Part shown: one piece after another, positions 1 through 59,880 of the stretch | How the letters are laid out: every line of letters begins with the position of its first letter | Numbering within the stretch: position 1 is the stretch's first letter | Origin: Minisyncoccota bacterium | GTDB lineage: Bacteria > Patescibacteriota > Minisyncoccia > Phycocordibacterales > CAIJYI01 | Direction: 5' to 3' | Assembly: GCA_023229825.1 (NCBI GenBank) | Contig: JALNYN010000004.1 | Span: forward strand, 1-59,880 | Length of the DNA stretch: 59,880 nt | Made by a program: the position numbers and the translations under genes | Notes under the pieces: generated by a model | What the model was told of the DNA's origin: nothing | Databases searched by the model: none | Seen by the model: only the letters and a program-made list of their open reading frames with translations

Positions 1-363
1 TTTGTGAACCACCGGAAACCATATGAAAAACCCCATTTTTCATTCCGCCGACTTGATCAACAATAACGTTTCCATCCAGTTTTCCTTTAATATTATATAT
101 GACTTTTACATCAAATTGTCCTTCTGCCCCTCGCCACGGTCTATCCGATTTGTTCCCAATTTGTGAGATAACTTTTCCAACAAATACGTTTTGTCCAAAG
201 CCGACCATTCCAATGTCTGAAAAAACATCATCGACATAACTTGGATTCATAACGGCAACCTGATAATGCTTTTGACCGGGCATAAGCCCAAATTTTAATC
301 CCGCGAACACAATGGCGCCTATGAGCAATAGTCCCTCAACAATATACCTTGTTTTTTTATTCA
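1..363 (-). CDS. Membrane-anchored/secreted hypothetical protein, paralogue of 674..1333 (C-terminal end runs off the window)
   Basis: Own translation from ATG at 363: MNKKTRYIVEGLLLIGAIVFAG... then VGFGQNVFVGKV...VIYNIKGKLDGNVIVDQVGGMKNG. This is colinear with VGFSDNIFIGKV...IISNIKGDFKGEVFVYQQGGYKNG of ORF 674..1333. Confidence 0.6.
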
Positions 364-395
364 TACAATTTAATTTTAAGTAAATTTACTAAAGT

Positions 396-614
396 TTAAT
401 GAGGTGTTTTATAGCAAGTCGATGCTGTCCAACAGTAGGTATAGTCCGCAATATCTTGAACTCCAAAACCCGTCTGATTCACAAGAGAATAATGCATTAT
501 GTTGCCGATATAACTGTGAGCCAGCCCAAGAGTGTGTCCGAGCTCATGCATCCCTGTGTGTTGAATTTGTATGGTCCTGGTATACCGACATAATAACACA
601 TCACACCACGATAA
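396..614 (-). pseudogene. Orphan 3' fragment of a metzincin (matrixin-like) metalloprotease gene
   Basis: It encodes ...HTGMHELGHTLGLAHSYIGNIMHYS...DYTYCW..., about 55% identical to the C-terminus of ORF 1354..3573 (HELGHALGLDHSYDGNIMYAY...DYTYCW). The frame is closed by a stop 5 codons upstream of the GTG, directly after a terminator. The N-terminal catalytic half is missing. Confidence 0.6.
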
Positions 615-623
615 TCAGTGGAA

Positions 624-653
624 AGAAAAAGTTCGACGTTTGCCGAACTTTTT
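624..653 (-). terminator. Rho-independent terminator after 674..1333
   Basis: Hairpin GTTCG-N8-CGAAC followed by a T-run on the minus strand. Confidence 0.5.
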
Positions 654-673
654 CACAATTTTTAGAGATTATT

Positions 674-1333
674 TTATTTAAATTTCTCAGCTTCAGACCT
701 CAACTCTTGCTGCTTTTCAACAGGAAGAGACAAAAAACTGTTTTCATTATCCACATGAAATTTAGAAATTTCTTCGTTTATGTACGCTTTTTTAAATTTT
801 ATCACAGTTTCGTTATTTTCTGAGTTTTTTTTCAGCAACTCATACGATGCATTATCATCCTTGCTGATTAATTCAATTGCATTCGGATGCGAAAGAAGTA
901 AATTCCCTTTTAGTATATGATTCTTTACTGTGGCAAAAACATAGGTATATCCAGGATGAAGCAAATAGCTTTCTGCTTTTCCTGAAACGATTTGATCCCC
1001 TCCCTCTACCACAAACAAAATTCCATTTTTATATCCGCCTTGTTGGTAAACAAAGACCTCACCCTTAAAATCTCCTTTTATATTTGAGATTATATCCACT
1101 GAATACTTAGTTACCGGAGCTTTTGCGAAATCCACTGTCTCAATTTCTTTATTAACTTTTCCAATAAATATATTATCGGAAAATCCTACAAGTATATTAT
1201 CTTTATTGAAATCCGCGACATAAACATTGTGTATATTTTTTGTCACAGGAAATTTTATAAAATTCGCATGAATCCCCGCCGTAAACACAAAAACGACCAT
1301 TAATATTACAGTTCCATATATATATATTTTCAT
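674..1333 (-). CDS. Membrane-anchored/secreted hypothetical protein, partner gene of the metzincin (possible inhibitor or immunity-like protein)
   Basis: 219-aa ORF with a hydrophobic N-terminus, 20 nt downstream of the metzincin gene. A paralogue lies at 1..363. Confidence 0.7.
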   Translation of the reverse strand: MKIYIYGTVILMVVFVFTAGIHANFIKFPVTKNIHNVYVADFNKDNILVGFSDNIFIGKVNKEIETVDFAKAPVTKYSVDIISNIKGDFKGEVFVYQQGGYKNGILFVVEGGDQIVSGKAESYLLHPGYTYVFATVKNHILKGNLLLSHPNAIELISKDDNASYELLKKNSENNETVIKFKKAYINEEISKFHVDNENSFLSLPVEKQQELRSEAEKFK

Positions 1334-1353
1334 AAATTTTATCTAATTTTTTA

Positions 1354-3522
1354 TTAATATTCCTGACAATTCATATCTATCCAACAGTAAGTATAGTCAG
1401 TTGTATCTTGGTCCCCTAAGGTTGTTTGTTCATCCATAAAAACATACGCATACATGATGTTTCCATCATAGCTGTGATCTAATCCTAGAGCATGTCCGAG
1501 CTCGTGTATTGCAACATGTTTTTTATTTTCATCTGTGAATGATTCCTGATCAAAATAATATTCGTTTAGCTCAATATCATCAGCCCCTATATTTGGAACA
1601 TATTGACCTGCCCAGCCAGATTGACCAAAATTATCATTAGAAATAGTCAGATCTTCATAATGATAAATATCATCATTGGCAATAAGTATTCCACTGGAGG
1701 TGCTGGTTCTTAGATTATTCCAAGTGTCAATGGCATAATTCCATGCAGTAGAGTATTTTGTACTACCGTCCCAACGAATTTCTTTGCCATGTTCAGAATC
1801 ATGATCAACAGAATTCCAATCATTAATATAATGTAATTTATAAGTAGTTCCATTCGCTGTATTTGAGTAATCAGACCAATTGTTAGCCTCATCAAACGCA
1901 AGCACCCTGTAGCGATATGTCGTGCTCGCAGTAAGTCCGGTATCGCTATATTCACTTACGGTTGAAGTGGCGACAAAGGCAAAATCGGAACACACTGATC
2001 CATTACATCTTTCGACACGATAACCTGCAACCGACCGATTATCGTTTGAACCAGCCCAATCTATATCAATATGAGAGGGTGAGATTGTTATTGCAGTCAG
2101 ATCTTCAGGGTCGGAGGGGGCAATGATATCAGGAATAGTCGGGTCATAAGTGAGAAACGGTATAAAACTAACATAATCACTCACCTCATTGTTATGATCA
2201 CCCGTCGGATTATACTTCGCATTATACGGCCCGCTCGAACTTCCCCAATAGTTATTCGTCGCAGTCGTTGTAGCCAAAGAAGGATTGTAATATGCTTGCG
2301 TTCCATTTCCAAAAAGCGAACTTTGGGTAAGGTTAGTTGTTCCCGCGCCATGTCTGATGCCATACGAGTAACCATTAGAAATGGTGGAAGTAGAGATAGT
2401 AAAAGTTCCGCCATTGTTATAGATATTAGCGGCATAATAGTCGCCTCCCCCGTAACGAATGGTCGCGTAGGAAAAATTGACGGTTCCGTTTGAAGCGGTG
2501 GTAATGCGTCCCCAATTGCCTCCCTCGGGAGTGGTAGTTGCTGAACTGTCTGTATCGTTTAATACGTCGTCTTTGATCGAAGTGAAGTAAATTTGATGGG
2601 TTGAATCTCCATTTGCCGTCAACGCCGCATTGTAGCCGACTTGCAGATATGCAGAGTTGTTCTCGAATTTTACCACGGCTCCGGGACTGACAGTGAGGGT
2701 ATGCCCGTAATTTACGGTATATCCTCCTGATATTATATACGGCAATCCGTCGGCAGACCATGTAGTATTCCTGCCGGTACCGCCTTGCATGACAAAACCG
2801 CGTTTGCCGTAACCGATGTCAGGATTTGAATTGCCGGAATTGGTTAAGGTGAGATAGGAAAGATTAAAAATTCCAGCTGCGGTTGCATTATTGGAAAAAG
2901 TCGAGCCGGTTATGGACACGGTTCCGCTAGATTGTGCATTAATCCCATATGTTCCATTGTCGGCTATAGTGCTCGTTGCGACATTCAAGGTACCGCTTGA
3001 ATGCAGTATGCCACTTGCCGAACTTGATGCGATAGTGGTGTTCTCGACATTAAAAGTTCCGCCGTAGTTGTATAAGTTTCCATAGGTATAGCTTCCTCCA
3101 TAGCGAACGATGGCGTAATGGAGATTTACTTGTCCCCCCGTCCATACTTGTATTCTTCCCCAGTTTCCGGGCTGTACCGGTGCGGAAACACCGTCGGTAT
3201 CTCCTCCGACGGTATCGTCTTTATAGGAAGTGAAATAAACCGGCGAATTTTCCGTGCCGTTGGCATTAACCGTGCCATCTACGATCATCGACGTGGTGGT
3301 CGCTTTGAATTTCACGACTACGCCCGGATCAATGGTAAGCGTTACGCCGGAATTTATCGTAACATCGCTTTCAACGACATATACACTTCCGGCGGTGGTC
3401 CAAGTTGTGTTTACGGAAATATTTCCGGAAACCGGAGTGTACGCAAAAACACTACCGGCTGGTAAAAACATTCCCAAAACGAAGACGAACGAAAACAAAA
3501 AGAGCGAAAGAAATCTTTTCAT
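1354..3522 (-). CDS. Secreted multidomain protein: parallel beta-helix repeats + fibronectin type III + C-terminal metzincin (M10/matrixin-like) Zn-protease
   Basis: Signal peptide MKRFLSLFLFSFVFVLGMFLPAGSVFA (start taken at the second Met; the ORF extends to 3573). There are two repeated G/N/T-rich beta-helix blocks. An FN3-like segment reads ...GYRVERCNGS...STTYRYRVLAFDEANNWS. The protease motif is HELGHALGLDHS with an IMY Met-turn. Confidence 0.8.
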   Translation of the reverse strand: MKRFLSLFLFSFVFVLGMFLPAGSVFAYTPVSGNISVNTTWTTAGSVYVVESDVTINSGVTLTIDPGVVVKFKATTTSMIVDGTVNANGTENSPVYFTSYKDDTVGGDTDGVSAPVQPGNWGRIQVWTGGQVNLHYAIVRYGGSYTYGNLYNYGGTFNVENTTIASSSASGILHSSGTLNVATSTIADNGTYGINAQSSGTVSITGSTFSNNATAAGIFNLSYLTLTNSGNSNPDIGYGKRGFVMQGGTGRNTTWSADGLPYIISGGYTVNYGHTLTVSPGAVVKFENNSAYLQVGYNAALTANGDSTHQIYFTSIKDDVLNDTDSSATTTPEGGNWGRITTASNGTVNFSYATIRYGGGDYYAANIYNNGGTFTISTSTISNGYSYGIRHGAGTTNLTQSSLFGNGTQAYYNPSLATTTATNNYWGSSSGPYNAKYNPTGDHNNEVSDYVSFIPFLTYDPTIPDIIAPSDPEDLTAITISPSHIDIDWAGSNDNRSVAGYRVERCNGSVCSDFAFVATSTVSEYSDTGLTASTTYRYRVLAFDEANNWSDYSNTANGTTYKLHYINDWNSVDHDSEHGKEIRWDGSTKYSTAWNYAIDTWNNLRTSTSSGILIANDDIYHYEDLTISNDNFGQSGWAGQYVPNIGADDIELNEYYFDQESFTDENKKHVAIHELGHALGLDHSYDGNIMYAYVFMDEQTTLGDQDTTDYTYCWIDMNCQEY

Positions 3523-3662
3523 TGTTTTATTGATTACTATTATTTTACTCTTGATCTTATAAAAATGATACATTTTGTTTTTTGCATCGAAAAAATTGGT
3601 TGATAAAAAATTCTCTATCTTTATCCTAGCAAAAGCGAGTTAACGTCCCGATAAATTTTTTT

Positions 3663-3692
3663 CACCAAAAAATCCCCAATGTATATGGGGAT
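3663..3692 (-). terminator. Rho-independent terminator after the response regulator
   Basis: ATCCCCA-N-TGGGGAT hairpin followed by a T-run on the minus strand. Confidence 0.55.
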
Positions 3693-3698
3693 TTTGAG

Positions 3699-4400
3699 TT
3701 ATCCACAGATTTCTTGTTCATCTTTCTTCAATGATATAGCCGTTCGGTTTTGTGCGAATGACGGCTTTTTTCTTCTTTGTTTCAATTTTTTGCGTAATTT
3801 CCAGATGTGAGATTCTAAGGTTTTTGTATTACTATCTGGCTGTTCTCCCCAAACTTTTTCCAATATCTCGGTTTTGAGGCAGACCTTTCCTTTATTCATT
3901 AGCAAGAAATTGAGCAGTTGATATTCTTGGTGTGTAAGAGGAACATTTTTTGCCCCGCATTTTATCGTTTGACTATCTGCGTTTAAAGTGAAACCGCAAG
4001 CTGACAAGATCAACGCGTCTTTTTTTCTGTCACGCAATTTTACTATTATTCTTGCATGCAATTCTTTAAACGTGAAGGGTTTTGTTATATAGTCATTCGC
4101 GCCCATCATTAAAAGTTCAACCTTGGTATCCGAATCAAACGTAGCGGACAGTACTATAATGGGAACATCGTTCCCTCTTTGCCTGATCTCGGCACAAATA
4201 TCTTGTCCGCTTTTATAAGGCAATCCGAGGTCTAAAATTATGATATCGTATGTATTGTTTTTTGCTTTTTCAGAACCGATATTGCCGTCTTCCGCCGTAT
4301 CGACAAAAAAACCTCGTTCCCCCAAACTATCTTTTAGAGCAAAAAGAGATTGCACATTATCTTCCACTATCAAAATTTTTTCCATATTATTATTTTGCAT
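3699..4400 (-). CDS. OmpR/PhoB-family response regulator (orphan; no kinase in the window)
   Basis: Receiver motifs ILIVEDN...DIIILDLGLP...KPF, plus a C-terminal winged helix (LTHQEYQLLNFLLMNKGKV...LESHIWKLRKKL). Confidence 0.85.
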   Translation of the reverse strand: MQNNNMEKILIVEDNVQSLFALKDSLGERGFFVDTAEDGNIGSEKAKNNTYDIIILDLGLPYKSGQDICAEIRQRGNDVPIIVLSATFDSDTKVELLMMGANDYITKPFTFKELHARIIVKLRDRKKDALILSACGFTLNADSQTIKCGAKNVPLTHQEYQLLNFLLMNKGKVCLKTEILEKVWGEQPDSNTKTLESHIWKLRKKLKQRRKKPSFAQNRTAISLKKDEQEICG

Positions 4401-4542
4401 TTTTAGTGTAGCAATTCGTTTGTCCGTCGTCCACTACGAATACCAAATCCAACTAACTGCTTCTCTTGTTTTTTGTGCGCCGAAATCGCTATTATATTCG
4501 TCGTACTTTAAGATTTATAAACTTTACAACTTGATGAACTCA

Positions 4543-4577
4543 ACAAAAAACAACACTTTTTTGAAGTGTTGTTTTTT
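4543..4577 (-). terminator. Bidirectional hairpin terminator after rpsR
   Basis: CAACACTT-TTTT-GAAGTGTTG flanked by an A-run and a T-run. Confidence 0.6.
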
Positions 4578-4581
4578 GTTG

Positions 4582-4812
4582 TTATCGTCCTACAAACGGG
4601 AGGAGCCCCATGAATCTGGCATTTTTTACGGCGAGCGCTAATTTTCTTTGGTTCTTCGTGCTCGTGCCGGTTTTCTTTCTGGAGATGATCCTGGCGTAAG
4701 GGTCGAGGAATTTTTTCAAAAGCTCGACGTCTTTGTAGTCGATGTGTTTGATGTTGTTAGAAGCAAAATAGCAGGGCTTCTTTTCGCGTTTTTGGTTCAT
4801 GTTTCCGTACAT
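4582..4812 (-). CDS. rpsR: 30S ribosomal protein S18
   Basis: IDYKDVELLKKFL...RKKTGTSTKNQRKLALAVKNARFMGLLPF, in the classic rpsF-ssb-rpsR context. Confidence 0.95.
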   Translation of the reverse strand: MYGNMNQKREKKPCYFASNNIKHIDYKDVELLKKFLDPYARIISRKKTGTSTKNQRKLALAVKNARFMGLLPFVGR

Positions 4813-4840
4813 TAAATTTATTTTCCCTTTAAATGATTAG

Positions 4841-5308
4841 CTAAAATGGTATTTCGTCCAAGTTGATCTCTTCGTCGGGATACTGAATGGTATCCACTTC
4901 TTGTTTTGGCGCACTTTGCGGTTTTTGACCGCCGTTTGATTGAGGCTGTTGATTCATTGGCGCGGCACCGCCTCCGGTTCCCGTCGGTCTCGGACCGAAC
5001 TGTACATGATCGGCGATTATTTCGGTGCGATAGTGTTTTACGTTGTCTTTATCCCAGCTTCTGGTCGTCATGCGTCCTTCAACCAATACCGAACTTCCTT
5101 TGGTCAAATATCTCGCCACATTTTCCGCCTGAGCTCCGAACACCACGATGTTGTGATAATCGGTTCCCTCTTGTCGAGCGCCGTTCTTGTCTTTCCAGAC
5201 GCGATTGGTCGCTACGGAGAACGTAGTAACTTTGGTACCCGATGGAATGGCTTTCATTTCCGGGTCTCTTGTTAAATTACCGATGACGATGGCTTTGTTT
5301 AAATACAT
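4841..5308 (-). CDS. ssb: Single-stranded DNA-binding protein
   Basis: OB-fold N-terminus MYLNKAIVIGNLTRDPE..., a Gly/Pro/Gln-rich linker and the acidic tip DEIPF. Confidence 0.95.
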   Translation of the reverse strand: MYLNKAIVIGNLTRDPEMKAIPSGTKVTTFSVATNRVWKDKNGARQEGTDYHNIVVFGAQAENVARYLTKGSSVLVEGRMTTRSWDKDNVKHYRTEIIADHVQFGPRPTGTGGGAAPMNQQPQSNGGQKPQSAPKQEVDTIQYPDEEINLDEIPF

Positions 5309-5365
5309 GCAAATTTTTCCTTGCCCTCCGTAGCTTTAGCGAAGGAGGGGCGCTTGTAACTCGCT

Positions 5366-5881
5366 TTATTCAATGATCAATCCTTCGAGTTCTTTGTCGA
5401 GCTCCACTTCATTCACGGCTTCTTTCGGAGCTTCTTCCTTCACCGCGCCTGCGGTTTCGGGCTGTTCTTTTTCCTTCATAAGCGGTTTTGCGATCGGCTT
5501 TCCCGCATAAGACGGTTTTCTGATAAGAGTGTTCTCCCGGATGGTTTTGATGATAGTGAAGCGCAGGACGTTTTCAAGAGATTCAATGGATTTCTTGATC
5601 ACCGCCACTGTTTTAGGATCGCCATCAAACTTCACCCATCCGAAATAAGCGTTTTCAAACTTGGTTTTCTTGTTTGAAAATACCTTGAACATCGGATAAG
5701 CCAAAGTGATAAGTCTTGGGTCCTCATCTGAGAACACCGTGCCACCAGCTTTTGCGATTTGTTCCTTAATAAGCGCCGTTTGAGCGGCCAAATCAGCCTC
5801 CTGTATGTAAGGAAGCAGCAAATAACCCACTTCATAGACGCGAAGCTCGGTCTCGAGCTCTATTTTTTCCTCGTTTTCCAT
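5366..5881 (-). CDS. rpsF: 30S ribosomal protein S6 with a charged C-terminal extension
   Basis: ...RVYEVGYLLLP...RLITLAYPM.... Start taken at MENEEK; the ORF-track N-terminal 40 aa look spurious. Confidence 0.85.
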   Translation of the reverse strand: MENEEKIELETELRVYEVGYLLLPYIQEADLAAQTALIKEQIAKAGGTVFSDEDPRLITLAYPMFKVFSNKKTKFENAYFGWVKFDGDPKTVAVIKKSIESLENVLRFTIIKTIRENTLIRKPSYAGKPIAKPLMKEKEQPETAGAVKEEAPKEAVNEVELDKELEGLIIE

Positions 5882-6025
5882 AGGACGAATACTAACAAAG
5901 ATTTGGGAGAAATGCAAATTTTGGGCTATTGCAGAACATACCAATATACGAATGGGTACCAATATACAAATGGATACGAATACGGACGACATCGTTAGCA
6001 TTCGTTAGTCTTTTGTGTGTTGTAT

Positions 6026-6808
6026 CTATATGTTAAAAGCGCGAAAAGCATTTCGCACCATCGCTTCTCGGACCATTTCGAGGTCTTGTTCTTTAATATT
6101 GGCAATGACCTTAACAACCTCTTCCACGTACACGGGTTCATTCCTTTTTCCTCGATACGGGACAGGGGCGACATAAGGACAGTCGGTCTCGGATAAAATT
6201 TTGTCCAAAGGGGCGTATTTTACCGTTTCGTCATAATTTCTGGCAAATGTCAGCACGCCGGTAAAAGAGATCGTAAAATCGAGATCAAAATATTTTTTTG
6301 CGGTTTCGGGGCCTTCGGAGAAAAAGTGGATGTTTCCGCGAAGTTTTTCGCTGTATTCTTTCTTTTTTGACTCCAAGATTTGGAGGAGATCAGGGTGAGC
6401 GTCGCGGCAGTGGATCATGAGAGGTAAAGCGTTGGAAACGGCCAGATCGATATGTTTTTCAAAAAGCGCGGTTTGCCGAACTGCTTCCTCTACCCTTTTC
6501 TCCTCCGGAACGCGGGAAAAATCGAGCCCGCATTCTCCGATCGCGACGACTTTCTTTTCACTCGCGAATTTTCGATAGATCGCTTCATCAAAAATTTCAT
6601 CAGCATCATCGGTCGGATGGAGTCCGATCGCGGCGTACAACCCTTCGTTTGCCCGTGCCAGCGTTATGGCGTCTTCTGACATTTTTCGATCGGTACCGAC
6701 CACCAAAGACCACACGCCGCGCTCCTTCATGCGCGACAAAACTTCCGCACGATCACCATCGAAACGCGCATCGTTGAGATGGGAGTGGGAATCGAAAAAG
6801 AGAGGCAT
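6026..6808 (-). CDS. tatD: TatD-family metal-dependent hydrolase/DNase
   Basis: N-terminal FDSHSHL motif, ...IGECGLD..., IHCRDA, ETDCPY. Confidence 0.9.
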   Translation of the reverse strand: MPLFFDSHSHLNDARFDGDRAEVLSRMKERGVWSLVVGTDRKMSEDAITLARANEGLYAAIGLHPTDDADEIFDEAIYRKFASEKKVVAIGECGLDFSRVPEEKRVEEAVRQTALFEKHIDLAVSNALPLMIHCRDAHPDLLQILESKKKEYSEKLRGNIHFFSEGPETAKKYFDLDFTISFTGVLTFARNYDETVKYAPLDKILSETDCPYVAPVPYRGKRNEPVYVEEVVKVIANIKEQDLEMVREAMVRNAFRAFNI

Positions 6809-6825
6809 GCGTTTGAAGAGAATAG

Positions 6826-6906
6826 AAAATAGAGAATTGAGAATAGAACATGAAAAACTATCTTCGTTTATGTTTTTTCTATTCTCTATTTTCTATTCTC
6901 TATTTC
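6826..6906. repeat. Stuttered-arm hairpin, word family AGAATAGAAAATAGAG (copy A1)
   Basis: The left arm gaagagaatagaaaatagagaattgagaatagaa is the inverted complement of the right arm ttctattctctattttctattctctatttc. The same word family occurs at 9061..9125 and 12452..12548. Confidence 0.8.
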
Positions 6907-6917
6907 GAACTTTTGTT

Positions 6918-7499
6918 TTATCCTCCTAAGAAATTGTAAGTCGTGGACACGCCAAGGCCTTTTACTATGGCGTGAACGATGAGCCATGCGGCGAGGGCAA
7001 TGCAAAGACCGAGCGCGACCGTACCGAAGATCTCATGCGCTTGTTTTATATTGCCTTCATTGCCTGCGGCGGAAAGATACAGCCAGCCAGCCCACGCGAA
7101 CGAAATGGCGGCGAGAGGAACAGCGAGAACGAACAAAAGGAAGTTCATGATGCGCTGCAAGAGATCTATAAACGCCTGAAAATTACACTCCATGGGATCA
7201 TTTCCTTTGCCGCACTGGACCAATCCGCCCCCGTTAGACGTCGCTGAACCGGTGGGTGCCGGAGTAGAGGAACAGCACCAAAGACCGGAGGGCTGACCTG
7301 ACTGATTGAGACAAGTACCGTATGCGGGCAAAAATCCTGCACAACCGCTCACGAGGCACGCTCCGCTGCATGGTGTCTGAGCCTCAGCTTCTTTTGCAAA
7401 AGAAAAAAACGAGGAAGAGAAAGCGTAAGCAAAAACGAAGAGCATAAAAAGCGACAAAACACCGCTTAAAAAGTTTCGAGAGATATTTAAATTTTTCAT
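6918..7499 (-). CDS. TrbC/VirB2-like (T4SS-pilin-like) two-TM protein with a Cys-rich N-terminal domain
   Basis: Signal/TM segment, a Cys-rich region (CSGACLVSGCAG...CC), ...LVQCGKGNDPMEC..., then two TM helices separated by SAAGNEGNIKQAHE. The pattern resembles pilin-like proteins common in CPR genomes. Confidence 0.5.
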   Translation of the reverse strand: MKNLNISRNFLSGVLSLFMLFVFAYAFSSSFFSFAKEAEAQTPCSGACLVSGCAGFLPAYGTCLNQSGQPSGLWCCSSTPAPTGSATSNGGGLVQCGKGNDPMECNFQAFIDLLQRIMNFLLFVLAVPLAAISFAWAGWLYLSAAGNEGNIKQAHEIFGTVALGLCIALAAWLIVHAIVKGLGVSTTYNFLGG

Positions 7500-7560
7500 A
7501 AAATTATTTTTGTAATTTCAAATTTTACCAATGCGTCTGCTACTCTCCCATCATACCATT

Positions 7561-9060
7561 TTATTTTCTCGGGAACAGTGGGGTATCCACAGTTTTTACC
7601 GTGAAAGATGTTGTATCGATTTTTGGCGAACCGAGAAGCTCGTGAATTTTTTCGGATGTTTCCGGCATGAACGGCGAAAGCATATCGGCTGCGGCGTTAA
7701 TTCCAAAAAGAAGGTTCGCTAAAACCGCTTCGGTCCTCTCTTTATCGGTTTTTACAAGTTTGTAGGGCTCATAGTCGGTGATGTAGCCATCGAGCCGTTT
7801 CAAGAGCACCCAAACGGTCTCGGCCGCTTTTCCGAGTTCGTATTGTTCCATGTGCCGGTCATACGTTGGTAAAATTTCCTCTTCGAGATATTTTTTTACC
7901 GACATGCCGTCTTTGAACGGCACCTCAACACCGTTCTTTTCTGAAATTTTTCCTTCAAAATATTGATTCGCCATTTTGAGAACGCGCGAGATCAGATTTC
8001 CGAGACTGTTGGCGAGATGAGAATTATACCCTTCCAGAAATTTTTCTTCCGTAAAATCGCTATCCTCAAAAAAAGAAATTTGAGAGATCAAATAAAATCG
8101 GAGGGCGTCTGTGCCGTATTTTTCTGCGAGCGAAAAAGGATCAACGACATTTCCTGTGCTTTTTGACATTTTTCGTCCTCCGCTGTTGATGAAACCGTGA
8201 ATGAGAATTTGTTTGGACGCGGGAAGACCGGCAGAAAGAAGCATTGCCTGCCACATCGCTGATTGCTGGCGGAGATTGTCTTTGCCCGCGACCTGCGTGC
8301 CCGGCCACCATGTATTGAATTTTTGTTCATCTTCAGGCCATCCGATAGCGGAAATATAATTGACGAGCGCATCGAACCACACGTACATGACGTGCGCTGG
8401 ATCATCCGGTACGGCGATCCCCCACGGCATTTTTTCTTTGAGGCGGGAGATGCTGAAGTCTTCGAGACCTCCTTCGACAAAGGTCCTGATCTCTTTCAAA
8501 CGCGATGCGGGCAAAACAAAATCCGGGCATTCTTTATATAATGAGAGTAATTTTTCCTGATATTTTGAAAAACGGAAAAAATAATTTTCCTCGTTGATGA
8601 CCTCTATGTCGCGCGTCGGGTGGATGGGACACTTTCCGTCGACGAGTTCGCTGTCCGTCTTTTCCAGTTCGCATCCGATGCAATACTTCACTTGATAATT
8701 CTTTTTGTAAATGTCGTCCGCAGCAAGGCACCGTCTCCAAAATTCCTGCGCCGCTGCGACGTGGTGTGCGTCCGTCGTGCGGATAAAATTATTATAGCTT
8801 AAATTCAGCGCGGTTTTCAGACGGTCGAACCTCGCGGCATATTCGTCCACATAGGCCTGTACTTCCATATTCTCTTCTTCTGCTTTGCGATAGATCTTTA
8901 CGCCGTGCTCGTCAGTACCGGTGTTAAAGAAAACTTCGTCTCCACATTTCGCTCGATAGCGCGCGATCGCGTCCGCGTGAACGATCTCCAAAGCAAAACC
9001 GATATGAGGATCGGCGTTTACATACGGAAGCGTAGTGGTGATGTAAAATTTTTCTGACAT
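7561..9060 (-). CDS. metG: Methionyl-tRNA synthetase (short form, no C-terminal tRNA-binding domain)
   Basis: TTTLPYVNADPHIGF (HIGH region) and KMSKSTGNVV. Confidence 0.95.
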   Translation of the reverse strand: MSEKFYITTTLPYVNADPHIGFALEIVHADAIARYRAKCGDEVFFNTGTDEHGVKIYRKAEEENMEVQAYVDEYAARFDRLKTALNLSYNNFIRTTDAHHVAAAQEFWRRCLAADDIYKKNYQVKYCIGCELEKTDSELVDGKCPIHPTRDIEVINEENYFFRFSKYQEKLLSLYKECPDFVLPASRLKEIRTFVEGGLEDFSISRLKEKMPWGIAVPDDPAHVMYVWFDALVNYISAIGWPEDEQKFNTWWPGTQVAGKDNLRQQSAMWQAMLLSAGLPASKQILIHGFINSGGRKMSKSTGNVVDPFSLAEKYGTDALRFYLISQISFFEDSDFTEEKFLEGYNSHLANSLGNLISRVLKMANQYFEGKISEKNGVEVPFKDGMSVKKYLEEEILPTYDRHMEQYELGKAAETVWVLLKRLDGYITDYEPYKLVKTDKERTEAVLANLLFGINAAADMLSPFMPETSEKIHELLGSPKIDTTSFTVKTVDTPLFPRK

Positions 9061-9125
9061 ATTTTTCTTCTTGTTTCTATTTTCTATTATCTATTTTCTA
9101 TTATCTATTTTCTATTTTCTTTTTT
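9061..9125. repeat. Tandem TTCTATTTTCTATTATCTATT word repeat (copy A2)
   Basis: ttctattttctattatctattttctattatctattttctattttc fills the metG/AI-2E gap and encodes the last codons (KKKIENR*) of the upstream gene. Confidence 0.75.
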
Positions 9126-10138
9126 TCCACATCATTCACCAGCTCCATAAGTACGGCGGCTAAAGGAACGGCAAGAATGAGCCCCATAAACCCGCCAAGC
9201 TGTGCCCCTACGATAAGACCGAGGATCACAATAATGGGAGGAACGCCGATAACCTTGCGGACAACGACCGGATAAATAAGGTGATTTTCAAATTGCTGGA
9301 CGAGAACGTAGAGCGCGATGGTCATAAAACCGAGAGTGGGGCTCGCGGTGAATCCGATCATGACGGCAGGGATCGCGGAGAGCGTAGGGCCGAATACGGG
9401 AATGAGCTCAAATACCGCGGTAATGAAAGCCAAAAGGAAAGCTTGTTTAACTCCGAGGATGAGGAGTCCGAGATACACGAGCGCTCCAACCAAAACACCG
9501 AGAAGTATCTGTCCTTGTATCCACTTCCCTATTTTATGCTGCGACCGATACCAAAGATCGATAACGTATTTTTCGTTTTTATCCGGAACAATGATCTTCA
9601 GGAAATTCTCAATTCCTTTTTCCTGAACGGCAAAATAAAAAGAAAGGACGAGCACCAGCATGAAATTGAAGAAGCTCCGGAAGACATCAGCGAGCGCGTG
9701 CGTTATGTTGCTGACATCAGCCCCTGATCCGGGAGAAAATGCGCCGACCATATTCTGGAGAATGGCTTTGTAATCGAGCACTTTCGGCCAGGGATTCCAC
9801 TGATCGAGAAAATTCAGATACTGAGGCAGTGATGCGAAAAATTGTGAAAAGTCGTCAAGAAGCGGCGGCAGGAAGAAATAGAACATTCCGGCAAAAAGTC
9901 CGACAAACAGAACGTACACTAAAAGCACGGCGGGAATGCGCGGTATTTTGTGACGAATAAACCATTTGGCGGCCGGCTCAACGCTTGACGCGACGACGAT
10001 GGAAGTGAGAATGACCAGTATGAGATCGGACAGCAGATATGCCACGTAGAAAAAAATAAGCACCAGTATCGTTTTAATGATAGTGCTGACGCTCACGTTT
10101 ATAATTATGTCCCCTTTTTGGTCTTTCATTGTCTGCAT
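9101..10138 (-). CDS. AI-2E (PerM/UPF0118) family transporter
   Basis: 345-aa polytopic membrane protein with the typical AI-2E layout and C-terminal ...GLILAVPLAAVL. Confidence 0.8.
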   Translation of the reverse strand: MQTMKDQKGDIIINVSVSTIIKTILVLIFFYVAYLLSDLILVILTSIVVASSVEPAAKWFIRHKIPRIPAVLLVYVLFVGLFAGMFYFFLPPLLDDFSQFFASLPQYLNFLDQWNPWPKVLDYKAILQNMVGAFSPGSGADVSNITHALADVFRSFFNFMLVLVLSFYFAVQEKGIENFLKIIVPDKNEKYVIDLWYRSQHKIGKWIQGQILLGVLVGALVYLGLLILGVKQAFLLAFITAVFELIPVFGPTLSAIPAVMIGFTASPTLGFMTIALYVLVQQFENHLIYPVVVRKVIGVPPIIVILGLIVGAQLGGFMGLILAVPLAAVLMELVNDVEKKKIENR

Positions 10139-10195
10139 AATACCATATTTGCGAAAAATATTAAAGATTACTGGGAGCGATTTAAGATTTAATAG

Positions 10196-10330
10196 CCTCT
10201 CTAACTAACCACTTCCCATCCGTCATCCCGTGCCGCGACACGGGATCCACGGGGAGTAACGATAGACGTGGATTCCGGCTCGCGGGCCGGAATGACGACA
10301 AAAGTGATTGGGTTAATTAGAGATAGTATA
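10196..10330. repeat. Composite GC-rich REP-like element (two 8-bp hairpin modules inside longer inverted arms)
   Basis: CGTCAT-[ATCCCGTG ccgcga CACGGGAT]-CCAC...GTGG-[ATTCCGGC tcgcgg GCCGGAAT]-GACG, flanked by ctctctaactaaccac / gtgattgggttaattagaga. An inverted copy lies at 59710..59880. Confidence 0.8.
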
Positions 10331-10349
10331 AGATTCAGGTTCATGATTC

Positions 10350-10383
10350 ATAAAAAATACGCTTTCTTAAAAAACGTATTTTT
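10350..10383 (-). terminator. Rho-independent terminator after 10471..12432
   Basis: AAATACG-N13-CGTATTT followed by a T-run on the minus strand. Confidence 0.5.
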
Positions 10384-10470
10384 ATGTATGAAAACTTTCC
10401 GGACGAGAGTTAGAAAAACCTATTCGGCGACAACCTGTCGTACCTTCCACTAGCCATTCTTATACTTCGG

Positions 10471-12432
10471 TTATTCCGCCACTTGCGTATCCGTCAGGGT
10501 TATTCTTGGATCCGTACTGCTGATCGTGGTCGATACCGCCTCGGCAACGGAGGTAAGCGCCGCTCCAGTAAAATCATCGGTGGCGGTAAAGGTGGCGGCG
10601 GATAAGAGCGTCGGAGATTTGTACAATTGTGAAAGCCCTGGCAAAAGTACGACCTGGAACGAGACTTGCGCGGGCTCTTCCAAATAGCCCACGCCGGATT
10701 TTATTTTACCGATCTTCCATGTGACTTTTTTGCTGGTTTGATCATAGGAGATCGGAGAGCCGGTCGGAAAGACTTTGCCTGTCCATCTCACCGATAAAGG
10801 AATAGCCGCAGAAACTTCTGCATTTTTTAAATCGTTGACCGTATTTAATGCTTTCCATGTGATCGTGTACGTCGTTTCCTGTCCGACTCGCGGGGGGATC
10901 GGTCCCGTATTCGGGATCGGATCGCCGTAATACGTGCCGTAGGATACCAATTTAGCCAACGTACTCAGTTTTATAGTTTTTGCGGCCGAGAATTTCACAT
11001 CTTCCGGCACATTGTTCTCGTCGACGCGCTTGCCTTTAACGCTGGTCGACACCGAGATCGTCGGATTTTTGAAAGCATTTTTTGCGGAATATGGCAGAAG
11101 AGAGAACCGGAACGAAACTGTTCCCACCTTCCCCGGAGCAAGCGAGGCCAGGTCTTTGATCGCTCGTTTATCCCATGTGATGACATCGCTGATCGAATCG
11201 TAAAAACCTTCCGAATCCGCGAAAACCGTTTTTTTGTCTATCACATCTCCTGTGACGGAAACGCTTATTTCTCCGTCATTGACCTTATCGGGCAGGCTAT
11301 TCGTCCAGTGAATACCGATATCGGCGGGCCTCCATTCATTGAGTACCGGACTTTCCGAATTAACCCCGTTTACAAAGATGTCCATCGATAAGAACGATTT
11401 TTTTATTGTTATTCCCGTTTGCGCCGTAGCGAATATATCTTTCATGACAAGAAAATCTTTTTCTGTGCCCGCGCCGGTCGTGAGACGGAAGATCTTTTGC
11501 TGTTCGCTTTCGCCAAGAAGCGAGCCGCGTACCTCAAGATGCCGCGTGTCGCCGAAATTCATGTCGCCGAGAGACCAAAGACTGTCGCCTTTTACGGGTG
11601 CCGGAACCGCGCCTTTAAAAATAAATCCTTGAGGATAATCGATCTTAAAGAGCGGATCTTTTATGGGGGTCGGCGAATTTGATTTTATATCAACTCCGAG
11701 CGTAAACTCCTGTTTCGGCGTTATCTCGCGAAGAAGCGACGTTGTGAACGAAAGAGGCGCGGCCGTGAGGCCCACCATGAATTTTTTATTCTTCGTATAC
11801 TGGGCGCCGGAACCTTCGATACTGAAACGAACTTCGAAATTTATTTCTTTCCTTTCGTTTTGCCCTCCGAAGATCAGCGCTTTTATGGTTTCCGTGCGCT
11901 CTTCTCCGGCGTCTACCGTGCCGATTTTTTTGATGGTACGAGGAAGTTCTTCTCCCGGATTGCTGATATAACGCGATCCGTCGGGGAAATTAGCTGTGAT
12001 TTGTACGGAATTCAAAGGAACGGTATTTTTGTTCTCGATCTGGACCTGAATGGCTATTTCCTCGCCTCCTTTTGCTGAAACCGGACCAAACACCGAAACA
12101 TTAACATTATTCGGCGAAACAACTATCCGTTTGCTGAAAAACGAAAACGCCGCGATACCGACCGCGATAATAAAGAATATCAGAGAAAAGAGAAAAAACT
12201 TCACGAAGGGCGAACTCGATTCTTTTTCATTTGTTTTTTGATATCTGAGAGAACCGCCCTCCTCCCACACTTCCCTGCCTTCCGCATTGATCTTTTTTGG
12301 CCGCAACACGGTGCGATCTCGGTGCTGTATTTCGTCCTGCCGCGAATACAGTTTTTTTTCAAGATTTTCGATCAAGTGAGATTTATCATCCTCTTGACCA
12401 TCGATCTTTCGAAATGGATCGTTGTTTTCCAT
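10471..12432 (-). CDS. Large N-terminally membrane-anchored surface protein with repeated beta-sandwich-like segments
   Basis: Long ORF. Start taken at MENNDPF because the upstream 23 codons lie inside repeat A3. One TM (FFLFSLIFFIIAVGIAAFSFF), then a beta-rich sequence of about 550 aa. No family recognised. Confidence 0.7.
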   Translation of the reverse strand: MENNDPFRKIDGQEDDKSHLIENLEKKLYSRQDEIQHRDRTVLRPKKINAEGREVWEEGGSLRYQKTNEKESSSPFVKFFLFSLIFFIIAVGIAAFSFFSKRIVVSPNNVNVSVFGPVSAKGGEEIAIQVQIENKNTVPLNSVQITANFPDGSRYISNPGEELPRTIKKIGTVDAGEERTETIKALIFGGQNERKEINFEVRFSIEGSGAQYTKNKKFMVGLTAAPLSFTTSLLREITPKQEFTLGVDIKSNSPTPIKDPLFKIDYPQGFIFKGAVPAPVKGDSLWSLGDMNFGDTRHLEVRGSLLGESEQQKIFRLTTGAGTEKDFLVMKDIFATAQTGITIKKSFLSMDIFVNGVNSESPVLNEWRPADIGIHWTNSLPDKVNDGEISVSVTGDVIDKKTVFADSEGFYDSISDVITWDKRAIKDLASLAPGKVGTVSFRFSLLPYSAKNAFKNPTISVSTSVKGKRVDENNVPEDVKFSAAKTIKLSTLAKLVSYGTYYGDPIPNTGPIPPRVGQETTYTITWKALNTVNDLKNAEVSAAIPLSVRWTGKVFPTGSPISYDQTSKKVTWKIGKIKSGVGYLEEPAQVSFQVVLLPGLSQLYKSPTLLSAATFTATDDFTGAALTSVAEAVSTTISSTDPRITLTDTQVAE

Positions 12433-12451
12433 ACCAGTATTATAGCAAACG

Positions 12452-12548
12452 AGAAGAGAATAGAGAATGGAGAATTGAGAATAGAATAAAAACGACGACA
12501 ATTTTTCATTCGTATTCTATTTTCTATTCTCTATTTTCCATTTTCATC
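12452..12548. repeat. Stuttered-arm hairpin, word family AGAATAGAGAAT (copy A3)
   Basis: gagaagagaatagagaatggagaattgagaatagaa ... centre aaaacgacgacaa ... ttctattttctattctctattttcc. Confidence 0.8.
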
Positions 12549-12552
12549 GGTG

Positions 12553-13137
12553 CTAAAGATGCGATTCTTCAAGCGCCCGGTTGATCTCTTTAAGCGCCGA
12601 CCTCCGGTGGGGAGTGAATTGTTCAAGCATGCTCGCGTTGAAGGGAGTTCGTATGTAAAACTTCAGATCTTTATTTTCGCCGATGTATCCGAGCGCCGAC
12701 AATATCTTGAGTACGGCAAGCGTTTCAAAACGGTGCAGTTCATCATTGGTAAATTTCGCATCTTTCAAAAAAGCGGCAGCGTCTTTCAGTTCATGAAAAA
12801 GGGCAGAATTCTCCTCCTCGCCGTGCACGAAACGTCCGACCAGAGAAAGAATGCCGGCAAAAACTTTTATTTTTTGCGTTTCCTTTGTCGGAGAAAAAGA
12901 AATAATTTCTTCCGCATCCGTAAGACGCCACGAAGTTTTTCCGCGGATCAGAGAGAGCCTGGAAAAAGAGTACTCACGCAATCCGTACCTCAACTTCGAA
13001 GAAACTTTGCGCGCCGACTGGGCATGCGCGCCGACAAGGCCGAGATTTTCGGTAAAAATAAACAGCAGCTTATTCGCCTCGCCAAGATCGGCGGAGCGGA
13101 GCACAAAACCGGTGGTGTTGTAGAGATGATAAGACAC
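12553..13137 (-). CDS. recO: DNA repair protein RecO
   Basis: ...YHLYNTTGFVLRSADLGEANKLLFIFTENLGLV.... A GTG start at 13137 gives (M)SYHLYN. The longer ORF-track N-terminus overlaps the upstream gene and a repeat. Confidence 0.8.
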   Translation of the reverse strand: MSYHLYNTTGFVLRSADLGEANKLLFIFTENLGLVGAHAQSARKVSSKLRYGLREYSFSRLSLIRGKTSWRLTDAEEIISFSPTKETQKIKVFAGILSLVGRFVHGEEENSALFHELKDAAAFLKDAKFTNDELHRFETLAVLKILSALGYIGENKDLKFYIRTPFNASMLEQFTPHRRSALKEINRALEESHL

Positions 13138-13180
13138 GAAGGGATTTATGATTAACAGATTTAAGGATTTAAGGATTTCT

Positions 13181-13217
13181 CCGCCGGACGCGAGTCTCTG
13201 ACCCCGTCCGGAACGTT
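13181..13217 (+). repeat. GC hairpin repeat family CGCCGG-hairpin-GGAACGTTT (copy 1)
   Basis: ccgccggacgcgagtctctgaccccgtccggaacgttt. Near-identical copies lie at 31785..31822 and 38358..38384, with a stem-variant at 26601..26637. Confidence 0.8.
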
Positions 13218-13241
13218 TGGAATTTCCACATATTTCTTTTT

Positions 13242-14027
13242 TCAAAGCAATTTTCGCAGTGCCGGCTCTTGCAGAACAGCATGTGCTCCGCCGAACACAA
13301 CAAAAATATTTTTTCCTTCTTGCCAAAATTTAAGAATTTCCGATACGATATGGACATTTCGATATGTAGAACAAGCTCGCGCAACTTTATTTATAACAGA
13401 ATTTTCAGTTGTTGGGTTTATGTAAGAAAATCTGTCTTCATTTTCGTCAAAATCGACGCCAAAAAGGTTTTTGTGAATTCTTTTCATATTTTCAATAGAA
13501 AAATCGAAATCTTCCCATTTGCTTTCTGTTTTGTCTCTTGTTAAGCATTTATTCGCATATTCTTCAAAATTCGGTTTCGGATTTAAACGACTTCCCGAAT
13601 GGAGACCTCGCATATAATAATAATATTCAATTTCGTCTTTTGAAAATTTTTTCAATAATGCTTCTGTTTCTTCCGTTCGAGTTGGTTCGGGGCAATATAT
13701 ATGAGCCTCAATATCCTTTGCCAGCCAAGTAATCAATCCGCCTTCCCCGTTGCGTTTTATTGTCATTTCTTCATCTTTTAAAACTTTCCGCAACCCACCC
13801 TCAACAAAAACAACCGAATTTTTCCCTCCCGTTTTATCCATAAATTTTCCCCAAAATTCCCTCAAAACAGGAAATTGTTCATTATTCGGGTCATGAGAAT
13901 GATTGGCTCCGAAATAATAAAGCAACTGCTCGTTTTTCTCGATCTCAAAACAATAGGGCCATTTTTTCGCTATGCTTTTCCATTCGTCGTAAGAATAAAG
14001 TAGCGATTCAATTTCTTTTTCTTTCAT
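13242..14027 (-). CDS. Hypothetical protein, possibly TraB/GumN/TIKI-superfamily-like
   Basis: 261-aa ORF. N-terminal FGANHSHD and C-terminal VVFGGAHAV resemble the GxxH...GAGH signature pair of that superfamily. This is a weak, motif-only assignment. Confidence 0.55.
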   Translation of the reverse strand: MKEKEIESLLYSYDEWKSIAKKWPYCFEIEKNEQLLYYFGANHSHDPNNEQFPVLREFWGKFMDKTGGKNSVVFVEGGLRKVLKDEEMTIKRNGEGGLITWLAKDIEAHIYCPEPTRTEETEALLKKFSKDEIEYYYYMRGLHSGSRLNPKPNFEEYANKCLTRDKTESKWEDFDFSIENMKRIHKNLFGVDFDENEDRFSYINPTTENSVINKVARACSTYRNVHIVSEILKFWQEGKNIFVVFGGAHAVLQEPALRKLL

Positions 14028-14316
14028 AATTTTATTATTTTATGTACTTGGCTCTTTTAGGTTAAATATATACTTAGGTAACAAATGGCTGTTCCACCTT
14101 GACTTTTCTGTTGGATTTTCCCTAATATAATTACATTGCCATTTGGCACCAGAGAGCCCACCGTATGGTGGGTTTTCTTATTCTCTACTGACAAGAATAC
14201 CAAAAATATCAACGAGTAACAATAAAATTACAGCACATATCTCTCATTTTTTTTTGGAGGTTAAACCTCTAAACAAAATGTTCCTCAATATTTCATCGTT
14301 GTGATATACTGTTTAT

Positions 14317-14874
14317 ATGCAATTTAGCAACCCAGATGACAATATTCGTGAGTTTGGCGTAAAACCGGAGCAAAAGATCGCGATTTTTGGATCGGGTTCG
14401 GGCGGACACACCCTGGCGGCGGCGCGTGCTATGAACGGCACGGGTACCATTTACGGCATTGATTCACGAGGTCAAATGGTTGAGAAGCTGAAAAAAGAAG
14501 CATCGGATCGGCACCACATGAACGTGAGGGTGGTTGGGGGCGATGTGGAACGAATGGGCGGCACGGGAATAACTCCTCTTTCGACCGATGCGGTTATCGT
14601 TCCCGACACGCTCTTTTCTGCGAATGATAAAGCCGGAGTTTTTAAAGAGGCCGACCGAATTCTTTCCTACGGAGGACGGCTTTTAGTAATTGATTGGATC
14701 GCTTCATTCGGAGGAACAGGACCGCAGCCGGAACATGTTTTCTCGGAGCAGGAAGCGCTGGAGCTTGGCAAAAAAATCGGTTTCGTCTACGACCGAAGAT
14801 TTCCCGCCGGAAATTATCACTACGCGCTCATTTTTCACAAACCGACGCCGGACGAGAAGAGTATCAGGAATTAG
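14317..14874 (+). CDS. Class I SAM-dependent methyltransferase
   Basis: Motif I IAIFGSGSGGHT, and ...RLLVIDW. Confidence 0.8.
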   Translation: MQFSNPDDNIREFGVKPEQKIAIFGSGSGGHTLAAARAMNGTGTIYGIDSRGQMVEKLKKEASDRHHMNVRVVGGDVERMGGTGITPLSTDAVIVPDTLFSANDKAGVFKEADRILSYGGRLLVIDWIASFGGTGPQPEHVFSEQEALELGKKIGFVYDRRFPAGNYHYALIFHKPTPDEKSIRN

Positions 14875-14972
14875 TATCAGTATCAGGAATAACGAAGTAA
14901 AAAGAAAAACACCGTCGGTGCTTTTCTTTTTTGTTACTTTTCGTCCCTGATACTGATACTAATTCCCGATAC
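14861..14972. terminator. Bidirectional terminator / stuttered-arm hairpin (word GTATCA) between convergent genes
   Basis: The outer arms gtatcaggaattagtatcagtatcagg / cctgatactgatactaattcccgatac enclose the hairpin gaaaaacaccgtcggtgcttttc, which has flanking A- and T-runs. Confidence 0.65.
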
Positions 14973-14988
14973 TCGTCGTCGTATTGTT

Positions 14989-15747
14989 CTATCGTTCTGT
15001 TATGCTTTTTGCTTCAATACACAAAAACAGCGGGAACTCCCTTCTCGTCCTATCCTCCTCCTCTTTTCTCGGACCTTTTTCGCTTTCCCGGTGCGACACC
15101 CATTCTTCGAGGCGCGAGATCTGAAAACCGGCGTTCGCGAGAGTTTTGAAATACACCTGAAGCGGACGATGAAAAGACACCGTGGTTATTTTTTTCTGCG
15201 ATCCGGGATGCATATCGATCTCTCTTTTTGATTCGGTCATGTAAGCATCGATGCGGCGATATTGTTTTTTGGCTTGCTCGTCAAACCCCCAAGAGCTCGC
15301 GCCCGGATTGCGGAAAGCGGGGTGATTCAAGACGAGCAACAATTTCCCTCCCGGTTTTAATTTTTTTTGGATCTCTTTGAAGACCTCCGAAATATTTTCA
15401 ATGTTCTGTGCGGCGAGAATTATGGTAGCTGCGTCCAAGGAATGTTCCTGGATCATTTCGAGTCTGTGCGCCGGCGAGACGAAAAATTTTGCGTTCGAAA
15501 CATTCTTCTTTGCGATGGCGATCAGTTTCGCTGAGATGTCCGTCCCGACGACCGCAGCTCCCGCATCCGCAAACGCCCGCGAAAAAAAACCTTGTCCACA
15601 AGCAAGATCAAGAACTTTCATGCCGTTCTTAAGGGCAGCAAGACGGACGACGTTCGGCAATATAACCTTATTTTGATACGTGTCTTCGTCCCGCAACAGA
15701 TCATCGTACCAGTCGCCCACATGCTCCCAGGAAGTGCTTTTTTTCAT
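14989..15747 (-). CDS. Class I SAM-dependent methyltransferase
   Basis: VLDLACGQGFFS (motif I), ...LLLVLNHP. Start taken at MKKSTSW; the ORF extends to 15765. Confidence 0.8.
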   Translation of the reverse strand: MKKSTSWEHVGDWYDDLLRDEDTYQNKVILPNVVRLAALKNGMKVLDLACGQGFFSRAFADAGAAVVGTDISAKLIAIAKKNVSNAKFFVSPAHRLEMIQEHSLDAATIILAAQNIENISEVFKEIQKKLKPGGKLLLVLNHPAFRNPGASSWGFDEQAKKQYRRIDAYMTESKREIDMHPGSQKKITTVSFHRPLQVYFKTLANAGFQISRLEEWVSHRESEKGPRKEEEDRTRREFPLFLCIEAKSITER

Positions 15748-15833
15748 AGGGAAACAATACCACATAATCGAAAAATGACAAAGTTTCCTTCTTGTGCTAG
15801 CATGAAATAAGAACAGATGAACCGGAGATGAAG

Positions 15834-16004
15834 ATGTACATTTGCATTTGCAAAGCGATCACGGAAGAGAAACTGAATGTTTGCATAAAGGAAAATTCCT
15901 GCGCCAGGGTATCGCACGTAAAAAAAACGTGCCAAGCCGGAAGCCAGTGCGGAATATGCATTCCGTGGATAAAAAGGGCTATAAAAGAAGCCGTCGAAGA
16001 ATAA
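15834..16004 (+). CDS. BFD-like [2Fe-2S]-binding domain protein (56 aa)
   Basis: Own translation: MYICICKAITEEKLNVCIKENSCARVSHVKKTCQAGSQCGICIPWIKRAIKEAVEE. It has the CxC...CxxC pattern of bacterioferritin-associated ferredoxin-like proteins. GGAG lies 6 nt upstream and a terminator follows. It is below the ORF-track size cutoff. Confidence 0.7.
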   Translation: MYICICKAITEEKLNVCIKENSCARVSHVKKTCQAGSQCGICIPWIKRAIKEAVEE

Positions 16005-16033
16005 ACGTCCCGAATAAAACCGGGACGTTTTTT
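16005..16033 (+). terminator. Rho-independent terminator
   Basis: ACGTCCCG-N8-CGGGACGT followed by TTTTT. Confidence 0.7.
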
Positions 16034-16126
16034 AATTACTTGACATTATTCTTCAAGTAGTGTAGGATGGTTTCAGACTCGTACGACAAGAGTCGATTTC
16101 GAAACAAACCAAAAGAGGTAAATAGT

Positions 16127-16273
16127 ATGTCGAAAGGTAGAGACAAAAAAGGCCGATCGAAAGGCAAAGAACCCGTTCTTTCTCTGATAGAAAAGAGAAA
16201 AGTAAAACAACAAAAAAGACAAGAACGATCGCAAACATCCAGCGAGCAATTCCAAGAACAAATGGATAAATAA
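16127..16273 (+). CDS. Small, highly basic protein (48 aa)
   Basis: MSKGRDKKGRSKGKEPVLSLIEKRKVKQQKRQERSQTSSEQFQEQMDK. AGAGG lies upstream and a strong terminator downstream. Confidence 0.4.
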   Translation: MSKGRDKKGRSKGKEPVLSLIEKRKVKQQKRQERSQTSSEQFQEQMDK

Positions 16274-16288
16274 CCTCGCAAGACGCAC

Positions 16289-16317
16289 AAAGCCCTCCTT
16301 TATGGAGGGCTTTTTTT
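16289..16317 (+). terminator. Rho-independent terminator
   Basis: AGCCCTCC-tttatg-GAGGGCT followed by a T7 run. Confidence 0.75.
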
Positions 16318-16349
16318 ATATTAAATCGACGTAAGTTTGACTATATACC

Positions 16350-16447
16350 GTGGATTCCGGCTCGCGGGCCGGAATGACGTTAGGTGGAAACCGGTTCAAA
16401 ATAATACTACTACATTTCGTCATTCCGGCCCGCGAGCCGGAATCCAC
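16350..16447. repeat. Inverted pair of the GTGGATTCCGGCTCGCGGGCCGGAATGACG REP-like module
   Basis: gtggattccggctcgcgggccggaatgacg ...41 nt... cgtcattccggcccgcgagccggaatccac. Confidence 0.85.
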
Positions 16448-16457
16448 GTTTATCGTA

Positions 16458-19400
16458 TTATTTCTTCACCGCAAGTGAAAACTCCAGGTTTTCGATCTTT
16501 GAGAACGCGCCTTCAATCCCCTCCGCGAATTCAATAGTCCCGAAAAGCGTGGCTTTTTTGATCTCTTTTTCGAATTTTTTTACGAAAGCCGTCCCCTTCT
16601 CATCGGTCTCGACGACGAGCGTATGGGTTTGGTCGCCGGGATTAAGATTTTCTTTTTTTCGAAGTTCTTGAACATTTCTCGTAAACTCACGGAACATTCC
16701 TTCTTCAAGCAGAGCAGGAGTAATTTCCGTGTCGAGCGCTACTTTTTCGGGCCTGCCCTGCGAAGCCTCGGCGAAGGAGGGAATATCGGCGAAGGCGACA
16801 TCTTTCACATTCACGCGTTCCATAATGAGCGCGAGAAATTCTTTTCCGACAGGAACGAGGAACGAGGTTTTTTCAGAGAGCGGAAGTGTTATTTTTTTGA
16901 GTGGCTGGCGAACCTTCAAACCTCCTTTCGCACGCGCTTCAAGACCGAGAGAAACGATGTTTCGTGTTTTTTCCATGAGTTCGATGATCGGATCGTTCTC
17001 CAGTGTCTCGATGGTCGGCCAGCTTTCAAGGTGTACGCTTTCCTTTCCCATGGCCTGCCCTGAGCGAGCCGAATGGGTTTTCTGGTACGTTTCTTCGGCA
17101 ACGAACGGCATGAACGGGGCGATGATCTTTGAAAATTCTCGGAGTACGAATCTCATGGTTCCCAAAGCGCTTTTTTGCTCGGTATCTTTTCCATCCTTTC
17201 CTTTAATGCGCTCGCGCGAATTTTGGAGGTACCACGTCGAGAGGTCGTCGATAAAAATAGAGATCGGACGCGCCGCTTTTTCAAGCTCATTCTTCTCCAT
17301 CGCGTTCTCCACCTCAACGCGAACTTGTCCGAGCCGCGCGAATATCCATTCATCGAGTATATGAGAGCTTTTCGGAAACGATTCCCCTTCCTCATCGGCC
17401 GTTTGATACAACTCATAAAAAGCCAGAACATTTTCGAGACGAACAATGACTTTTTTGAAAATTTCGTCCACTCCTTTTTCGGAGAAATTGAGGTCCTCCC
17501 CGTGAACGGCGGGAGAAGAAAGCAGGTAATACCGAAGCGCATCGGCGCCGTATTTTTCGGCAACCATCATCGGATCGGGGTAATTCTTGAGGCGTTTGCT
17601 CATTTTTTGGCCGTCTTCCGCAAGAATCAGACCGGTGGTGATGACATTTTTGAATGACGATCTTCCAAAAAGTCCGACGGAAAGCACGAGCATGTTATAA
17701 AACCAGCCGCGCGTCTGATCCACCGCCTCGGCGATAAAATTTGCGGGAAAGTTTTTATGAAACTCATCTTCGTTCTCGAACGGATAGTGAAACTGCGCGT
17801 ATGGCATAGAACCGGATTCAAACCAGCAGTCGAACACTTCTGGAACGCGTTTCATCTGCCCTCCGGAAGCACAGTCGCAGGCAAAAGAAACCTCATCAAT
17901 ATAGGGACGATGAAGATTGAACTCGTAATCGTCGCCGTGCGGATATGGAACGAAAGAAATATCCATGACACCGGCGGTCTTCGCGTAGTCGGGCGTGTTC
18001 GTGCGAAGCTCATGTGCTTCCTCGTCGGTGAGCCCGCGCGACGTCGTATCGAGCATCCAGAGCACGTACTCATGGGTGACAATGAGAATATTCTTTCCTG
18101 TGTATTTTGAATCCGTTTCAAAAAGGAATTCCATCGCACGCATCCTGACATCGTGGATGTTCTCCCCTCCTTCCGGGCGCTTTGAAAAACGTTCCGTGAA
18201 AGAAGAAAAATACGAATGGTATTCATTGACATTCTTGCCGTTGAAATTCCCGGCGTTGATCTCGCGCAGACGCGGATCGAATATGATCTTATCATCGGAG
18301 ATGCCTAGTTTTTCCGCCACTATGGCAAGCGTTTCTTTCGTGCGAAGGAAGTCGGAGGCAAAAACAAGATCGAATTTTTCATTTTTTATTTCCTCCGCCG
18401 TTTCTTCCACTTGCTTTTTTCCTTTTTCGGTAAGATGCGTAGGGTTTTCAACGCGGGAACTCACCGTATTGGTCGCATTGCTTTCTGCTTCGCCGTGGCG
18501 CATGACCTTGTAAGAATTTTTCGGCTTTTTGTGCGCCTTCAGGCATTCTACAGAACCCACCACTTTCAGTTTTTTGCAGGCGTCGCATTTCCAAACGGGA
18601 ATTGGTGCGCCCCAATAGCGAGATCTTGAGATCGCCCAATCGCGCGCACCGAGGAGCCACTTGCCGAATCTGCCCTGCCCCATCGCTTCGGGAACCCAGG
18701 TAACATTTTTATTCGCTTCCACCATTTCATCGCGTATGGCGGTAACTTTTACAAACCATGAAGCGGCGGCGTAATTCAGAAGCGGCGTATCGCAACGCCA
18801 GCACAAAGGATACGAGTGCTCGATCTTTTCCTTTGAAAACAAGGTATTTTGTGCGGCGAGATATTTCAAAACTTCAATGTCAGCCGATTGAGTGTCGCCT
18901 TTTTTCTTCACCGGCATACCTGCGAAATCAGTGACCTCCGGCACGAACGTTCCGTCCATTTTGACATGCTGAATGAATGGCAGATTCCTTTCTTTGCCGA
19001 GGATCATGTCGTCTTCGCCGAACGCGGGCGCGATGTGAACGACGCCGGTTCCCGTTTCGGTCGTCACGAAATCGCCATGATAGATCTTCCAGCCGTTTTT
19101 CCAGTGCGGAATTTTTTTGTCGGAATGAAAATAATCGAAAAGCGGTTTGTACGATTTGCCGATCAGATCTTTGCCCGTGAGTTCTTCGATCATTTCATAC
19201 GCTTCATCTTTAAAAACATCAGCGACGCGCTCCTTTCCGACAATATAGAAGACATCGTCCGTCGAACTTTCGACTTTCGACTTTTGACTTTTGACTTTTA
19301 CATACGCGATCCCTTCACCGACAGCCAGCGCAACATTTCCCGGCAGAGTCCATGGCGTCGTCGTCCATGCCAGAACAAAAGTTCCCGGCTCGTCGACCAG

Positions 19401-20033
19401 TTCGAATTTTGCGGTAACCGAAATATCTTTCACATTCTGATAATTGAGCGTGACCTCGCTCGCGGCAAGGGTCGTTTCACACCGCGGACAAATATGCATC
19501 GGCTTGTATCCTTCATAGATCAGTCCTCTGTCGTACAGCGTTTTAAAAGCCCACCAGATGGATTCGGTGTATTTCCAGTCCATCGTCTTGTAGCTTTTCT
19601 CCATGTCGATCCATCGTCCCATGCGAGGAATGATCTTTTTCCAATCGGCATCATAGCGAAGCACGCTCGCTTTTGCGGCTTCGTTGAATTTTTCAACTCC
19701 GTACGTTTCAATATCTTTTTTGTGTTCCAGCCCGAGCTCTTTCTCAACCAGATTTTCGATCGGCAGTCCATGACAATCCCAGCCCCAAATTCGGCGAACA
19801 TACTGCCCTTTCATGGTGGCATAACGAGGAACAGCGTCTTTAAGAACGCTCTGCAAAAGATGTCCGTAATGTGGCAACCCCGTAGCAAAAGGAGGTCCGT
19901 CATAAAACACGAACGGTTCATTTCCCTGTGTTTGTTCAAGCGATTTCTCAAAAATATGGTTTTCGTTCCAAAAAGCAAGGGTTTTTTCCTCGCGTTCGGA
20001 AACTTTTGATCTTTTAGGTGTTTCTTCGTTCAT
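16458..20033 (-). CDS. ileS: Isoleucyl-tRNA synthetase (type 2) carrying an inserted histidine-phosphatase (PGAM-like) domain
   Basis: PPFATGLPHYGHLL, the CP1 editing region, DCWFESGSMPYAQ, DQTRGWFY, KMSKRLKNYPDP. An insert of about 200 aa carries RHGEAESN...SDFLRTKET...LREINAGNFNG...IVTHEYVL. Start taken at MNEETPK. Confidence 0.95.
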   Translation of the reverse strand: MNEETPKRSKVSEREEKTLAFWNENHIFEKSLEQTQGNEPFVFYDGPPFATGLPHYGHLLQSVLKDAVPRYATMKGQYVRRIWGWDCHGLPIENLVEKELGLEHKKDIETYGVEKFNEAAKASVLRYDADWKKIIPRMGRWIDMEKSYKTMDWKYTESIWWAFKTLYDRGLIYEGYKPMHICPRCETTLAASEVTLNYQNVKDISVTAKFELVDEPGTFVLAWTTTPWTLPGNVALAVGEGIAYVKVKSQKSKVESSTDDVFYIVGKERVADVFKDEAYEMIEELTGKDLIGKSYKPLFDYFHSDKKIPHWKNGWKIYHGDFVTTETGTGVVHIAPAFGEDDMILGKERNLPFIQHVKMDGTFVPEVTDFAGMPVKKKGDTQSADIEVLKYLAAQNTLFSKEKIEHSYPLCWRCDTPLLNYAAASWFVKVTAIRDEMVEANKNVTWVPEAMGQGRFGKWLLGARDWAISRSRYWGAPIPVWKCDACKKLKVVGSVECLKAHKKPKNSYKVMRHGEAESNATNTVSSRVENPTHLTEKGKKQVEETAEEIKNEKFDLVFASDFLRTKETLAIVAEKLGISDDKIIFDPRLREINAGNFNGKNVNEYHSYFSSFTERFSKRPEGGENIHDVRMRAMEFLFETDSKYTGKNILIVTHEYVLWMLDTTSRGLTDEEAHELRTNTPDYAKTAGVMDISFVPYPHGDDYEFNLHRPYIDEVSFACDCASGGQMKRVPEVFDCWFESGSMPYAQFHYPFENEDEFHKNFPANFIAEAVDQTRGWFYNMLVLSVGLFGRSSFKNVITTGLILAEDGQKMSKRLKNYPDPMMVAEKYGADALRYYLLSSPAVHGEDLNFSEKGVDEIFKKVIVRLENVLAFYELYQTADEEGESFPKSSHILDEWIFARLGQVRVEVENAMEKNELEKAARPISIFIDDLSTWYLQNSRERIKGKDGKDTEQKSALGTMRFVLREFSKIIAPFMPFVAEETYQKTHSARSGQAMGKESVHLESWPTIETLENDPIIELMEKTRNIVSLGLEARAKGGLKVRQPLKKITLPLSEKTSFLVPVGKEFLALIMERVNVKDVAFADIPSFAEASQGRPEKVALDTEITPALLEEGMFREFTRNVQELRKKENLNPGDQTHTLVVETDEKGTAFVKKFEKEIKKATLFGTIEFAEGIEGAFSKIENLEFSLAVKK

Positions 20034-20126
20034 AATATCGAATAGTAACACGAAGAGAGCTTTATGGAAATATTGACGGACAAGCCGCGACAATGACTGA
20101 TGACTATGACGACATCATGACCACAG

Positions 20127-20159
20127 CAAAAAAGAACCGCCGCGATAGCTCGCGGCGGT
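20127..20159 (-). terminator. Rho-independent terminator after 20170..20622
   Basis: ACCGCCGCGA-tagc-TCGCGGCGGT followed by a T-run on the minus strand. Confidence 0.7.
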
Positions 20160-20169
20160 GTATTTGCTG

Positions 20170-20622
20170 TTATTTTTTTACGGATGGCGCATATATTGCA
20201 CCCAAGCCGCTTGATTGACGAGTTACATCTAATATATGAACACCCGCAAGTTTAAATAGCCCCTTAAACACATCCCGCGCTGTTTGTTCGTTTTCTTCTA
20301 ATCGCTTCTTTAGCTCCTTCACTTCCGCTTTTTGTTCGTTAAGTTTATTAATGATCATATCGGTCCCCGGAGAAGACGGAAATACACTATAATGACCATC
20401 GGGCTCGCAATTGGGATACTGAGGATCGGTAATCTCAGCAGTACAAGCCGCATGATATTCAACAATCTTTGAAACGATGCGCGATTTGCCGACATCGCCG
20501 ACATAAGTCAAAACACCCTTCCAACAGCCGGTCGGAAAACTTTTTCCTTCGACAACAATATAAACGGTTTCCCCAATTTCGGGAATGTTATTTTGACAAA
20601 ATGTTAAGGTGCCAATACTCAT
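20170..20622 (-). CDS. Hypothetical protein (150 aa) with a C-terminal coiled-coil-like segment
   Basis: Start at MSIGTLTF, preceded by AAGGAGAAAG. No family recognised. Confidence 0.6.
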   Translation of the reverse strand: MSIGTLTFCQNNIPEIGETVYIVVEGKSFPTGCWKGVLTYVGDVGKSRIVSKIVEYHAACTAEITDPQYPNCEPDGHYSVFPSSPGTDMIINKLNEQKAEVKELKKRLEENEQTARDVFKGLFKLAGVHILDVTRQSSGLGAIYAPSVKK

Positions 20623-20730
20623 TTCTTTCTCCTTTTTTGCATGTTTTCTCGACTGAAAAAACACGCGAATCGCGCACTCGCGACCTGGCAAGTACATCAA
20701 TGCGTTTATATCACAAACGAAGTTTTGCGT

Positions 20731-22404
20731 CTACATTTTTTCCGGCGTTGGTATTCCGAGAAGCGTCAGACCATTTTTGAGAACGATCCCGACGGCTTCG
20801 ACGAGCGCGAGGCGATATTCAGTGTGTTCGTTTCCTAAAATTTGATTTTGTTCGTAGTAGGCGTTGAACTCGCGACAGACTTCGGTGAGGTAGGTGGTGA
20901 TGTAGTTCGGGGAGAGTTCTTTTCTGGCGAGAACGACAGCATTCGGCAATCCTTCAAAAAGAGCTTTTTCCAATGCCGATACCGGTTCCCCTAGGGCGGT
21001 CCTCGGGGATTCCCCGAGGACCGCCCTAGGGGAAATTTCCGCTTTTCGCAGGATCGACTGGGTTCTTACGTAGGCGTATTGAAGATACGCGCCGGAATCG
21101 CCTTCGAACGATAAGGCTTTTTCAAAATCAAAAATAATATCTTTTCCGGGAGATTGTTTCAGGATCGAGTATTTTATTCCCGCGATGGCGATCTCTTCCG
21201 CAACTTTTCCTTTGTGTTCGATCTCTCGATCGGCTATCTTGTTCATCACCATAGCGGAAAGCGCGGAAATGAGGGATTCGGCGGTGATGACATCGCCAGT
21301 CCGTGAAGACATCTTCCCTGTCGGCAGGCGCAACATGCCGTGTGAAATATGCTTGGTCCTTTTTTCAAGATCGGGAAAAACAAGCGACATCGCGCGAAGG
21401 AGGACTTGGAAATAATCATTTACTTCGTTCGCGGTGACGATGATCGATTCGTCGTACTGATACGCCTCATTTTTTATTTTCGCCAGTCCCAGTTCTTTCG
21501 CTTCATACGTCGGCAGACCTTCGGAATTGAGAAATACGCGCGTATGCAAACCGTGTTCTTCTCCGGGAAAAATAACGGCACCGTCGCTTTTTTGAAAAAC
21601 TTTTCCAAGATTTTCCTCAACGATCTGCTTGCCAAGTACCCCTGTTTCGCTCTCGAAGAAATAATAGTCGAAATGCGTTCCAAGTTTTTTGTAAATATGC
21701 TCGAAATATTCCAAACTGATCTTTTTTCCTTCGTCGTAGATCTTATTTATTTCCGGATCGCTCCGGTCATAAATTTTCTTATTGATCTCCTGAATTTCAG
21801 TTTTGTGTTCATCATACGCCTGCGCCCCCACAGAATACGCCTTTCCCAAGTCGGCTGCCGTTATCGTCGTGTTATCGGTCATCGTCATCCGTAATCCGTA
21901 TATTGCCTTCGCCACGTGCATGCCGACATCGCCCTGATAACACGCGCGCTTTACTTCGGCGCCGCTTGCGGAAATAATGCGCGAGATCGCCTCGCCGAGC
22001 GTGTTGGTCATTAAGTGTCCCACATGAAATTCCTTGAACGGATTCGGATCGGTATATTCAATGATCACTTTTTTTTCCGCTTCGCTCGAATTCTTGCCGT
22101 ACTCCGTTCCCTTCTCCAAAATCTCGCCTATGTGTCCGCGCACCGTTTCGTCTTTCAAATAAAAATTAATGAATCCCGGTCCGGCAATTTCCATTTTCTC
22201 CACGGCAAAGTTGATCTCCGATCTTCCCAATTCTGAAACCAAAAATTCCGCCAATTCTTTCGGATTCTGCCCGCGATCTCTTGCGTTCATCATCGCGACA
22301 TTCGTCGCATAATCCCCGAAACCTATTGGTTTTTCCACCACAAAATCTCGCGCGTCAGCGCCCAAAATTTTCATTATTTCCTTTCGTATCGTTTCTTTTA
22401 TCAT
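20731..22404 (-). CDS. argS: Arginyl-tRNA synthetase
   Basis: ...FKEFHVGHLMTN (HIGH-like), an anticodon-binding C-terminus ending ...GIPTPEKM. Confidence 0.95.
   Translation of the reverse strand: MIKETIRKEIMKILGADARDFVVEKPIGFGDYATNVAMMNARDRGQNPKELAEFLVSELGRSEINFAVEKMEIAGPGFINFYLKDETVRGHIGEILEKGTEYGKNSSEAEKKVIIEYTDPNPFKEFHVGHLMTNTLGEAISRIISASGAEVKRACYQGDVGMHVAKAIYGLRMTMTDNTTITAADLGKAYSVGAQAYDEHKTEIQEINKKIYDRSDPEINKIYDEGKKISLEYFEHIYKKLGTHFDYYFFESETGVLGKQIVEENLGKVFQKSDGAVIFPGEEHGLHTRVFLNSEGLPTYEAKELGLAKIKNEAYQYDESIIVTANEVNDYFQVLLRAMSLVFPDLEKRTKHISHGMLRLPTGKMSSRTGDVITAESLISALSAMVMNKIADREIEHKGKVAEEIAIAGIKYSILKQSPGKDIIFDFEKALSFEGDSGAYLQYAYVRTQSILRKAEISPRAVLGESPRTALGEPVSALEKALFEGLPNAVVLARKELSPNYITTYLTEVCREFNAYYEQNQILGNEHTEYRLALVEAVGIVLKNGLTLLGIPTPEKM
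20988..21032. repeat. Perfect 22-bp-arm GC-rich palindrome inserted in frame in argS
   Basis: cccctagggcggtcctcgggga t tccccgaggaccgccctagggg is 45 nt (15 codons) and encodes SPRAVLGESPRTALG. Confidence 0.85.
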
Positions 22405-22436
22405 TCTTTAATAATACACGACGAGAAAAAATACGC

Positions 22437-22464
22437 AAAAAAACACCCCGATCCTTCGGGGTGT
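22437..22464 (-). terminator. Rho-independent terminator after 22503..23447
   Basis: ACACCCCGA-tcct-TCGGGGTGT followed by a T7 run on the minus strand. Confidence 0.75.
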
Positions 22465-22502
22465 GTGCGGGAATTCTCCCGTCAATTATTATTTGTTGGT
22501 TG

Positions 22503-23447
22503 TTATTTTACGAAGAGCGATCCATTTTCAAAACATTCTACGAATCTTTGTGCGCGATCTTCATCGAGCGGCGGTTGACGAAATTCGAGATGTTCTTCTT
22601 CCCATGAAGCGTGATATTCTCTCAAACCGGTCGCGAATAATTCGCGCATGATCTTAAAGAGAAGTGAAGTTTCAACGGCTTTTTGAGCATTTTGCAGAAT
22701 GGTAAGACTGTCGTCCAAACCTTTCGTGCCGGCGTTCTCAAAATCGAACGCCGAGCTTCTTACCAGCCCTTGAATAACGAGCATAAGCTGTCCGGAAGAG
22801 ATCATCAGGTAGAGCTTTACCGGCCCTTCGATGAAAACCTCTATGCCTCCGGCGGTAGCTTTCTCGGCCACGGAAGAAAATTGAACGAATTCTTCTTTTC
22901 TTTCCCATGTTTTCAAACTCGCGTATTTCCGGATCAATCCCTCGTCTTCGCTGCCGAAGCTTTTTGCTTGTTGTTTTGCCCATTCATAATGGTCAACAAA
23001 CTCTTTCGCTTTTCTGGCGACGACGTGAATATCACCTTGCACCTCCGTGCTTCTGGCGATAAGCGAGGAAACCATATTGACCGTTTCTTCGAGCTTGAGC
23101 GTTTTCGCGACCAAACCAAAGGCATAGCCGAATGGTGTGGTACGGGTCAAGGTTCGAGCGCCGGTCAAATAGGTATCCCACGCTTTCCTTTCATGGTCCG
23201 GATCTTTGAGCAGCGTAAAGGCAGTGTCATAGGCGTCATCAACGCCGTAAGTGATCACCTGTACCGCTCGCGTGATCTTGTTCCAAAGATCTTTCGCTTC
23301 TTTCGGTTCCAGCCCTTTTGATTGTTCATCAAAATAGGCGTGGGACGCTTTCGCGATCGATCTTTTAAACCGTCCGAGTTCTTCTTTCGCAAGTTCTTCG
23401 AGAACCTCGACGCTCGCGAAGTGGTCGTGAGGAGTATTAGCTATCAT
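22503..23447 (-). CDS. Hypothetical all-alpha protein co-transcribed with the TldD-like peptidase
   Basis: Start at MIANTPHDHF overlaps the upstream stop by 11 nt. No recognisable motifs. Confidence 0.7.
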   Translation of the reverse strand: MIANTPHDHFASVEVLEELAKEELGRFKRSIAKASHAYFDEQSKGLEPKEAKDLWNKITRAVQVITYGVDDAYDTAFTLLKDPDHERKAWDTYLTGARTLTRTTPFGYAFGLVAKTLKLEETVNMVSSLIARSTEVQGDIHVVARKAKEFVDHYEWAKQQAKSFGSEDEGLIRKYASLKTWERKEEFVQFSSVAEKATAGGIEVFIEGPVKLYLMISSGQLMLVIQGLVRSSAFDFENAGTKGLDDSLTILQNAQKAVETSLLFKIMRELFATGLREYHASWEEEHLEFRQPPLDEDRAQRFVECFENGSLFVK

Positions 23448-25560
23448 AAGTATCACCTCTCTTAATGAGCTTATTCTCATCTTTCTTGGAGACCTTATGA
23501 GTTGAGGTATCTACTCCTTTTCCGAGTACATAGTCCCATTCACCTTCGACCGAGAAGCACGAGGTAACCAGGCATACGCCGGCTTGACTTGCGCCCGGTT
23601 CCAGGAATTCTCCTATTTCAGGAATAAAGACCTGTTCCGCAGTCTTTTGACCGCGAAGCACTTTCTTGTGCTCGTTGGTGTAAGACGCAACGATACGAGG
23701 CCATGCGGTAATGCTGCCTCCGGCAAACACGATCTTTTGAAGCAGTATCGCAGGAGCGAACGCTTCAACAGGAACCCATTGGTTGCCTTTGCCATCAAGA
23801 CCTTTTCCGCAATAACCGGTAAACGGATATTTTGCGGTTTCAGAGGAGCCGATCGCAACGATCTTTTCTTGGAAACGCGTAATGTTATCCTGAACCTTGA
23901 TGCCTTTCAGCGGTTTTTCGGTGATCATTCCGTTTTCGATCAAGAAGCAAAGCATGCCGTCAAGCATGAAATCGCCATTTTCAGTGTTTACCCATCCACC
24001 GTTGATGGATTTTATGTAAACGCCTTTGACATTTTTCGGGATGAGCGCAGCCATTCTTTGAACGCTGTTCGGTCCGTCTTCGTCCGGTACGATAACCGTA
24101 GTCGTCATACGAACTTGTGGGATCTTATCGAACGATTCAGAACGCGAACGTCCGGATAAACCGTCTTTCCGCATTCTTTCGCCGAGTTTCGCATCAATAC
24201 TGCTCGCGACTTCTTCGAGTGTGTAGTGATTGTTCAAAGCGCCGACTTTTTGTCCGGCTTCAATGAGCGAAACTTTTTTGCATTCAACGCCGTATTCATC
24301 AAACATAGGCATTGCGCCCCATGAATATTTGACTTTGCGTTTGCCGACATCAAAATTCGGTTCAGCCGTTTCAAACACGTTGAAATGAGGGTGGTCGGAG
24401 ACGCGAGCCCCCATGGTACCCATCAGTTTTACCTTCGCATTAGCGTTATTCTTGTTTTCAATAAGAATATCGCCTTCTTGCGGATGGCCGATGACTTCGT
24501 GAGCGAAGACCGCAGCAGCCTGAGCGGAAAGAATAACATATCCTTCTTTGCCCAATATGCTTGAACCTTCTGCCCGATCGAGATTGAGGGCTTCTTTCGC
24601 CACTCTTTTCGCGAGGCGGGTCACAATATCAAACGGATCTTTGCTGGTGATCAAAGGATTTTTCGCAAGATCTTCCGGAGCCACATCTTCTTTTTCAGGA
24701 ACGCCCCGAGAAAGTATTTCAAGGAATGTGCCGGATGATCCGCCGATCGCGCCGAATGCTTCCGATCCGTTAATGGTTTTCACCTGAATAACGAGCCGCA
24801 TGCGGGGGATCAGAGCATCGATCTCTGTTCCTCTTGAGTCGGAAGTCACCATTCCATCAGTGAATTTTGCGCAGAGCGTTTTCAACTCAGACACTTGCGC
24901 TCCCAATTCTTGAGCAACCACGCTATACGCGTGAGAGGTCAAATTCGCAACCATTTCAAGGTCCGGCTTAGCCTGTGAATCAACATCAACACTGGCTTTT
25001 TTTGCGTCTTCGAAGTAGAGCGGGAAAACCTTGAAGTTTTCTCGGTCGATCTTCTTTTGGACTCCATCGGCCGTTTTTTGCGCAAGAGGGATCACCTGTT
25101 GCAGCAGTTGGTCGACTTTCGCTTTAACCGTGAATTTTTTCGGCATCGTGCGCGCCTTGAGCGATGCGGAGGCGATCTCTCTTGCGAGCGTATGCGCTTC
25201 CGTACGAGTACCGATGGTAAACGCTTGTTTAATTTCTTTCCCTGTTTTCGCGTCATGTTCTTTGGTGGTGAAAGTCATGCCGACCGTGCCGTTGGCATCG
25301 GTTTGGCAGACTGCGCCGTAACGAAATGTTACATAGGCACTGGTGTATTTGATCTCTCTCGCACCCTTGGCGTCCAGATCTTCAATGACGTTATCGCAGC
25401 TTTCCGCGAACGGTCCGGCAAGAGGGCCGTACTCATTCGGACTTTCCTGTTTCTTTGCCTTTTCCGGCAATTTCTTTTCCTGCAGCTGCTTCGCCGGTTT
25501 TTTAGGCTGTTCTTCCTTTTTTTCCGGTTCAGTCACAGGATTTTTTGGATCTTCAGACAT
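23437..25560 (-). CDS. TldD/PmbA-family metallopeptidase with a long K/E/P-rich N-terminal extension
   Basis: HEVIGHPQEGD (the TldD HExxxH-type site) and a C-terminal GYCGKGLDGKGNQWVPV, like the TldD G-x-C-G-K...VPV. 707 aa against about 480 for the typical TldD I recall. Strong RBS AAGGAGGA. Confidence 0.8.
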   Translation of the reverse strand: MSEDPKNPVTEPEKKEEQPKKPAKQLQEKKLPEKAKKQESPNEYGPLAGPFAESCDNVIEDLDAKGAREIKYTSAYVTFRYGAVCQTDANGTVGMTFTTKEHDAKTGKEIKQAFTIGTRTEAHTLAREIASASLKARTMPKKFTVKAKVDQLLQQVIPLAQKTADGVQKKIDRENFKVFPLYFEDAKKASVDVDSQAKPDLEMVANLTSHAYSVVAQELGAQVSELKTLCAKFTDGMVTSDSRGTEIDALIPRMRLVIQVKTINGSEAFGAIGGSSGTFLEILSRGVPEKEDVAPEDLAKNPLITSKDPFDIVTRLAKRVAKEALNLDRAEGSSILGKEGYVILSAQAAAVFAHEVIGHPQEGDILIENKNNANAKVKLMGTMGARVSDHPHFNVFETAEPNFDVGKRKVKYSWGAMPMFDEYGVECKKVSLIEAGQKVGALNNHYTLEEVASSIDAKLGERMRKDGLSGRSRSESFDKIPQVRMTTTVIVPDEDGPNSVQRMAALIPKNVKGVYIKSINGGWVNTENGDFMLDGMLCFLIENGMITEKPLKGIKVQDNITRFQEKIVAIGSSETAKYPFTGYCGKGLDGKGNQWVPVEAFAPAILLQKIVFAGGSITAWPRIVASYTNEHKKVLRGQKTAEQVFIPEIGEFLEPGASQAGVCLVTSCFSVEGEWDYVLGKGVDTSTHKVSKKDENKLIKRGDTYDS

Positions 25561-25570
25561 ATCGTCCTCC

Positions 25571-25732
25571 TTATCGCTTCAATGTGGTCGTCGGTTTTTC
25601 GCCCGGCAGATCACTTTTTTCTTTTTCGGTTTTCTCATCTTGAGAATCCGGAGCGCCTTTTTGTTTTTCTTCAGGTTTTTTACCGAGTAAGAAACCGAAA
25701 AAATCGCCCAATGGCATATTTTGCAGACTCAT
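25571..25732 (-). CDS. Candidate 53-aa peptide gene immediately upstream of the TldD-like peptidase
   Basis: GAGGAGG lies 6 nt before ATG. MSLQNMPLGDFFGFLLGKKPEEKQKGAPDSQDEKTEKEKSDLPGEKPTTTLKR. Its stop is 10 nt before the peptidase start. Confidence 0.4.
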   Translation of the reverse strand: MSLQNMPLGDFFGFLLGKKPEEKQKGAPDSQDEKTEKEKSDLPGEKPTTTLKR

Positions 25733-25866
25733 GCATGTCCTCCTCTTTTTCGAATCAAAACTCTTCATTTTTTCAATGAACCAAAGCGGTGGTTTCCTTC
25801 GAATAGAAACCTCCTTCTTGATTATGGTACACGTCAAAGAGGCGCGCAATCTTGCCAAAGATACGT

Positions 25867-26544
25867 TTAGGGTGCGTAGTGTTGCACCAAAGAAATTAAT
25901 TTTTTGTGAATAGTTTGCGGCAGTAAAATATGCCCATTTTTAGCGCAGGAAACGACGTGCCACCCTTTTCGCTTTTTCGCGAGCGCGCGGTACACTTCGG
26001 ATACTTTTTCTTGGTATGTCAAATCATTTTCATGCTGATCTTTGGCTTTTTTCTCCCCCAAATATTCGCGCTGTTCTTTTTGAAAAACGAGAGCTGACGC
26101 GACATCGCGCGGAACATCGAGATACAACACAACATCAGGACGCGGAAGCCCTATCTCTTCATATTCGCCCTGCTCTAAAAATTTTATTACATCATCTCTT
26201 TCCTTCCCCGAGAGCTTCGCCGCCTGAAATCCGATATTACTCGGCGTGTAGCGATTACAGACGACATGACCCTTTTTGAGAGCGGAAATGATGGCATCTT
26301 TCGCACAAGCGCGATCAAGTATGTATGGGAGCGAAGAAAGGTACGGCGACATATGCAAGAAATCGCCGAAATCGCCGGCGAGACATCTGCCGGTCAGCGT
26401 ACCAAAAACCGTTTTTCCATACTGAGGAAAATCAAAATAAGAAACTTTGCCTTTGGTCTTGAGATATTCCAAAAGCAGTTTGCTCTGCGTGGCTTTGCCG
26501 GAGCCATCGCCGCCTTCGAGAACGATGAGTAAGTTTTTTTTCAT
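25867..26544 (-). CDS. tmk: Thymidylate kinase
   Basis: P-loop LIVLEGGDGSGKATQ and the DR(Y) region. Confidence 0.9.
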   Translation of the reverse strand: MKKNLLIVLEGGDGSGKATQSKLLLEYLKTKGKVSYFDFPQYGKTVFGTLTGRCLAGDFGDFLHMSPYLSSLPYILDRACAKDAIISALKKGHVVCNRYTPSNIGFQAAKLSGKERDDVIKFLEQGEYEEIGLPRPDVVLYLDVPRDVASALVFQKEQREYLGEKKAKDQHENDLTYQEKVSEVYRALAKKRKGWHVVSCAKNGHILLPQTIHKKLISLVQHYAP

Positions 26545-26558
26545 ATCTTTATACTATC

Positions 26559-26593
26559 AAAAAAAAGAAAAACGGACACCTTTCGGCATCCGT
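26559..26593 (-). terminator. Rho-independent terminator after folA
   Basis: ACGGA(C/T)-centred hairpin acggacacctttcggcatccgt followed by a long T-run on the minus strand. Confidence 0.65.
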
Positions 26594-26600
26594 CTGTCGT

Positions 26601-26637
26601 CGCCGGTGCGGGGTTGCACCCCGCACCGAAACGTTTG
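26601..26637 (+). repeat. Stem-variant member of the CGCCGG-hairpin-GAACGTTT family (copy 4)
   Basis: cgccGGTGCGGGGttgcaCCCCGCACCgaaacgttt. It has the same flanks as 13181, 31785 and 38358, but a different, fully complementary 9-bp stem. Confidence 0.65.
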
Positions 26638-26653
26638 TACTTTTCGCCAAACT

Positions 26654-27151
26654 TTATTTCTTCACCCTCTCATACACTTTCCACGCGAATTGGTAAGGAT
26701 TATCATGGTCGGCATAATGCATTTTACTCCGGATCTTTCTCCATTTCTTCGGATATATCTTCGGAAAAACCGTATCTCCCATAAAACAGTGATCCACGGC
26801 GGTTAGATAAATTCTGTCCGCCAGAGGAAGTGCTTCCTCATACACGCGCGCTCCGCCGATAATATAGCATCTTGTGCGGCCGGCAAGAGCGAGCGCCTCT
26901 TTCAAATTTTTCGCAAGGAACGCACCTACTATCGGCCGATACCCTTTTTGCGAACTGATAACGATATTTTTTCTGCCGGGAAGAATTCTGCCGATGGATT
27001 CGTGAGTTTTTCGTCCCATGATCACCGGATGCCCGAGGGTTTTCTTTCTGAAATATTCAAGATCGGCGGGCAAAAGCCACGGCATTTTGCCTTTGTATCC
27101 GATAACGCGGCATTTGTCCATCGCAACGATAATGCAAATTAATTGTTTCAT
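26654..27151 (-). CDS. folA: Dihydrofolate reductase
   Basis: ICIIVAMDKCRVIGYKGKMPW...VIMGRKTHESIG...LPGRKNIVIS. Start taken at MKQLICI, 4 nt after the thyA stop. Confidence 0.9.
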   Translation of the reverse strand: MKQLICIIVAMDKCRVIGYKGKMPWLLPADLEYFRKKTLGHPVIMGRKTHESIGRILPGRKNIVISSQKGYRPIVGAFLAKNLKEALALAGRTRCYIIGGARVYEEALPLADRIYLTAVDHCFMGDTVFPKIYPKKWRKIRSKMHYADHDNPYQFAWKVYERVKK

Positions 27152-27155
27152 GTTC

Positions 27156-27989
27156 TTACACCGAGATGGGAGCTTTGATGTGGGGGTGCGGATTATATCC
27201 GGTAAGTTTGAAATCTTCGTATTTAAAATCAAAGATCGAATCCACTTTGCGAACTATCGCGAGCTTTGGAAGTTTTCGCGGATTGCGCGCGAGCTGTGTT
27301 TTCACCTGCTCCATGTGATTGACATACAGGTGTACATCTCCTCCCGTCCAAATAAACTCTCCGAGCTCCAAACCGCAGACGTGCGCCACCATTATGGTGA
27401 GAAGCGCGTACGAGCCAATATTGAACGGCACGCCGAGAAAGGTATCGCAGCTACGCTGATAGAGCTGGCATGATAATTTTCCGTTCGCAACGTAAAATTG
27501 AAAAAAACAGTGGCAAGGCGCAAGCGCCATTTTTCCGTTTTTTACATTTTCTTGCGGAGAAACACTTTCGTCGGGCAAGTCGCCGACATTCCATGCGCAC
27601 ACGATGTGCCGCCGAGAATGCGGACGATTTTTTATCTGCTCAATGAGAAACGCGATCTGATCGATCGTTTTTCCGTCGGGTGTCGGCCACGATCGCCATT
27701 GGTACCCATAAACAGGACCCAAATCGCCGCTTTCCGTCGCCCATTCGTTCCAAATGTTCACATCATTATCAGTGAGGTATTTTATATTGGTTTCGCCTTT
27801 CAAAAACCACAAAAGTTCGTGAATAATGCTTTTCAAATGGACCTTTTTGGTAGTTACCAAAGGAAATCCCCGAGCAAGGTCGAATCTCATCTGATGTCCG
27901 AACATGCTCACGGTCTTGGTGCCGGTTCGATTTTCCGTCAGCACGCCTTTTTTTTGAATGTGCCGCAAAAGCTTGAGATATTGCCTCAA
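27156..27989 (-). CDS. thyA: Thymidylate synthase (ThyA)
   Basis: [15 protein letters not shown]...[18 protein letters not shown]...[12 protein letters not shown]... Confidence 0.97.
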
Positions 27990-28060
27990 TTTTCTTCTCC
28001 TTTTGAAAAATAACTATCTTTCGCTTTTATACCACGTAAAATGGAGAGAAACAACCAAAA

Positions 28061-28288
28061 AAAATTTTCAATTTACAATTTTTAATTTTCAAGTGAGTGA
28101 GTGAAACAAAAGTCGCAACTTTTGTTTCCGAATGAACGCAGAAAATATAAGAGTGAAACTGCTTTTATTTTCAATCAATTTTCAAATCAAAATTTTCAAA
28201 CCCGTACCGTCCGCTCGCGAACGTCCCGTTTGAAAATTTTCACATTGAAAAATTGGAAATTTATTAAAAATTGTAAATTGAAAATTTT
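28061..28288. mobile_element. AT-rich MITE-like element with 26-bp perfect terminal inverted repeats (TTTTCAA word family, copy F1)
   Basis: Left end aaaattttcaatttacaatttttaat (28061..28086) is the exact reverse complement of 28263..28288. An internal 11-bp hairpin gaaacaaaagt/acttttgtttc is present. A related copy lies at 38776..38920. Confidence 0.6.
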
Positions 28289-28712
28289 ACTTACCCGTAC
28301 TTCCAAATCTCCCTTCCCCTCTCGCAGTTTTCCCGAGCTCTTTCACTTCTTTTATTTTCGGGATCGCGACGGGAACAATGACCAGCTGCGCGACCTTATC
28401 GCCTTTTTCTATGCGATATTTTTTCTTGCCAAGATTTATAAGGTGAACATTGTATTCCCCGCGATATCCCGCATCATATACGCCGGCAAGAACGTGAATG
28501 CCGCCATTTTTCGGCAAAGAACTTTTGTCTTTTACGAACGCTCCATAACCGACCGGAAATTCAAGCGCGAACCCAAGATCGAAAATATGGCGTTCCCCCG
28601 CCTTCAGATCGTAACTTTCCAGCGAATACAAGTCCATGCCGACATCGCCGGGATGAGCGTAGGTCGGAAGTTTTGCGTTTGAGTTCAGTTTTTTTATTTT
28701 GAGAGTAAACAT
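28287..28712 (-). CDS. dut: dUTP diphosphatase
   Basis: ...LPTYAHPGDVGMDLYS...GRFGSTG. ATG start at 28712 (MFTLKIKKL); a TTG alternative lies at 28730. Confidence 0.9.
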   Translation of the reverse strand: MFTLKIKKLNSNAKLPTYAHPGDVGMDLYSLESYDLKAGERHIFDLGFALEFPVGYGAFVKDKSSLPKNGGIHVLAGVYDAGYRGEYNVHLINLGKKKYRIEKGDKVAQLVIVPVAIPKIKEVKELGKTARGEGRFGSTGK

Positions 28713-28720
28713 AAAAGAAG

Positions 28721-28809
28721 AATAAAGCAATAAGCAAAAAGCAACAAGGGGCGACCGTCCGTTTTTCCCTTTTTGCTTATTGCTTTTTGCTTATTGCTTA
28801 TTGCTTATT
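28721..28809. repeat. Stuttered-arm hairpin, word TTGCTTAT
   Basis: aataaagcaataagcaaaaagcaa ... ggggcgaccgtccg ... ttgcttattgctttttgcttattgcttattgcttatt. The right arm encodes the last codons of the dCMP deaminase. Confidence 0.8.
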
Positions 28810-29316
28810 ACTTTTCTGATTCCCTATATACATTTCCACTTCTTTTGTTTTAATGGTCATCCGGATCTTCGCCTCCTTGAAAATTTCTTTTGACCTTTTT
28901 CCTGCGTGATAATCCTTTAATACGACGATATTTTTGATTCCGGCGTTTATGATGGTTTTTGCGCAGGTGTAGCACGGGGTCATGTGACAATAGAGCGTTC
29001 CGCCATCGAGCGATATGCCGAAACGGGCGGCGACGGCGATGGCGTTTTGTTCCGCATGCGTCGTTCTAATGCAGTGTTCCGACTGGGTACCGTCCGCGTG
29101 TATCACCGTGTGCATTTCGTGTCCGGCATCATCGCAATGCGGCAGCCCTTTCGGCGCGCCCGAATATCCCGTCGCCAAGATCCGTTTATCGCGAGTAATG
29201 ACGCACCCCGTCCGTCCGCGATCGCAGGAAGAACGAGAACCCACCGCCTCCGTAAGCGCAAGAAAGTATTCGTCCCATGTGGGTTTTGTCGATTTTAGCG
29301 GAACTTTTTTCTTCAT
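28798..29316 (-). CDS. comEB: dCMP deaminase (ComEB-type)
   Basis: WDEYFL..., HAEQNAI, and the PCYTCAKTII zinc motifs. Confidence 0.9.
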   Translation of the reverse strand: MKKKVPLKSTKPTWDEYFLALTEAVGSRSSCDRGRTGCVITRDKRILATGYSGAPKGLPHCDDAGHEMHTVIHADGTQSEHCIRTTHAEQNAIAVAARFGISLDGGTLYCHMTPCYTCAKTIINAGIKNIVVLKDYHAGKRSKEIFKEAKIRMTIKTKEVEMYIGNQKSNKQ

Positions 29317-29360
29317 GATGCCATTATACACCAAAAATCCGCCGAAGCGGATTTTTTTGT

Positions 29361-29786
29361 TTAATCTTTGATCTCAATTCCCATGCTTCGCGCTGTTCCT
29401 GCGATGATCTTTGATGCAGCCTCGATGTCATTCGCGTTCAGGTCGGGCATCTTTTTCTCTGCGATCTCTTTGACCTGTGCTGTGGTGATCTTTCCAACCT
29501 TGGAAACTGCGTTCTTCTTGGAACCTTTTGCGAGTCCGGCTGCCTTCAAAATGAGACGGGACGCGGGCGGGGTTTTCAGAATGAAATCATAACTTCGATC
29601 TTCGTAGACGCTGATGACTACCGGAACGATATCTCCTCCCATCGCGGCAGTTGCGGCGTTAAATTTCTGTACAAAGTCGCCGATATTGATTCCCGCTTGT
29701 CCGAGAGCCGGACCGACTGGGGGCGAAGGATTCGCTTTTCCGCCCGCGATCTGCAATTTTATTTTTTTGACTACTTTTTTTGCCAT
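29361..29786 (-). CDS. rplK: 50S ribosomal protein L11
   Basis: [35 protein letters not shown]... Confidence 0.97.
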
Positions 29787-29804
29787 TTTATTTTGAGCTT
29801 ATAG

Positions 29805-29885
29805 CTGTTAGCTTATAGCTTATAGACATACGAACGTCGTCGATTCGTCTATAAGCTAAAAGCTATAAGCTATAAGCTAAAGTTA
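29805..29885. repeat. Stuttered-arm hairpin, 7-nt word AGCTTAT
   Basis: gagcttatagctgttagcttatagcttatag - acatacgaacgtcgtcgattcgt - ctataagctaaaagctataagctataagctaaag. Confidence 0.85.
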
Positions 29886-29950
29886 AGCTTACAATTTTTA
29901 CAGTTGCCGGAAAGTAGAAGCCAGACCGACAAGTTACTGTTTCTATTATT

Positions 29951-30070
29951 AGGACTTACGCGCTTGGATGAGAGGCGCCGCCAAAATCGAGAAACGGAGC
30001 GAATGGTATGAATATACAGTGAGCGAGTATCGCAGATTTTGGCAAGCATGTCGCCAAGCCTGTAAGTCCT
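29951..30070 (-). other. Candidate structured RNA / long imperfect hairpin between nusG and rplK
   Basis: Outer pairing aggacttac..cttgg / ccaag..gtaagtcct and a perfect inner 9-bp stem gccaaaatc / gattttggc enclose about 46 nt. It starts at the nusG stop codon. Confidence 0.3.
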
Positions 30071-30614
30071 AAATTCGCCGAACCTGGAGGAAGTCTAATT
30101 CAACCGGGGTTTCGCGTCCGAAGAGCGATACCAATACTTTGACCTTTCCGCGTTCTTCATCAACTTCGCCCACGCGTCCTTCCAGGTCTTTGAACGGTCC
30201 GTCGGTTATGACCACCACTTCGCCATTGAGAAGATCAATATTGTGTTTCGGTGTGTCTGCGCCCATTCGTCCAAAAAGCATGTCAGTCTCTTTCTTATCA
30301 AGAGGTACGGGGGTCACGCCGGCGCCGACAAATCCCGTAACGCGAGGCGTGTTTCGCACCACATACCACGAATCGTCCGTGACGATCATATCCACGAGCA
30401 CATACCCCGGATAGATCTTTTCTTCGATCTCCGCGCGCTTCCCCGCCTTCACCTTGATCTTCTTTTCGATCGGCACGACCACGTTGAAGATCTTGTCTTC
30501 CATGCCAAGTGATTCGATGCGCTGTTTTAAATTTCTCGCGACGGCGTTCTCATATCCCGCATAGGTGTGGATCGCATACCAATTGCGCTCGCCGGCAATT
30601 TCTTGTTTTGCCAT
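30069..30614 (-). CDS. nusG: Transcription termination/antitermination factor NusG
   Basis: NWYAIHTYAGYENAV... (NGN domain) and the C-terminal KOW ...GPFKDLEGRVGEVD. Confidence 0.95.
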   Translation of the reverse strand: MAKQEIAGERNWYAIHTYAGYENAVARNLKQRIESLGMEDKIFNVVVPIEKKIKVKAGKRAEIEEKIYPGYVLVDMIVTDDSWYVVRNTPRVTGFVGAGVTPVPLDKKETDMLFGRMGADTPKHNIDLLNGEVVVITDGPFKDLEGRVGEVDEERGKVKVLVSLFGRETPVELDFLQVRRI

Positions 30615-30619
30615 TTTTT

Positions 30620-30710
30620 TAGGTTTTAGCTTTTAGGTGTTAGGTGTTAGGTGTTAGTTTTTTAACGACGTCGTCGTGAAGCTAAAACCTAAAACCTGAC
30701 AGCTAAAAGC
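30620..30710. repeat. Stuttered-arm hairpin, 7-nt word TAGGTGT
   Basis: taggttttagcttttaggtgttaggtgttaggtgttag - ttttttaacgacgtcgtcgtgaa - gctaaaacctaaaacctgacagctaaaagc. Confidence 0.85.
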
Positions 30711-30719
30711 GTTTAGTTG

Positions 30720-30905
30720 TTATCTTGAAATTAAAAATTCCATGGCTTTGCGGAAGCCGGCATCAAAAACGCCGAGGAGCACCGCAATGAACAAAGACAG
30801 GGCAATAACCAAAAGGGTAAACGCGATGGTCTGATCCTTGGTCGGCCAGCTTACGTGTTTCATTTCGGCTCTCGTATCTTTAAGGTAATTTATGAAATTT
30901 TGCAT
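30720..30905 (-). CDS. secE: Preprotein translocase subunit SecE
   Basis: 61 aa, ...EMKHVSWPTKDQT... followed by a single TM. Conserved secE-nusG-rplK order. Confidence 0.85.
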   Translation of the reverse strand: MQNFINYLKDTRAEMKHVSWPTKDQTIAFTLLVIALSLFIAVLLGVFDAGFRKAMEFLISR

Positions 30906-31033
30906 GATAATATGTTGCTTTGTTTTCTTGGCGTTTTAAAAATCGCCCTCTCAGGCGTTATAAAAGTATAGTACTCCCTGCAGGGCAAAAAGTCAATATG
31001 CCGGTCTTGCACGAAATAATGTATAATGTTGGT

Positions 31034-31744
31034 ATGCAAAAAGAACTCATTGAACAAATAGAGCGGGAAATCCACGCTCCCGTCCCCGTAGCTCTTTCTA
31101 AAGAGGAACTGAGGCAGCTTATCGATACGCGGGTATTGAACATTTCAGAGGAATTCGCCCGGGGGTTCGAATTTTTGAGCGGAATGGAACGAACCGTGAC
31201 TTTTTTCGGATCTGCGCGATTCACCGAAGACAACGACCATTATCAAATGGCTCGCTTGCTTGCCGGAAAACTGGCTTCTTTCGGTATTGGAGTCGTAACC
31301 GGAGGCGGCGGAGGTATCATGGAAGCGGCCAATCGAGGTGCCTACGAATCAAAAGGATATTCGCTCGGTCTCAACATTGTGCTCCCCCACGAGCAAAAAG
31401 AAAACCCTTATCTCACGGAAAAAGCTCTTTTCAAGTATTTCTTCGTCAGAAAAGTGCTGCTTGCGTACGCAGCCGAGGCATACATATTCTTTCCCGGAGG
31501 ATTCGGCACTTTAGATGAGCTATTCGAAATTATCACGCTTGTACAAACCAAAAAAATAGAGCCCGTTCCGATCATTCTCGTCGGGGACGGTTATTGGAAA
31601 AAGCTCAATAGTTTCATCGAAAAAGAAATTCTGGGAAAACACCATGCGATCAACAAGGAAGATCTGAAGCTATACACCATGACCGATGACGTTGATACGA
31701 TAGTGGATATCGTCCTTCACGCGCCGATACGCGAACAAGACTAG
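31034..31744 (+). CDS. LOG-family (TIGR00730-like) nucleotide phosphoribohydrolase
   Basis: VTFFGSARF..., GVVTGGGGGIMEAANRGA..., FPGGFGTLDELFE. The start is uncertain (31034, or 30998/30920). TATAAT at 31022 suggests a near-leaderless mRNA. Confidence 0.8.
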   Translation: MQKELIEQIEREIHAPVPVALSKEELRQLIDTRVLNISEEFARGFEFLSGMERTVTFFGSARFTEDNDHYQMARLLAGKLASFGIGVVTGGGGGIMEAANRGAYESKGYSLGLNIVLPHEQKENPYLTEKALFKYFFVRKVLLAYAAEAYIFFPGGFGTLDELFEIITLVQTKKIEPVPIILVGDGYWKKLNSFIEKEILGKHHAINKEDLKLYTMTDDVDTIVDIVLHAPIREQD

Positions 31745-31784
31745 AACGAAGTATCGGGAAAGTATCAGTATCAGGGGCGACCGT

Positions 31785-31822
31785 CGCCGGACGCGGGTCT
31801 CCGACCCCGTCCGGAACGTTTT
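31785..31822 (+). repeat. GC hairpin repeat family CGCCGG-hairpin-GGAACGTTT (copy 2)
   Basis: cgccggacgcgggtctccgaccccgtccggaacgtttt, preceded by gtatcagtatcagg words. Confidence 0.8.
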
Positions 31823-31827
31823 GTGTT

Positions 31828-32601
31828 TTACCAGAGCAAGAATGCTGCTATTATTGCTACAACAATTCTGTAAATGCCAAAAGAAGTGAAATCGTATTTT
31901 CTGACGAAACCGAGGAAGAGTTTTATACATACAAGGGCGACAATAAATGAGGTAACAAAACCAGCCGCAAGAATTCCTGCATCGTCCGCAGAAAACGATC
32001 GCCAATTTTTAACGAGATCAAGACCGGTCGCTGCGCACATCGTCGGAACGGCAAGGAGAAAAGAAAACTCGACGATGGTTTCGCGTTTAATACCGAGCGA
32101 TAATCCTCCGACGATCGTCGCTCCGGAACGCGAAACGCCGGGGATCACCGAAATAGCCTGGAATAATCCGATCAGAAACGCATTTTTGTAAGAAATTTGC
32201 GAAATATTCTCAACAAGTTCCATTTTTGGCTTCTTTTTGTAAAGGTGTTCGAAAACAATAAGGATTACGCCGCCCAAGAACAGTGCCCATACGATCACCC
32301 ATTCGCTCCCCATCAATTGTTTAATGAATTTATATAGTGCGAGCCCGATGACCGCCGTCGGTAAAAAAGCGACGCATATTTTTTTAAGCGCCGGAATATC
32401 GCGCAAAAAAACGCGCCAATACAAAACCACGACGGAAAGTATCGCGCCAAGCTGAATGATGATGTCAAAACTCTTTTCAAAATTTCCGCCCGGAAGCCCA
32501 AGAAACTTCCCCGCCAAAATAAGATGCCCCGTCGAAGAAACAGGTAAAAACTCCGTAAGTCCTTCGACGATACCCAAAATTATGGCGTGAAATATTGTCA
32601 T
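31828..32601 (-). CDS. uppP: Undecaprenyl-diphosphate phosphatase
   Basis: GIVEGLTEFLPVSSTGHLIL..., ...PGVSRSGATI. Confidence 0.95.
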   Translation of the reverse strand: MTIFHAIILGIVEGLTEFLPVSSTGHLILAGKFLGLPGGNFEKSFDIIIQLGAILSVVVLYWRVFLRDIPALKKICVAFLPTAVIGLALYKFIKQLMGSEWVIVWALFLGGVILIVFEHLYKKKPKMELVENISQISYKNAFLIGLFQAISVIPGVSRSGATIVGGLSLGIKRETIVEFSFLLAVPTMCAATGLDLVKNWRSFSADDAGILAAGFVTSFIVALVCIKLFLGFVRKYDFTSFGIYRIVVAIIAAFLLW

Positions 32602-32623
32602 AAAAATATTGTATCATAAAAAA

Positions 32624-32650
32624 TGAAAAAACCGCGAGACTTACTCGCGT
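32624..32650 (-). terminator. Rho-independent terminator after 32664..32915
   Basis: CGCGAG-actta-CTCGCG followed by a T-run on the minus strand. Confidence 0.55.
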
Positions 32651-32663
32651 GCATGGTGTTCAC

Positions 32664-32915
32664 TTATGAACTTTTGTCGAATTTTTTACACAAACGTTCG
32701 TACTGCGCCCTATCTATCACTGACACCACATGACGATGTTCGTTTCCGCATTTCGGACAGTTAACATAAAAATAATCAACCTTTGTGAGGCATATACAAA
32801 ACCACCAAGGATTTGGATAATAAAGTACATCTTTCTCGTCGAAATGAAAAACACATTCACATTTACCGCAGTTTATTTCATTCAGAGGTCGTCCTTCTTT
32901 TACTATTTCAATCAT
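32664..32915 (-). CDS. Small zinc-ribbon protein (83 aa)
   Basis: Paired CxxC motifs (CGKCEC ... CPKCGNEH). Confidence 0.5.
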   Translation of the reverse strand: MIEIVKEGRPLNEINCGKCECVFHFDEKDVLYYPNPWWFCICLTKVDYFYVNCPKCGNEHRHVVSVIDRAQYERLCKKFDKSS

Positions 32916-33004
32916 CTTTTTCTCCTAAAAAATACATTTGTTCCCTTACCTTTATACGCGCACAAACATTTTGAGTCAACACACGCTCATGATAGATTCA
33001 ATGA

Positions 33005-33445
33005 ATGATCGAATATAAACGAACGGCAAAGCAAGACCTGCCGAAGATCGTCGCGCTCAATCGAAAAATATTTTTTGGAATGTATTCAAGAGAGCCTTAT
33101 TCACTTGAAGAATACCAAGCTCGGCTTTCCTCCGTTTCTTCCATGATTTTTGTCGCCGAAGAAAACAGCGAACTTATCGCGGATTCCATCGCGTTTGAAA
33201 AAGACGGAGCGTGGTATATATGGATACTTGGAGTTCACACTGATCATCGAAGGAAGGGCATTGCCGATCACTTATTTGAAATGAACGAATCATATGCCAA
33301 ATCGCATGGCCACAGCAAAGTTGTCATAAAAATTTACGCGGTTTCTTCCGCAACGCAAGAACTCGCCGCAAAACGGGGATATTGCACAGTAGAAACCGGC
33401 GGAGAAAAAGATGAAAAGTTTTTGATCGTTGAACTTTTTTTATAA
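33005..33445 (+). CDS. GNAT-family N-acetyltransferase
   Basis: ...WYIWILGVHTDHRRKGIADHLF... (acetyl-CoA-binding motif A). Confidence 0.8.
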   Translation: MIEYKRTAKQDLPKIVALNRKIFFGMYSREPYSLEEYQARLSSVSSMIFVAEENSELIADSIAFEKDGAWYIWILGVHTDHRRKGIADHLFEMNESYAKSHGHSKVVIKIYAVSSATQELAAKRGYCTVETGGEKDEKFLIVELFL

Positions 33446-33488
33446 AAGGTAGAAAAAAGTTTAATACTCTTTTGTTTTTAACTATCTA

Positions 33489-33524
33489 GTCGTTCACATT
33501 TCGCATATGAGAAATATGAACGAC
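33489..33524. promoter_or_regulatory. Imperfect copy of a 36-bp palindrome (downstream flank of the PaaX/Cas2-fold gene)
   Basis: gtcgttcacatttcgcatatgagaaatatgaacgac has 2 mismatches relative to a perfect dyad. Confidence 0.45.
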
Positions 33525-33537
33525 AAACCCATAAAAG

Positions 33538-34194
33538 CTATACTTGTTCTAGCTTAAAATGTTTTCGCAACTCTGCGTCTTTAGTGAGGTGTGTTACTTC
33601 CATTATCTCAACGAAGTCCCCCACTCCGAAATAATCCGCCACAAACAAAACTTCTTTTTCGCACGGATACGGATACACCCAAACACTTTTTTGATATTGA
33701 TAAAAACCGAGCGCGCGGAGACGAAAGCGAAGCGCATCGCGAGCGCGAGTGTGATTCACAGGAATATCAAAAAGCACGAACCGCCATTTTCCGTCCCATT
33801 TTTCCGGATCAGGGATGCATGAGTCTTCAAAAAGAATTTTTTCAAAATACTTTTTTCCTTTTTCTGTCAGGACAACGCGTGGTTTTCCTTGAGAATCTGT
33901 TTTCTCCTCTATATAACCTCGTTTTTTTAAATTTCGTGATGCTTCCCACAACTGTCTTTTACTGTACCTTTTTGACCTATTGTATTCTCCTGCGAGGCGA
34001 GATAACCCGGGAGCAACCGCCAGAATAGTCGTTATTCCTGCGAGAGCGACAAGAGCCAGAGCAATTACAGTGATACGAGCCGGCATGGTTTCGGAGTTGA
34101 GAAAATCTTTTGCTTTTTTTGTTAAAGAAATGGCTTTTGTTTTCGGTCTTTTTGTATCTCCTTTTTTGCTATTTCGTATTTTTTGCATCTTCAT
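33538..34194 (-). CDS. PaaX-like protein: basic N-terminus + TM + winged helix + Cas2-like ferredoxin-fold domain
   Basis: ...WDGKWRFVLFDIPVNHTRARDALRFRLRALGFYQYQKSVWVYPY is typical of the PaaX C-terminal / Cas2-like fold. The TM is ITVIALALVALAGITTILAV. Confidence 0.6.
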   Translation of the reverse strand: MKMQKIRNSKKGDTKRPKTKAISLTKKAKDFLNSETMPARITVIALALVALAGITTILAVAPGLSRLAGEYNRSKRYSKRQLWEASRNLKKRGYIEEKTDSQGKPRVVLTEKGKKYFEKILFEDSCIPDPEKWDGKWRFVLFDIPVNHTRARDALRFRLRALGFYQYQKSVWVYPYPCEKEVLFVADYFGVGDFVEIMEVTHLTKDAELRKHFKLEQV

Positions 34195-34210
34195 CTTTTT
34201 ATTATATCAC

Positions 34211-34248
34211 AGTCGTTCATATTTCGCATATGCGAAATATGAACGACT
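34211..34248. promoter_or_regulatory. Perfect 38-bp palindrome just upstream of the PaaX-like gene (candidate operator)
   Basis: agtcgttcatatttcgcatatgcgaaatatgaacgact lies 17 nt upstream of the start codon at 34194. Confidence 0.45.
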
Positions 34249-34318
34249 AAAATATTTGTGGAAAGTAAAGGCAACAATAAAAAAGAAAGAATGAAAAAAT
34301 ATGGGGTATAAAAAATCA

Positions 34319-34356
34319 CCCGCTGCCGAAATTCTGGCAGCGGGTGGGGTTTAGTC
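34319..34356 (-). terminator. Rho-independent terminator after ftsH
   Basis: CACCCGCTGCC-N7-GGCAGCGGGTG followed by a T-run on the minus strand. Confidence 0.7.
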
Positions 34357-34394
34357 CGAAGGGAGATAATTTTCACGAAACGCTTGCGCGGTCG

Positions 34395-36443
34395 TTATTC
34401 TTGCTTCCCTTCGTGTAAGTCTTTTTCAATAACGGGCGTCACAGCAGGTTTTTCCACAAACCCGACAGGTACCGGAATCTCTCCAGATTCCATGGTCTTA
34501 CCTTCCATGACCGCATCAATTTGAGGAACTCCGATAGTTTCCCATTTCAGGAGAGCTTCGGTCATGACGGTCAATTCTGCGTCATGAGCATGAAGCATCT
34601 CTTCGGCTTCTTTATATATCTTATCGATAATAAAGTCGATCTCGTCATCAATAGCTTTTGCTTTAGCCTGAGAGGTTTGGCTTTGGAACGTTCCACTACC
34701 GCCAAGGAACTGCGGTCCATTACCCTCTTCTACAAATGAACGAACGCCAAGTTTGGACAAACCCCAAGCGACAACGAGTCGTTTCGCCAAGTCCGTCGCC
34801 CTCATTATGTCATTGGAAGCACCGGTTGTTACTCCGTCTTCTCCTACACGCATCACTTCCGCAACTCGACCGCCATACAATGATCGTATCTGGCTATGCA
34901 ATTTTTCCTTACTTGCGCTATATTCATCGCGTTCAGGCAAGAAAAAGGTCAAACCAAGTGCACCACCGCGAGGGGTAATGCTCACTTTATATACCGGAGG
35001 ATGATTTTTTGACAACCGACCGACAATAGCATGTCCCGCTTCATGCGCAGCAGTAAGCCATTTCTCCTCATCGTTCATTACCATGGTTTTATTTTCCGGA
35101 CCAAGCAAGACTTTGTCTTTCGCTTTTTCCAAGTCAGTCATGGTGACTACCGTTCTTTTTTCACGAGCGGCGATGAGAGCGGCCTCATTACAGATATTGG
35201 CAATATGAGCGCAAGACATCCCAGTGGTTCCTCTTGCCAAGTCCAACAGCACAACATCGGAATCCAATTTTTTATTGCGTGTATGAACTTTAAAAACCTC
35301 TACACGTCCAAGCATATCGGGATTATTCAATGTGATCTGTCTATCGAAACGACCTGGGCGCATCACTCCTTTATCAAGTACATCCGGACGGTTGGTCGCG
35401 GCCATAACGATAACGCCTTCCAACCCATCAAAACCATCCATTTCGACAAGTATCTGGTTCAGTGTTTGCTCTCGTTCATCATTATTATTGCCGACGTTTC
35501 CGCCTCTTTGTCGTCCAACAGCGTCAAACTCATCAATAAAAATAATACAAGGAGCTTTCTCTTTTGCTTGTTTGAACAGATCTCGAACGCGTGACGCGCC
35601 GACACCGACAAACATTTCAACAAAATTAGAGCCGGATATACTGAAAAATGTTATCTTTTTTGCTGCTTCCTTATCATTTTTTTTCAGTTCCTTGAACTTT
35701 GCATTTATTTCACCGGCCACGGCGCGAGCGATCAAGGTTTTACCGGTACCAGGAGGTCCAAGTAACAAAATCCCATGCGGTATTTCACCGCCTGCTTCCG
35801 TAAACAAGCTTGGATCCAGAAGTGATTCGGTCATTTCCCAAATAGATTCCTTTGCATCATCACATCCGGCAACACTAGCGAATGTTTCCTTAATTTTGTC
35901 AGTATCGTCAACTATCGCCCCTTTCGCTTTTCCAAATTCCTGAGCACCGCCAGCACCGCCCATTCCGCCTTTTTTACCGAAATAAAAGTAGCCGATCATC
36001 CCGACAAAAACTATCATCACTAATGTGCCGGGAGTGAAAAATCCCTCGATAAAACTTGGAGGGGGTGGCGGCGCTTTTACTATGACTTTCAGATCGGGTT
36101 GGTCGGTCAATATTTTCATTAACCCGGGATCACCGCCGTAGTATGTTTTATAGGGCTTTGCGTCCGCACCTTTCGGTACTACGATCAAACCCATGCTGCC
36201 GTCCGAGAGGATCGTGACTTGGGCTATTTTTCCGTCTTTCACGTCTTGCAAGAACTCGCTGTAGGCCGGATCAACCGGATTTTTAGCTTTCTGAACTTGT
36301 TCGGTTGGAGTTCCGGTATTTACCGGGTCGGTTTGGTCGTTTAGCGACCATGGATGCTGCCAGAGCACCAATGCCAAAAGCAGCATCGCATAGATGAGCC
36401 ATCTTGGATATTTTGGCTTATCCGGCAAATTATTTTCACTCAT
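34395..36443 (-). CDS. ftsH: ATP-dependent zinc metalloprotease FtsH
   Basis: GPPGTGKTLIARAVAGE, ...FIDEFDAVG..., the SRH region and HEAGHAIVG. It contains a roughly 20-aa K-rich insert after Walker A. Confidence 0.97.
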   Translation of the reverse strand: MSENNLPDKPKYPRWLIYAMLLLALVLWQHPWSLNDQTDPVNTGTPTEQVQKAKNPVDPAYSEFLQDVKDGKIAQVTILSDGSMGLIVVPKGADAKPYKTYYGGDPGLMKILTDQPDLKVIVKAPPPPPSFIEGFFTPGTLVMIVFVGMIGYFYFGKKGGMGGAGGAQEFGKAKGAIVDDTDKIKETFASVAGCDDAKESIWEMTESLLDPSLFTEAGGEIPHGILLLGPPGTGKTLIARAVAGEINAKFKELKKNDKEAAKKITFFSISGSNFVEMFVGVGASRVRDLFKQAKEKAPCIIFIDEFDAVGRQRGGNVGNNNDEREQTLNQILVEMDGFDGLEGVIVMAATNRPDVLDKGVMRPGRFDRQITLNNPDMLGRVEVFKVHTRNKKLDSDVVLLDLARGTTGMSCAHIANICNEAALIAAREKRTVVTMTDLEKAKDKVLLGPENKTMVMNDEEKWLTAAHEAGHAIVGRLSKNHPPVYKVSITPRGGALGLTFFLPERDEYSASKEKLHSQIRSLYGGRVAEVMRVGEDGVTTGASNDIMRATDLAKRLVVAWGLSKLGVRSFVEEGNGPQFLGGSGTFQSQTSQAKAKAIDDEIDFIIDKIYKEAEEMLHAHDAELTVMTEALLKWETIGVPQIDAVMEGKTMESGEIPVPVGFVEKPAVTPVIEKDLHEGKQE

Positions 36444-36598
36444 GTGAATTACCTCCTTTCTTCGGAATATGAAATTTCAAAGATCTTTTCCTTTCTTCTT
36501 GTTACAGTATCCTCTAATGTATACCCTTTCATAAAAGAGTGTCTGTGTCAAGACGGCCGTTCAGCGAAAAATTCGGCTCCTTCATGTCGGACATGCAA

Positions 36599-36626
36599 GA
36601 AAAAATGCGCCCGCATAGGGGCGCAT
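36599..36626 (-). terminator. Rho-independent terminator after 36643..36837
   Basis: ATGCGCCC-N-GGGCGCAT followed by a T-run on the minus strand. Confidence 0.7.
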
Positions 36627-36642
36627 TATTGCGGTGAGATCA

Positions 36643-36837
36643 TTAGTCTGTAATGACCTCATGACCGCGTAAATCAAGGGTGTTCTCTGTTTTAGGCATC
36701 AATTCTTCTGCCTGTTGTTGATCTTCCGCCTGTTTCTGAATGGCTATTTTTTTATCATGGCATTCACCCTGCGTTAGTATGCATGCTGCCATTGCATGTT
36801 CGCATTCGGCGCATGGGTCTTGTGTTTTGTCTAACAT
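36643..36837 (-). CDS. Small Cys/His-rich protein (64 aa)
   Basis: MLDKTQDPCAECEHAMAACILTQGECHDKK.... RBS AGAGGTGA, its own promoter and its own terminator. Confidence 0.5.
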   Translation of the reverse strand: MLDKTQDPCAECEHAMAACILTQGECHDKKIAIQKQAEDQQQAEELMPKTENTLDLRGHEVITD

Positions 36838-36881
36838 GACGCTCACCTCTTTTGGCTGTTGACTAAGTTATTTCTGTTTGA

Positions 36882-36910
36882 ATCATACCATATCGCTGTT
36901 TCAAAGTCAA
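36882..36910 (-). promoter_or_regulatory. Sigma70-type promoter for the small Cys-rich gene
   Basis: The minus strand reads TTGACT - 17 nt - TATGAT. Confidence 0.5.
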
Positions 36911-36931
36911 TATTTCCGTTTTCATCGCAGC

Positions 36932-37957
36932 TTAAAAAATCCGCCGTAAAAGATCGAGGAAAATATCGTACCACTTCGGCTTGAACATTTCCGGAACAAA
37001 CACGTCCGCATCGGATTTCCAGTCTTCGAGAATTTTTCGTAGGTCGCGTATCATGGCAGACCGCGTAAAGAACACCCCCGCCTCCGCGTTCCAGCCGAAA
37101 GAGATCGGGTCGAGATTCCCGGAACCAACCATGCCGATAGTATCATCTATTAAAAGCGCCTTAGCGTGATTCATTTCGTGTGACAGATAAGCGATCGCGC
37201 CGAGCTTGGCAAAAAAAGCGATCTGGAAATAATTCATGTGGTTCACAATGCCGTAATCGGTCTTTTCGGGTATGATGATCTCAACCCGCACTCCGCGCAG
37301 GATCGCCTCGTGAAGGCGCGCCAAAAGCCACCGTCTCGGAAAAAAGTACGGGGTAACTACAGTGATAGAATGCTGCGCCTTAGCAATATGCTGTTCATAC
37401 TGCTCTCTGATCTCAAGCCACTTCCCTCCGATACCATGTTCAGTAAACCACGTCCGCGCTTTTCGCAAGATCGGCTTCTTACCGAGACGGGCTCGAATGT
37501 CTTCACTTTTTCCTCCGCACTCTTTGTAGACGCGTGCAAAAGAACGCAAGGATGAGGAGAGAATCTTTCTTCCGGTCACCCGTACCTGCAGATCTTTCCA
37601 TGGCGCATACGTTCCCCTGATATTCACTCCGCCGAGAAAAACAACGCTTTCATCAACAATGAGAGTCTTTCGATGCAATCGACGAAACCAATAACTGAAA
37701 AAAAGCACTTCGCCGCCGGCCTTGCGGAGACCGTCGATCGCCCGCGAATCCACGCCAAAACTTCCGAACGAGTCCAAAATGAGAACCACTCGAACTCCCT
37801 CGCGGGCTTTTTTCTCTAAAACAGCAAAAAAATTGTATCCTACCGTGTCATTCTGAAAAATATACATTTCCAAATAAATGCTTTTTTTGGCGGAGGCGAT
37901 GGCATTGATCATCCCCTTCCATGCGGATTTTGAGGTGGTGTAAAAACGATAGCGCAT
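36932..37957 (-). CDS. Phospholipase D-family protein (cardiolipin-synthase-like, no TM)
   Basis: Two HKD motifs: LHRKTLIVDESVVFLGGVN and NHAKALLIDDTIGMVGSGNLD. Confidence 0.8.
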   Translation of the reverse strand: MRYRFYTTSKSAWKGMINAIASAKKSIYLEMYIFQNDTVGYNFFAVLEKKAREGVRVVLILDSFGSFGVDSRAIDGLRKAGGEVLFFSYWFRRLHRKTLIVDESVVFLGGVNIRGTYAPWKDLQVRVTGRKILSSSLRSFARVYKECGGKSEDIRARLGKKPILRKARTWFTEHGIGGKWLEIREQYEQHIAKAQHSITVVTPYFFPRRWLLARLHEAILRGVRVEIIIPEKTDYGIVNHMNYFQIAFFAKLGAIAYLSHEMNHAKALLIDDTIGMVGSGNLDPISFGWNAEAGVFFTRSAMIRDLRKILEDWKSDADVFVPEMFKPKWYDIFLDLLRRIF

Positions 37958-37967
37958 GACAGTTAAA

Positions 37968-38049
37968 AGTTTATCAAGTTCATCAAGTTTATAAAGGACG
38001 AACGATGACGACGGACTTTATAACTTGATGGACTTTCTACTTGATGAAC
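37968..38049. repeat. Stuttered-arm hairpin, word ATCAAGTT
   Basis: agtttatcaagttcatcaagtttataaagg - acgaacgatgacgacgg - actttataacttgatggactttctacttgatgaac. The right arm encodes the C-terminal tail of 38018..38767. A related half-copy lies at about 4511..4545. Confidence 0.8.
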
Positions 38050-38767
38050 AGAGGAATTCTTTTCTCTTTTCTTCCGGAAACCTTTCGATCGCGTATCTTA
38101 ACATGGTTCTCGGCATATTCCCCGCGTGTTTTTTCAGAAATTCTTCCTCAACAGACTGATCTCGCTTGCCGATCTCTCGAAGCATCCAGCCGACGGCTTT
38201 ATGGATGAGATCGTGCCGGTCATGAACCAGTATTTCTGCGATCTCAAGCGATTCAACAAAACTATTGTACTTTATATATTGAAATGTTGCGAGCACCGCA
38301 ATGCGCCGTTCCCATAAATTTTCGGATCGGGCGATTTTTTTCAAGAGCGAAATGTCCCGCCGGACGCGGGTCTCTGACCCCGTCTTCCAAAGATACTCCC
38401 CGATGATCTTCGGTGCTGAAAGGTCTATCAAGTCCCAGTTGTTGATATGCATCGTGTTCGCCAGGTACAGCGAAAAAATTTTCTTTTTTGTTTCGGCATC
38501 GCCTTTTTCAAATTGATGAATGAGGATAAAAAGAGCAATAAGGCGTTCTTCGTGATATTTTGAGTGAAGAAGTTTTTCGACATCAGAGATCGAAAGATCA
38601 GAAAATTTTTTCGCGATTACCCGTTGGACCGGAACCATGATACCGAGAAACAGATCGCCATCGGCATATTCGCCTTTTCCGGTTTTGAAAAAACGCATCA
38701 AAAGCGCTGCTTTTTGAGGATCAGCATGAGAACGGATCTCTTTTTGTAGTTCTGTAAAATTTATCAT
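38018..38767 (-). CDS. DNA alkylation repair protein (AlkD/AlkC-like HEAT-repeat family)
   Basis: ...LMRFFKTGKGEYADGDLFLGI..., ...INNWDLIDLSAPKIIG..., ...NLWERRIAVLATF..., ...HKAVGWMLRE. Confidence 0.75.
   Translation of the reverse strand: MINFTELQKEIRSHADPQKAALLMRFFKTGKGEYADGDLFLGIMVPVQRVIAKKFSDLSISDVEKLLHSKYHEERLIALFILIHQFEKGDAETKKKIFSLYLANTMHINNWDLIDLSAPKIIGEYLWKTGSETRVRRDISLLKKIARSENLWERRIAVLATFQYIKYNSFVESLEIAEILVHDRHDLIHKAVGWMLREIGKRDQSVEEEFLKKHAGNMPRTMLRYAIERFPEEKRKEFLCSSSRKSIKL
38358..38384 (+). repeat. GC hairpin repeat (copy 3), embedded in frame in the AlkD-like CDS
   Basis: cgccggacgcgggtctctgaccccgtc is translated on the minus strand as ...KTGSETRVRRD.... Confidence 0.75.
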
Positions 38768-38775
38768 GCGTTTCT

Positions 38776-38920
38776 ACAATTTTCAATTTCCAATTTTTAA
38801 TTTTCAATCAATTTTCAATGTTTCAATTTTTAATTTTCAAACGCGAACGACGCCGTTGAGTTTGAAAATTTTTTATTGAAAATTCATTGAAAATTGGAAA
38901 TTTGTAAATTGAAAATTTTA
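38776..38920. mobile_element. AT-rich MITE-like element (TTTTCAA word family, copy F2)
   Basis: caattttcaatttccaatttttaattttcaa ... centre aacgcgaacgacgccgttgag ... cattgaaaattggaaatttgtaaattgaaaatttt. The ends match copy F1. Confidence 0.55.
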
Positions 38921-38923
38921 TTC

Positions 38924-40024
38924 TCATTTTATCACCGACTCAAGCGGTACTCCTCGCTCCACCGAAATAATTTCAAATCTTTCCCTGCCAAGTACCTGCC
39001 CTCGCTCATTAGTCACATCGACTCGCCATTTGCCCGGGAAAATATTGGTTTTTTCGGAATATCCGCGGTAGCCGCCGTCAGCACCGCCGTAAATGGGGAA
39101 ACGAATATTGGCGGAAACGACCCATGTATCCGCTTTCGGGTCATAATACTGCCAACTGTGGATGATATTCGTATTGAGCCTTGTAGGCGAAAAAACAGCG
39201 CTATAAAAATACAGCGATTCGCCCTGCACGACATGGATTTTTTCATAGAAATCTAAAACATCAAACGGTTTTTTTATTTCTTTCTGAAAAAAATATTTTC
39301 CGCTCGCCGTTCTTTCCATGTAATGATATATTCCGGCATCTTTGAGAGAGAGCGGGAGTGGCGGAATAAGATTGGTAAAATAGAAAAAATTGACAGCGAT
39401 AAATATTCCTCCGATGCTCGACGTAAGTTTAATCCGGTTTGCTCTTGCCTCCCTCGGCAAAAAGAAATACAAAAAATGGATGAATGCGCCGATCGCGAGG
39501 AGAGAGATCGCTCCGGAAAGAAGGAAAATGGAGTCACTGGTGTTCCCGATAATGATCGGAACGAAAGGGATCATCAGAAAATAAACGGTGGCGAAAAGAA
39601 TGCTGATCTGAAAATTCAGGCGAAGATATCGTTTTTTGAAAAATTCATTCCCGATAAAAAGCGCGATTATGATGATCAAAAAAGGCCAGCTTACCAAAAA
39701 AGACGCGCTCCTCGAATAAAAAATAGTCACCCCCGAGAAAAGATTTCCGAGAGAAAAAGGCACGATAAATTCCAGCCACTTGTTCTCTTTCCGAAGAAAT
39801 TTGAATCTCGACTCCCTGAAACGCGAAATATCCACCGCTATCACTCCCGCAGAGGCAACGAACAGCCATCCGAACAGAATTGTCATGTCTAGCAAGTTGT
39901 CGATTCGAGAAAGCGTCAAGCTGTCAAAAACAAATCCGATCGCAAAAAACACGACGGTTGCCAGCCGCTCATTTTCTTCCATCCATTTTTTCCAATATGC
40001 GATCGAGAGTTTTTTTGCGCTCAT
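38924..40024 (-). CDS. Polytopic membrane protein with a C-terminal DUF2914-like domain
   Basis: About 8 TM helices, then ...IIHSWQYYDPKADTWV...YRGYSEKTNIFPGKWRVDVTNERGQVLG. Confidence 0.7.
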   Translation of the reverse strand: MSAKKLSIAYWKKWMEENERLATVVFFAIGFVFDSLTLSRIDNLLDMTILFGWLFVASAGVIAVDISRFRESRFKFLRKENKWLEFIVPFSLGNLFSGVTIFYSRSASFLVSWPFLIIIIALFIGNEFFKKRYLRLNFQISILFATVYFLMIPFVPIIIGNTSDSIFLLSGAISLLAIGAFIHFLYFFLPREARANRIKLTSSIGGIFIAVNFFYFTNLIPPLPLSLKDAGIYHYMERTASGKYFFQKEIKKPFDVLDFYEKIHVVQGESLYFYSAVFSPTRLNTNIIHSWQYYDPKADTWVVSANIRFPIYGGADGGYRGYSEKTNIFPGKWRVDVTNERGQVLGRERFEIISVERGVPLESVIK

Positions 40025-40075
40025 ACAAAAACTATACACAAAAATAACATAAAAATCTAATTAAACGGTGCATGC

Positions 40076-40103
40076 GTGGATTCCAGCCTCCGAGGGAATG
40101 ACG
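40076..40103. repeat. Variant REP-like module GTGGATTCC-N-GGAATGACG
   Basis: gtggattccagcctccgagggaatgacg. Confidence 0.6.
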
Positions 40104-40114
40104 GGAATAATCAC

Positions 40115-42628
40115 CTATAGCGCTTTCTTATACGCTCGATAGAACATGGCTTTTGTCAGTTCTCCAAAAAGGAGATACGTAAATACGATGCCTGCAATAG
40201 AGACGAGAATGAACGGAGATAATGGCGCAAATCTTAAAAGCGTACTGATAGGCGTGAACGGGATGATCCACGCGAGAGTAACGATCCCGATGGTTGAACA
40301 AATGACCGGAAGGCTCGGCCAGCTTTTCCAAAATGGGACGCGTTTGGTTCGGATGATGTAAATAATGAGGACCTGCGTGGCAATGGATTCGATGAACCAG
40401 CCGGTTTGAAAGCCGGACGCGCCGAGCGAAAATACTTTATACAAAACGAAGAACGTAATGAAATCGAATATTGAGCTGACAAGTCCGAACACGGCAATGT
40501 ATTTTCCGAAAAAGCGCGTGTCCCATCGGAGAGGGTGAATGGTGTCTTCTTCGTCGGTGGAATCGGTGGAGAGCGTGGTCTGCGACATATCGTACATGAA
40601 ATTATTGAGGAGGATCTGCGCGGGGAGCATGGGCAGGAACGGGAGGAATGCCGACGCACCCATCATGGAGAACATATTGCCGAAGTTGGAACTGAATCCC
40701 ATTTTTATATACTTCATCGTATTTTGGAATGTTTTTCGCCCTTCGATGATGCCGTCCTTCAAAACCTCCAAACTTTTGTCGAGCAAAATAATGTCGGCGG
40801 TTTCTTTGGCGACATCTACCGCGTTGTTGACCGAGATGCCGACATCGGCCGCGCGAAGAACCGGCGCGTCGTTGATGCCGTCGCCTAAATATCCAACGAC
40901 GTTTCCTTGTTTGCGAAGAAGTACGACGATGCGCTCTTTTTGCTCCGGAGATACTCGTGCAAAAATGTTTACCTCTGCAACTTTTGCGGATAATTCCGAA
41001 TCGGAAAGTTCTGCGATCTCTTCACCATGCAAAACGCCTTTCACCGGAAGACCGATCTCTTTGCAGATGCGCTCCGTCAAAATTTCACTGTCGCCGGTCA
41101 GGACTTTCACCTCGATATGCAATCCTTCAAGCTCAACCAAAGTGGGAGCAACGCTTGTTTTTGGAGGATCGAGAAACGCGGCAAAACCCAGAAAAATAAG
41201 GCTGTTCTCCTCTTCTTTTTGATAAATAGACCTTTCTTCTTGAGGTATTCGCTTTTCCGCGATGGCGAGCACGCGATACCCTTCTCCGGAAAGCCGATTG
41301 TATTGCTGGTTGGCTTCTGCGGTCATCTCTTTGGTAAATTCCGCATCTTTGCCATCCTTGCGACACGCAAAACATTCTTCCAAAATATTTCTCGGGGCGC
41401 CTTTGCAAATGATCGTGCGTTCGCTGCCGCGGTCAATAACGACGGAATCTCTCCGCCGATGAAAATCAAACGGGATCTCATCGATTTTTTTATATTCCGA
41501 AATATCCATTTTACCGTGTTCTTCGATGGCAAGATCGATGGCGCTTCGCTTCGCCGTATGCATGACGCTCGAAAGATACGTTTGGGTGAACACCTCTTTC
41601 GATTCGACTCCCGATATGTCGACGCATTCGATCAGCGTGATCCGGTCTTGTGTGAGCGTTCCGGTTTTATCGGTACAGAGAATATTCATGCCGCCGAAGT
41701 TCTGGATCGCCGAAAGATTTTTCACGATCACTTTTTTCTCAGACATAACCATTGATCCGCGCGCGAGCGAAACCGACATGATCACCGGCAACAGCTCGGG
41801 GGTCAGACCGACGGCGATCGCGACGGAAAAGAGGAAGGAATCAAAAACATTGTGCTTCACTATCGCATTCAAGAAAAAAACCACGGTGACCATCACAAGC
41901 GTGAGGCGCATCACGAACACGCTGAAATTGCGGATGCCGCGATCGAAATCGGTTTCTTCGTCGGGTTTTGCGAGACGCTCCGCGATCCGGCCAAATTCTG
42001 CGTTTCCTCCGGTGCGAAGGACGACTGCCGTTGCGAATCCGGTAACCACGGAAGACCCCATAAAAACCGCTTTGTCGGAGCCGAGGGGAAGCTCTTCGCC
42101 CTTCGAGAGGAGCGCAGTTCCCTTTTCCCGATCTTCATATTTTTCAACAGGAAATGATTCGCCGGTGAGGGACGACTGATTCACAAAAAGATCATCTGCC
42201 GTCAAAACGCGGCAGTCTGCGGGAATGACGTTGCCAGCAGAAAGCTCGATGATATCGCCGGGAACGATCAGACGAAGCGGCACTTCTCGTATTTCCCCGT
42301 CGCGCCGCACGCTTACGGTCGAGGCAACCTTCTCCACCAGTTTTTCCGCCACGGCCTCCGATTTGCGCGTGTTCAAAAAATCCATCACAGCCGATAGGAA
42401 CACCATGGCAAGGATCACCGTAGCGCTCATCTTTTGGCCAAGAAAGAGCGAAACGATCGAGGTTGCGATAAGCATGAGGAGCAGCGGGCTGTTGAATTTT
42501 TTCACGAAAGCGACGAGCGGACGAAGCCGAGCTTTGTGATAAATAACATTCTCGCCATATTCAAGAAGACGGCGCTTGGCTTCCTTAGAGGAGAGGCCGC
42601 TGGGAAGCTTTGTGGTATTTGGCTGCAT
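40115..42628 (-). CDS. mgtA: P-type ATPase, Mg2+-importing (MgtA-like, type IIIB)
   Basis: TGESFPVEK, CTDKTGTLTQD, GDGINDAP and the SSNFGNMFSM segment that I recall as characteristic of MgtA. Confidence 0.85.
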   Translation of the reverse strand: MQPNTTKLPSGLSSKEAKRRLLEYGENVIYHKARLRPLVAFVKKFNSPLLLMLIATSIVSLFLGQKMSATVILAMVFLSAVMDFLNTRKSEAVAEKLVEKVASTVSVRRDGEIREVPLRLIVPGDIIELSAGNVIPADCRVLTADDLFVNQSSLTGESFPVEKYEDREKGTALLSKGEELPLGSDKAVFMGSSVVTGFATAVVLRTGGNAEFGRIAERLAKPDEETDFDRGIRNFSVFVMRLTLVMVTVVFFLNAIVKHNVFDSFLFSVAIAVGLTPELLPVIMSVSLARGSMVMSEKKVIVKNLSAIQNFGGMNILCTDKTGTLTQDRITLIECVDISGVESKEVFTQTYLSSVMHTAKRSAIDLAIEEHGKMDISEYKKIDEIPFDFHRRRDSVVIDRGSERTIICKGAPRNILEECFACRKDGKDAEFTKEMTAEANQQYNRLSGEGYRVLAIAEKRIPQEERSIYQKEEENSLIFLGFAAFLDPPKTSVAPTLVELEGLHIEVKVLTGDSEILTERICKEIGLPVKGVLHGEEIAELSDSELSAKVAEVNIFARVSPEQKERIVVLLRKQGNVVGYLGDGINDAPVLRAADVGISVNNAVDVAKETADIILLDKSLEVLKDGIIEGRKTFQNTMKYIKMGFSSNFGNMFSMMGASAFLPFLPMLPAQILLNNFMYDMSQTTLSTDSTDEEDTIHPLRWDTRFFGKYIAVFGLVSSIFDFITFFVLYKVFSLGASGFQTGWFIESIATQVLIIYIIRTKRVPFWKSWPSLPVICSTIGIVTLAWIIPFTPISTLLRFAPLSPFILVSIAGIVFTYLLFGELTKAMFYRAYKKAL

Positions 42629-42646
42629 GGGAAATAAATTTAAAAA

Positions 42647-42672
42647 CTTTTGACTTTTGACTTTTGACTTTT
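42647..42672. repeat. (CTTTTGA)n tandem repeat in the mgtA 5' leader
   Basis: cttttgacttttgacttttgacttttc. The same word recurs inside ileS at 19266..19300. Confidence 0.8.
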
Positions 42673-42703
42673 CCAGTATACCGCATTACTCCGATATTCG
42701 CGA

Positions 42704-42733
42704 CAAAAAACCGCGAACATTGTCCGCGGTTTT
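42704..42733 (-). terminator. Rho-independent terminator after 42751..43071
   Basis: ACCGCG-aacattgtc-CGCGGT followed by a T-run on the minus strand. Confidence 0.7.
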
Positions 42734-42750
42734 GTTATAAACTATCGATA

Positions 42751-43071
42751 TTATTTCTTTCGCATGGTTTGTATCTTTTTGTTGAGAGTATACGCTTGCA
42801 ATGCATACCCCGCGGCAAAAAGAAACCATCCCCACGAAACTTCCATAGAGGAGAGATCCTCGATTATACCTAAGTACACCCCAAGGATCCGCATCAGTGC
42901 GACCAAAAAGAGCAGAACAGCGGCGATAGACAGTGTCCAGAATGTTTTGACTCTGAATACACGGTCCTCGTGACGCTCTTGTCCATATGACTTTACTGCC
43001 ATATAAATGCCTCGAGCCCCAAAAAAACATACGCCGGAAAGCAGTACGAGCATGGTAATTCCAAAAAACAT
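42751..43071 (-). CDS. Small membrane protein (106 aa, 3-4 TM)
   Basis: GGAGGTGA RBS and a hydrophobic profile. Preferred over the overlapping ORF 42686..43114. Confidence 0.55.
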   Translation of the reverse strand: MFFGITMLVLLSGVCFFGARGIYMAVKSYGQERHEDRVFRVKTFWTLSIAAVLLFLVALMRILGVYLGIIEDLSSMEVSWGWFLFAAGYALQAYTLNKKIQTMRKK

Positions 43072-43176
43072 TTTTCACCTCCGCAAAAATCGTTCCGTTT
43101 TCTTTATACGACACCTATACCAAAAAAGCAAGCCCTGTTCCGATCAAACCGGAAACAGGGCTTATGACGTGCCGAA

Positions 43177-43449
43177 TTATTCGTCGAGTTCGATCTCTTT
43201 CTGGTCAAAATGAACGCCGAGCCAACCAAAGGTCATGACGACAAAAAGAATGAAGGGAATCGACGCATAGCTTCCCGGGGAATAAAAAGCGACGAACAGC
43301 CATACAAGAGTGACAATGATGCAAACGGTCTTCGCCGTATAGTAATACCTGACGGTTTGAAACGACTGATCCACGTAAGAGAGGACTGCTGTGGCGACAC
43401 CAACAACAAGAGCGACGAACGCTAATGATACGATCATATTTTCTAACAT
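43177..43449 (-). CDS. Small membrane protein (90 aa, 3 TM)
   Basis: Start at MLENMIV with a GGGGGA RBS. Confidence 0.5.
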   Translation of the reverse strand: MLENMIVSLAFVALVVGVATAVLSYVDQSFQTVRYYYTAKTVCIIVTLVWLFVAFYSPGSYASIPFILFVVMTFGWLGVHFDQKEIELDE

Positions 43450-43536
43450 TTTATATCCCCCAAAAGAACAAAAAATGAAAATCCCTTTACCTGTAGAGAG
43501 CGTAATGCGAAAAGGAATAAATGTCAACGAGCAATG

Positions 43537-43695
43537 TTATTCCCTGCTGTGACTTCCATCACACAAAGGATATTTTTTTGAGCGGCCACAGACGCATTGC
43601 CTGCGAATCGGCTCGATCTTAAACCGTTCGGCAAAAGTCGGCTCTTTCGGGTCTGCATCTTTCTCGCCCTCTGTATTTTTTTGAGTATCTGACAT
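43537..43695 (-). CDS. CDGSH-type iron-sulfur domain protein
   Basis: ...CVCGRSKKYPLCDGSH.... The start is uncertain (43695, or an upstream TTG/ATG). Confidence 0.65.
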   Translation of the reverse strand: MSDTQKNTEGEKDADPKEPTFAERFKIEPIRRQCVCGRSKKYPLCDGSHSRE

Positions 43696-43770
43696 GATAT
43701 GGTTTATTTTAAATAGTAACGGAAACATCCCCGTGCCGCAAGCGCCGTGCAAATTCCATACATCGTAATC

Positions 43771-46700
43771 TTACTTCCCCACCATCCCCTTCAATCTCCT
43801 CAACATCCCACTCAACGCTTCCCCATCGGTTTTTGCAATAAGTTTGGTTTTGATGTATGAATTCGTTTCCTTCTCCAAAGCTTGTATTTGAGAGATCGCC
43901 GGTTTGGTTTGTTTTTTCGAGAGAGATCTTTCGATGTTGGCAAGCTGTGAAAGATAAGAAGATTTCGTTCCCTTGTTCTTCGTCGGCATTGCGGTTACGT
44001 AATCGCGGATCCCTTTCAGGTATAAAACAGGGTCGGTGTTGTTTGATTGAATGTTGGGAGTATTGGTTGTTCCGGTTATTTGGTAGAAATCGGTGCTTCC
44101 GGGGTTGATGGTTTGGCTCGTGGTCGCGGAAGTGAAGATTCCGGATGCGGGATCGAATATTCTTGCGTATACTTCATAACTGTCTTGTGTGCTGTTCATC
44201 TTGCCGGCTATGTCGGGATTTTCATTCAAGAAGGTTTGGTTGTCGTGTGATGATACGTAGTATCTTGCTTCTATTCCGTCGGGAATGAGTATCCATTCTG
44301 GAGAACCTTGGTTGTCGCCGGAGGGAATTGATCCCGCGATCTGGTTTTCGTATTCGCCGGTTGTGTAATTTACGCCGACGTGTTTGCCGTCAGTGGTGAT
44401 GGCGTGAAGATCGAGGTCGGGGAAAGCGGTGGGGGCGAGAGAGGGAGTTTTTTGATCTATGCATATTTGACCGGTCGGACATTCTGAATCCGGTAAATTT
44501 AACAGAGGGTTATAAAATGGATCAACACCAAGAACTTTGGTGAATAACATACCATGAAACACCTCGCCGTATCGCGACATTTCGTTCGTGTATGGCGTTG
44601 TCTCATATAGCGCTCGTCGAAATGCGAAACAAAAAAGAATTAAAAAGAATAAGGCAAGGATTGAGATAACTGCGTATATTCCTTTCCTTAATAATTTTCT
44701 ATTGACAAATAATTGTCGAAACCGTCGTGTAATAATCCAAAAGAACAAAGTAAAACTCATTAAAGCTAACAAAGCCAGGAAAGACAACTTAAGTTGATAT
44801 GCAGGGCTCATCCACAGGTAAAGATAGGGGTATGGCACAAAATGACGAGTATCTAACTTACAACTCTCTGAGTGTAGATTAGGCTCAATATTAGAATTTT
44901 TCACTACAAAGCCCTTGAATCTGCCAGCTAAAGAATTAGCGTAATTATCATCAATTTTCCGAATACGTGCATTGATAAAATAATTTCCGTTAGTGTTGGA
45001 GTCGCCGGATGCGGAAATTGAAACGAGATTATTGTAATCGTAATAGGTATCACCTACACCCAATACGCCGCCTTTCGGAAAATTAAATGGACCCGAAGAT
45101 GGAATATTTATAATCCGGCATTCGTTTTCAAGAAAACCTGTAATTTTCCCTTTTGCATCGGTAGTTGAGCTGATTCCATATTCTGAAAAACCAAGCGGAT
45201 TAACATAATATACTACGAGCGCAGAGTTTTTTGGAATTGAGGTATCCCAGATTTTATTGGGTAATTCTCTCTTTCTTGCTTCAAGAATATAATATGGGGT
45301 GGTGATATCATTCTCATTCGTGTTTTCCAAAAGATTGTAGCGAAGTACAGAACCACTAAATGATTTTTGATTCAGTGCAGGAATAATGTAATCATCATAT
45401 GCAGATTTTGGCTTAATATCATATGAAAGAAGTTTGAGAAACTCTTTGACGTATGAACTCATTAAAGAGGGATCACTTCCATTCTTATTTGTTATTCCGC
45501 CATTTTGACCTCCAAGTGCCATCAATTCCCATTGTCCTTCTTCGGAAAATTTTCCAAAAGTAGCTCCATTAAGACCCATCTTATATAAATCCGGGACAGG
45601 AATCTTTATCTCTTCGCCTTCTACCAGACCACCCATAGTATGCCCGATTTCATGAGTCCAAAACCCAACCGGATCTTTTTCTGCGACAATAATACTACTC
45701 TTTAAGGTTGGACCGGTGGTAGTGAGGGCTTGAGTACTAAGATGTGCATTAAAGTCAAAAATTGGTTTATTTTGACCGGAATAGCCGCTGTACACCACAG
45801 CTACGGTAAAATAATTATTCGGATCAATGTTTGATGCGGCTATTGCATCTTGAACCAATCCTCTTTCTTTACCAATGTATGATGTCGACGAGGCAAATAA
45901 CTGGTACCACGTCGGAAACACCGTCGCCTCAATATTCACCGTTCCGTAAGAATTCTCGAGGTAATAATCCTTCACGCAAACCATCATATCGTCGTAGTAC
46001 GTTTTATCGTGTCCGTTCGGATAAGTTTTTGCCGGAATGAGTTTGCAAGGCTGCTCGTTTTTTGGTACGGAAACATGCGGCACATCAGAAAGCTCCGCCA
46101 AAATCACCGCCACCTTCACCGTCTTGGTTTGGGTATTTTTCCACCCGTCTTGTTTTGTCCACGGAAGGTTGTCTTTTACGTTTGTCCCCACCACATACGG
46201 CGCATCGCAGAACCCATCGCTATTAGTATCACCGCATCCCTGTGCCGGCGTATGGTAATGGCTCCAGTAATTCCCTCCCACCGGTTTTGCGAGATCGAAA
46301 ACGTTTGACGTTCCGTCTCCCGAAGATGGAAAAGCGTTGTTGATAAAGTTGTTGTTGTAGATGGAATTGCCAAAAGACGGCCTCCCAAAAAAGCGAAGAG
46401 CGGCGGTCTTGCTGTTTGAGATCGCGGTATCGTGAATGCGGTTGTTATGGGAGTCGAGTAAGGTAATGCCGAAGCTGTTTTCATCTATCGTTCCTCCGGA
46501 AAACTCGTTTTGATCGGAGGCTACCAGATACAGTCCTTCTCTGGTATGCGAAACGGTGATATTTTCAAATGTTGAATTATGGGTTTGGCTTAGCAAAAAG
46601 TGGTTGTTGTTGTTCTTTCCTTGTACGGTCACATTGCGTATGTCGGAATGGTCGGCATTGCAGAGGATAAGTTCTGAAAAGGTGCCGGAAGTTAAGGTTG

Positions 46701-47874
46701 TGGAAGTGCTGTAGTATCCGATAGGGAGACCTCCCGAACCGATGTTTCCGGTTATCGTGTCGTTGCAGAGAACGACTCCGCTTTCGGCGGTGTTGGGGAT
46801 GAGGTCGCTAAATGCGTTTTCTTGTATGGTGTTATCAATGATCTGATTGCCGGAGGTATCAAAATTAATGATACCGATGTTTCCGTTATGGTTCGCGGTA
46901 TTGTTTCGTATGATGTTGTTTCCGGAGGTATTGGTAAGGATGATCCCCTCGTAATCGTTCTCGCTCACGGTATTGTGCTCGATAGTGTTCGCATTGCTGC
47001 TCACTATATAGATTCCGGAGCCGTTGCCGTTAACGGTGTTGTTTGAGATGGTGTTGCTCTGGGTATAGTAGCCAATGAGAATACCGTCGAAGTTTCCCAA
47101 AAAAGTACTGTTCTCGATATGGTTCTCGCTTCCTTCATAGAGATATACTCCGCTATGGGCTCCCTGTACAGTAATGCTCTTTATTGTATTCCCTGTTTTG
47201 TAGAGATATACTCCGTTCGCGGAATACTCTGCGATCGATATTTTGTGTCCGTTTCCGTCCAGGGTGAGGTTGTCGTCGTCGATCTGTACGGTTTCGGTAA
47301 GGTCTTGCGTGAGGGTGCAGGTTTTGGTGGGTTGGTTCCATGTTCCGATCGTGGTGCAGTCTCCTCCAGTGGCGTTGTCGGCGATGAATTTGGTGCTTTT
47401 TCTGGTTTGGATGAAAACGAAGTGGCGGGTTCCAATATTTTGAGTGTAGGTATAGCTTCCGTTCGAGTCGGTGGTGAATTGCGTGAGGTTGTGATAATCG
47501 TCTTCGTATTTGAAATATGTGGTGTTTTTTAAAAGACCAGATATGGTAATTTGGGTAGTTGTCGTACTTGCTTCCTGAAACATCATCGTGATCACTTTCG
47601 GACGCGAAACGAGTTTGAGGTCGATGTCTTGGGTACTGTCGAGGGTGATATTTAAATATTCGCTGTCGGTAATAGCGAAATGGGTGCCAATGCCGGAGGT
47701 TTCGCCTTTTGTTTGGAAGGGATTGATCGGCATCGAAAGCGAAGGAGCGGAAGAAAGGAATGTTTTTTGTGCGTACAAAATTCCAGCGAAGGCGCTGCTT
47801 AAGAGAACCGTGATCGCCATCGTTGCAAGAAAGATCTGATGGTGAATGGGACTCGCGGTAAATTTTTTGTACAT
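43771..47874 (-). CDS. Giant surface protein: signal peptide + parallel beta-helix (PbH1) repeats + M6 (InhA-like) metallopeptidase + two mid-protein TM helices + C-terminal domain
   Basis: Repeated NN(T/I)xxN beta-helix units. VAVILAELSD...YYLENSYG...HEIGHTMGG...PVPDLYKMG resembles immune inhibitor A-type M6 peptidases. The TM helices are LSFLALLALMSFTLFFWII and IYAVISILALFFLILFCFAF. Confidence 0.75.
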   Translation of the reverse strand: MYKKFTASPIHHQIFLATMAITVLLSSAFAGILYAQKTFLSSAPSLSMPINPFQTKGETSGIGTHFAITDSEYLNITLDSTQDIDLKLVSRPKVITMMFQEASTTTTQITISGLLKNTTYFKYEDDYHNLTQFTTDSNGSYTYTQNIGTRHFVFIQTRKSTKFIADNATGGDCTTIGTWNQPTKTCTLTQDLTETVQIDDDNLTLDGNGHKISIAEYSANGVYLYKTGNTIKSITVQGAHSGVYLYEGSENHIENSTFLGNFDGILIGYYTQSNTISNNTVNGNGSGIYIVSSNANTIEHNTVSENDYEGIILTNTSGNNIIRNNTANHNGNIGIINFDTSGNQIIDNTIQENAFSDLIPNTAESGVVLCNDTITGNIGSGGLPIGYYSTSTTLTSGTFSELILCNADHSDIRNVTVQGKNNNNHFLLSQTHNSTFENITVSHTREGLYLVASDQNEFSGGTIDENSFGITLLDSHNNRIHDTAISNSKTAALRFFGRPSFGNSIYNNNFINNAFPSSGDGTSNVFDLAKPVGGNYWSHYHTPAQGCGDTNSDGFCDAPYVVGTNVKDNLPWTKQDGWKNTQTKTVKVAVILAELSDVPHVSVPKNEQPCKLIPAKTYPNGHDKTYYDDMMVCVKDYYLENSYGTVNIEATVFPTWYQLFASSTSYIGKERGLVQDAIAASNIDPNNYFTVAVVYSGYSGQNKPIFDFNAHLSTQALTTTGPTLKSSIIVAEKDPVGFWTHEIGHTMGGLVEGEEIKIPVPDLYKMGLNGATFGKFSEEGQWELMALGGQNGGITNKNGSDPSLMSSYVKEFLKLLSYDIKPKSAYDDYIIPALNQKSFSGSVLRYNLLENTNENDITTPYYILEARKRELPNKIWDTSIPKNSALVVYYVNPLGFSEYGISSTTDAKGKITGFLENECRIINIPSSGPFNFPKGGVLGVGDTYYDYNNLVSISASGDSNTNGNYFINARIRKIDDNYANSLAGRFKGFVVKNSNIEPNLHSESCKLDTRHFVPYPYLYLWMSPAYQLKLSFLALLALMSFTLFFWIITRRFRQLFVNRKLLRKGIYAVISILALFFLILFCFAFRRALYETTPYTNEMSRYGEVFHGMLFTKVLGVDPFYNPLLNLPDSECPTGQICIDQKTPSLAPTAFPDLDLHAITTDGKHVGVNYTTGEYENQIAGSIPSGDNQGSPEWILIPDGIEARYYVSSHDNQTFLNENPDIAGKMNSTQDSYEVYARIFDPASGIFTSATTSQTINPGSTDFYQITGTTNTPNIQSNNTDPVLYLKGIRDYVTAMPTKNKGTKSSYLSQLANIERSLSKKQTKPAISQIQALEKETNSYIKTKLIAKTDGEALSGMLRRLKGMVGK

Positions 47875-47922
47875 ACAAAACTATAAATATTATTTGATAA
47901 TGTATATCTTTATTGTATCAAA

Positions 47923-47954
47923 CAAAAAATCCCCTTACCAAATATGGAGGGGAT
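47923..47954 (-). terminator. Rho-independent terminator after the cupredoxin gene
   Basis: ATCCCCT-N-AGGGGAT followed by a T-run on the minus strand. Confidence 0.65.
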
Positions 47955-47995
47955 AAATAAATTTGCTTGTGATAATGTAAAATCCGAACAATAAG

Positions 47996-48397
47996 TTACT
48001 TAAATTCTATGGTAAACGGATACATTCCCATACCGCAGCTGCCGTTTAGTGTTCCGGGCGCTCGCGTGCCGAGATCGATCTCGGTTACGCCGTTTACGGG
48101 CAGATTTTTTCTCACGCCGAGTTCGGGGATATTCACAACGGAAGAACAATCAAACGTGCCTTTTGTGGTGATCCGCAGTACGGTAGGAACGCCCGATTTC
48201 GCGATCGAAGTTTCCGGCTCGAATCCCCCCTTCGCGATGATGTCGACCGTCTGTTTCCCCCCTTGGATAAAAACGTTGCCCAAGTTAAGCGGCGACGGTG
48301 CATTTTCTTTCGATTCGCCGAACCCGGAAAAAATAATGACTCCGGCGACGATGATACCGATGGCGATGATGATAAGTGATATTGTTTTAGAAGACAT
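47996..48397 (-). CDS. Membrane-anchored cupredoxin-like domain protein
   Basis: N-terminal TM. ...GTFDCSS...GSCGMGMYPFTIEF is similar to the two C-terminal domains of 49665..51413. Confidence 0.6.
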   Translation of the reverse strand: MSSKTISLIIIAIGIIVAGVIIFSGFGESKENAPSPLNLGNVFIQGGKQTVDIIAKGGFEPETSIAKSGVPTVLRITTKGTFDCSSVVNIPELGVRKNLPVNGVTEIDLGTRAPGTLNGSCGMGMYPFTIEFK

Positions 48398-48467
48398 AAA
48401 CTAATTTGACAAAATGTTAAATGATTAAATGGCTAAATTGTTATGCAACACACCAACAAACCTTAAT

Positions 48468-48538
48468 AACAATTTAACAATTTAACAATTTAACAATTTA
48501 ACAATTTAACAATTTAACAATTTAACAATTTAACAATT
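48468..48538. repeat. (AACAATTT)9 tandem repeat
   Basis: About nine direct 8-nt units with a partial inverted partner (gttaaatgattaaatggctaaattgtt) at about 48416..48445. The stop codon of 48537..49574 lies in the last unit. Confidence 0.9.
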
Positions 48539-49574
48539 AAAAGTTAAACAGCGGCTTAATCGCCCCTATAACAACCAAGCTGTTGATGATATTGAGCAGC
48601 GCAAACGCAATAACGATGAGCCCGGCCGTTTTGAAGAATATTCCTTTTTTTCGTCCTTGCGCAACGCCGACTCCGCTAAAGCTCAAAATGGCAAGCGCCG
48701 GAAAAGTTCCGAGCGCAAAAGCTAACATCGTGAGTCCTCCCGTAAGAAAGTTGCCGGTCGAAAGCGCATAGACCTGCATGGCCTGAGTGAAACCGCACGG
48801 AAGAAAGAATGTGGCGACGCCAACCAAGAGCGGTGTCACGGTATACGCCATGTTGGAAGCCTTGAGCGCGTGTTTGGACAGGGCTTTCGGCATAGCGAGC
48901 TGAAAGCGTTTCGCGCCATGAAAAACATCTAAAAGATTGATCCCCATAACGAGCATCACGACCCCTACGAGCATTCCGAGAAAAAAACTTCCGAAGGCAT
49001 TCAGCTGAAAGGCGGATCCGATGGCGCCGATCATGCCTCCGAGCAGAAAGAACGAAACAATGCGTCCTGAGTGAAAAAGCAGCTGAGGTTTGATGCGATC
49101 GCCTTCCTTGGCGAATGTTGCGGACATCGAAAGCACGAGACCGCCGACAACCGCCATGCAAGAGGAAAGCGAGGCGATGATGCCGATAATGAAAGGCGTA
49201 TAGAATGTCATTTCGCTCGTATCGACAAGATTCACCAATCCCATTTTTTGCAGAAGGATAAATAACAGCACAAAGAGCGCGGCAAGCGGACCGGCGATCC
49301 AGAATTCTTCCCAGTTTTTCGATACGGCCGTTTTTTCAACGGAAAGCGAGTACCCTTTCGGTGAAAGCGCTTTGGAAAGTTCTTCGGCGATCTCTTCTTT
49401 CGTCTTATCGGCAAAGTCTCCGGAGACAGATACCGACTGCTTGTGTGAATTAACTTTGGCTGAGGCGACAAAATCCACGGCATCGAGCGTCTGCTCCGTC
49501 ACCAGGGCGCAGGATTTGCAGTGCATCCCATTCACATGAAATATGTGGGTTTGTTGATCTTTTCTAATATTCAT
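48537..49574 (-). CDS. HMA (heavy-metal-associated) domain fused to a DsbD_2/TauE-like membrane domain
   Basis: VNGMHCKSC metal-binding motif; membrane core with ...SSCMAVVGG... and FLPCGFTQAMQ. Confidence 0.75.
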   Translation of the reverse strand: MNIRKDQQTHIFHVNGMHCKSCALVTEQTLDAVDFVASAKVNSHKQSVSVSGDFADKTKEEIAEELSKALSPKGYSLSVEKTAVSKNWEEFWIAGPLAALFVLLFILLQKMGLVNLVDTSEMTFYTPFIIGIIASLSSCMAVVGGLVLSMSATFAKEGDRIKPQLLFHSGRIVSFFLLGGMIGAIGSAFQLNAFGSFFLGMLVGVVMLVMGINLLDVFHGAKRFQLAMPKALSKHALKASNMAYTVTPLLVGVATFFLPCGFTQAMQVYALSTGNFLTGGLTMLAFALGTFPALAILSFSGVGVAQGRKKGIFFKTAGLIVIAFALLNIINSLVVIGAIKPLFNF

Positions 49575-49664
49575 CCCAATAGTATATCAATAAATCGAAA
49601 AAAAAAGAAAGGGTCACTCTCTTTTTTTTCAGGAGATCATTGCACTGTTTCAATACTCTGTTTT

Positions 49665-51413
49665 TTAATCAGCAACGACAATTTCCGCCAGTTTTGACCC
49701 CATACTGCAAGTAATATTTATAACTCCGGCTTCTGTCGGGGTAAAAGTATTTTTGCTCACGGTGCCGTTCATCGGGATCGTAATATCATATTTTGGTATC
49801 ACCCATACCGACGCACATCCCCCGAGCGGGATTTTATCATCTATCGTTAATTCTATCGGCGATCCTTTTTTTGCCGTGAGCGAACGAGGAAAAATACCGC
49901 GCTCCTCTGAAACTTCCATGGAAAGTTTTTGCACTTCCGGACATTTGGAAACGGCGGGATCGCAAACTGGAACCGGAATACTCGCCGACGAGTCAAGTTT
50001 TGCGCCGGAAATTCCGGTGGTGTTCGGCACAACAATAAATTCCGAACCGCGCGTCATCATTCCCATGCTGCAATTGAACGGAATAGCCCCCGTTTGCGTC
50101 GGGGTAAACGTGATGGTCGTAATTCCTTCCGTCGACAAATACTTCGTCATACCCAAAGACGGCATCACGATCACTCGACCGCATCCCGCCGCAGCGGTTC
50201 CGTCGATCTGCCACTCGATGGGGATTCCTTCAACAACGATGAACTGACTGGGTGAATATGAGTATCCGCTCACGGTCATTCTAACAATTTGCTTTCCATT
50301 AACGATCTCTGTTTTCGGTGCACCCGATCGTCCGGCGTTATTTGAACCCGCGGCAAAGGTCGGCAAATTAACGTTAAATCCTGCAAGCGCCAAACCATTA
50401 TTTATGTTAAACATTGAGAGCATGACGATCAGTACCCCGGCAAATCTAAGGAAGTGTTTTTGAAATTCTCCTTTGGCAAAGCTCGAAACAGCACTGATCG
50501 ACAGCAGCGCCGGCAGAGTCCCCAGCGAAAAAGTGAGCATTGTCAACGCTCCGACTATCCAGTCTCCGCTCGCAAGAACGTAGAGCTGTAGCGCTTGCGT
50601 AAATCCGCACGGCAAGAAAAAAGTTAACGCACCAAGCGAAAATGGCCCTCCTTTGCTTTCTGCCGCGCCCAAGTCGTGGATCTTATGACTGATGAATTTC
50701 GGCATTTTCGGACTGAATCTCCTTAGTCCGGGAAAAAGATGCAGTAATTGAAAACCAAGAAGCAGCATAACGGCGCTCACGACGATCATAAGGTATCCAT
50801 TAAACCGTGGAGAAAGCGTGATCACTGAACCAAGCGCTCCGACCAATGCCCCGAAAACCGTATAACCGACAACACGTCCGATATTGAAATACGCGTGCGG
50901 TTTGAATTTTTGAATTCCAGTGAGATCGGGGTGCGCTTCATTATACTTTCCCGCCAACGACAGCAAAAGACCGCCGACAACGGCAATACAGGATGATACG
51001 GCGGCAAATATTCCGATCAAGAAGATCAATCCGTAGCTCATTCGCTCGGAGATGGAAAAATTCGGCAGAAAATCAAATTGTTTCAGAAGGTAATATAAAG
51101 AAAGGATCACGAGAAACATATACCCCATTTGCAGGTAATCGACGGGTGCGTTTGTGCTTACATTGCCGCGGATCTCGTTGTTTTTTCTTTCTCGCATGGA
51201 AACCGTATATCCATATTCTTTCACCATGTCGTTGAGTTCGGCGATATTTGGCTCCCCCGAACACTCCAGATCGGCTTTTCCGGCGGCATGATCAACGCGA
51301 ACTTTTTTTATTCCGTAGGCTTTTTTAAATTTTTGCTCCACAAGGACCTCGCAGCTTGCGCAATGCATGCCGTGAATGTCGAGCGTTACTTTTTTTATTT
51401 GTGAAGTTTCCAT
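49665..51413 (-). CDS. HMA domain + DsbD_2-like membrane domain + two cupredoxin-like domains
   Basis: IHGMHCASC, SSCIAVVGG, FLPCGFTQALQ, and C-terminal repeats ending FNCSMGMM... and ITCSMGSK.... A paralogue of 48537..49574. Confidence 0.75.
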   Translation of the reverse strand: METSQIKKVTLDIHGMHCASCEVLVEQKFKKAYGIKKVRVDHAAGKADLECSGEPNIAELNDMVKEYGYTVSMRERKNNEIRGNVSTNAPVDYLQMGYMFLVILSLYYLLKQFDFLPNFSISERMSYGLIFLIGIFAAVSSCIAVVGGLLLSLAGKYNEAHPDLTGIQKFKPHAYFNIGRVVGYTVFGALVGALGSVITLSPRFNGYLMIVVSAVMLLLGFQLLHLFPGLRRFSPKMPKFISHKIHDLGAAESKGGPFSLGALTFFLPCGFTQALQLYVLASGDWIVGALTMLTFSLGTLPALLSISAVSSFAKGEFQKHFLRFAGVLIVMLSMFNINNGLALAGFNVNLPTFAAGSNNAGRSGAPKTEIVNGKQIVRMTVSGYSYSPSQFIVVEGIPIEWQIDGTAAAGCGRVIVMPSLGMTKYLSTEGITTITFTPTQTGAIPFNCSMGMMTRGSEFIVVPNTTGISGAKLDSSASIPVPVCDPAVSKCPEVQKLSMEVSEERGIFPRSLTAKKGSPIELTIDDKIPLGGCASVWVIPKYDITIPMNGTVSKNTFTPTEAGVINITCSMGSKLAEIVVAD

Positions 51414-51415
51414 TG

Positions 51416-51694
51416 TTATAGTTTTTTCTTAATATTTTTTTCGTCTGATTTTTCTTGTCCGCTATTTTTTCCGCAGGAATGACCGCTCGATCTTCTCATC
51501 ATGAAAAAATGCGCGAACATCATTATCGCCATCGCCCCCAAAATGACCCATGACGAAACACCCGCCGCGCGCCCTCCCGCACCCAAAAAAAGAGTAAGGA
51601 GGATCGGACCGGCGCAACATATCATCATCATCCACATCATGACTTTCATTCCCTTTCCGCCGCTATCATCGCTGTTGTTATTGTGATCATGCAT
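51416..51694 (-). CDS. Small Met/His/Cys-rich membrane protein (possible Cu-binding)
   Basis: MHDHNNNSDD...MKVMMWMMMICCAGP.... It is 2 nt from the downstream gene. Confidence 0.5.
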   Translation of the reverse strand: MHDHNNNSDDSGGKGMKVMMWMMMICCAGPILLTLFLGAGGRAAGVSSWVILGAMAIMMFAHFFMMRRSSGHSCGKNSGQEKSDEKNIKKKL

Positions 51695-51719
51695 AAAATT
51701 TACTGTTAGTTTATATATT

Positions 51720-52736
51720 TTAAACGCCGCAACCGCCTCCGCCTTGTTGTCCGCGCAACGGCGCGACCTGAGAAGAGATGTTAGCGTTTCCGCGAGAACT
51801 CGAATATTCCGATCCGAGCATTTCCTGCGGGTTTACGTCTTCCCAGTCCGTACCTTTATTTTTTATATAAGCGGCGATAGTGAGATAATTGTTCGGAAAC
51901 CAATACGAATTCACCTCCAGAGCGGTTTTCCACATGATTTGTTCGCTTACCCCCTGCGATGCCATAAGTTCGAGAAGTCCGAGCATCGCCATCCCATGAT
52001 TGCAGTCCGGAAAATGAGTTGAATTTCCGCAGCATGGCCGATAAATTCCCTTTGAAACCCGGTCTACGAGCGCTTGCTGATCCGCCGTCAAAGTAATAAA
52101 CGTATGATAGCTGAAATGATCCATTGGGTTGCCTTTGGAAATCGTCCACCCTCCGGTGGAGGCGAATTTTTCCGCACCACCGTATTTCGGATCCGATATC
52201 TCTCCTTTTTCCAAAATGGGATTTTTGTTTCCCAACCCGAGCGCCCACAACAGATTAAGAAGAAATCCCGAATTTTCTTTGGTAATTTTCAGCTTGCCAT
52301 TCTTGCTCCCAAGAAGCAGGTCTTTGTATTCATCCGGAAATGTTCCCCTTTGTTCATAAACCGCTTTGAATTTGTCCGCATCTATGACGCCGGCGTCAAC
52401 CAGTTTTTTTCCAAGATCTCCCCATACAACAGGCAGCAAAACCCCTTTGGGCGGCATAACTTTTTCCTCCAGTTCCGCGTCGAGCGCAGCTCCGGCAAGA
52501 TTTGTTTTTTGCGCTCCGTTTCCTGAATTTGCCGAATACACCAAGGCGCCCGAGAGAATAATAGAGGAAAGCAAAATGCTCGCCGGTATTAAACCATTTC
52601 TAAAAATAGACTTAAGTCCGATCTTGTTTTCCGCAGCGACTTCAGCCGATCGCTCTGTATCGCGGTTTTCCAAAACATCATCGGTCGCTTGATCTTGGTT
52701 GTTGTTTTCCATAAGTTTTAGTTGATTATTACTCAT
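51720..52736 (-). CDS. Membrane-anchored hypothetical protein with a CCGNSTHFPDCNHG motif
   Basis: 338-aa ORF with one TM and a Cys/His cluster suggesting metal binding. It overlaps the upstream gene by 8 nt. Confidence 0.6.
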   Translation of the reverse strand: MSNNQLKLMENNNQDQATDDVLENRDTERSAEVAAENKIGLKSIFRNGLIPASILLSSIILSGALVYSANSGNGAQKTNLAGAALDAELEEKVMPPKGVLLPVVWGDLGKKLVDAGVIDADKFKAVYEQRGTFPDEYKDLLLGSKNGKLKITKENSGFLLNLLWALGLGNKNPILEKGEISDPKYGGAEKFASTGGWTISKGNPMDHFSYHTFITLTADQQALVDRVSKGIYRPCCGNSTHFPDCNHGMAMLGLLELMASQGVSEQIMWKTALEVNSYWFPNNYLTIAAYIKNKGTDWEDVNPQEMLGSEYSSSRGNANISSQVAPLRGQQGGGGCGV

Positions 52737-53220
52737 CGCAACAATGCGCTAATTTATTAATAAGGTCTTCCATGGGGGACGCCTCCCGGGCGGTTTCTTT
52801 CACTCGTTCGCCGCTTATGAGTTTCAGTTTGAGCGCCCAAAAGATGGAGTAGGATTGATACGCTTTTTCGAACATCTCTTTGGCTTCAGTCTTTTTTCCT
52901 TCTGTCTGCAATTTATTGCCAACCTCAAAAAGGCGCATAGCCGTTGCCAACAAATGTTTTGAGATGCACCACGTTTCACCTTCATGTTCCGGCATCAATT
53001 TTTTCAGAAGTTCTTTGCGCATCTCGCGGATCTCGAAAGCCGTATCAAAATATTCGTCTTTTTTCGTTTTCACTCCCGTGAAGAAAAAATGTTCTTCAAG
53101 AGAGATAAGATTCATGACCGCGATGCTCAGATCTTCCGCGGTGGAAAGATCAGCGCCGCCTTTTTCTTTGAGCGCTTCGACGCGAGCTAGAAATTCTTTT
53201 TGGTCCATTGTATTGTCCAT
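52729..53220 (-). CDS. Hypothetical helical protein (163 aa) ending in CCDE
   Basis: ORF translationally coupled on both sides within the metal cluster. Confidence 0.6.
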   Translation of the reverse strand: MDNTMDQKEFLARVEALKEKGGADLSTAEDLSIAVMNLISLEEHFFFTGVKTKKDEYFDTAFEIREMRKELLKKLMPEHEGETWCISKHLLATAMRLFEVGNKLQTEGKKTEAKEMFEKAYQSYSIFWALKLKLISGERVKETAREASPMEDLINKLAHCCDE

Positions 53221-53224
53221 GGTA

Positions 53225-54004
53225 TTAAATAAAGAATATTAATGTTCCGATAATTATCATCGCAAAACCGGCATATATACGTACTTTGCGCATGTTTGTC
53301 TTTTTCCATTCCTCCATCTTTTCCAGAAGGATTTTGTCGGCGGAAGCGAAAAGCACAAGGATGAGCGGTGAAACCAGGATGATATTGTAAAGAAAAAGAT
53401 ATCCGAATCCCGCATAGTACGAAGCCTGATCTCGCAGAAGCCCGATAACCATGAGATAGGGTCCGCCCATGCACGGGAATTGACATATCCCAACGAGAAG
53501 GCCCAAGCCGAAAGCCGCCGGAACGGATGCTTTTTCCATAAGCGCCGCCATAGCCCGATGCGACCCCTCCGGCAAGCGAAGTTTTATGGGAAAACGCGGA
53601 ACAAAAACACCAAGAAGATTGATCATTCCGAACATGATGAGCAGAGAAGCACCGAGCATTCCCATAAAATGCGGGGTGTTAAAGATATGCAGCACTTTGA
53701 GGATTCCAAGGCCGATCAGAAAATATGCGACGAATATTCCCGCAATATACACTCCGCCGATCTGCAATATTTTCTTTCGCGGCATTTGCATCCCGAAGAG
53801 AAATGCTATCGTAATAAGCAGAATAGAGAAGGAGCACGGGTGAACGCTGTCCAAGAGCGATGAGATGATGATAAGCGGCAAAAGCCACGACCCTTCCCCG
53901 CTCACCTTCCACAAGAATTGCGATGTACCCGGCATGATCTTCAAGACAAGCACGGCGGCCACCAAGAATATCGCAAGATAAATGATTTTAAGTGAACTTT
54001 TCAT
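53225..54004 (-). CDS. CcdA/DsbD-family thiol:disulfide transporter membrane protein
   Basis: ...LDSVHPCSFSIL... and ...CQFPCMGGPY... cysteine motifs in a 6-TM core. Confidence 0.75.
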   Translation of the reverse strand: MKSSLKIIYLAIFLVAAVLVLKIMPGTSQFLWKVSGEGSWLLPLIIISSLLDSVHPCSFSILLITIAFLFGMQMPRKKILQIGGVYIAGIFVAYFLIGLGILKVLHIFNTPHFMGMLGASLLIMFGMINLLGVFVPRFPIKLRLPEGSHRAMAALMEKASVPAAFGLGLLVGICQFPCMGGPYLMVIGLLRDQASYYAGFGYLFLYNIILVSPLILVLFASADKILLEKMEEWKKTNMRKVRIYAGFAMIIIGTLIFFI

Positions 54005-54006
54005 AT

Positions 54007-54513
54007 TTAAGGAGTTACTTTCGCTTTAAAACCGAATTCGAGAGATCCGCCATTCTCTTCAACAAGGCGTACAACCCTTTCAATCGGTCCCACCCCGGCC
54101 GGGCCATGAGCGTTCGGGTCGAACACCGTTTTGATCGTCCGCGTCTCGCCGGGAAGAATTGTCTCATTCGCGAGAGGAACAAATCCCATTCCCGGCATTT
54201 TAAAGGGCCCTTTTTCAGCCTTTCCCCCCATGAGGTAGGCTTCCGTACACATACAGGAAGTTGTCACGCTTTTGAGAAAGATCTCCTTATCGGTTCGGTT
54301 TGCGACGGTGAATACCGTACTCACCTTTCCGTTCTTCATCGAGATGTTTCCGAAGTCGAAAAAGCTTTCACCCTCAACAGTAAGCGCTGTTTTCGCACCG
54401 TCCACGGGCTTCGCATCCGAGAGTGCGTTATTCTGGAGGCTTCTCCCCCAAAACATGAGCCCGAAAACGAAGGCAAAAACGAGGAACACTATTGTTATTG
54501 TCTTTTTTTCCAT
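54007..54513 (-). CDS. DUF1573-like secreted beta-sandwich protein
   Basis: ...FDFGNISMKNGKVSTVFTVANRTDKEIFLKSVTTSCMCT...PGETRTI.... Confidence 0.7.
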   Translation of the reverse strand: MEKKTITIVFLVFAFVFGLMFWGRSLQNNALSDAKPVDGAKTALTVEGESFFDFGNISMKNGKVSTVFTVANRTDKEIFLKSVTTSCMCTEAYLMGGKAEKGPFKMPGMGFVPLANETILPGETRTIKTVFDPNAHGPAGVGPIERVVRLVEENGGSLEFGFKAKVTP

Positions 54514-54597
54514 GTTTTTTACAGTTCAATACTCATAAAAGACGCTTCAAGGAGCGCCATAAAAATGCACGAAAAAAGCCGTAAGCTTAAATCGCGC

Positions 54598-54993
54598 TTA
54601 AACTGCGGAGGGGCTGTGCTCCAAGAGAGAGAGCCAGTTTAACTTATTGAATTCGAAAGCGGGAGGATCTTTTTCTCGCAAGCGTTTTTCCAAAAATACA
54701 GGCGGACTTATCGCGAGATACCTCCAAAACAATACAGACAATACGAACAACGAGAGCAAAAGAAAGAGCCCGAACATTTGACCCGCCGTAGTCAGAGAAA
54801 ATGCTTGAAAGGCATCAATGTGATGAAAAGCCATTTCGAGAGCGCCGAGCGGACAAAAGCCGCCATCTCCGCTGATATTGGATGCGATACAGCCAACCTC
54901 ACCATGACCCATGGCAAAATCCATGACAAAAAGACCGAAGATGGCCATTCCGGCGAAACCGATAAGCAGTAATAATGTCGCGAAATATTTCAT
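54598..54993 (-). CDS. Small membrane protein (131 aa), first gene of the metal cluster
   Basis: 3 TM, His/Cys-containing loops (MGHGEVGC..., FCPLG, FHH). Confidence 0.55.
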   Translation of the reverse strand: MKYFATLLLLIGFAGMAIFGLFVMDFAMGHGEVGCIASNISGDGGFCPLGALEMAFHHIDAFQAFSLTTAGQMFGLFLLLSLFVLSVLFWRYLAISPPVFLEKRLREKDPPAFEFNKLNWLSLLEHSPSAV

Positions 54994-55033
54994 AAGGTGT
55001 TTTCATTATATCACAAAACCCAAAAATCTCCTA

Positions 55034-55050
55034 ATACCCTGTGGGGGTAT
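55034..55050. promoter_or_regulatory. CsoR-type operator-like GC-tract pseudo-palindrome
   Basis: ATACCCTGTGGGGGTAT lies about 41 nt upstream of the start at 54993 and just upstream of a minus-strand TATAAT. It resembles the TACCC-N-GGGGTA operators I recall for Cu(I)-sensing CsoR repressors. Confidence 0.5.
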
Positions 55051-55115
55051 AAAAATGACCAGAAAAAAGAAGGGTTAAGCCGAAACACATTGAATTATTC
55101 ATAATTTCATGTATT

Positions 55116-55361
55116 ATGAAGATAAATATTATCGTTGGGTCAAGCGTAATAACGCATATGAAAGATCTATTTTTTAAATTTTACGCCAATCTTCCTTTGA
55201 ATTTGCGCAAGGAGATCGTTTTGGACTTGGGCACCGAAAAGGGCGGCCCGATCACTTGGGAAGTCGCCTATCGGGAAATAAACGGAAACACAGAGCTGGG
55301 AAATGAAATTTTATCCAAACTCATTGAATTAAAATTTATCCCGACATCGTCTGATAAATAA
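55116..55361 (+). CDS. Small helical hypothetical protein (start possibly at 55158)
   Basis: 81-aa ORF and a distant paralogue of the next gene (...ITWEVAYREINGNTELGNEILSKL vs ...QMTDIIDQVRNQTEIGKQVIETQL). TTGAAT-16 nt-TATTAT overlaps the first ATG. Confidence 0.5.
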   Translation: MKINIIVGSSVITHMKDLFFKFYANLPLNLRKEIVLDLGTEKGGPITWEVAYREINGNTELGNEILSKLIELKFIPTSSDK

Positions 55362-55366
55362 TAATC

Positions 55367-55600
55367 ATGGAATCAGAAACCATCACAGAGGATATGATAA
55401 ATCTGGTCATAGCTCGCCTCAAAACCATTCCCGAAAATGCCCGGCTTTCTGTCGGCAATTCCGCGCAAATGCAGATGACGGATATAATCGATCAAGTGAG
55501 AAACCAAACGGAAATAGGAAAACAGGTGATCGAAACCCAATTATTTTTTCTGCGCTCGTTAAGCAACCTCCCCACCGAAGATGTATCTGCTGATCACTAG
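55367..55600 (+). CDS. Small helical hypothetical protein (77 aa)
   Basis: ORF 5 nt after the previous gene; it overlaps the next gene by 20 nt. Confidence 0.5.
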   Translation: MESETITEDMINLVIARLKTIPENARLSVGNSAQMQMTDIIDQVRNQTEIGKQVIETQLFFLRSLSNLPTEDVSADH

Positions 55601-56204
55601 ACCGAAACACGACTCCGTAACCCACTATCTATACTACTGGGGCGGTTTGCTTGCGGACGAAGCAAAGAAAAAAGGGCTGCACGTGATCGACCTGGAGAAA
55701 AAGAAAGCGACAAAAAAGAAGCTGGAAAGTTATCTCAAAAAACAACAGCCGGATACTCTCATCTTTAACGGACATGGCGCCCCGGATATCATAACGGGGC
55801 ACGACAACGAGACTCTGGTTGACGCAAATGCAAATGCAGAAATTTTGAAGGATAAAGTAGTATACATGCGTTCGTGTGAATCCGGAAAAGTGCTTGGGCC
55901 GGCCGCCATTAGACAGGGCGCAAAAGCCTTTATCGGATATACCGAACCGTATCAATTTTGGACGCAGGAAGACGCGGTGCGCGAGCCTCTTAAAGATCAA
56001 TTTGCAAAACCTTTTCTCTCGACCTCCAATCAAGTCGGCATTTCACTAATAAAGGGAAAAACACCGAAAGAAGCGCATTCAGACAGCATTGCCGTGTACA
56101 AAAAAGAAATTGCCCAACTTTTAAAAAGCGATTCCGAAAACGCCTTTTTAGCCACGACGCTTATGTGGAACATGCGGCATCAGGTTTGTCTTACGCAAAA
56201 GTAA
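55581..56204 (+). CDS. Minimal caspase-fold (clan CD-like) protein
   Basis: ...DTLIFNGHGAPD... and ...VVYMRSCESG... are spaced like the His-Gly / Cys catalytic dyad of clan CD peptidases (caspase/gingipain/CHAT). Motif-level inference only. Confidence 0.45.
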   Translation: MYLLITRPKHDSVTHYLYYWGGLLADEAKKKGLHVIDLEKKKATKKKLESYLKKQQPDTLIFNGHGAPDIITGHDNETLVDANANAEILKDKVVYMRSCESGKVLGPAAIRQGAKAFIGYTEPYQFWTQEDAVREPLKDQFAKPFLSTSNQVGISLIKGKTPKEAHSDSIAVYKKEIAQLLKSDSENAFLATTLMWNMRHQVCLTQK

Positions 56205-56262
56205 ACCCGACACTGTTGTTGAGACGATTTGATTCTTTTTTATAGTTTTTTTTGTGTAAACA

Positions 56263-56799
56263 TTACCGATTCTTTATCCCGCGATTGACAACAGAGATTA
56301 AATTCTCAAAACCAAATATCACATTTGAAAGTGCCCCTTTGGAACCGGAAAGAATACCGCTTTCATCATCAGGTAGGCCATCGTTGACCAAATCAGCAAT
56401 TTCGTCCAACAGTTTCTCAATCTTCGTGAATTTTTCTTCTGATATCGTAAAAATACTGTTGACCGCTCTCGTATTGTTCATATGGGCGATCACTTCGTTT
56501 ATATCTTTTCTTATATCAAAATATCTGCCTTCAGTAGCAATCTTCGCCTTCGGGTTTGTCTTAGATAAAGATGGCACTGCGTCGTGTCTTGTTTCAAAAA
56601 AGACTTTTCTGATACTCATTAGACAATGGTTTAGATGAGCAAAGGAGGCGAAAATATAAAATGGTGATATCGCTTTTTCGTCAACGAGTGTGTCGTCTGA
56701 ATTTTGTGCTATTTTTTTATATTCCTTTGCAATTTCAAAAGACGTCCTTGCGATCGCGAGTTCGTTTTTAAGTAATGGTAAATTATTTTTCATTTTCAA
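56263..56799 (-). CDS. Hypothetical helical protein (178 aa)
   Basis: ORF only; no family recognised. Confidence 0.5.
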   Translation of the reverse strand: MKMKNNLPLLKNELAIARTSFEIAKEYKKIAQNSDDTLVDEKAISPFYIFASFAHLNHCLMSIRKVFFETRHDAVPSLSKTNPKAKIATEGRYFDIRKDINEVIAHMNNTRAVNSIFTISEEKFTKIEKLLDEIADLVNDGLPDDESGILSGSKGALSNVIFGFENLISVVNRGIKNR

Positions 56800-56804
56800 T
56801 CAAT

Positions 56805-57260
56805 AACCCCGGGGCAAAGCCCCGAGGTATGACCGGAGGCATTGCTTACTCGAATAATTTTAACTGCGGAGTTTCACCCATCGTCTTTCCCTGCTCCGCT
56901 ACATACTTTTCAACTACGTGCCAATTCCCCCGCTCGCCGACCGTTGCAAAGTAGAAACCGTCGCTCCAAAACTCTCCTCCCCACAATTCTTTTCTGAGCT
57001 CGGGAAATTTCTTGAATAGTTGCTTGGCGGTAATACTTTTGAAAATTCTGACAACCTGCGAACCTCCGTATTTTGGAGGAAAGGATACGAGCGGGATCTC
57101 GTCGGTAAGTAACGATTTGCGGTATTTTACGGGAAAGACGATCTGGTAGTGAGCGGTATACGCATTGTGACGAGTTTTGACGACAGCCATGCCTCTATTA
57201 TATCTTGGAAACCAAGGGTTTCCAAACCTTCCTATACGGACGCGCGGCAGAGCCGCGTGG
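56805..57260 (-). mobile_element. Decayed IS200/IS605-family element
   Basis: A tnpA remnant flanked by subterminal hairpins: cggggc-aaa-gccccg (about 56807..56827), ttggaaacc-aag-ggtttccaa (57205..57225) and cgcggc-agag-gccgcg (57243..57257). Confidence 0.65.
56846..57190 (-). pseudogene. tnpA: IS200-type Y1 transposase TnpA with an in-frame deletion of the HuH motif region
   Basis: YQIVFPVKYRKSLL... jumps directly to ...VSFPPKYGGSQVV...FWSDGFYFATVG...VEKYVAEQ. About 30 aa, including the HxH (HuH) motif, are missing relative to the canonical TnpA I recall. Confidence 0.65.
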
Positions 57261-57267
57261 AATCAAG

Positions 57268-58317
57268 TTAAACGTATATATCTAATTTTTGTTTTACATA
57301 AGCATCGTTCAAACCTTCCCCATATTCAAAATAGATCAGTGGAATATTTTCTTTTTTACAAATTTGTTTCTTTTTCTTGTCCCGTTCTTTTAGCCGCTCA
57401 AAGGATTCTTCTCCACCCCAGTGTTTTATTGGTTTATAATGCTGAATACCTTGATATTCAATACCTACCCTAATTTCTTTAAGATATATATCTAGTTCTA
57501 ACCCACCAAGAAAAGCGGGGCGATAATGACGATAAATAGTGTACTGCGGGTATAATTTTTTTATGATGTAATACAGAATGGTTTCGCTTGTCCAAGCTTC
57601 GCCTACTTTCTTATGCCCAAACTTCATTCGAACTTCGTTTTCAATCACGTTATTGATTTTTCTTTTATATTTTGATATTTTTTCAAACAACCCGAGTCTT
57701 TCCATAACTAAAATCGGGGATTGGTTCGCTTGTTCAGCTTGAAAGAATAATTCTATTTCTTTAGTTAATAAATCTACCCTCTTTAGCATCTCATTAAAAT
57801 CAGGATTTTCAATAAGCGATAATAACTCGTCCGAACATGCCCCCAAAACAACCATTTTATTTTTGTATCTATCAAAACCCCACTCAAAAGATTGTTTGTT
57901 TATATACCAGCCATAATTTTGTTTAAAAGCCCCACCATACATCTCGTGGCAATAACGATAAGACGGGGTTTGTAGATTACATTCATGGCAAAGTTTCTCT
58001 GAAAAATTTAAAACAGATAACACTTTATCCGTTTCCACACTTCTTGACATTAGAGCCTCTACTATCGGAAGTGGAAAATTTAAAGAATCCAGTACATACA
58101 TTCTGTGCTTGTTGATATTTTTGGGAATTGGAGTTAATTTTCTTATTTTTATATAGTTTTCAATCGCTTCGTATGCGCAAGAACAAAAATATGCATTGGA
58201 TTTTTCATCTTTTTTAAAGGCGAAAAACGCTCCGTAATGACCCGGATATAAAACAATAGGAAAAGGAAGATTTTCTTTCGCTATTATGCTTGACTTAAAT
58301 GCAATTTCCTTTTCCAT
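57268..58317 (-). CDS. Hypothetical protein with Cys-rich N-terminal half and a C-terminal PD-(D/E)xK-like nuclease domain
   Basis: ...GGLELDIYLKEIRVGIEYQGIQHY... is a typical D...E-x-(K/Q) core seen in Vsr/DUF559-like endonuclease folds. CHECN...YCHE is in the N-terminal half. Confidence 0.55.
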   Translation of the reverse strand: MEKEIAFKSSIIAKENLPFPIVLYPGHYGAFFAFKKDEKSNAYFCSCAYEAIENYIKIRKLTPIPKNINKHRMYVLDSLNFPLPIVEALMSRSVETDKVLSVLNFSEKLCHECNLQTPSYRYCHEMYGGAFKQNYGWYINKQSFEWGFDRYKNKMVVLGACSDELLSLIENPDFNEMLKRVDLLTKEIELFFQAEQANQSPILVMERLGLFEKISKYKRKINNVIENEVRMKFGHKKVGEAWTSETILYYIIKKLYPQYTIYRHYRPAFLGGLELDIYLKEIRVGIEYQGIQHYKPIKHWGGEESFERLKERDKKKKQICKKENIPLIYFEYGEGLNDAYVKQKLDIYV

Positions 58318-58335
58318 AAAATACTCGCATTATTA

Positions 58336-58800
58336 TTATTTTTTAACCGCCCTAATTGAATCTTCTAGTTGTTTTTGAGAAGTAATAAGTTCCTCAGTAA
58401 GAGGAAATGGCGAATCAATGATTTTTCCACCTGAAACAAGAAGCATATTATCCAAACTTAAAATATCAATAGTCCAATTATCTTTATTTTGAAGATCACC
58501 CCCTTTACCAAACATCACAAGAAAAAAATGAGATCTTAGCAACGCACCAAATCCATTTTGAGAATCCACATCACCAAAAGCAATATATTTGTTTTCCTGC
58601 GTTGTTTGTTTTTCTACTATAATTTCTGGAAATTGAGCTGAACCAGGAGATTTTAAAAACGAAGAGACAATTTGTTTTACTGCATTCTCAACTTGCAATG
58701 TTTCTTGGGGTGCTTTTTTTGAGGATTTGCTAAAAACAAAAAAACCAGCAATGAGCAATAAAACAATCACCACAAGGCCAACAATTCTTTTATATGACAT
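58336..58800 (-). CDS. Membrane-anchored hypothetical protein (154 aa)
   Basis: N-terminal TM IVGLVVIVLLLIAGFFVF. No family recognised. Confidence 0.55.
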   Translation of the reverse strand: MSYKRIVGLVVIVLLLIAGFFVFSKSSKKAPQETLQVENAVKQIVSSFLKSPGSAQFPEIIVEKQTTQENKYIAFGDVDSQNGFGALLRSHFFLVMFGKGGDLQNKDNWTIDILSLDNMLLVSGGKIIDSPFPLTEELITSQKQLEDSIRAVKK

Positions 58801-58837
58801 GGTTTATTCAAGATTTTTTTTAATTTATAATTAATTT

Positions 58838-59689
58838 TTATTTTTTAACAATTTTTGGTAATTTTTTATTCTGCCCACTCATTAAAATCTTTGCGTTTCT
58901 TGTTGTTATCACGCTTTCTCCCGTTTGTTTTTCTATTTCAATTCTTGCTTTCTTGGCGGCAAGACCTCCGGCGCGGGCGACTTGTTTGTTGCTTTCTATC
59001 CCTTTGGGTTTTTTCTTTTTGGAAATTTCGGTCGTGGAAACTTCAGCGAGGGTGTTTAGCGCAAGTTCAAGATTCGTCATGTTGTCGCGCAAGTTTTCCT
59101 TTTTCAACCCTTTGAATTTTTTGTAATCTTTAACGCTTCTGTCCGACCATGCTTTTGTTATTTCATCGGTCAATAGTGCAAACTCCAAATCCTCCTTTAT
59201 TCCTCGCTCTCCCCACTCGCCGATCAGGTCTTTTCTTACTTCGATGCTTTTGAGGCGCTGGTTCACCCATTTCTCGGAATAACCTTTCTGCAAGTATGTT
59301 TTCATCGCACGGTCAAAAGAAAGCTCCGGGTCTTCCATTTCTTCCATTCGTTCATACCCGACTTTCGCAAGCCAGAGTTTGAACGGTTCCGCCTTCGGGG
59401 AAGGAATTGACTGGATAAGCCTTAAAAGCGTTTCCGTGTCCGTCACGTCGGTAAGATACATTTTTCCGTCTGGCGATTCCATTTTCAGTTGTCCGATTTT
59501 TGCGGACAACTGACTTCCCTCGCAGGACAGCTTTTTCTTCAAATCATTCCAGTATTTTCTTGGTCGTTTGTTTTCTGCCAAAACTTCGATCACATCAATG
59601 ATTGAAAAATACCAAAGCTCTTTTTCTTCATCCCAAACGCGACGAACTTCTTTTTGATTAAATAACGTGATTGAATTTGTTTTTTTCAT
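58838..59689 (-). CDS. Bro-N / DinD-like (DNA-damage-inducible protein D family) protein
   Basis: N-terminal ...FNQKEVRRVWDEEKELWYFSIIDVIEVL... (Bro-N-like). ...KFKGLKKENLRDNMTNLELALNTLAEVST... resembles the DinD segment RKGLKKNQKILDHMGSTELAANLF that I recall. Confidence 0.65.
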   Translation of the reverse strand: MKKTNSITLFNQKEVRRVWDEEKELWYFSIIDVIEVLAENKRPRKYWNDLKKKLSCEGSQLSAKIGQLKMESPDGKMYLTDVTDTETLLRLIQSIPSPKAEPFKLWLAKVGYERMEEMEDPELSFDRAMKTYLQKGYSEKWVNQRLKSIEVRKDLIGEWGERGIKEDLEFALLTDEITKAWSDRSVKDYKKFKGLKKENLRDNMTNLELALNTLAEVSTTEISKKKKPKGIESNKQVARAGGLAAKKARIEIEKQTGESVITTRNAKILMSGQNKKLPKIVKK

Positions 59690-59709
59690 AAGTTATTTTT
59701 TTGTCATGT

Positions 59710-59880
59710 TATACTATCCAATTAACTCAATCACTTTCGTCGTCATTCCGGCCCCACCCTCCGCCAAGGCTACGGCGTGGCGAGGCGTGAGCCGGAATCC
59801 ACTTTTATCGTTACTCCCCGTGGATCCCGTGTCCCTCCGCCAGCTGGCGGAACGGGATGACGAATGGGAAGTGGTTAGTT
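59710..59880. repeat. Inverted copy of the composite REP-like element at 10196..10330, with nested hairpin insertions (runs off the window)
   Basis: tatactatc.caattaactcaatcac...cgtcattccggcc[31-nt insert]gagccggaatccac...ccccgtggatcccgtgtc[18-nt insert]acgggatgacgaatgggaagtggttagtt is the reverse complement of the 10.2-kb copy, apart from insertions in both hairpin loops. Confidence 0.8.

Follow-up and report, generated by a model that had tools for sequence, protein, structure and literature searches.

A histidine phosphatase nested in the CP3 hairpin of isoleucyl-tRNA synthetase, or encoded next to it, in Parcubacteria

Few enzymes have been studied as closely as the aminoacyl-tRNA synthetases, and the catalogue of their accessory domains for editing, tRNA binding or signalling is regarded as largely complete. 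Nesting of another enzymatic domain in the catalytic body of the synthetase is known from the CP1 editing domain and from the 'ileS_w_GNAT' family (NF040702) (PMC13114784). The solved isoleucyl-tRNA synthetases (IleRS) of P. megaterium (IleRS2, 8c8u/8c8v) and T. thermophilus (1ile) combine HIGH and KMSK(R/S) signatures, CP1 editing, a zinc-knuckle CP3 and type-2 C-terminal domains, and CP3 of the T. thermophilus enzyme binds zinc (PMC7191050). In yeast IleRS, the linker 453-ARDWNVSRNRYWG-465 lines the pocket for the tRNA CCA end and reveromycin (PMC7955072). The histidine phosphatases PhoE (1h2e/1ebb), PspA (4ij5), CobC (6e4b/6nru) and TIGAR (3dcy) are free-standing proteins of ~190-210 aa with a full R-H-(N)-R-E-H set and a small helical cap. 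In the bifunctional RNase H/acid phosphatase (PRK07238, Rv2228c type), a CobC-like histidine phosphatase is fused terminally to a nucleic-acid enzyme. Phosphate is also known to halt tRNA charging until it is removed: toxins pyrophosphorylate, and so block, the 3' end of tRNAs, in some cases of specific ones (10.1101/2021.04.30.441581, PMC11559606), SAH hydrolases reverse this modification in the toxSAS systems, and the class I synthetases GltX and TrpS are phosphorylated by HipA and HipT, respectively (PMC6581861, PMC8262856). A phosphatase insert goes unmentioned in a recent survey of 96,219 IleRS domain architectures (10.64898/2026.02.03.703510), and the literature that we searched and read describes neither such an insert in IleRS nor the adjacent-gene or ValRS pattern reported below.

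The synthetase and its inserted domain

We analysed a window of 59,880 nucleotides from a Minisyncoccota bacterium. Its ileS open reading frame spans 16458..20093 (-), and the ATG at 20033 is the likely start, which gives a gene at 16458..20033 (-) for a protein of 1191 aa including the phosphatase. This protein reached 857.9 bits with the NCBIfam model TIGR00392 (ileS; cut-off 621.4), which identifies it as an IleRS, and Pfam found tRNA-synt_1 in two separate stretches (E = 7.7e-136) in addition to His_Phos_1, Anticodon_1 and DUF5915. The match to 8c8u (E = 6e-219, TMt = 0.82) compared with that to 1ffy (E = 1e-89), and DUF5915 at the C-terminus, place it in type 2; IleRS2 8c8u/8c8v are its best solved relatives, with the same domain order. 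The HIGH signature (HYGH, aa 55-58; 19860..19871, -) retains H55, G57 and H58 and the KMSKS signature (KMSKR, aa 810-814; 17592..17606, -) retains K810 and K813, all invariant in 118 sequences, and the CP1 editing motifs WTTTPWTLP (223-231) and GTGVVH (328-333) are conserved among the same 118 homologues. AlphaFold2 (AF2) modelled the whole protein with a pLDDT of 89.9 and a pTM of 0.84. By sequence, its product is a complete type-2 IleRS in which the HIGH, KMSKR and CP1 editing motifs are intact. Membership in ileS_w_GNAT was rejected (342 bits against the NF040702 cut-off of 1999); compared with that family and with CP1 editing, the predicted chemistry of the insert, phosphomonoester hydrolysis, and its site, CP3, are different.

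The earlier note on this DNA had described about 200 residues inserted in frame into a type-2 IleRS, which was borne out by the 8c8u alignment and by loop lengths in relatives. Residues 501 and 701 of the query align to 477 and 482 of 8c8u, the closest solved IleRS, leaving ~200 extra residues where known type-2 enzymes have ~5-30; the loop measures 7-31 aa in insert-less relatives versus 204-215 aa in insert-bearing ones. The span first proposed (17923-18545) corresponds to aa 497-703, and the gap, the loop lengths, AF2 and Foldseek delimit the domain with its two short linkers to aa 502-700 (17934..18530, -). The proposed location in a connective peptide also held, and could be refined to CP3 rather than CP1. 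The phosphatase sits at the tip of the CP3 zinc-knuckle hairpin: the first Cys pair (C483 and C486; 18576..18587, -; 82% and 78% conserved) precedes the insert and the second (C719 and C721; 17871..17879, -; at least 90% conserved) follows it. The CP2-CP3 linker (ARDWAISRSRYWG, aa 463-475; 18609..18647, -) is by sequence homologous to the yeast linker 453-ARDWNVSRNRYWG-465 (PMC7955072), and the insertion point lies ~25 aa downstream of it. By analogy with the yeast enzyme, CP3 thus comes directly after the linker that lines the pocket for ATP and the tRNA CCA end.

Pfam assigned aa 511-677 (18003..18503, -) to His_Phos_1 (PF00300) with E = 4e-33 and 115.2 bits, against a gathering threshold of 21.7. 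The five motifs quoted in the earlier note are all present at the place it gave, within aa 512-658. RHGEAESN (aa 512-519; 18477..18500, -) provides Arg512, the nucleophile His513 and Asn519 (100%, 100% and 96% conserved in 172 inserts) and is followed by LTEKGKKQ (534-541), SDFLRTKET (560-568) with the second catalytic Arg R564 (18342..18344, -; 100%), LREINAGNFNG (589-599) with the proton-donor Glu E591 (18261..18263, -; 99%) and ILIVTHEYVL (649-658) with the second catalytic His H654 (18072..18074, -; 99%). Conservation of the five catalytic residues thus amounts to 99-100% across the 172 inserts, in agreement with the intact branch-1 histidine phosphatase that had been claimed, and they are kept in the stand-alone proteins described below. 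Comparisons with close relatives yielded pN values of 0.165-0.18 against pS values of 0.78-0.87 for the insert, which indicates purifying selection on it, expressed as pN much below pS rather than as dN/dS since synonymous sites are saturated (pS 0.7-0.87).

Modelled alone, the insert reached a pLDDT of 96.6 and a pTM of 0.92, and in the whole-protein model its linker blocks reached 91-92. Foldseek returned PhoE 1h2e as the best match (TM 0.80, E = 2e-13), and the fold is common to PhoE, PspA, CobC and TIGAR (TM 0.71-0.80), at an identity of just 20-26%. The insert is thus predicted to form a separate, well-ordered PhoE/PspA/CobC-like domain with confidently modelled linkers. The profile score, the R-H-R-E-H residue set and the dPGM/PhoE-type alpha/beta fold assign it to PF00300, and it is by sequence a whole histidine phosphatase of ~190 aa with every catalytic residue, apparently active. 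No functionally defined NCBIfam subfamily matched above its cut-off. Cofactor-dependent phosphoglycerate mutase was rejected (NF038349, 82 bits against 225; TIGR01258, 33 against 82), as were the CobC (TIGR03162, 76 against 163), PspA (NF045917, 60 against 350) and SixA (TIGR00249, 37 against 74.5) equivalogs. The PRK07238-type model ranked third among NCBIfam matches (69 bits, far below the cut-off of 326); its fusion is terminal and to another partner enzyme, whereas the window protein carries an internal insertion.

Recurrence of the domain inside and beside synthetase genes

A domain in such a position could stem from chimeric assembly, or could be an intein or a mobile element of recent arrival. 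The reading frame across the insert contains 0 stop codons and 0 frameshifts, and Pfam found no Hint/intein or endonuclease family in the 1191-aa protein (E <= 0.01), as the earlier note had maintained; His_Phos_1 and short linkers account for the whole insert, and an intein was rejected. The same architecture recurs in independent assemblies from NCBI, JGI, ENA and Logan, with the same junctions in more than 100 of them at 39-85% identity, which excludes a chimera and makes reads unnecessary. The GC content of the insert resembles that of its flanks, and the purifying selection on it likewise speaks against a selfish element. Apart from some frameshifted fragments on long ENA contigs, possibly assembly errors, nothing favoured an artefact, an explanation of negligible probability that is already refuted by the recurrence across assemblies.

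The insert was present in 120 of the 120 best full-length relatives and in more than 100 clusters at 50% identity; most of the 181 representatives at E <= 1e-30 were IleRS. Across 81 related loci, the phosphatase was located inside ileS in 37 and encoded by a separate gene directly upstream of an insert-less ileS in 41 (other arrangements, 3). The stand-alone gene encodes ~190 aa, and its gap to ileS is mostly -14 to +21 nt, often with an overlap (0 nt in locus L001). The genome scan for these genes was seeded with a narrow stand-alone alignment, an alignment that mixed inserts with stand-alone proteins being too divergent as a seed. IleRS of 32-36% identity beside some stand-alone phosphatases were suspected to be type 1 and found to be divergent type 2. 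At least six switches between the inserted and the stand-alone state were counted in 100 of 100 bootstraps, a minimum without direction (insertion versus excision) from rough NJ trees, and the closest pairs of IleRS in the two states are 62-68% identical. The insert is a family trait of many Parcubacteria/Paceibacteria, in alternation with a separate phosphatase gene beside ileS, and the phosphatase domain that the earlier note had reported from a synthetase is real, though not unique to one genome. Throughout Parcubacteria, phosphatases of this one family accompany ileS, either at one internal site or abutting the start of an insert-less ileS.

In the window, the upstream neighbour of ileS is argS (20731..22404, -; Pfam tRNA-synt_1d, DALR_1 and Arg_tRNA_synt_N), part of an argS-(phosphatase)-ileS arrangement conserved by synteny in related loci. 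A 176-aa ORF between the two genes, at the position of the relatives' stand-alone phosphatase, is not a phosphatase and matched no family. PADLOC gave no match, and Rfam and tRNA scans of the window were empty. The stand-alone phosphatases of the related loci are strongly basic (median pI 9.7). Other phosphohydrolases occasionally lie between phosphatase gene and ileS (CYTH in L011, HD_3 in L016), and one IleRS also bears a P-loop kinase-like domain.

Since relatives carry the phosphatase either as an insert or in a gene directly upstream, cooperation between the two enzymes is very probable, in a manner so far undescribed. No N-terminal read-through fusion of phosphatase and IleRS occurred among the homologues and the 81 loci despite the abutting gene, and the placement in CP3 therefore seems to matter. 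These observations bear on the possibility that the domain is a small-molecule phosphatase, acting for example on a sugar phosphate, phosphoserine, a phosphoglycerate or a nucleotide (AMP released by the synthetase being one), and joined to IleRS for co-expression, stoichiometry or local product removal in a minimal genome. Its nearest relatives in sequence and structure (PhoE, PspA, CobC, TIGAR, dPGM) are all small-molecule enzymes, and the CYTH and HD_3 genes wedged next to ileS and the P-loop kinase-like domain would be in line with such a role. However, a metabolic role gives no reason for one particular internal site, a read-through fusion would evolve more easily from an abutting gene, the association is confined to IleRS and ValRS and maintained over deep divergence, and no subfamily cut-off was reached. 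We regard this explanation as rather unlikely.

In ValRS of other CPR lineages we found one to four phosphatase domains, including tandem arrays of two to four, either at the site homologous to that in IleRS or at a site across the same linker. This association arose independently, in another bacterial radiation (Gracilibacteria/Peregrinibacteria). At two loci with an insert-less valS, there was no stand-alone phosphatase beside it. Inserts in ValRS are acidic (median pI 5.8); of 82 copies, 29 are without the full catalytic set, and one third lack the Glu or the second His. Recruitment of RNA-binding appendages is common among synthetases, and the tandem arrays and incomplete copies could mean that the domain is mainly a non-catalytic module, a phosphate-binding, tRNA-binding or regulatory (sensor) appendage on a histidine-phosphatase scaffold. 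The retention of all five catalytic residues in 99-100% of the 172 IleRS inserts and in the stand-alone proteins is not expected of a mere scaffold, and we consider this very unlikely. From these sequence patterns, we infer that IleRS has in the phosphatase a dedicated partner which is catalytically active and has to sit at CP3. Profile, residue conservation, purifying selection, confident predicted fold and wide spread together argue for the functional enzyme-in-enzyme fusion that had been proposed for the window protein.

A candidate role at the CCA pocket

Our working model is that a ligand of the ATP/tRNA-CCA pocket bears a phosphomonoester that would block charging, and that the CP3 phosphatase would remove it. 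The candidate ranked first is the tRNA acceptor end in phosphorylated form, carrying for example a 3'-phosphate after cleavage or a 3'-pyrophosphate from toxSAS-type toxins; its 2'/3'-OH would be regained immediately before aminoacylation. As a whole, this reading, a dedicated active IleRS partner at CP3 that strips a charging-blocking phosphomonoester from a pocket ligand, is put forward tentatively and well short of an even chance; the mechanism by itself, with the acceptor end as its foremost target, is speculative and somewhat improbable.

Of the roles that the earlier note offered as speculation, action on phosphorylated tRNA ends agrees best with the insertion site, which lies in CP3 ~25 aa past the CCA-pocket linker. 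This role is also favoured by tRNA 3'-pyrophosphorylation being an established toxin mechanism and by the basic stand-alone proteins (median pI 9.7), an argument weakened by the high pI common in AT-rich CPR proteomes and by the acidic ValRS inserts (median pI 5.8). Several points weaken the acceptor-end role: the closest structures are small-molecule phosphatases, the domain reaches no functionally defined subfamily cut-off, a phosphatase on IleRS alone gives no obvious rescue of other tRNAs, one third of the ValRS inserts are without Glu or second His, and PADLOC gave no match. Action on RNA ends is not known for histidine phosphatases. The resemblance to SAH hydrolases in toxSAS systems and to HipA-GltX and HipT-TrpS is conceptual only; the antidotes of these systems have no sequence relationship to the insert, and the likeness concerns a possible mode of action, not membership.

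The phosphate might instead sit on the synthetase. The histidine phosphatase superfamily includes the protein phosphatases SixA, PGAM5 and Sts-1, and the domain is attached to the catalytic body close to the entrance of the active site and coupled one-to-one to IleRS, fused or as an abutting, often overlapping gene. It could thus clear an inhibitory phosphate from IleRS itself, for instance from the Ser of the KMSKR loop, put on by HipA-type kinases as HipA does with GltX and HipT with TrpS (PMC6581861, PMC8262856). However, no kinase is known to target IleRS or ValRS, the surroundings of the related loci contain no conserved kinase gene, the domain has a PhoE-like cap and not an open SixA-like site, and PADLOC was without a match, which makes such self-repair decidedly unlikely.

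A broader proposal is that IleRS of Parcubacteria and ValRS of Gracilibacteria/Peregrinibacteria possess a third catalytic activity, a CCA-pocket phosphatase that would clear phosphates from the acceptor end or from their own KMSKS loop as a repair or anti-toxin step; we consider this possible but doubtful. The alternation between fused and adjacent genes offers a clean experimental handle on the link. For annotation, fragments of these genes now go under the name 'histidine phosphatase family protein', and metabolic reconstructions of CPR genomes could mistake the domain for a glycolytic phosphoglycerate mutase. If the proposal is true, tRNA charging would include a repair or anti-toxin step built into the synthetase itself, as described for no synthetase so far. 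A conserved, apparently active phosphatase linked physically or genetically to IleRS over a large bacterial radiation, and separately to ValRS in another, implies a non-textbook step in tRNA charging or its protection.

Phosphatase domain within isoleucyl-tRNA synthetase

The minus-strand ORF at 16458..20093, with the ATG at 20033 taken as start, reproduced the IleRS of 1191 aa described in an earlier, sequence-only note. This note had proposed a histidine-phosphatase domain inserted in the synthetase (17923-18545), and a profile search of the protein bore this out: Pfam placed His_Phos_1 at residues 511-677 (E = 4e-33; 115 bits vs a gathering score of 21.7) between the two stretches of a split tRNA-synt_1 match (E = 7.7e-136), with Anticodon_1 and then DUF5915 following C-terminally. 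The five phosphatase motifs it had quoted were all found at the positions given. The protein scored 858 bits against the NCBIfam ileS equivalog (cut-off 621), and the host synthetase retains its HIGH, KMSKR and editing motifs, which are invariant across 118 sequences. Compared with the closest solved structure by alignment, P. megaterium IleRS2 (8c8u; E = 6e-219), the roughly 200 extra residues fall at a single point, query residues 501 and 701 aligning to 477 and 482 of that chain. The junctions show no shift in GC content, and Pfam detected no intein family in the IleRS, in agreement with the lack of intein signatures already remarked on.

In an AlphaFold2 model of the whole protein, built on the 118-sequence alignment (mean pLDDT 89.9, pTM 0.84), the insert reached pLDDT 91-97 and both linkers 91-92. 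Modelled by itself, it is predicted to fold autonomously (pLDDT 96.6, pTM 0.92). Its Foldseek neighbours are PhoE (1h2e, TM 0.80), the phosphoserine phosphatase PspA, CobC and TIGAR. Curated NCBIfam cut-offs ruled out the insert as a dPGM, CobC, PspA or SixA orthologue. The whole model matched IleRS2 (8c8v, TMt 0.82), and the composite of IleRS and phosphatase was absent from solved structures in that Foldseek search. Both the insert (E = 1e-21) and P0031, a stand-alone phosphatase from a relative (E = 1e-24), match phrog_12933, a PHROGs phage family of unknown function with a 197-aa profile; similar small histidine phosphatases are therefore encoded by phages.

The insert is neither an artefact nor a one-off. 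PF00300 is present in all 120 best full-length homologues (54-83% identity, 1150-1250 aa), which come from Yonathbacteria, Lloydbacteria, Paceibacterota and Minisyncoccota and were drawn from NCBI, JGI, ENA and Logan, which disposes of a chimeric assembly. An exhaustive HMMER run on 1.84 billion representatives at 50% identity returned 181 proteins at E <= 1e-30, the majority of them IleRS in which the hit falls at about residues 450-740. Across 172 extracted inserts the catalytic residues are intact, as had been claimed: R512, H513 and R564 are conserved in 100%, E591 and H654 in 99% and N519 in 96%. Against its three closest relatives, the insert has a pN of 0.165-0.18, far under a saturated pS of 0.78-0.87 and at a level resembling that of the host domains. 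We are highly confident that the domain is real and under selection. On long ENA contigs (64-270 kb) the fused gene appears as short pieces with out-of-frame ends (P0005, P0013 and P0015), which may reflect indel errors in the assemblies rather than genuine split genes.

Alternation with an adjacent gene

Outside IleRS, the proteins closest to the insert are stand-alone Patescibacteria proteins of about 188 aa (37-46% identity), whose genes sit between argS and an insert-less ileS. We scanned one genome per GTDB species, which yielded 536 relatives, and classified the best 80 loci and one more: the phosphatase lies directly upstream of ileS in 41 and within it in 37, and three show another arrangement, one of them cut by a contig end. 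In the stand-alone class the gap to ileS is mostly -14 to +21 nt; at one locus (L001) the phosphatase runs to 4884 and ileS begins at 4885. The site holds 7-31 residues in insert-less IleRS, vs 204-215 in inserted ones. These results show an obligate association of the phosphatase with IleRS, as a fusion or through an abutting and often overlapping gene.

The partner IleRS of the stand-alone genes are all type 2 and deeply divergent (32-57% identity to the window enzyme), and some are nearer to inserted enzymes (62-68%) than to any other of the stand-alone type. Both states interleave on neighbour-joining (NJ) trees, with at least six changes of state on the IleRS tree in 100 of 100 bootstraps and at least four on the phosphatase tree; these trees are rough, exchange of genes between Parcubacteria might make the number too high, and no direction is read from them. 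Although the stand-alone gene abuts the start of ileS, no simple N-terminal phosphatase-IleRS fusion was seen among the HMMER matches or classified loci, and all fusions lie at the CP3 sub-domain, which argues that position matters.

The argS...ileS synteny is also present in the window, where a 176-aa ORF (20170-20700, minus strand) occupies the exact place of the relatives' stand-alone phosphatase; searches of Pfam, PADLOC and PHROGs gave no match for it, and it shows no similarity to the phosphatase. About 8-10 kb downstream in the window, all on the minus strand, lie genes for a compact 499-aa MetRS without insertions (7561-9060), a TatD-family DNase (6026-6808) and an AI-2E family transporter (9101-10138); with metG, ileS and argS, 15 kb holds three class I synthetase genes. 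Across the whole 59.9-kb window ARAGORN detected neither tRNA nor tmRNA genes, and the Rfam scan gave nothing at the gathering score of any family.

A few genomes carry an extra gene between the stand-alone phosphatase and ileS, two of the four encoding phosphohydrolases: a CYTH triphosphatase-family protein (L011:5570-6160) and an HD_3 phosphohydrolase (L016:6199-6825), besides a PLP-dependent enzyme (L007:5931-6947) and a Cas2-like/PaaX_M protein (L012:1333-1872). At loci L005-L027, from Staskawiczbacteria and relatives, stand-alone phosphatases grouped by an NJ tree of low resolution adjoin IleRS2 of two widely differing lineages (about 33% and about 55% identical with the window enzyme), and the phosphatase and IleRS distance matrices correlate weakly (r = 0.31). 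This suggests that ileS was replaced or exchanged while the argS-phosphatase-ileS order was kept.

Related insertions in ValRS and further modules

Among the insert matches we found P0272, a ValRS with four His_Phos domains; 69 of its 119 best ValRS relatives, Gracilibacteria and Peregrinibacteria included, carry one to three. Overall, ValRS of Gracilibacteria, Peregrinibacteria and other CPR (P0272, P0329-P0446 and locus L087:4001-7270) bear between one and four His_Phos_1 domains. Most are found 12-25 residues past the WxISRQxxWG motif, a position homologous to that of the IleRS insertion, and some directly ahead of the motif, so the two sites bracket the same active-site linker. The catalytic set is complete in 53 of 82 ValRS domains; the other copies, about a third, have lost the catalytic Glu or their second His. 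No phosphatase adjoined an insert-less valS in the two loci examined.

Some insert-bearing IleRS hold additional domains. In P0310 there is a P-loop kinase-like one (AAA_18/AAA_33, aa 747-863), and at this same second site P0205 has a GNAT acetyltransferase, with a REP-associated tyrosine-transposase-like domain within its editing domain. P0304 carries a second His_Phos past the catalytic domain, and P0309 a tandem His_Phos pair in the CP3 site.

Insertion site and candidate substrates

By alignment, window residue 499 corresponds to residue 496 of C. albicans IleRS, within CP3 (residues 473-534), and the insert separates a CxxC (483, 486) from a CxC (719, 721). CP3 of T. thermophilus IleRS binds zinc (PMC7191050). 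About 25 residues upstream of the insert, window 463-ARDWAISRSRYWG-475 corresponds to the yeast 'linker CP2-3' (453-ARDWNVSRNRYWG-465), which joins the HIGH and KMSKS motifs in forming the reveromycin pocket, where the tRNA CCA end binds (PMC7955072). The domain thus sits at one structural site, adjoining an element that lines the CCA/ATP pocket; judged from chain connectivity, the insert would also be close to the CCA pocket in three dimensions.

Our data show an intact phosphatase under selection, which is probably a catalytically active partner enzyme functionally coupled to IleRS. Its substrate would be something bound at or near the CCA/ATP pocket. Because histidine phosphatases cleave phosphomonoesters, the candidates are a tRNA phosphorylated at its acceptor end, a phospho-serine of the synthetase and a small molecule such as AMP. 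We tentatively favour the tRNA end, while regarding it as a rather doubtful assignment. ToxSAS toxins block charging by pyrophosphorylating the tRNA acceptor end, even tRNA-specifically (10.1101/2021.04.30.441581, PMC11559606), and a phosphorylated synthetase likewise has precedent in the action of HipA/HipT on GltX/TrpS (PMC6581861, PMC8262856). Several points speak against the tRNA end: the nearest characterised relatives act on small molecules, the ValRS inserts are acidic, and guarding one tRNA species is hard to rationalise. Moreover, we know of no histidine phosphatase acting on RNA ends.

Both parts of the window protein belong to well-known families, and accessory domains nested within class Ia synthetases are familiar too, CP1 and NCBIfam ileS_w_GNAT being examples. 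Full-text literature searches found no description of the phosphatase insert, and it is unmentioned in a 2026 survey of 96,219 IleRS architectures (10.64898/2026.02.03.703510) and in a 2026 census of domain insertions (PMC13114784). In databases the proteins are named no more precisely than 'class I tRNA ligase family protein', and fragments 'histidine phosphatase family protein'. The phosphatase module, the way it alternates with a neighbouring gene and its reappearance in ValRS appear to be undescribed, a feature of high interest to both the synthetase and the CPR fields.

Follow-up and report, generated by a model that had tools for sequence, protein, structure and literature searches.

Research on intervening sequences (IVSs) and the S23p ORFs within them reaches back to the 1990s; to our knowledge neither a function nor a mode of spread has been assigned, and we know of no catalytic activity for the four-helix bundle of the S23p family (PF05635). 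IVSs with an S23p ORF are found in Coxiella burnetii, Leptospira, Brucella, Xanthomonas and CPR bacteria, and possess a long terminal inverted-repeat stem. The rRNA IVSs are sporadically distributed, and complete ones have the PF05635 gene in their loop. In Coxiella, the stem contains the heptamer GACAGAT in two to three copies, with a variable copy number, and RNase III excises this heptamer-bearing element (PMC4990558). In CPR bacteria, 23S_rRNA_IVP ORFs exist in insertions of both 16S and 23S rRNA (PMC11270868). The long stem, the tandem heptamers, the gene in the loop of gene-bearing forms and the sporadic distribution all recur in the elements described here. Unlike rRNA IVSs, however, our elements lie between protein-coding genes, none being located in an rRNA helix, their loops of 12–60 nt contain no ORF, and there are about 140 of them per genome, in 12 word families. 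The gene-less copies, the word families and the AG rule described below are absent from the IVS literature that we found.

The elements also resemble MITEs and REP/BIME repeats with their RAYT, which are short multi-copy intergenic palindromes where a gene-bearing 'master' stands beside many gene-less copies; lineage-specific expansion and nested insertions are further points of likeness. In contrast to these repeats, the full-length forms contain neither a transposase nor a RAYT-type HUH nuclease within their arms, the sole gene found inside them being PF05635. Their arms are AT-rich heptamer arrays rather than unique TIRs or GC-rich REP stems, and do not form a short GC-rich palindrome with a conserved tetranucleotide. 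Another likeness is to the cyanobacterial STRR and to the TAACTGA arrays of Beggiatoaceae, Cyanobacteria and Bacteroidetes, which are intergenic tandem 7-mers of two to six or more copies (PMC4679880). As in the present case, TAACTGA arrays contain variant words and often end a few nucleotides before a start codon, and the reverse complement TCAGTTA fits the NAGNNNN pattern of our hairpin arms. These arrays are direct and have a single orientation to the downstream gene, whereas ours are mostly inverted pairs with no orientation bias; no link to PF05635 is drawn for them (PMC4679880). PF05635 also resembles Avd (PMC10053308), a protein of diversity-generating retroelements (DGRs). Here, 0 of 4 PF05635 genes adjoin a reverse transcriptase, and no template or variable repeats of the DGR type were found. 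The sole reverse transcriptase gene (C17:33664-35208) shows no linkage to PF05635 genes, and its product resembles an Abi/DRT-type enzyme; a DGR connection was therefore rejected.

The window, by which we mean the whole 59,880-nt stretch of contig JALNYN010000004.1 that was analysed, had been predicted to bear a long stuttered hairpin in most gaps between co-directional genes. We found a tandem array at every locus named in the original prediction, and all but one of the loci fold into long hairpins (-20 to -77 kcal/mol), the exception being 13155-13180, a lone array of 2.6 copies without a partner. The word 'most' was an overstatement: hairpins occupy 8 of the window's 25 co-directional gaps with a length of 50 nt or more, and 8 of all 48 co-directional gaps. 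No match above the Rfam gathering threshold and no tRNA was found in the whole window. The hairpins and arrays, in forward-strand coordinates, are as follows.

6817..6901: family D hairpin with AGAGAAT/AGAAAAT words, in the gap separating the TatD gene from the one that comes next; 27-nt arms, 93% complementary, fold of -42 kcal/mol; its words also flank a PF05635 gene at C45:92472
9074..9125: lone family D array, TTTCTAT x7.4 (TRF), directly upstream of the start of metG (MetRS by Pfam); no inverted partner and no fold
12453..12548: family D hairpin with the apex AAAAACGACGACAA, in a divergent spacer
13158..13178: lone family J array, GATTTAAG x2.6 (TRF); no hairpin and no inverted partner
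14856..14977: family I hairpin with AGTATCAG words and a nested inner hairpin; arms of 32 nt, 94% complementary; near-identical arms flank a PF05635 gene at C11:38731
28061..28288: composite hairpin of family C, AATTTTC/CAATTTT; outer arms of 26 nt, with 100% complementarity, surround a second C hairpin, whose apex is CGCGAACGTCCCG, and another small element
28715..28813: family L hairpin with AAGCAAT/AAGCAAA words, in the spacer that separates the dUTPase gene from the dCMP deaminase gene
29793..29881: family A hairpin with AGCTTAT/AGCTGTT words, 35-nt arms and the apex ATACGAACGTCGTCGATTC; its end lies 10 nt before the start codon of rplK
30629..30710: family A hairpin, AGGTGTT/AGCTTTT, with the apex TTTAACGACGTCGTCGTG, between secE and nusG
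37968..38049: family F hairpin, ATCAAGTTY/ATAAAGT, period 9, with the apex GACGAACGATGACGACGG
38780..38917: family C hairpin with the inner stem TTTTCAAACGCGAACGACGCCGTTGAGTTTGAAAA
42646..42672: lone array of family H with 3.9 copies of ACTTTTG, which reads AAAGTCA on the coding strand, shortly before a P-type ATPase start
48402..48538: family K' hairpin, TTAAATGN / AACAATTT, period 8; its words also flank a divergent PF05635 gene at C11:41790

We then investigated the whole 1.43-Mb genome, whose assembly is 92% complete. It contains about 140 intergenic long hairpins with tandem words of 7–9 nt in their arms, which together occupy 15.5 kb, or 1.1% of the genome DNA. They carry a long terminal inverted repeat with a stem of at least 20 bp, and the ungapped stem has a median of 31 nt (interquartile range 26–36). 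In a genome-wide TRF search period 7 is dominant, with 410 of 1380 arrays, and a further 116 arrays have period 14. The words had been thought to be specific to each locus. On the contrary, the 140 hairpins fall into about 12 recurring families of 3–34 copies, and AGCTTAT (29805) and TAGGTGT (30620), taken for different words, are variants of one family, AGSTKWT. The families occur as many dispersed similar copies, which are 85–92% identical across contigs over their full length, loops included. Family B is the most abundant, with 34 copies. Family E has a period of 18 rather than 7; its half-sites number 91 here, 58 in the closest relative (G005) and 0–3 in other congeners. Family E is a lineage-specific expansion, confined among congeners to this genome (G000) and G005. 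The genome also contains a separate and distinct GC-rich REP-like family, named REP1, in 141 copies. Copies of REP1 are frequent inside the hairpin loops.

The hairpin families are tied to PF05635 genes. All 4 PF05635 genes of this genome are bracketed by inverted arrays, each of a different family (A, D, I and K'), and these are families of the window hairpins at 29793 and 30629 (A), 6817 and 12453 (D), 14856 (I) and 48402 (K'). The correspondence extends to the inside of the elements: the junctions AGCTT-CACGACGAC and CGTTAAA of the secE-nusG hairpin (30629..30710) match the inner junctions of a gene-bearing family A cassette at C45:39689-40209. The cognate gene is missing from this 92%-complete assembly for 8 of the 12 families, including the 34-copy family B, and gene-bearing copies of B, C, F, G, H, J, K and L exist in relatives of the same family. 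For example, arms of families C, J and H flank PF05635 genes at G007:C88, G004:C7 and G001:C3, respectively, and such genes are surrounded by family L arms in G004 and G002 and by family F arms in G005 and G006. No gene-bearing copy of family E was found in any genome examined. A cassette of the same design lies within helix 6 of the 16S rRNA in the relative G025 (Rfam SSU match), while a search for IVSs in the rRNA of the present genome found no rRNA motifs in the assembly.

The link holds across genomes as well. Ten sampled genomes with PF05635 have 14–35 period-7 arrays per 100 kb, and five sampled genomes without it have 0–6, with no periodic hairpins. In a set of 76 loci obtained by a related-locus search from a 4-sequence alignment, which represents close relatives of this lineage only, bracketing inverted repeats are found at 49 of 76 PF05635 genes across phyla, against 0 of 76 in a control with mismatched flanks; 41 of the 49 have period 7. 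The protein tree tracks the word family (I with I, 95/95; L with L, 100/99; F with F2, 100/99; A with A, 91/82). It is thus very likely that the window hairpins are gene-less relatives of S23p cassettes. The idea that the hairpins form one related class with a common origin is supported by these results, and our literature search yielded no paper describing such hairpins, just as the original prediction had recognised no described repeat class. An integron attC-like reading was also considered and rejected, since it is core housekeeping genes that the hairpins flank.

We found a further regularity within the arms. The upstream arms of 62 gene-bearing cassettes contain 251 AG against 56 CT in 1755 nt, which amounts to an AG every 7.0 nt. 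Of the gene-less hairpins, 99 are AG-first and 16 CT-first; the figures for non-periodic hairpins, used for comparison, are 102 and 107. The arms follow a conserved rule of approximately one AG per heptamer in the 5' arm, with a polarity fixed across phyla. Canonical PF05635 proteins (at least 108 bits) pair with AG-phased words, and divergent ones (46–97 bits) pair with the non-AG words of families G, C, B and K. The closest solved structure to these proteins, 2GSC, was deposited with five chains, and it is described as a homopentameric toroid; in Xanthomonas, the related S23p likewise forms such a toroid from four-helix bundles (PMC4990558).

These observations bear on a reading in which the arms are putative binding sites (in RNA or in single- or double-stranded DNA) for S23p rings, with one heptamer word for each paralogue and a cellular role beyond that of selfish relics, such as trans targets in translation or mRNA control or in nucleoid organisation. 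The mirroring of word families in the protein tree, the pairing of canonical and divergent proteins with AG-phased and non-AG words, the fixed AG polarity, the co-occurrence of arrays and genes across genomes and the five-chain ring are all consistent with it. So are the lone direct arrays upstream of starts at 9074 and 42646, which resemble the TAACTGA arrays of Beggiatoaceae (PMC4679880). On the other hand, most families here have no resident cognate gene, co-descent of gene and arms accounts equally well for the congruence of tree and words, the hairpin positions are not conserved between species, and the lone arrays are neutral in orientation (64 sense vs 55 antisense). We regard a binding-site role as rather improbable, and it overlaps with the explanation that we prefer (see below) without excluding it.

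We then investigated whether the hairpins look like host structures. Between co-directional genes, where 94 of them are located, their median distance is 7.5 nt from the preceding stop codon and 22.5 nt to the following start, and they are found at cistron boundaries of core operons, namely secE-nusG-rplK and around rplW, groES and atpE. Such tight placement, together with the very stable stems and the occupancy of some spacers in several species, is what might be expected of host-evolved regulatory structures (U-tract-independent terminators, attenuators or REP-like 3'-end stabilisers) that arose in place, through local slippage and inverted duplication in each spacer, unrelated to any cassette. 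However, the hairpins are not intrinsic terminators. Their arms have a GC content of 23.5%, and a T-rich tail follows 16 of the 94 co-directional hairpins, in agreement with the earlier remark that most lack a T-run. A terminator scan flagged none of them, which bears out the view that they are not ordinary terminators, and a canonical terminator with a GC stem and T-run was flagged separately at 29333-29356. Thirteen hairpins lie in divergent spacers and 12 within ORFs. Moreover, words are reused within a family at up to about 30 loci and reappear around PF05635 genes, and the hairpins are missing from related genomes without PF05635.

Comparison of orthologous spacers also argues against an origin in place. 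The nusG-rplK spacer is empty in G002 and G003, is occupied by other families in G004, G006 and G001, and contains a gene-bearing cassette in G007. The G006 spacer orthologous to 37968..38049 does have an F hairpin, but the shared occupancy of 44 conserved spacers is not significant (odds ratio 2.9, p = 0.18) and therefore gives no support for a site-specific host function. The spacers occupied in both species have different words in 8 of 8 cases. An independent origin as host regulatory structures is thus very unlikely. No clear target-site duplication was seen between the filled and empty sites of the nusG-rplK spacer and the 29335-29360 spacer, these spacers being too diverged for base-level boundaries, and neither movement nor a mobility enzyme was seen for the hairpins.

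The CG-rich apex had been proposed as the shared unit of the hairpins, with arms free to vary. The apices are indeed CpG-rich, with an observed/expected ratio of 2.13 in the apical 40 nt compared to 0.92 for the arms and 1.43 for the remaining intergenic DNA. Within the apical 40 nt, AACGWCG occurs in 17% of apices (1.4% of background windows), ACGAC in 39% (7.5%) and CGTCG/CGACG in 37% (8%), which confirms the anticipated enrichment of ACGAC/CGTCG-type motifs at 5–12 fold. However, the AACGWCG/CGTCG core is present in less than half of the hairpins, and no CG-rich core was found beside the arms in the 49 cassettes from other phyla. It is therefore not the defining part of the element, and we rejected it as such; it is the arms that define the families and tie them to PF05635 cassettes. 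Turnover of the words is seen in the doubly occupied spacers. The CG-rich apex is genus-specific and variable in sequence. It may be a genus-specific addition, perhaps a unique clamp that fixes the pairing register of repetitive arms, or alternatively a site for a host factor.

Both strands of the hairpins look alike. G:U-type mismatches number 46 on the sense and 47 on the antisense strand, with no transcript-strand bias, and a comparison of sense and antisense fold energies (52 vs 42) gave no signal. The loop orientations relative to transcription (10 vs 12 for family B, 13 vs 6 for A and 6 vs 0 for E) reveal no convincing overall bias, family B being random. With neither a G:U strand bias nor an oriented family B loop, the transcript bears no mark of selection, and the lack of a sense-strand G:U bias is a further point against the host-structure reading above. 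Lone arrays are similarly unbiased in orientation, and about half of the oriented arrays form inverted pairs. This likeness of strands, and the frequent presence of REP1 within hairpin loops, would suit elements that act in DNA with no RNA role, as cruciform or slipped-strand structures serving for recombination, replication pausing or insertion targeting, for instance as REP1 landing pads. We see no positive sign of any DNA transaction, though, and a GC-rich centre would be expected to hinder the extrusion of a cruciform from duplex DNA. In addition, the 16S rRNA cassette of G025 and the characterised IVSs (PMC4990558) suggest an RNA stage. An action in DNA alone is hardly to be expected.

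We consider it probable that the hairpins are proliferating gene-less IVS-type palindromic elements, which are probably cut by RNase III when transcribed. According to this explanation, the source would be IVS-like cassette families whose hairpin arms are inverted tandem arrays of heptamers, sometimes of 8–9-mers, and the window hairpins would have kept the arms and inner junctions, the gene having been lost or never present. Their proliferation would have involved some copying mechanism, probably an S23p-dependent one. The stutter of the arms might have arisen by replication slippage within the arrays, with arm-to-arm correction through quasipalindrome template switching. The earlier view of the arms as slippage-prone arrays is supported by unequal arms: the right arm of the 48402..48538 hairpin (48467-48538) consists of 9 perfect units, the left arm of about 4 degenerate ones. 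Once co-transcribed, stems of 25–40 bp could be cut by RNase III, like rRNA intervening sequences, and the effect of such cuts would be to separate or insulate cistrons, not to end transcription. The genome does possess an rnc gene (on C40) with the NERLEFLGDA signature. RNase III processing, taken by itself and judged by analogy with rRNA IVSs, is conceivable but falls somewhat short of an even chance.

The protein TRAP reads spaced (G/U)AG triplets. By analogy, we tentatively suggest that S23p/Avd-like rings might read phased NAG heptamers in paralogue-specific words, forming a two-part, transposase-free system that seeds gene-less hairpins. The protein and its arrays would then be comparable to RAYT and REP, with seeding at cistron boundaries and in rRNA.

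Our results indicate that about 1% of a reduced genome is taken up by this IVS design, with and without its gene, and that the design is found at cistron boundaries of core operons. The recurring families tie rRNA intervening sequences to repeats between ordinary genes, which suggests that several unexplained classes of heptamer repeats share an origin. For genome annotation, these hairpins should not be labelled as terminators. They also give rise to spurious ORF calls and, probably, to broken contigs. With the cognate protein-word pairs, the AG polarity and the joint occurrence of genes and arrays, the function of PF05635 becomes testable. If S23p rings do read heptamers as suggested, this would be the first function of PF05635 outside diversity-generating retroelements, and it could account for an excess of heptamer repeats that has long been noticed in bacteria (STRR, TAACTGA arrays and the CPR hairpins). 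The finding is also relevant to the processing of polycistronic mRNA in CPR bacteria.

We found that intergenic inverted repeats with tandemly repeated arms recur in word families across this genome (1.43 Mb in 49 contigs, 45% GC; genomes of relatives, 0.5–1.4 Mb), of which the window is C15:1–59880. Tandem Repeats Finder detected 1380 arrays genome-wide, including 410 with a period of 7 and 116 with a period of 14. A whole-genome inverted-repeat scan yielded 256 hairpins with a stem of at least 22 nt (177 mostly intergenic); when stems down to 18 nt are counted, 163 hairpins share sequence with a tandem array. The original prediction placed arrays within long inverted repeats at a series of loci in the window; the arrays are present at every one, and the inverted repeats at all except 13155–13180, with predicted fold energies between -20 and -77 kcal/mol. 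It also took each word to be specific to its locus, which does not hold: the same words recur at many loci, and 140 hairpins were assigned by simple word sets to 12 families.

Word families of the hairpins in this genome (family, word, copies)
Family B, AAAAANN, 34 copies
Family A, AGSTKWT, 29 copies
Family D, WGADAAT, 18 copies
Family G, AATTTCC/TAATTCC, 13 copies
Family E, ATACCAATATACGAATG with a period of 18, 12 copies
Family C, CAATTTT, 9 copies
Family F, ATCAAGTTY, 8 copies
Family I, AGTATCAG, 6 copies
Family H, AAAGTCR, 4 copies
Family J, GATTTAAG, 3 copies
Family K, period-8 word, 3 copies
Family L, AAGCAAT, 1 copy

Both hairpins of the span 29805–30710 belong to family A. Elements of the 12 families total 15.5 kb, or 1.1% of the genome, with a median stem of 31 nt. 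Copies of one family on separate contigs reach 85–92% full-length identity, loops included, with no identical pair, and a single housekeeping gene (nusG, rplW, groES, atpE or ruvC) is often flanked on both sides by hairpins of the same family. The window has 25 co-directional gaps that are 50 nt or longer, and hairpins occupy 8 of them, so that the predicted occupation of most gaps was too strong. Half-sites of family E number 91 in this genome, 58 in its closest relative (G005) and 0–3 in other congeners, with none for a reversed-pattern control. The annotated 5' end of ORF 5366–6001 shares sequence with a family E array at 5938–5982 (ATACCAATATACAAATGG x2.5, period 18), and the true start codon of this ORF is probably further downstream.

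The word families are tied to gene cassettes. Each of the four PF05635 (S23p/Avd-like four-helix-bundle) genes in this genome lies between inverted arrays of a separate family (A, D, I and K'), and these families also form the window hairpins at 29793/30629, 6817/12453, 14856 and 48402. The family A cassette reads AGCTT-GACGACGAC...gene...GCGTTAAA-CTAACACC, and the hairpin at 30629–30710 reads AGCTT-CACGACGAC-GTCGTTAAA-AAACTAAC on the mRNA strand; judged by sequence, the gene-less hairpin is effectively a cassette without its interior. Among the PF05635 genes first examined in relatives, 11–12 of 13 are likewise bracketed, every one by its own word. A second batch of relatives added gene-bearing copies of families B, C, G, H, J and K, and of F again; in this genome and the relatives examined, family E is the only one for which no gene-bearing copy was found. 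In the PDB, the family A protein matches 2GSC (XCC0516; E = 4e-28). The sole reverse transcriptase gene of this genome (C17:33664–35208, minus strand), a 515-aa, AT-rich, Abi/DRT-like frame in appearance, is linked to none of the PF05635 genes.

In a relative of the same order (G025), a cassette with CTGGAMA arms (L028, G025:C1, 1431–1870) splits the 16S rRNA gene between GCAAGTCGAACG and GGCAAACGAGGTAGTAACACG, that is, in helix 6, and lies within the Rfam SSU match; it is thus a true rRNA intervening sequence (IVS) of the same design. The SSU match scores just 549 bits over 1488 nt, and this 16S gene may have further oddities. Cassettes also lie directly upstream of a PrgI-like gene (product beginning MRFQTPQFI..) in three genera (L017, L019 and L020 in G017, G011 and G023) and of fusA in two (L027 and L029 in G030 and G028). 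The same host genes behind cassettes across genera suggest preferred landing sites.

The gene and the arrays co-occur across genomes. We sampled 30–100 kb from each of 15 genomes, with 4 of the 10 gene-carrying genomes from other families of the order.

Arrays and hairpins per 100 kb in the sampled genomes
5 genomes without PF05635: 0–6 period-7 arrays, 0 periodic hairpins
10 genomes with PF05635: 14–35 period-7 arrays, 0–7 periodic hairpins

The PF05635 tree groups across species by word family (support: I+I 95/95; L+L 100/99; F+F2 100/99; A+A 91/82), and the A+A clade is sister to lineages whose words, AGTGRGT and AGTTTWT, are related to its own. Outside the order, one genome per species was scanned, which gave 80 close PF05635 relatives in many phyla, with 76 analysable loci. 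An inverted repeat brackets the gene in 49 of these 76, a fraction that holds for close relatives of this lineage only, vs 0 of 76 in a control that paired flanks of unmatched loci; 41 of the repeats have a period of 7, six of 8 and one of 9.

The arms follow a polarity rule. Read on the sense strand of the gene, upstream arms from 62 cassettes have 251 AG vs 56 CT in 1755 nt, or one AG per 7.0 nt, with at least three in-phase AG in 44 arms. The gene-less hairpins of this genome are AG-first in 99 cases and CT-first in 16 (p ~1e-15, with the caveat that members of one family are not independent), vs 102 and 107 for non-periodic hairpins. Eight of the families put AG first, G alone puts CT first and three are neutral. 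AG words pair with canonical PF05635 proteins (at least 108 bits), and the non-AG families (G, C, B, K and K') with divergent ones (46–97 bits). Such a split would fit a protein that reads the word, and would fit no less well the joint divergence of two old cassette clades.

The predicted CG-rich apex is statistically borne out. In 115 hairpins, the CpG observed/expected ratio is 2.13 for the apical 40 nt, compared with 0.92 for the arms and 1.43 for intergenic DNA elsewhere. Among the apices, 39% contain ACGAC vs 7.5% of background windows, 37% CGTCG/CGACG vs 8%, and 17% AACGWCG vs 1.4%; the proposed core is enriched, but under half of the hairpins carry it. Loops vary among copies yet are rich in ACG/CGA/GTC strings, which also stand at the inner junction of gene-bearing cassettes in at least seven word lineages of this genus. 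In 49 cassettes of other phyla, CpG and CGAC are no more frequent in the 25 nt on the inner side of the arms than in the 25 nt on the outer side (CGAC, 8% in both). The core therefore does not define the element, and the apex appears as a genus-level overlay on unrelated lineages. It may be a site for a host factor, a unique clamp that sets the register of repetitive arms, or a target of REP1. The latter is a separate GC-rich REP-like palindrome, GTCATYCCGG(N7-9)CCGGRATCCACG, with 141 copies, often inside hairpin loops; it is often found in inverted pairs (window sites 16349–16448, 10221–10297 and ~40075–40105).

Other palindromes are present in the window. A second GC-rich repeat, GCCGGACGGGGTTTGTAACCCCGTCCGAAACGTTTG (~28 genomic hits; 13185–13215 and 26600–26650), forms inverted pairs 45–90 nt apart and is present in the spacer of G002 that is orthologous to the one at 6809. 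Within a coding region at 20986–21034 there is a perfect 24+24-nt palindrome, TTCCCCTAGGGCGGTCCTCGGGGA, which has relatives within ORFs on five contigs. Near-perfect palindromes AGTCGTTCATATTTCGCAT|ATGCGAAATATGAACGACT upstream of genes (33489–33524 and 34211–34248; five sites genome-wide) look like a candidate operator of a dimeric regulator.

We also compared the hairpins between species, including those of the secE-nusG-rplK region.

Features of the secE-nusG-rplK region, in minus-strand order
30720–30905, minus strand, secE
30629–30710, family A hairpin between secE and nusG
30069–30614, minus strand, nusG
29949–30072, palindromic element of 120 nt after nusG, in the nusG-rplK spacer
29886–29906, conserved short block TTACAATTTTTACAGTTGCCG between the palindromic element and the hairpin preceding rplK
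29793–29881, family A hairpin between the conserved block and rplK
29361–29786, minus strand, rplK
29333–29356, canonical terminator after rplK
Beyond the terminator: dCMP deaminase, hairpin, dUTPase, composite hairpin, thyA

The TTACAATTTTTACAGTTGCCG block is shared by the window, G002 and G004 and is a candidate rplK promoter (TTGGCT..N18..TAAAAT on the G002 minus strand), although a scan for consensus promoters left it unflagged; were it the promoter, the rplK 5' UTR would contain the family A hairpin. The ~120-nt palindromic insert (GGACTTACGCGCTTGG...CCAAGCCTGTAAGTCC; fold -55 kcal/mol) is unrelated to the hairpins and missing from this spacer in G002 and G004. Its GGACTTACG end has 11 occurrences genome-wide, and in G003 the spacer orthologous to the one at 6809 is filled by a similar element.

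Occupants of the nusG-rplK spacer
This genome: family A hairpin
G004: family L hairpin
G006: family F hairpin
G001: H-like hairpin
G002 and G003: empty

In G007, the same spacer holds a gene-bearing cassette with AGTTTWT arms, vs the gene-less family A hairpin of the window. We set 44 conserved adjacent gene pairs against those of five congeners: arrays are found in both species in eight spacers, in this genome alone in 11, in the relative alone in five and in neither in 20. Shared occupancy is not significant (odds ratio 2.9, p = 0.18, n = 44), and the words differ in all eight jointly occupied spacers, the turnover that the original prediction had proposed to look for. Orthologous cassettes of G001 and G003 carry GTATATG and GTATCAG, an identical two-base change in all units of both arms, which requires homogenisation within and between arms. 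Slippage with quasipalindrome template switching, an established mechanism, could account for this.

The possibility that the hairpins are the terminators of this organism was rejected: their arms are 23.5% GC, a T-rich tail follows only 16 of 94 co-directional hairpins, as the noted lack of T-runs implied, and separate terminators with a GC stem and a T-run exist. There is no sign of transcript-level selection in wobble-type mismatches (sense 46 vs antisense 47) or fold energy (sense favoured in 52, antisense in 42). Loop orientation relative to transcription is random in the best-resolved family, and no Rfam family matches the hairpins.

The Coxiella IVS has a stem with tandem heptamers in variable number, which RNase III cuts; heptamers were noted in that one IVS (PMC4990558). 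A study of CPR rRNA insertions lists 23S_rRNA_IVP ORFs and leaves hairpins and inverted repeats unmentioned (PMC11270868), TAACTGA direct arrays were described without a link to the PF05635 protein (PMC4679880), and PF05635 is related to Avd (PMC10053308). Our literature search found no description of gene-less heptamer hairpins in CPR bacteria, of word families or of the AG rule; what is new here concerns the gene-less elements, the association at genome level and the rules for arms and apex. Spread of these elements would depend on S23p. By analogy with the Coxiella IVS, their transcribed 25–40-bp stems are predicted substrates of RNase III, the rnc gene of which is present in this genome.
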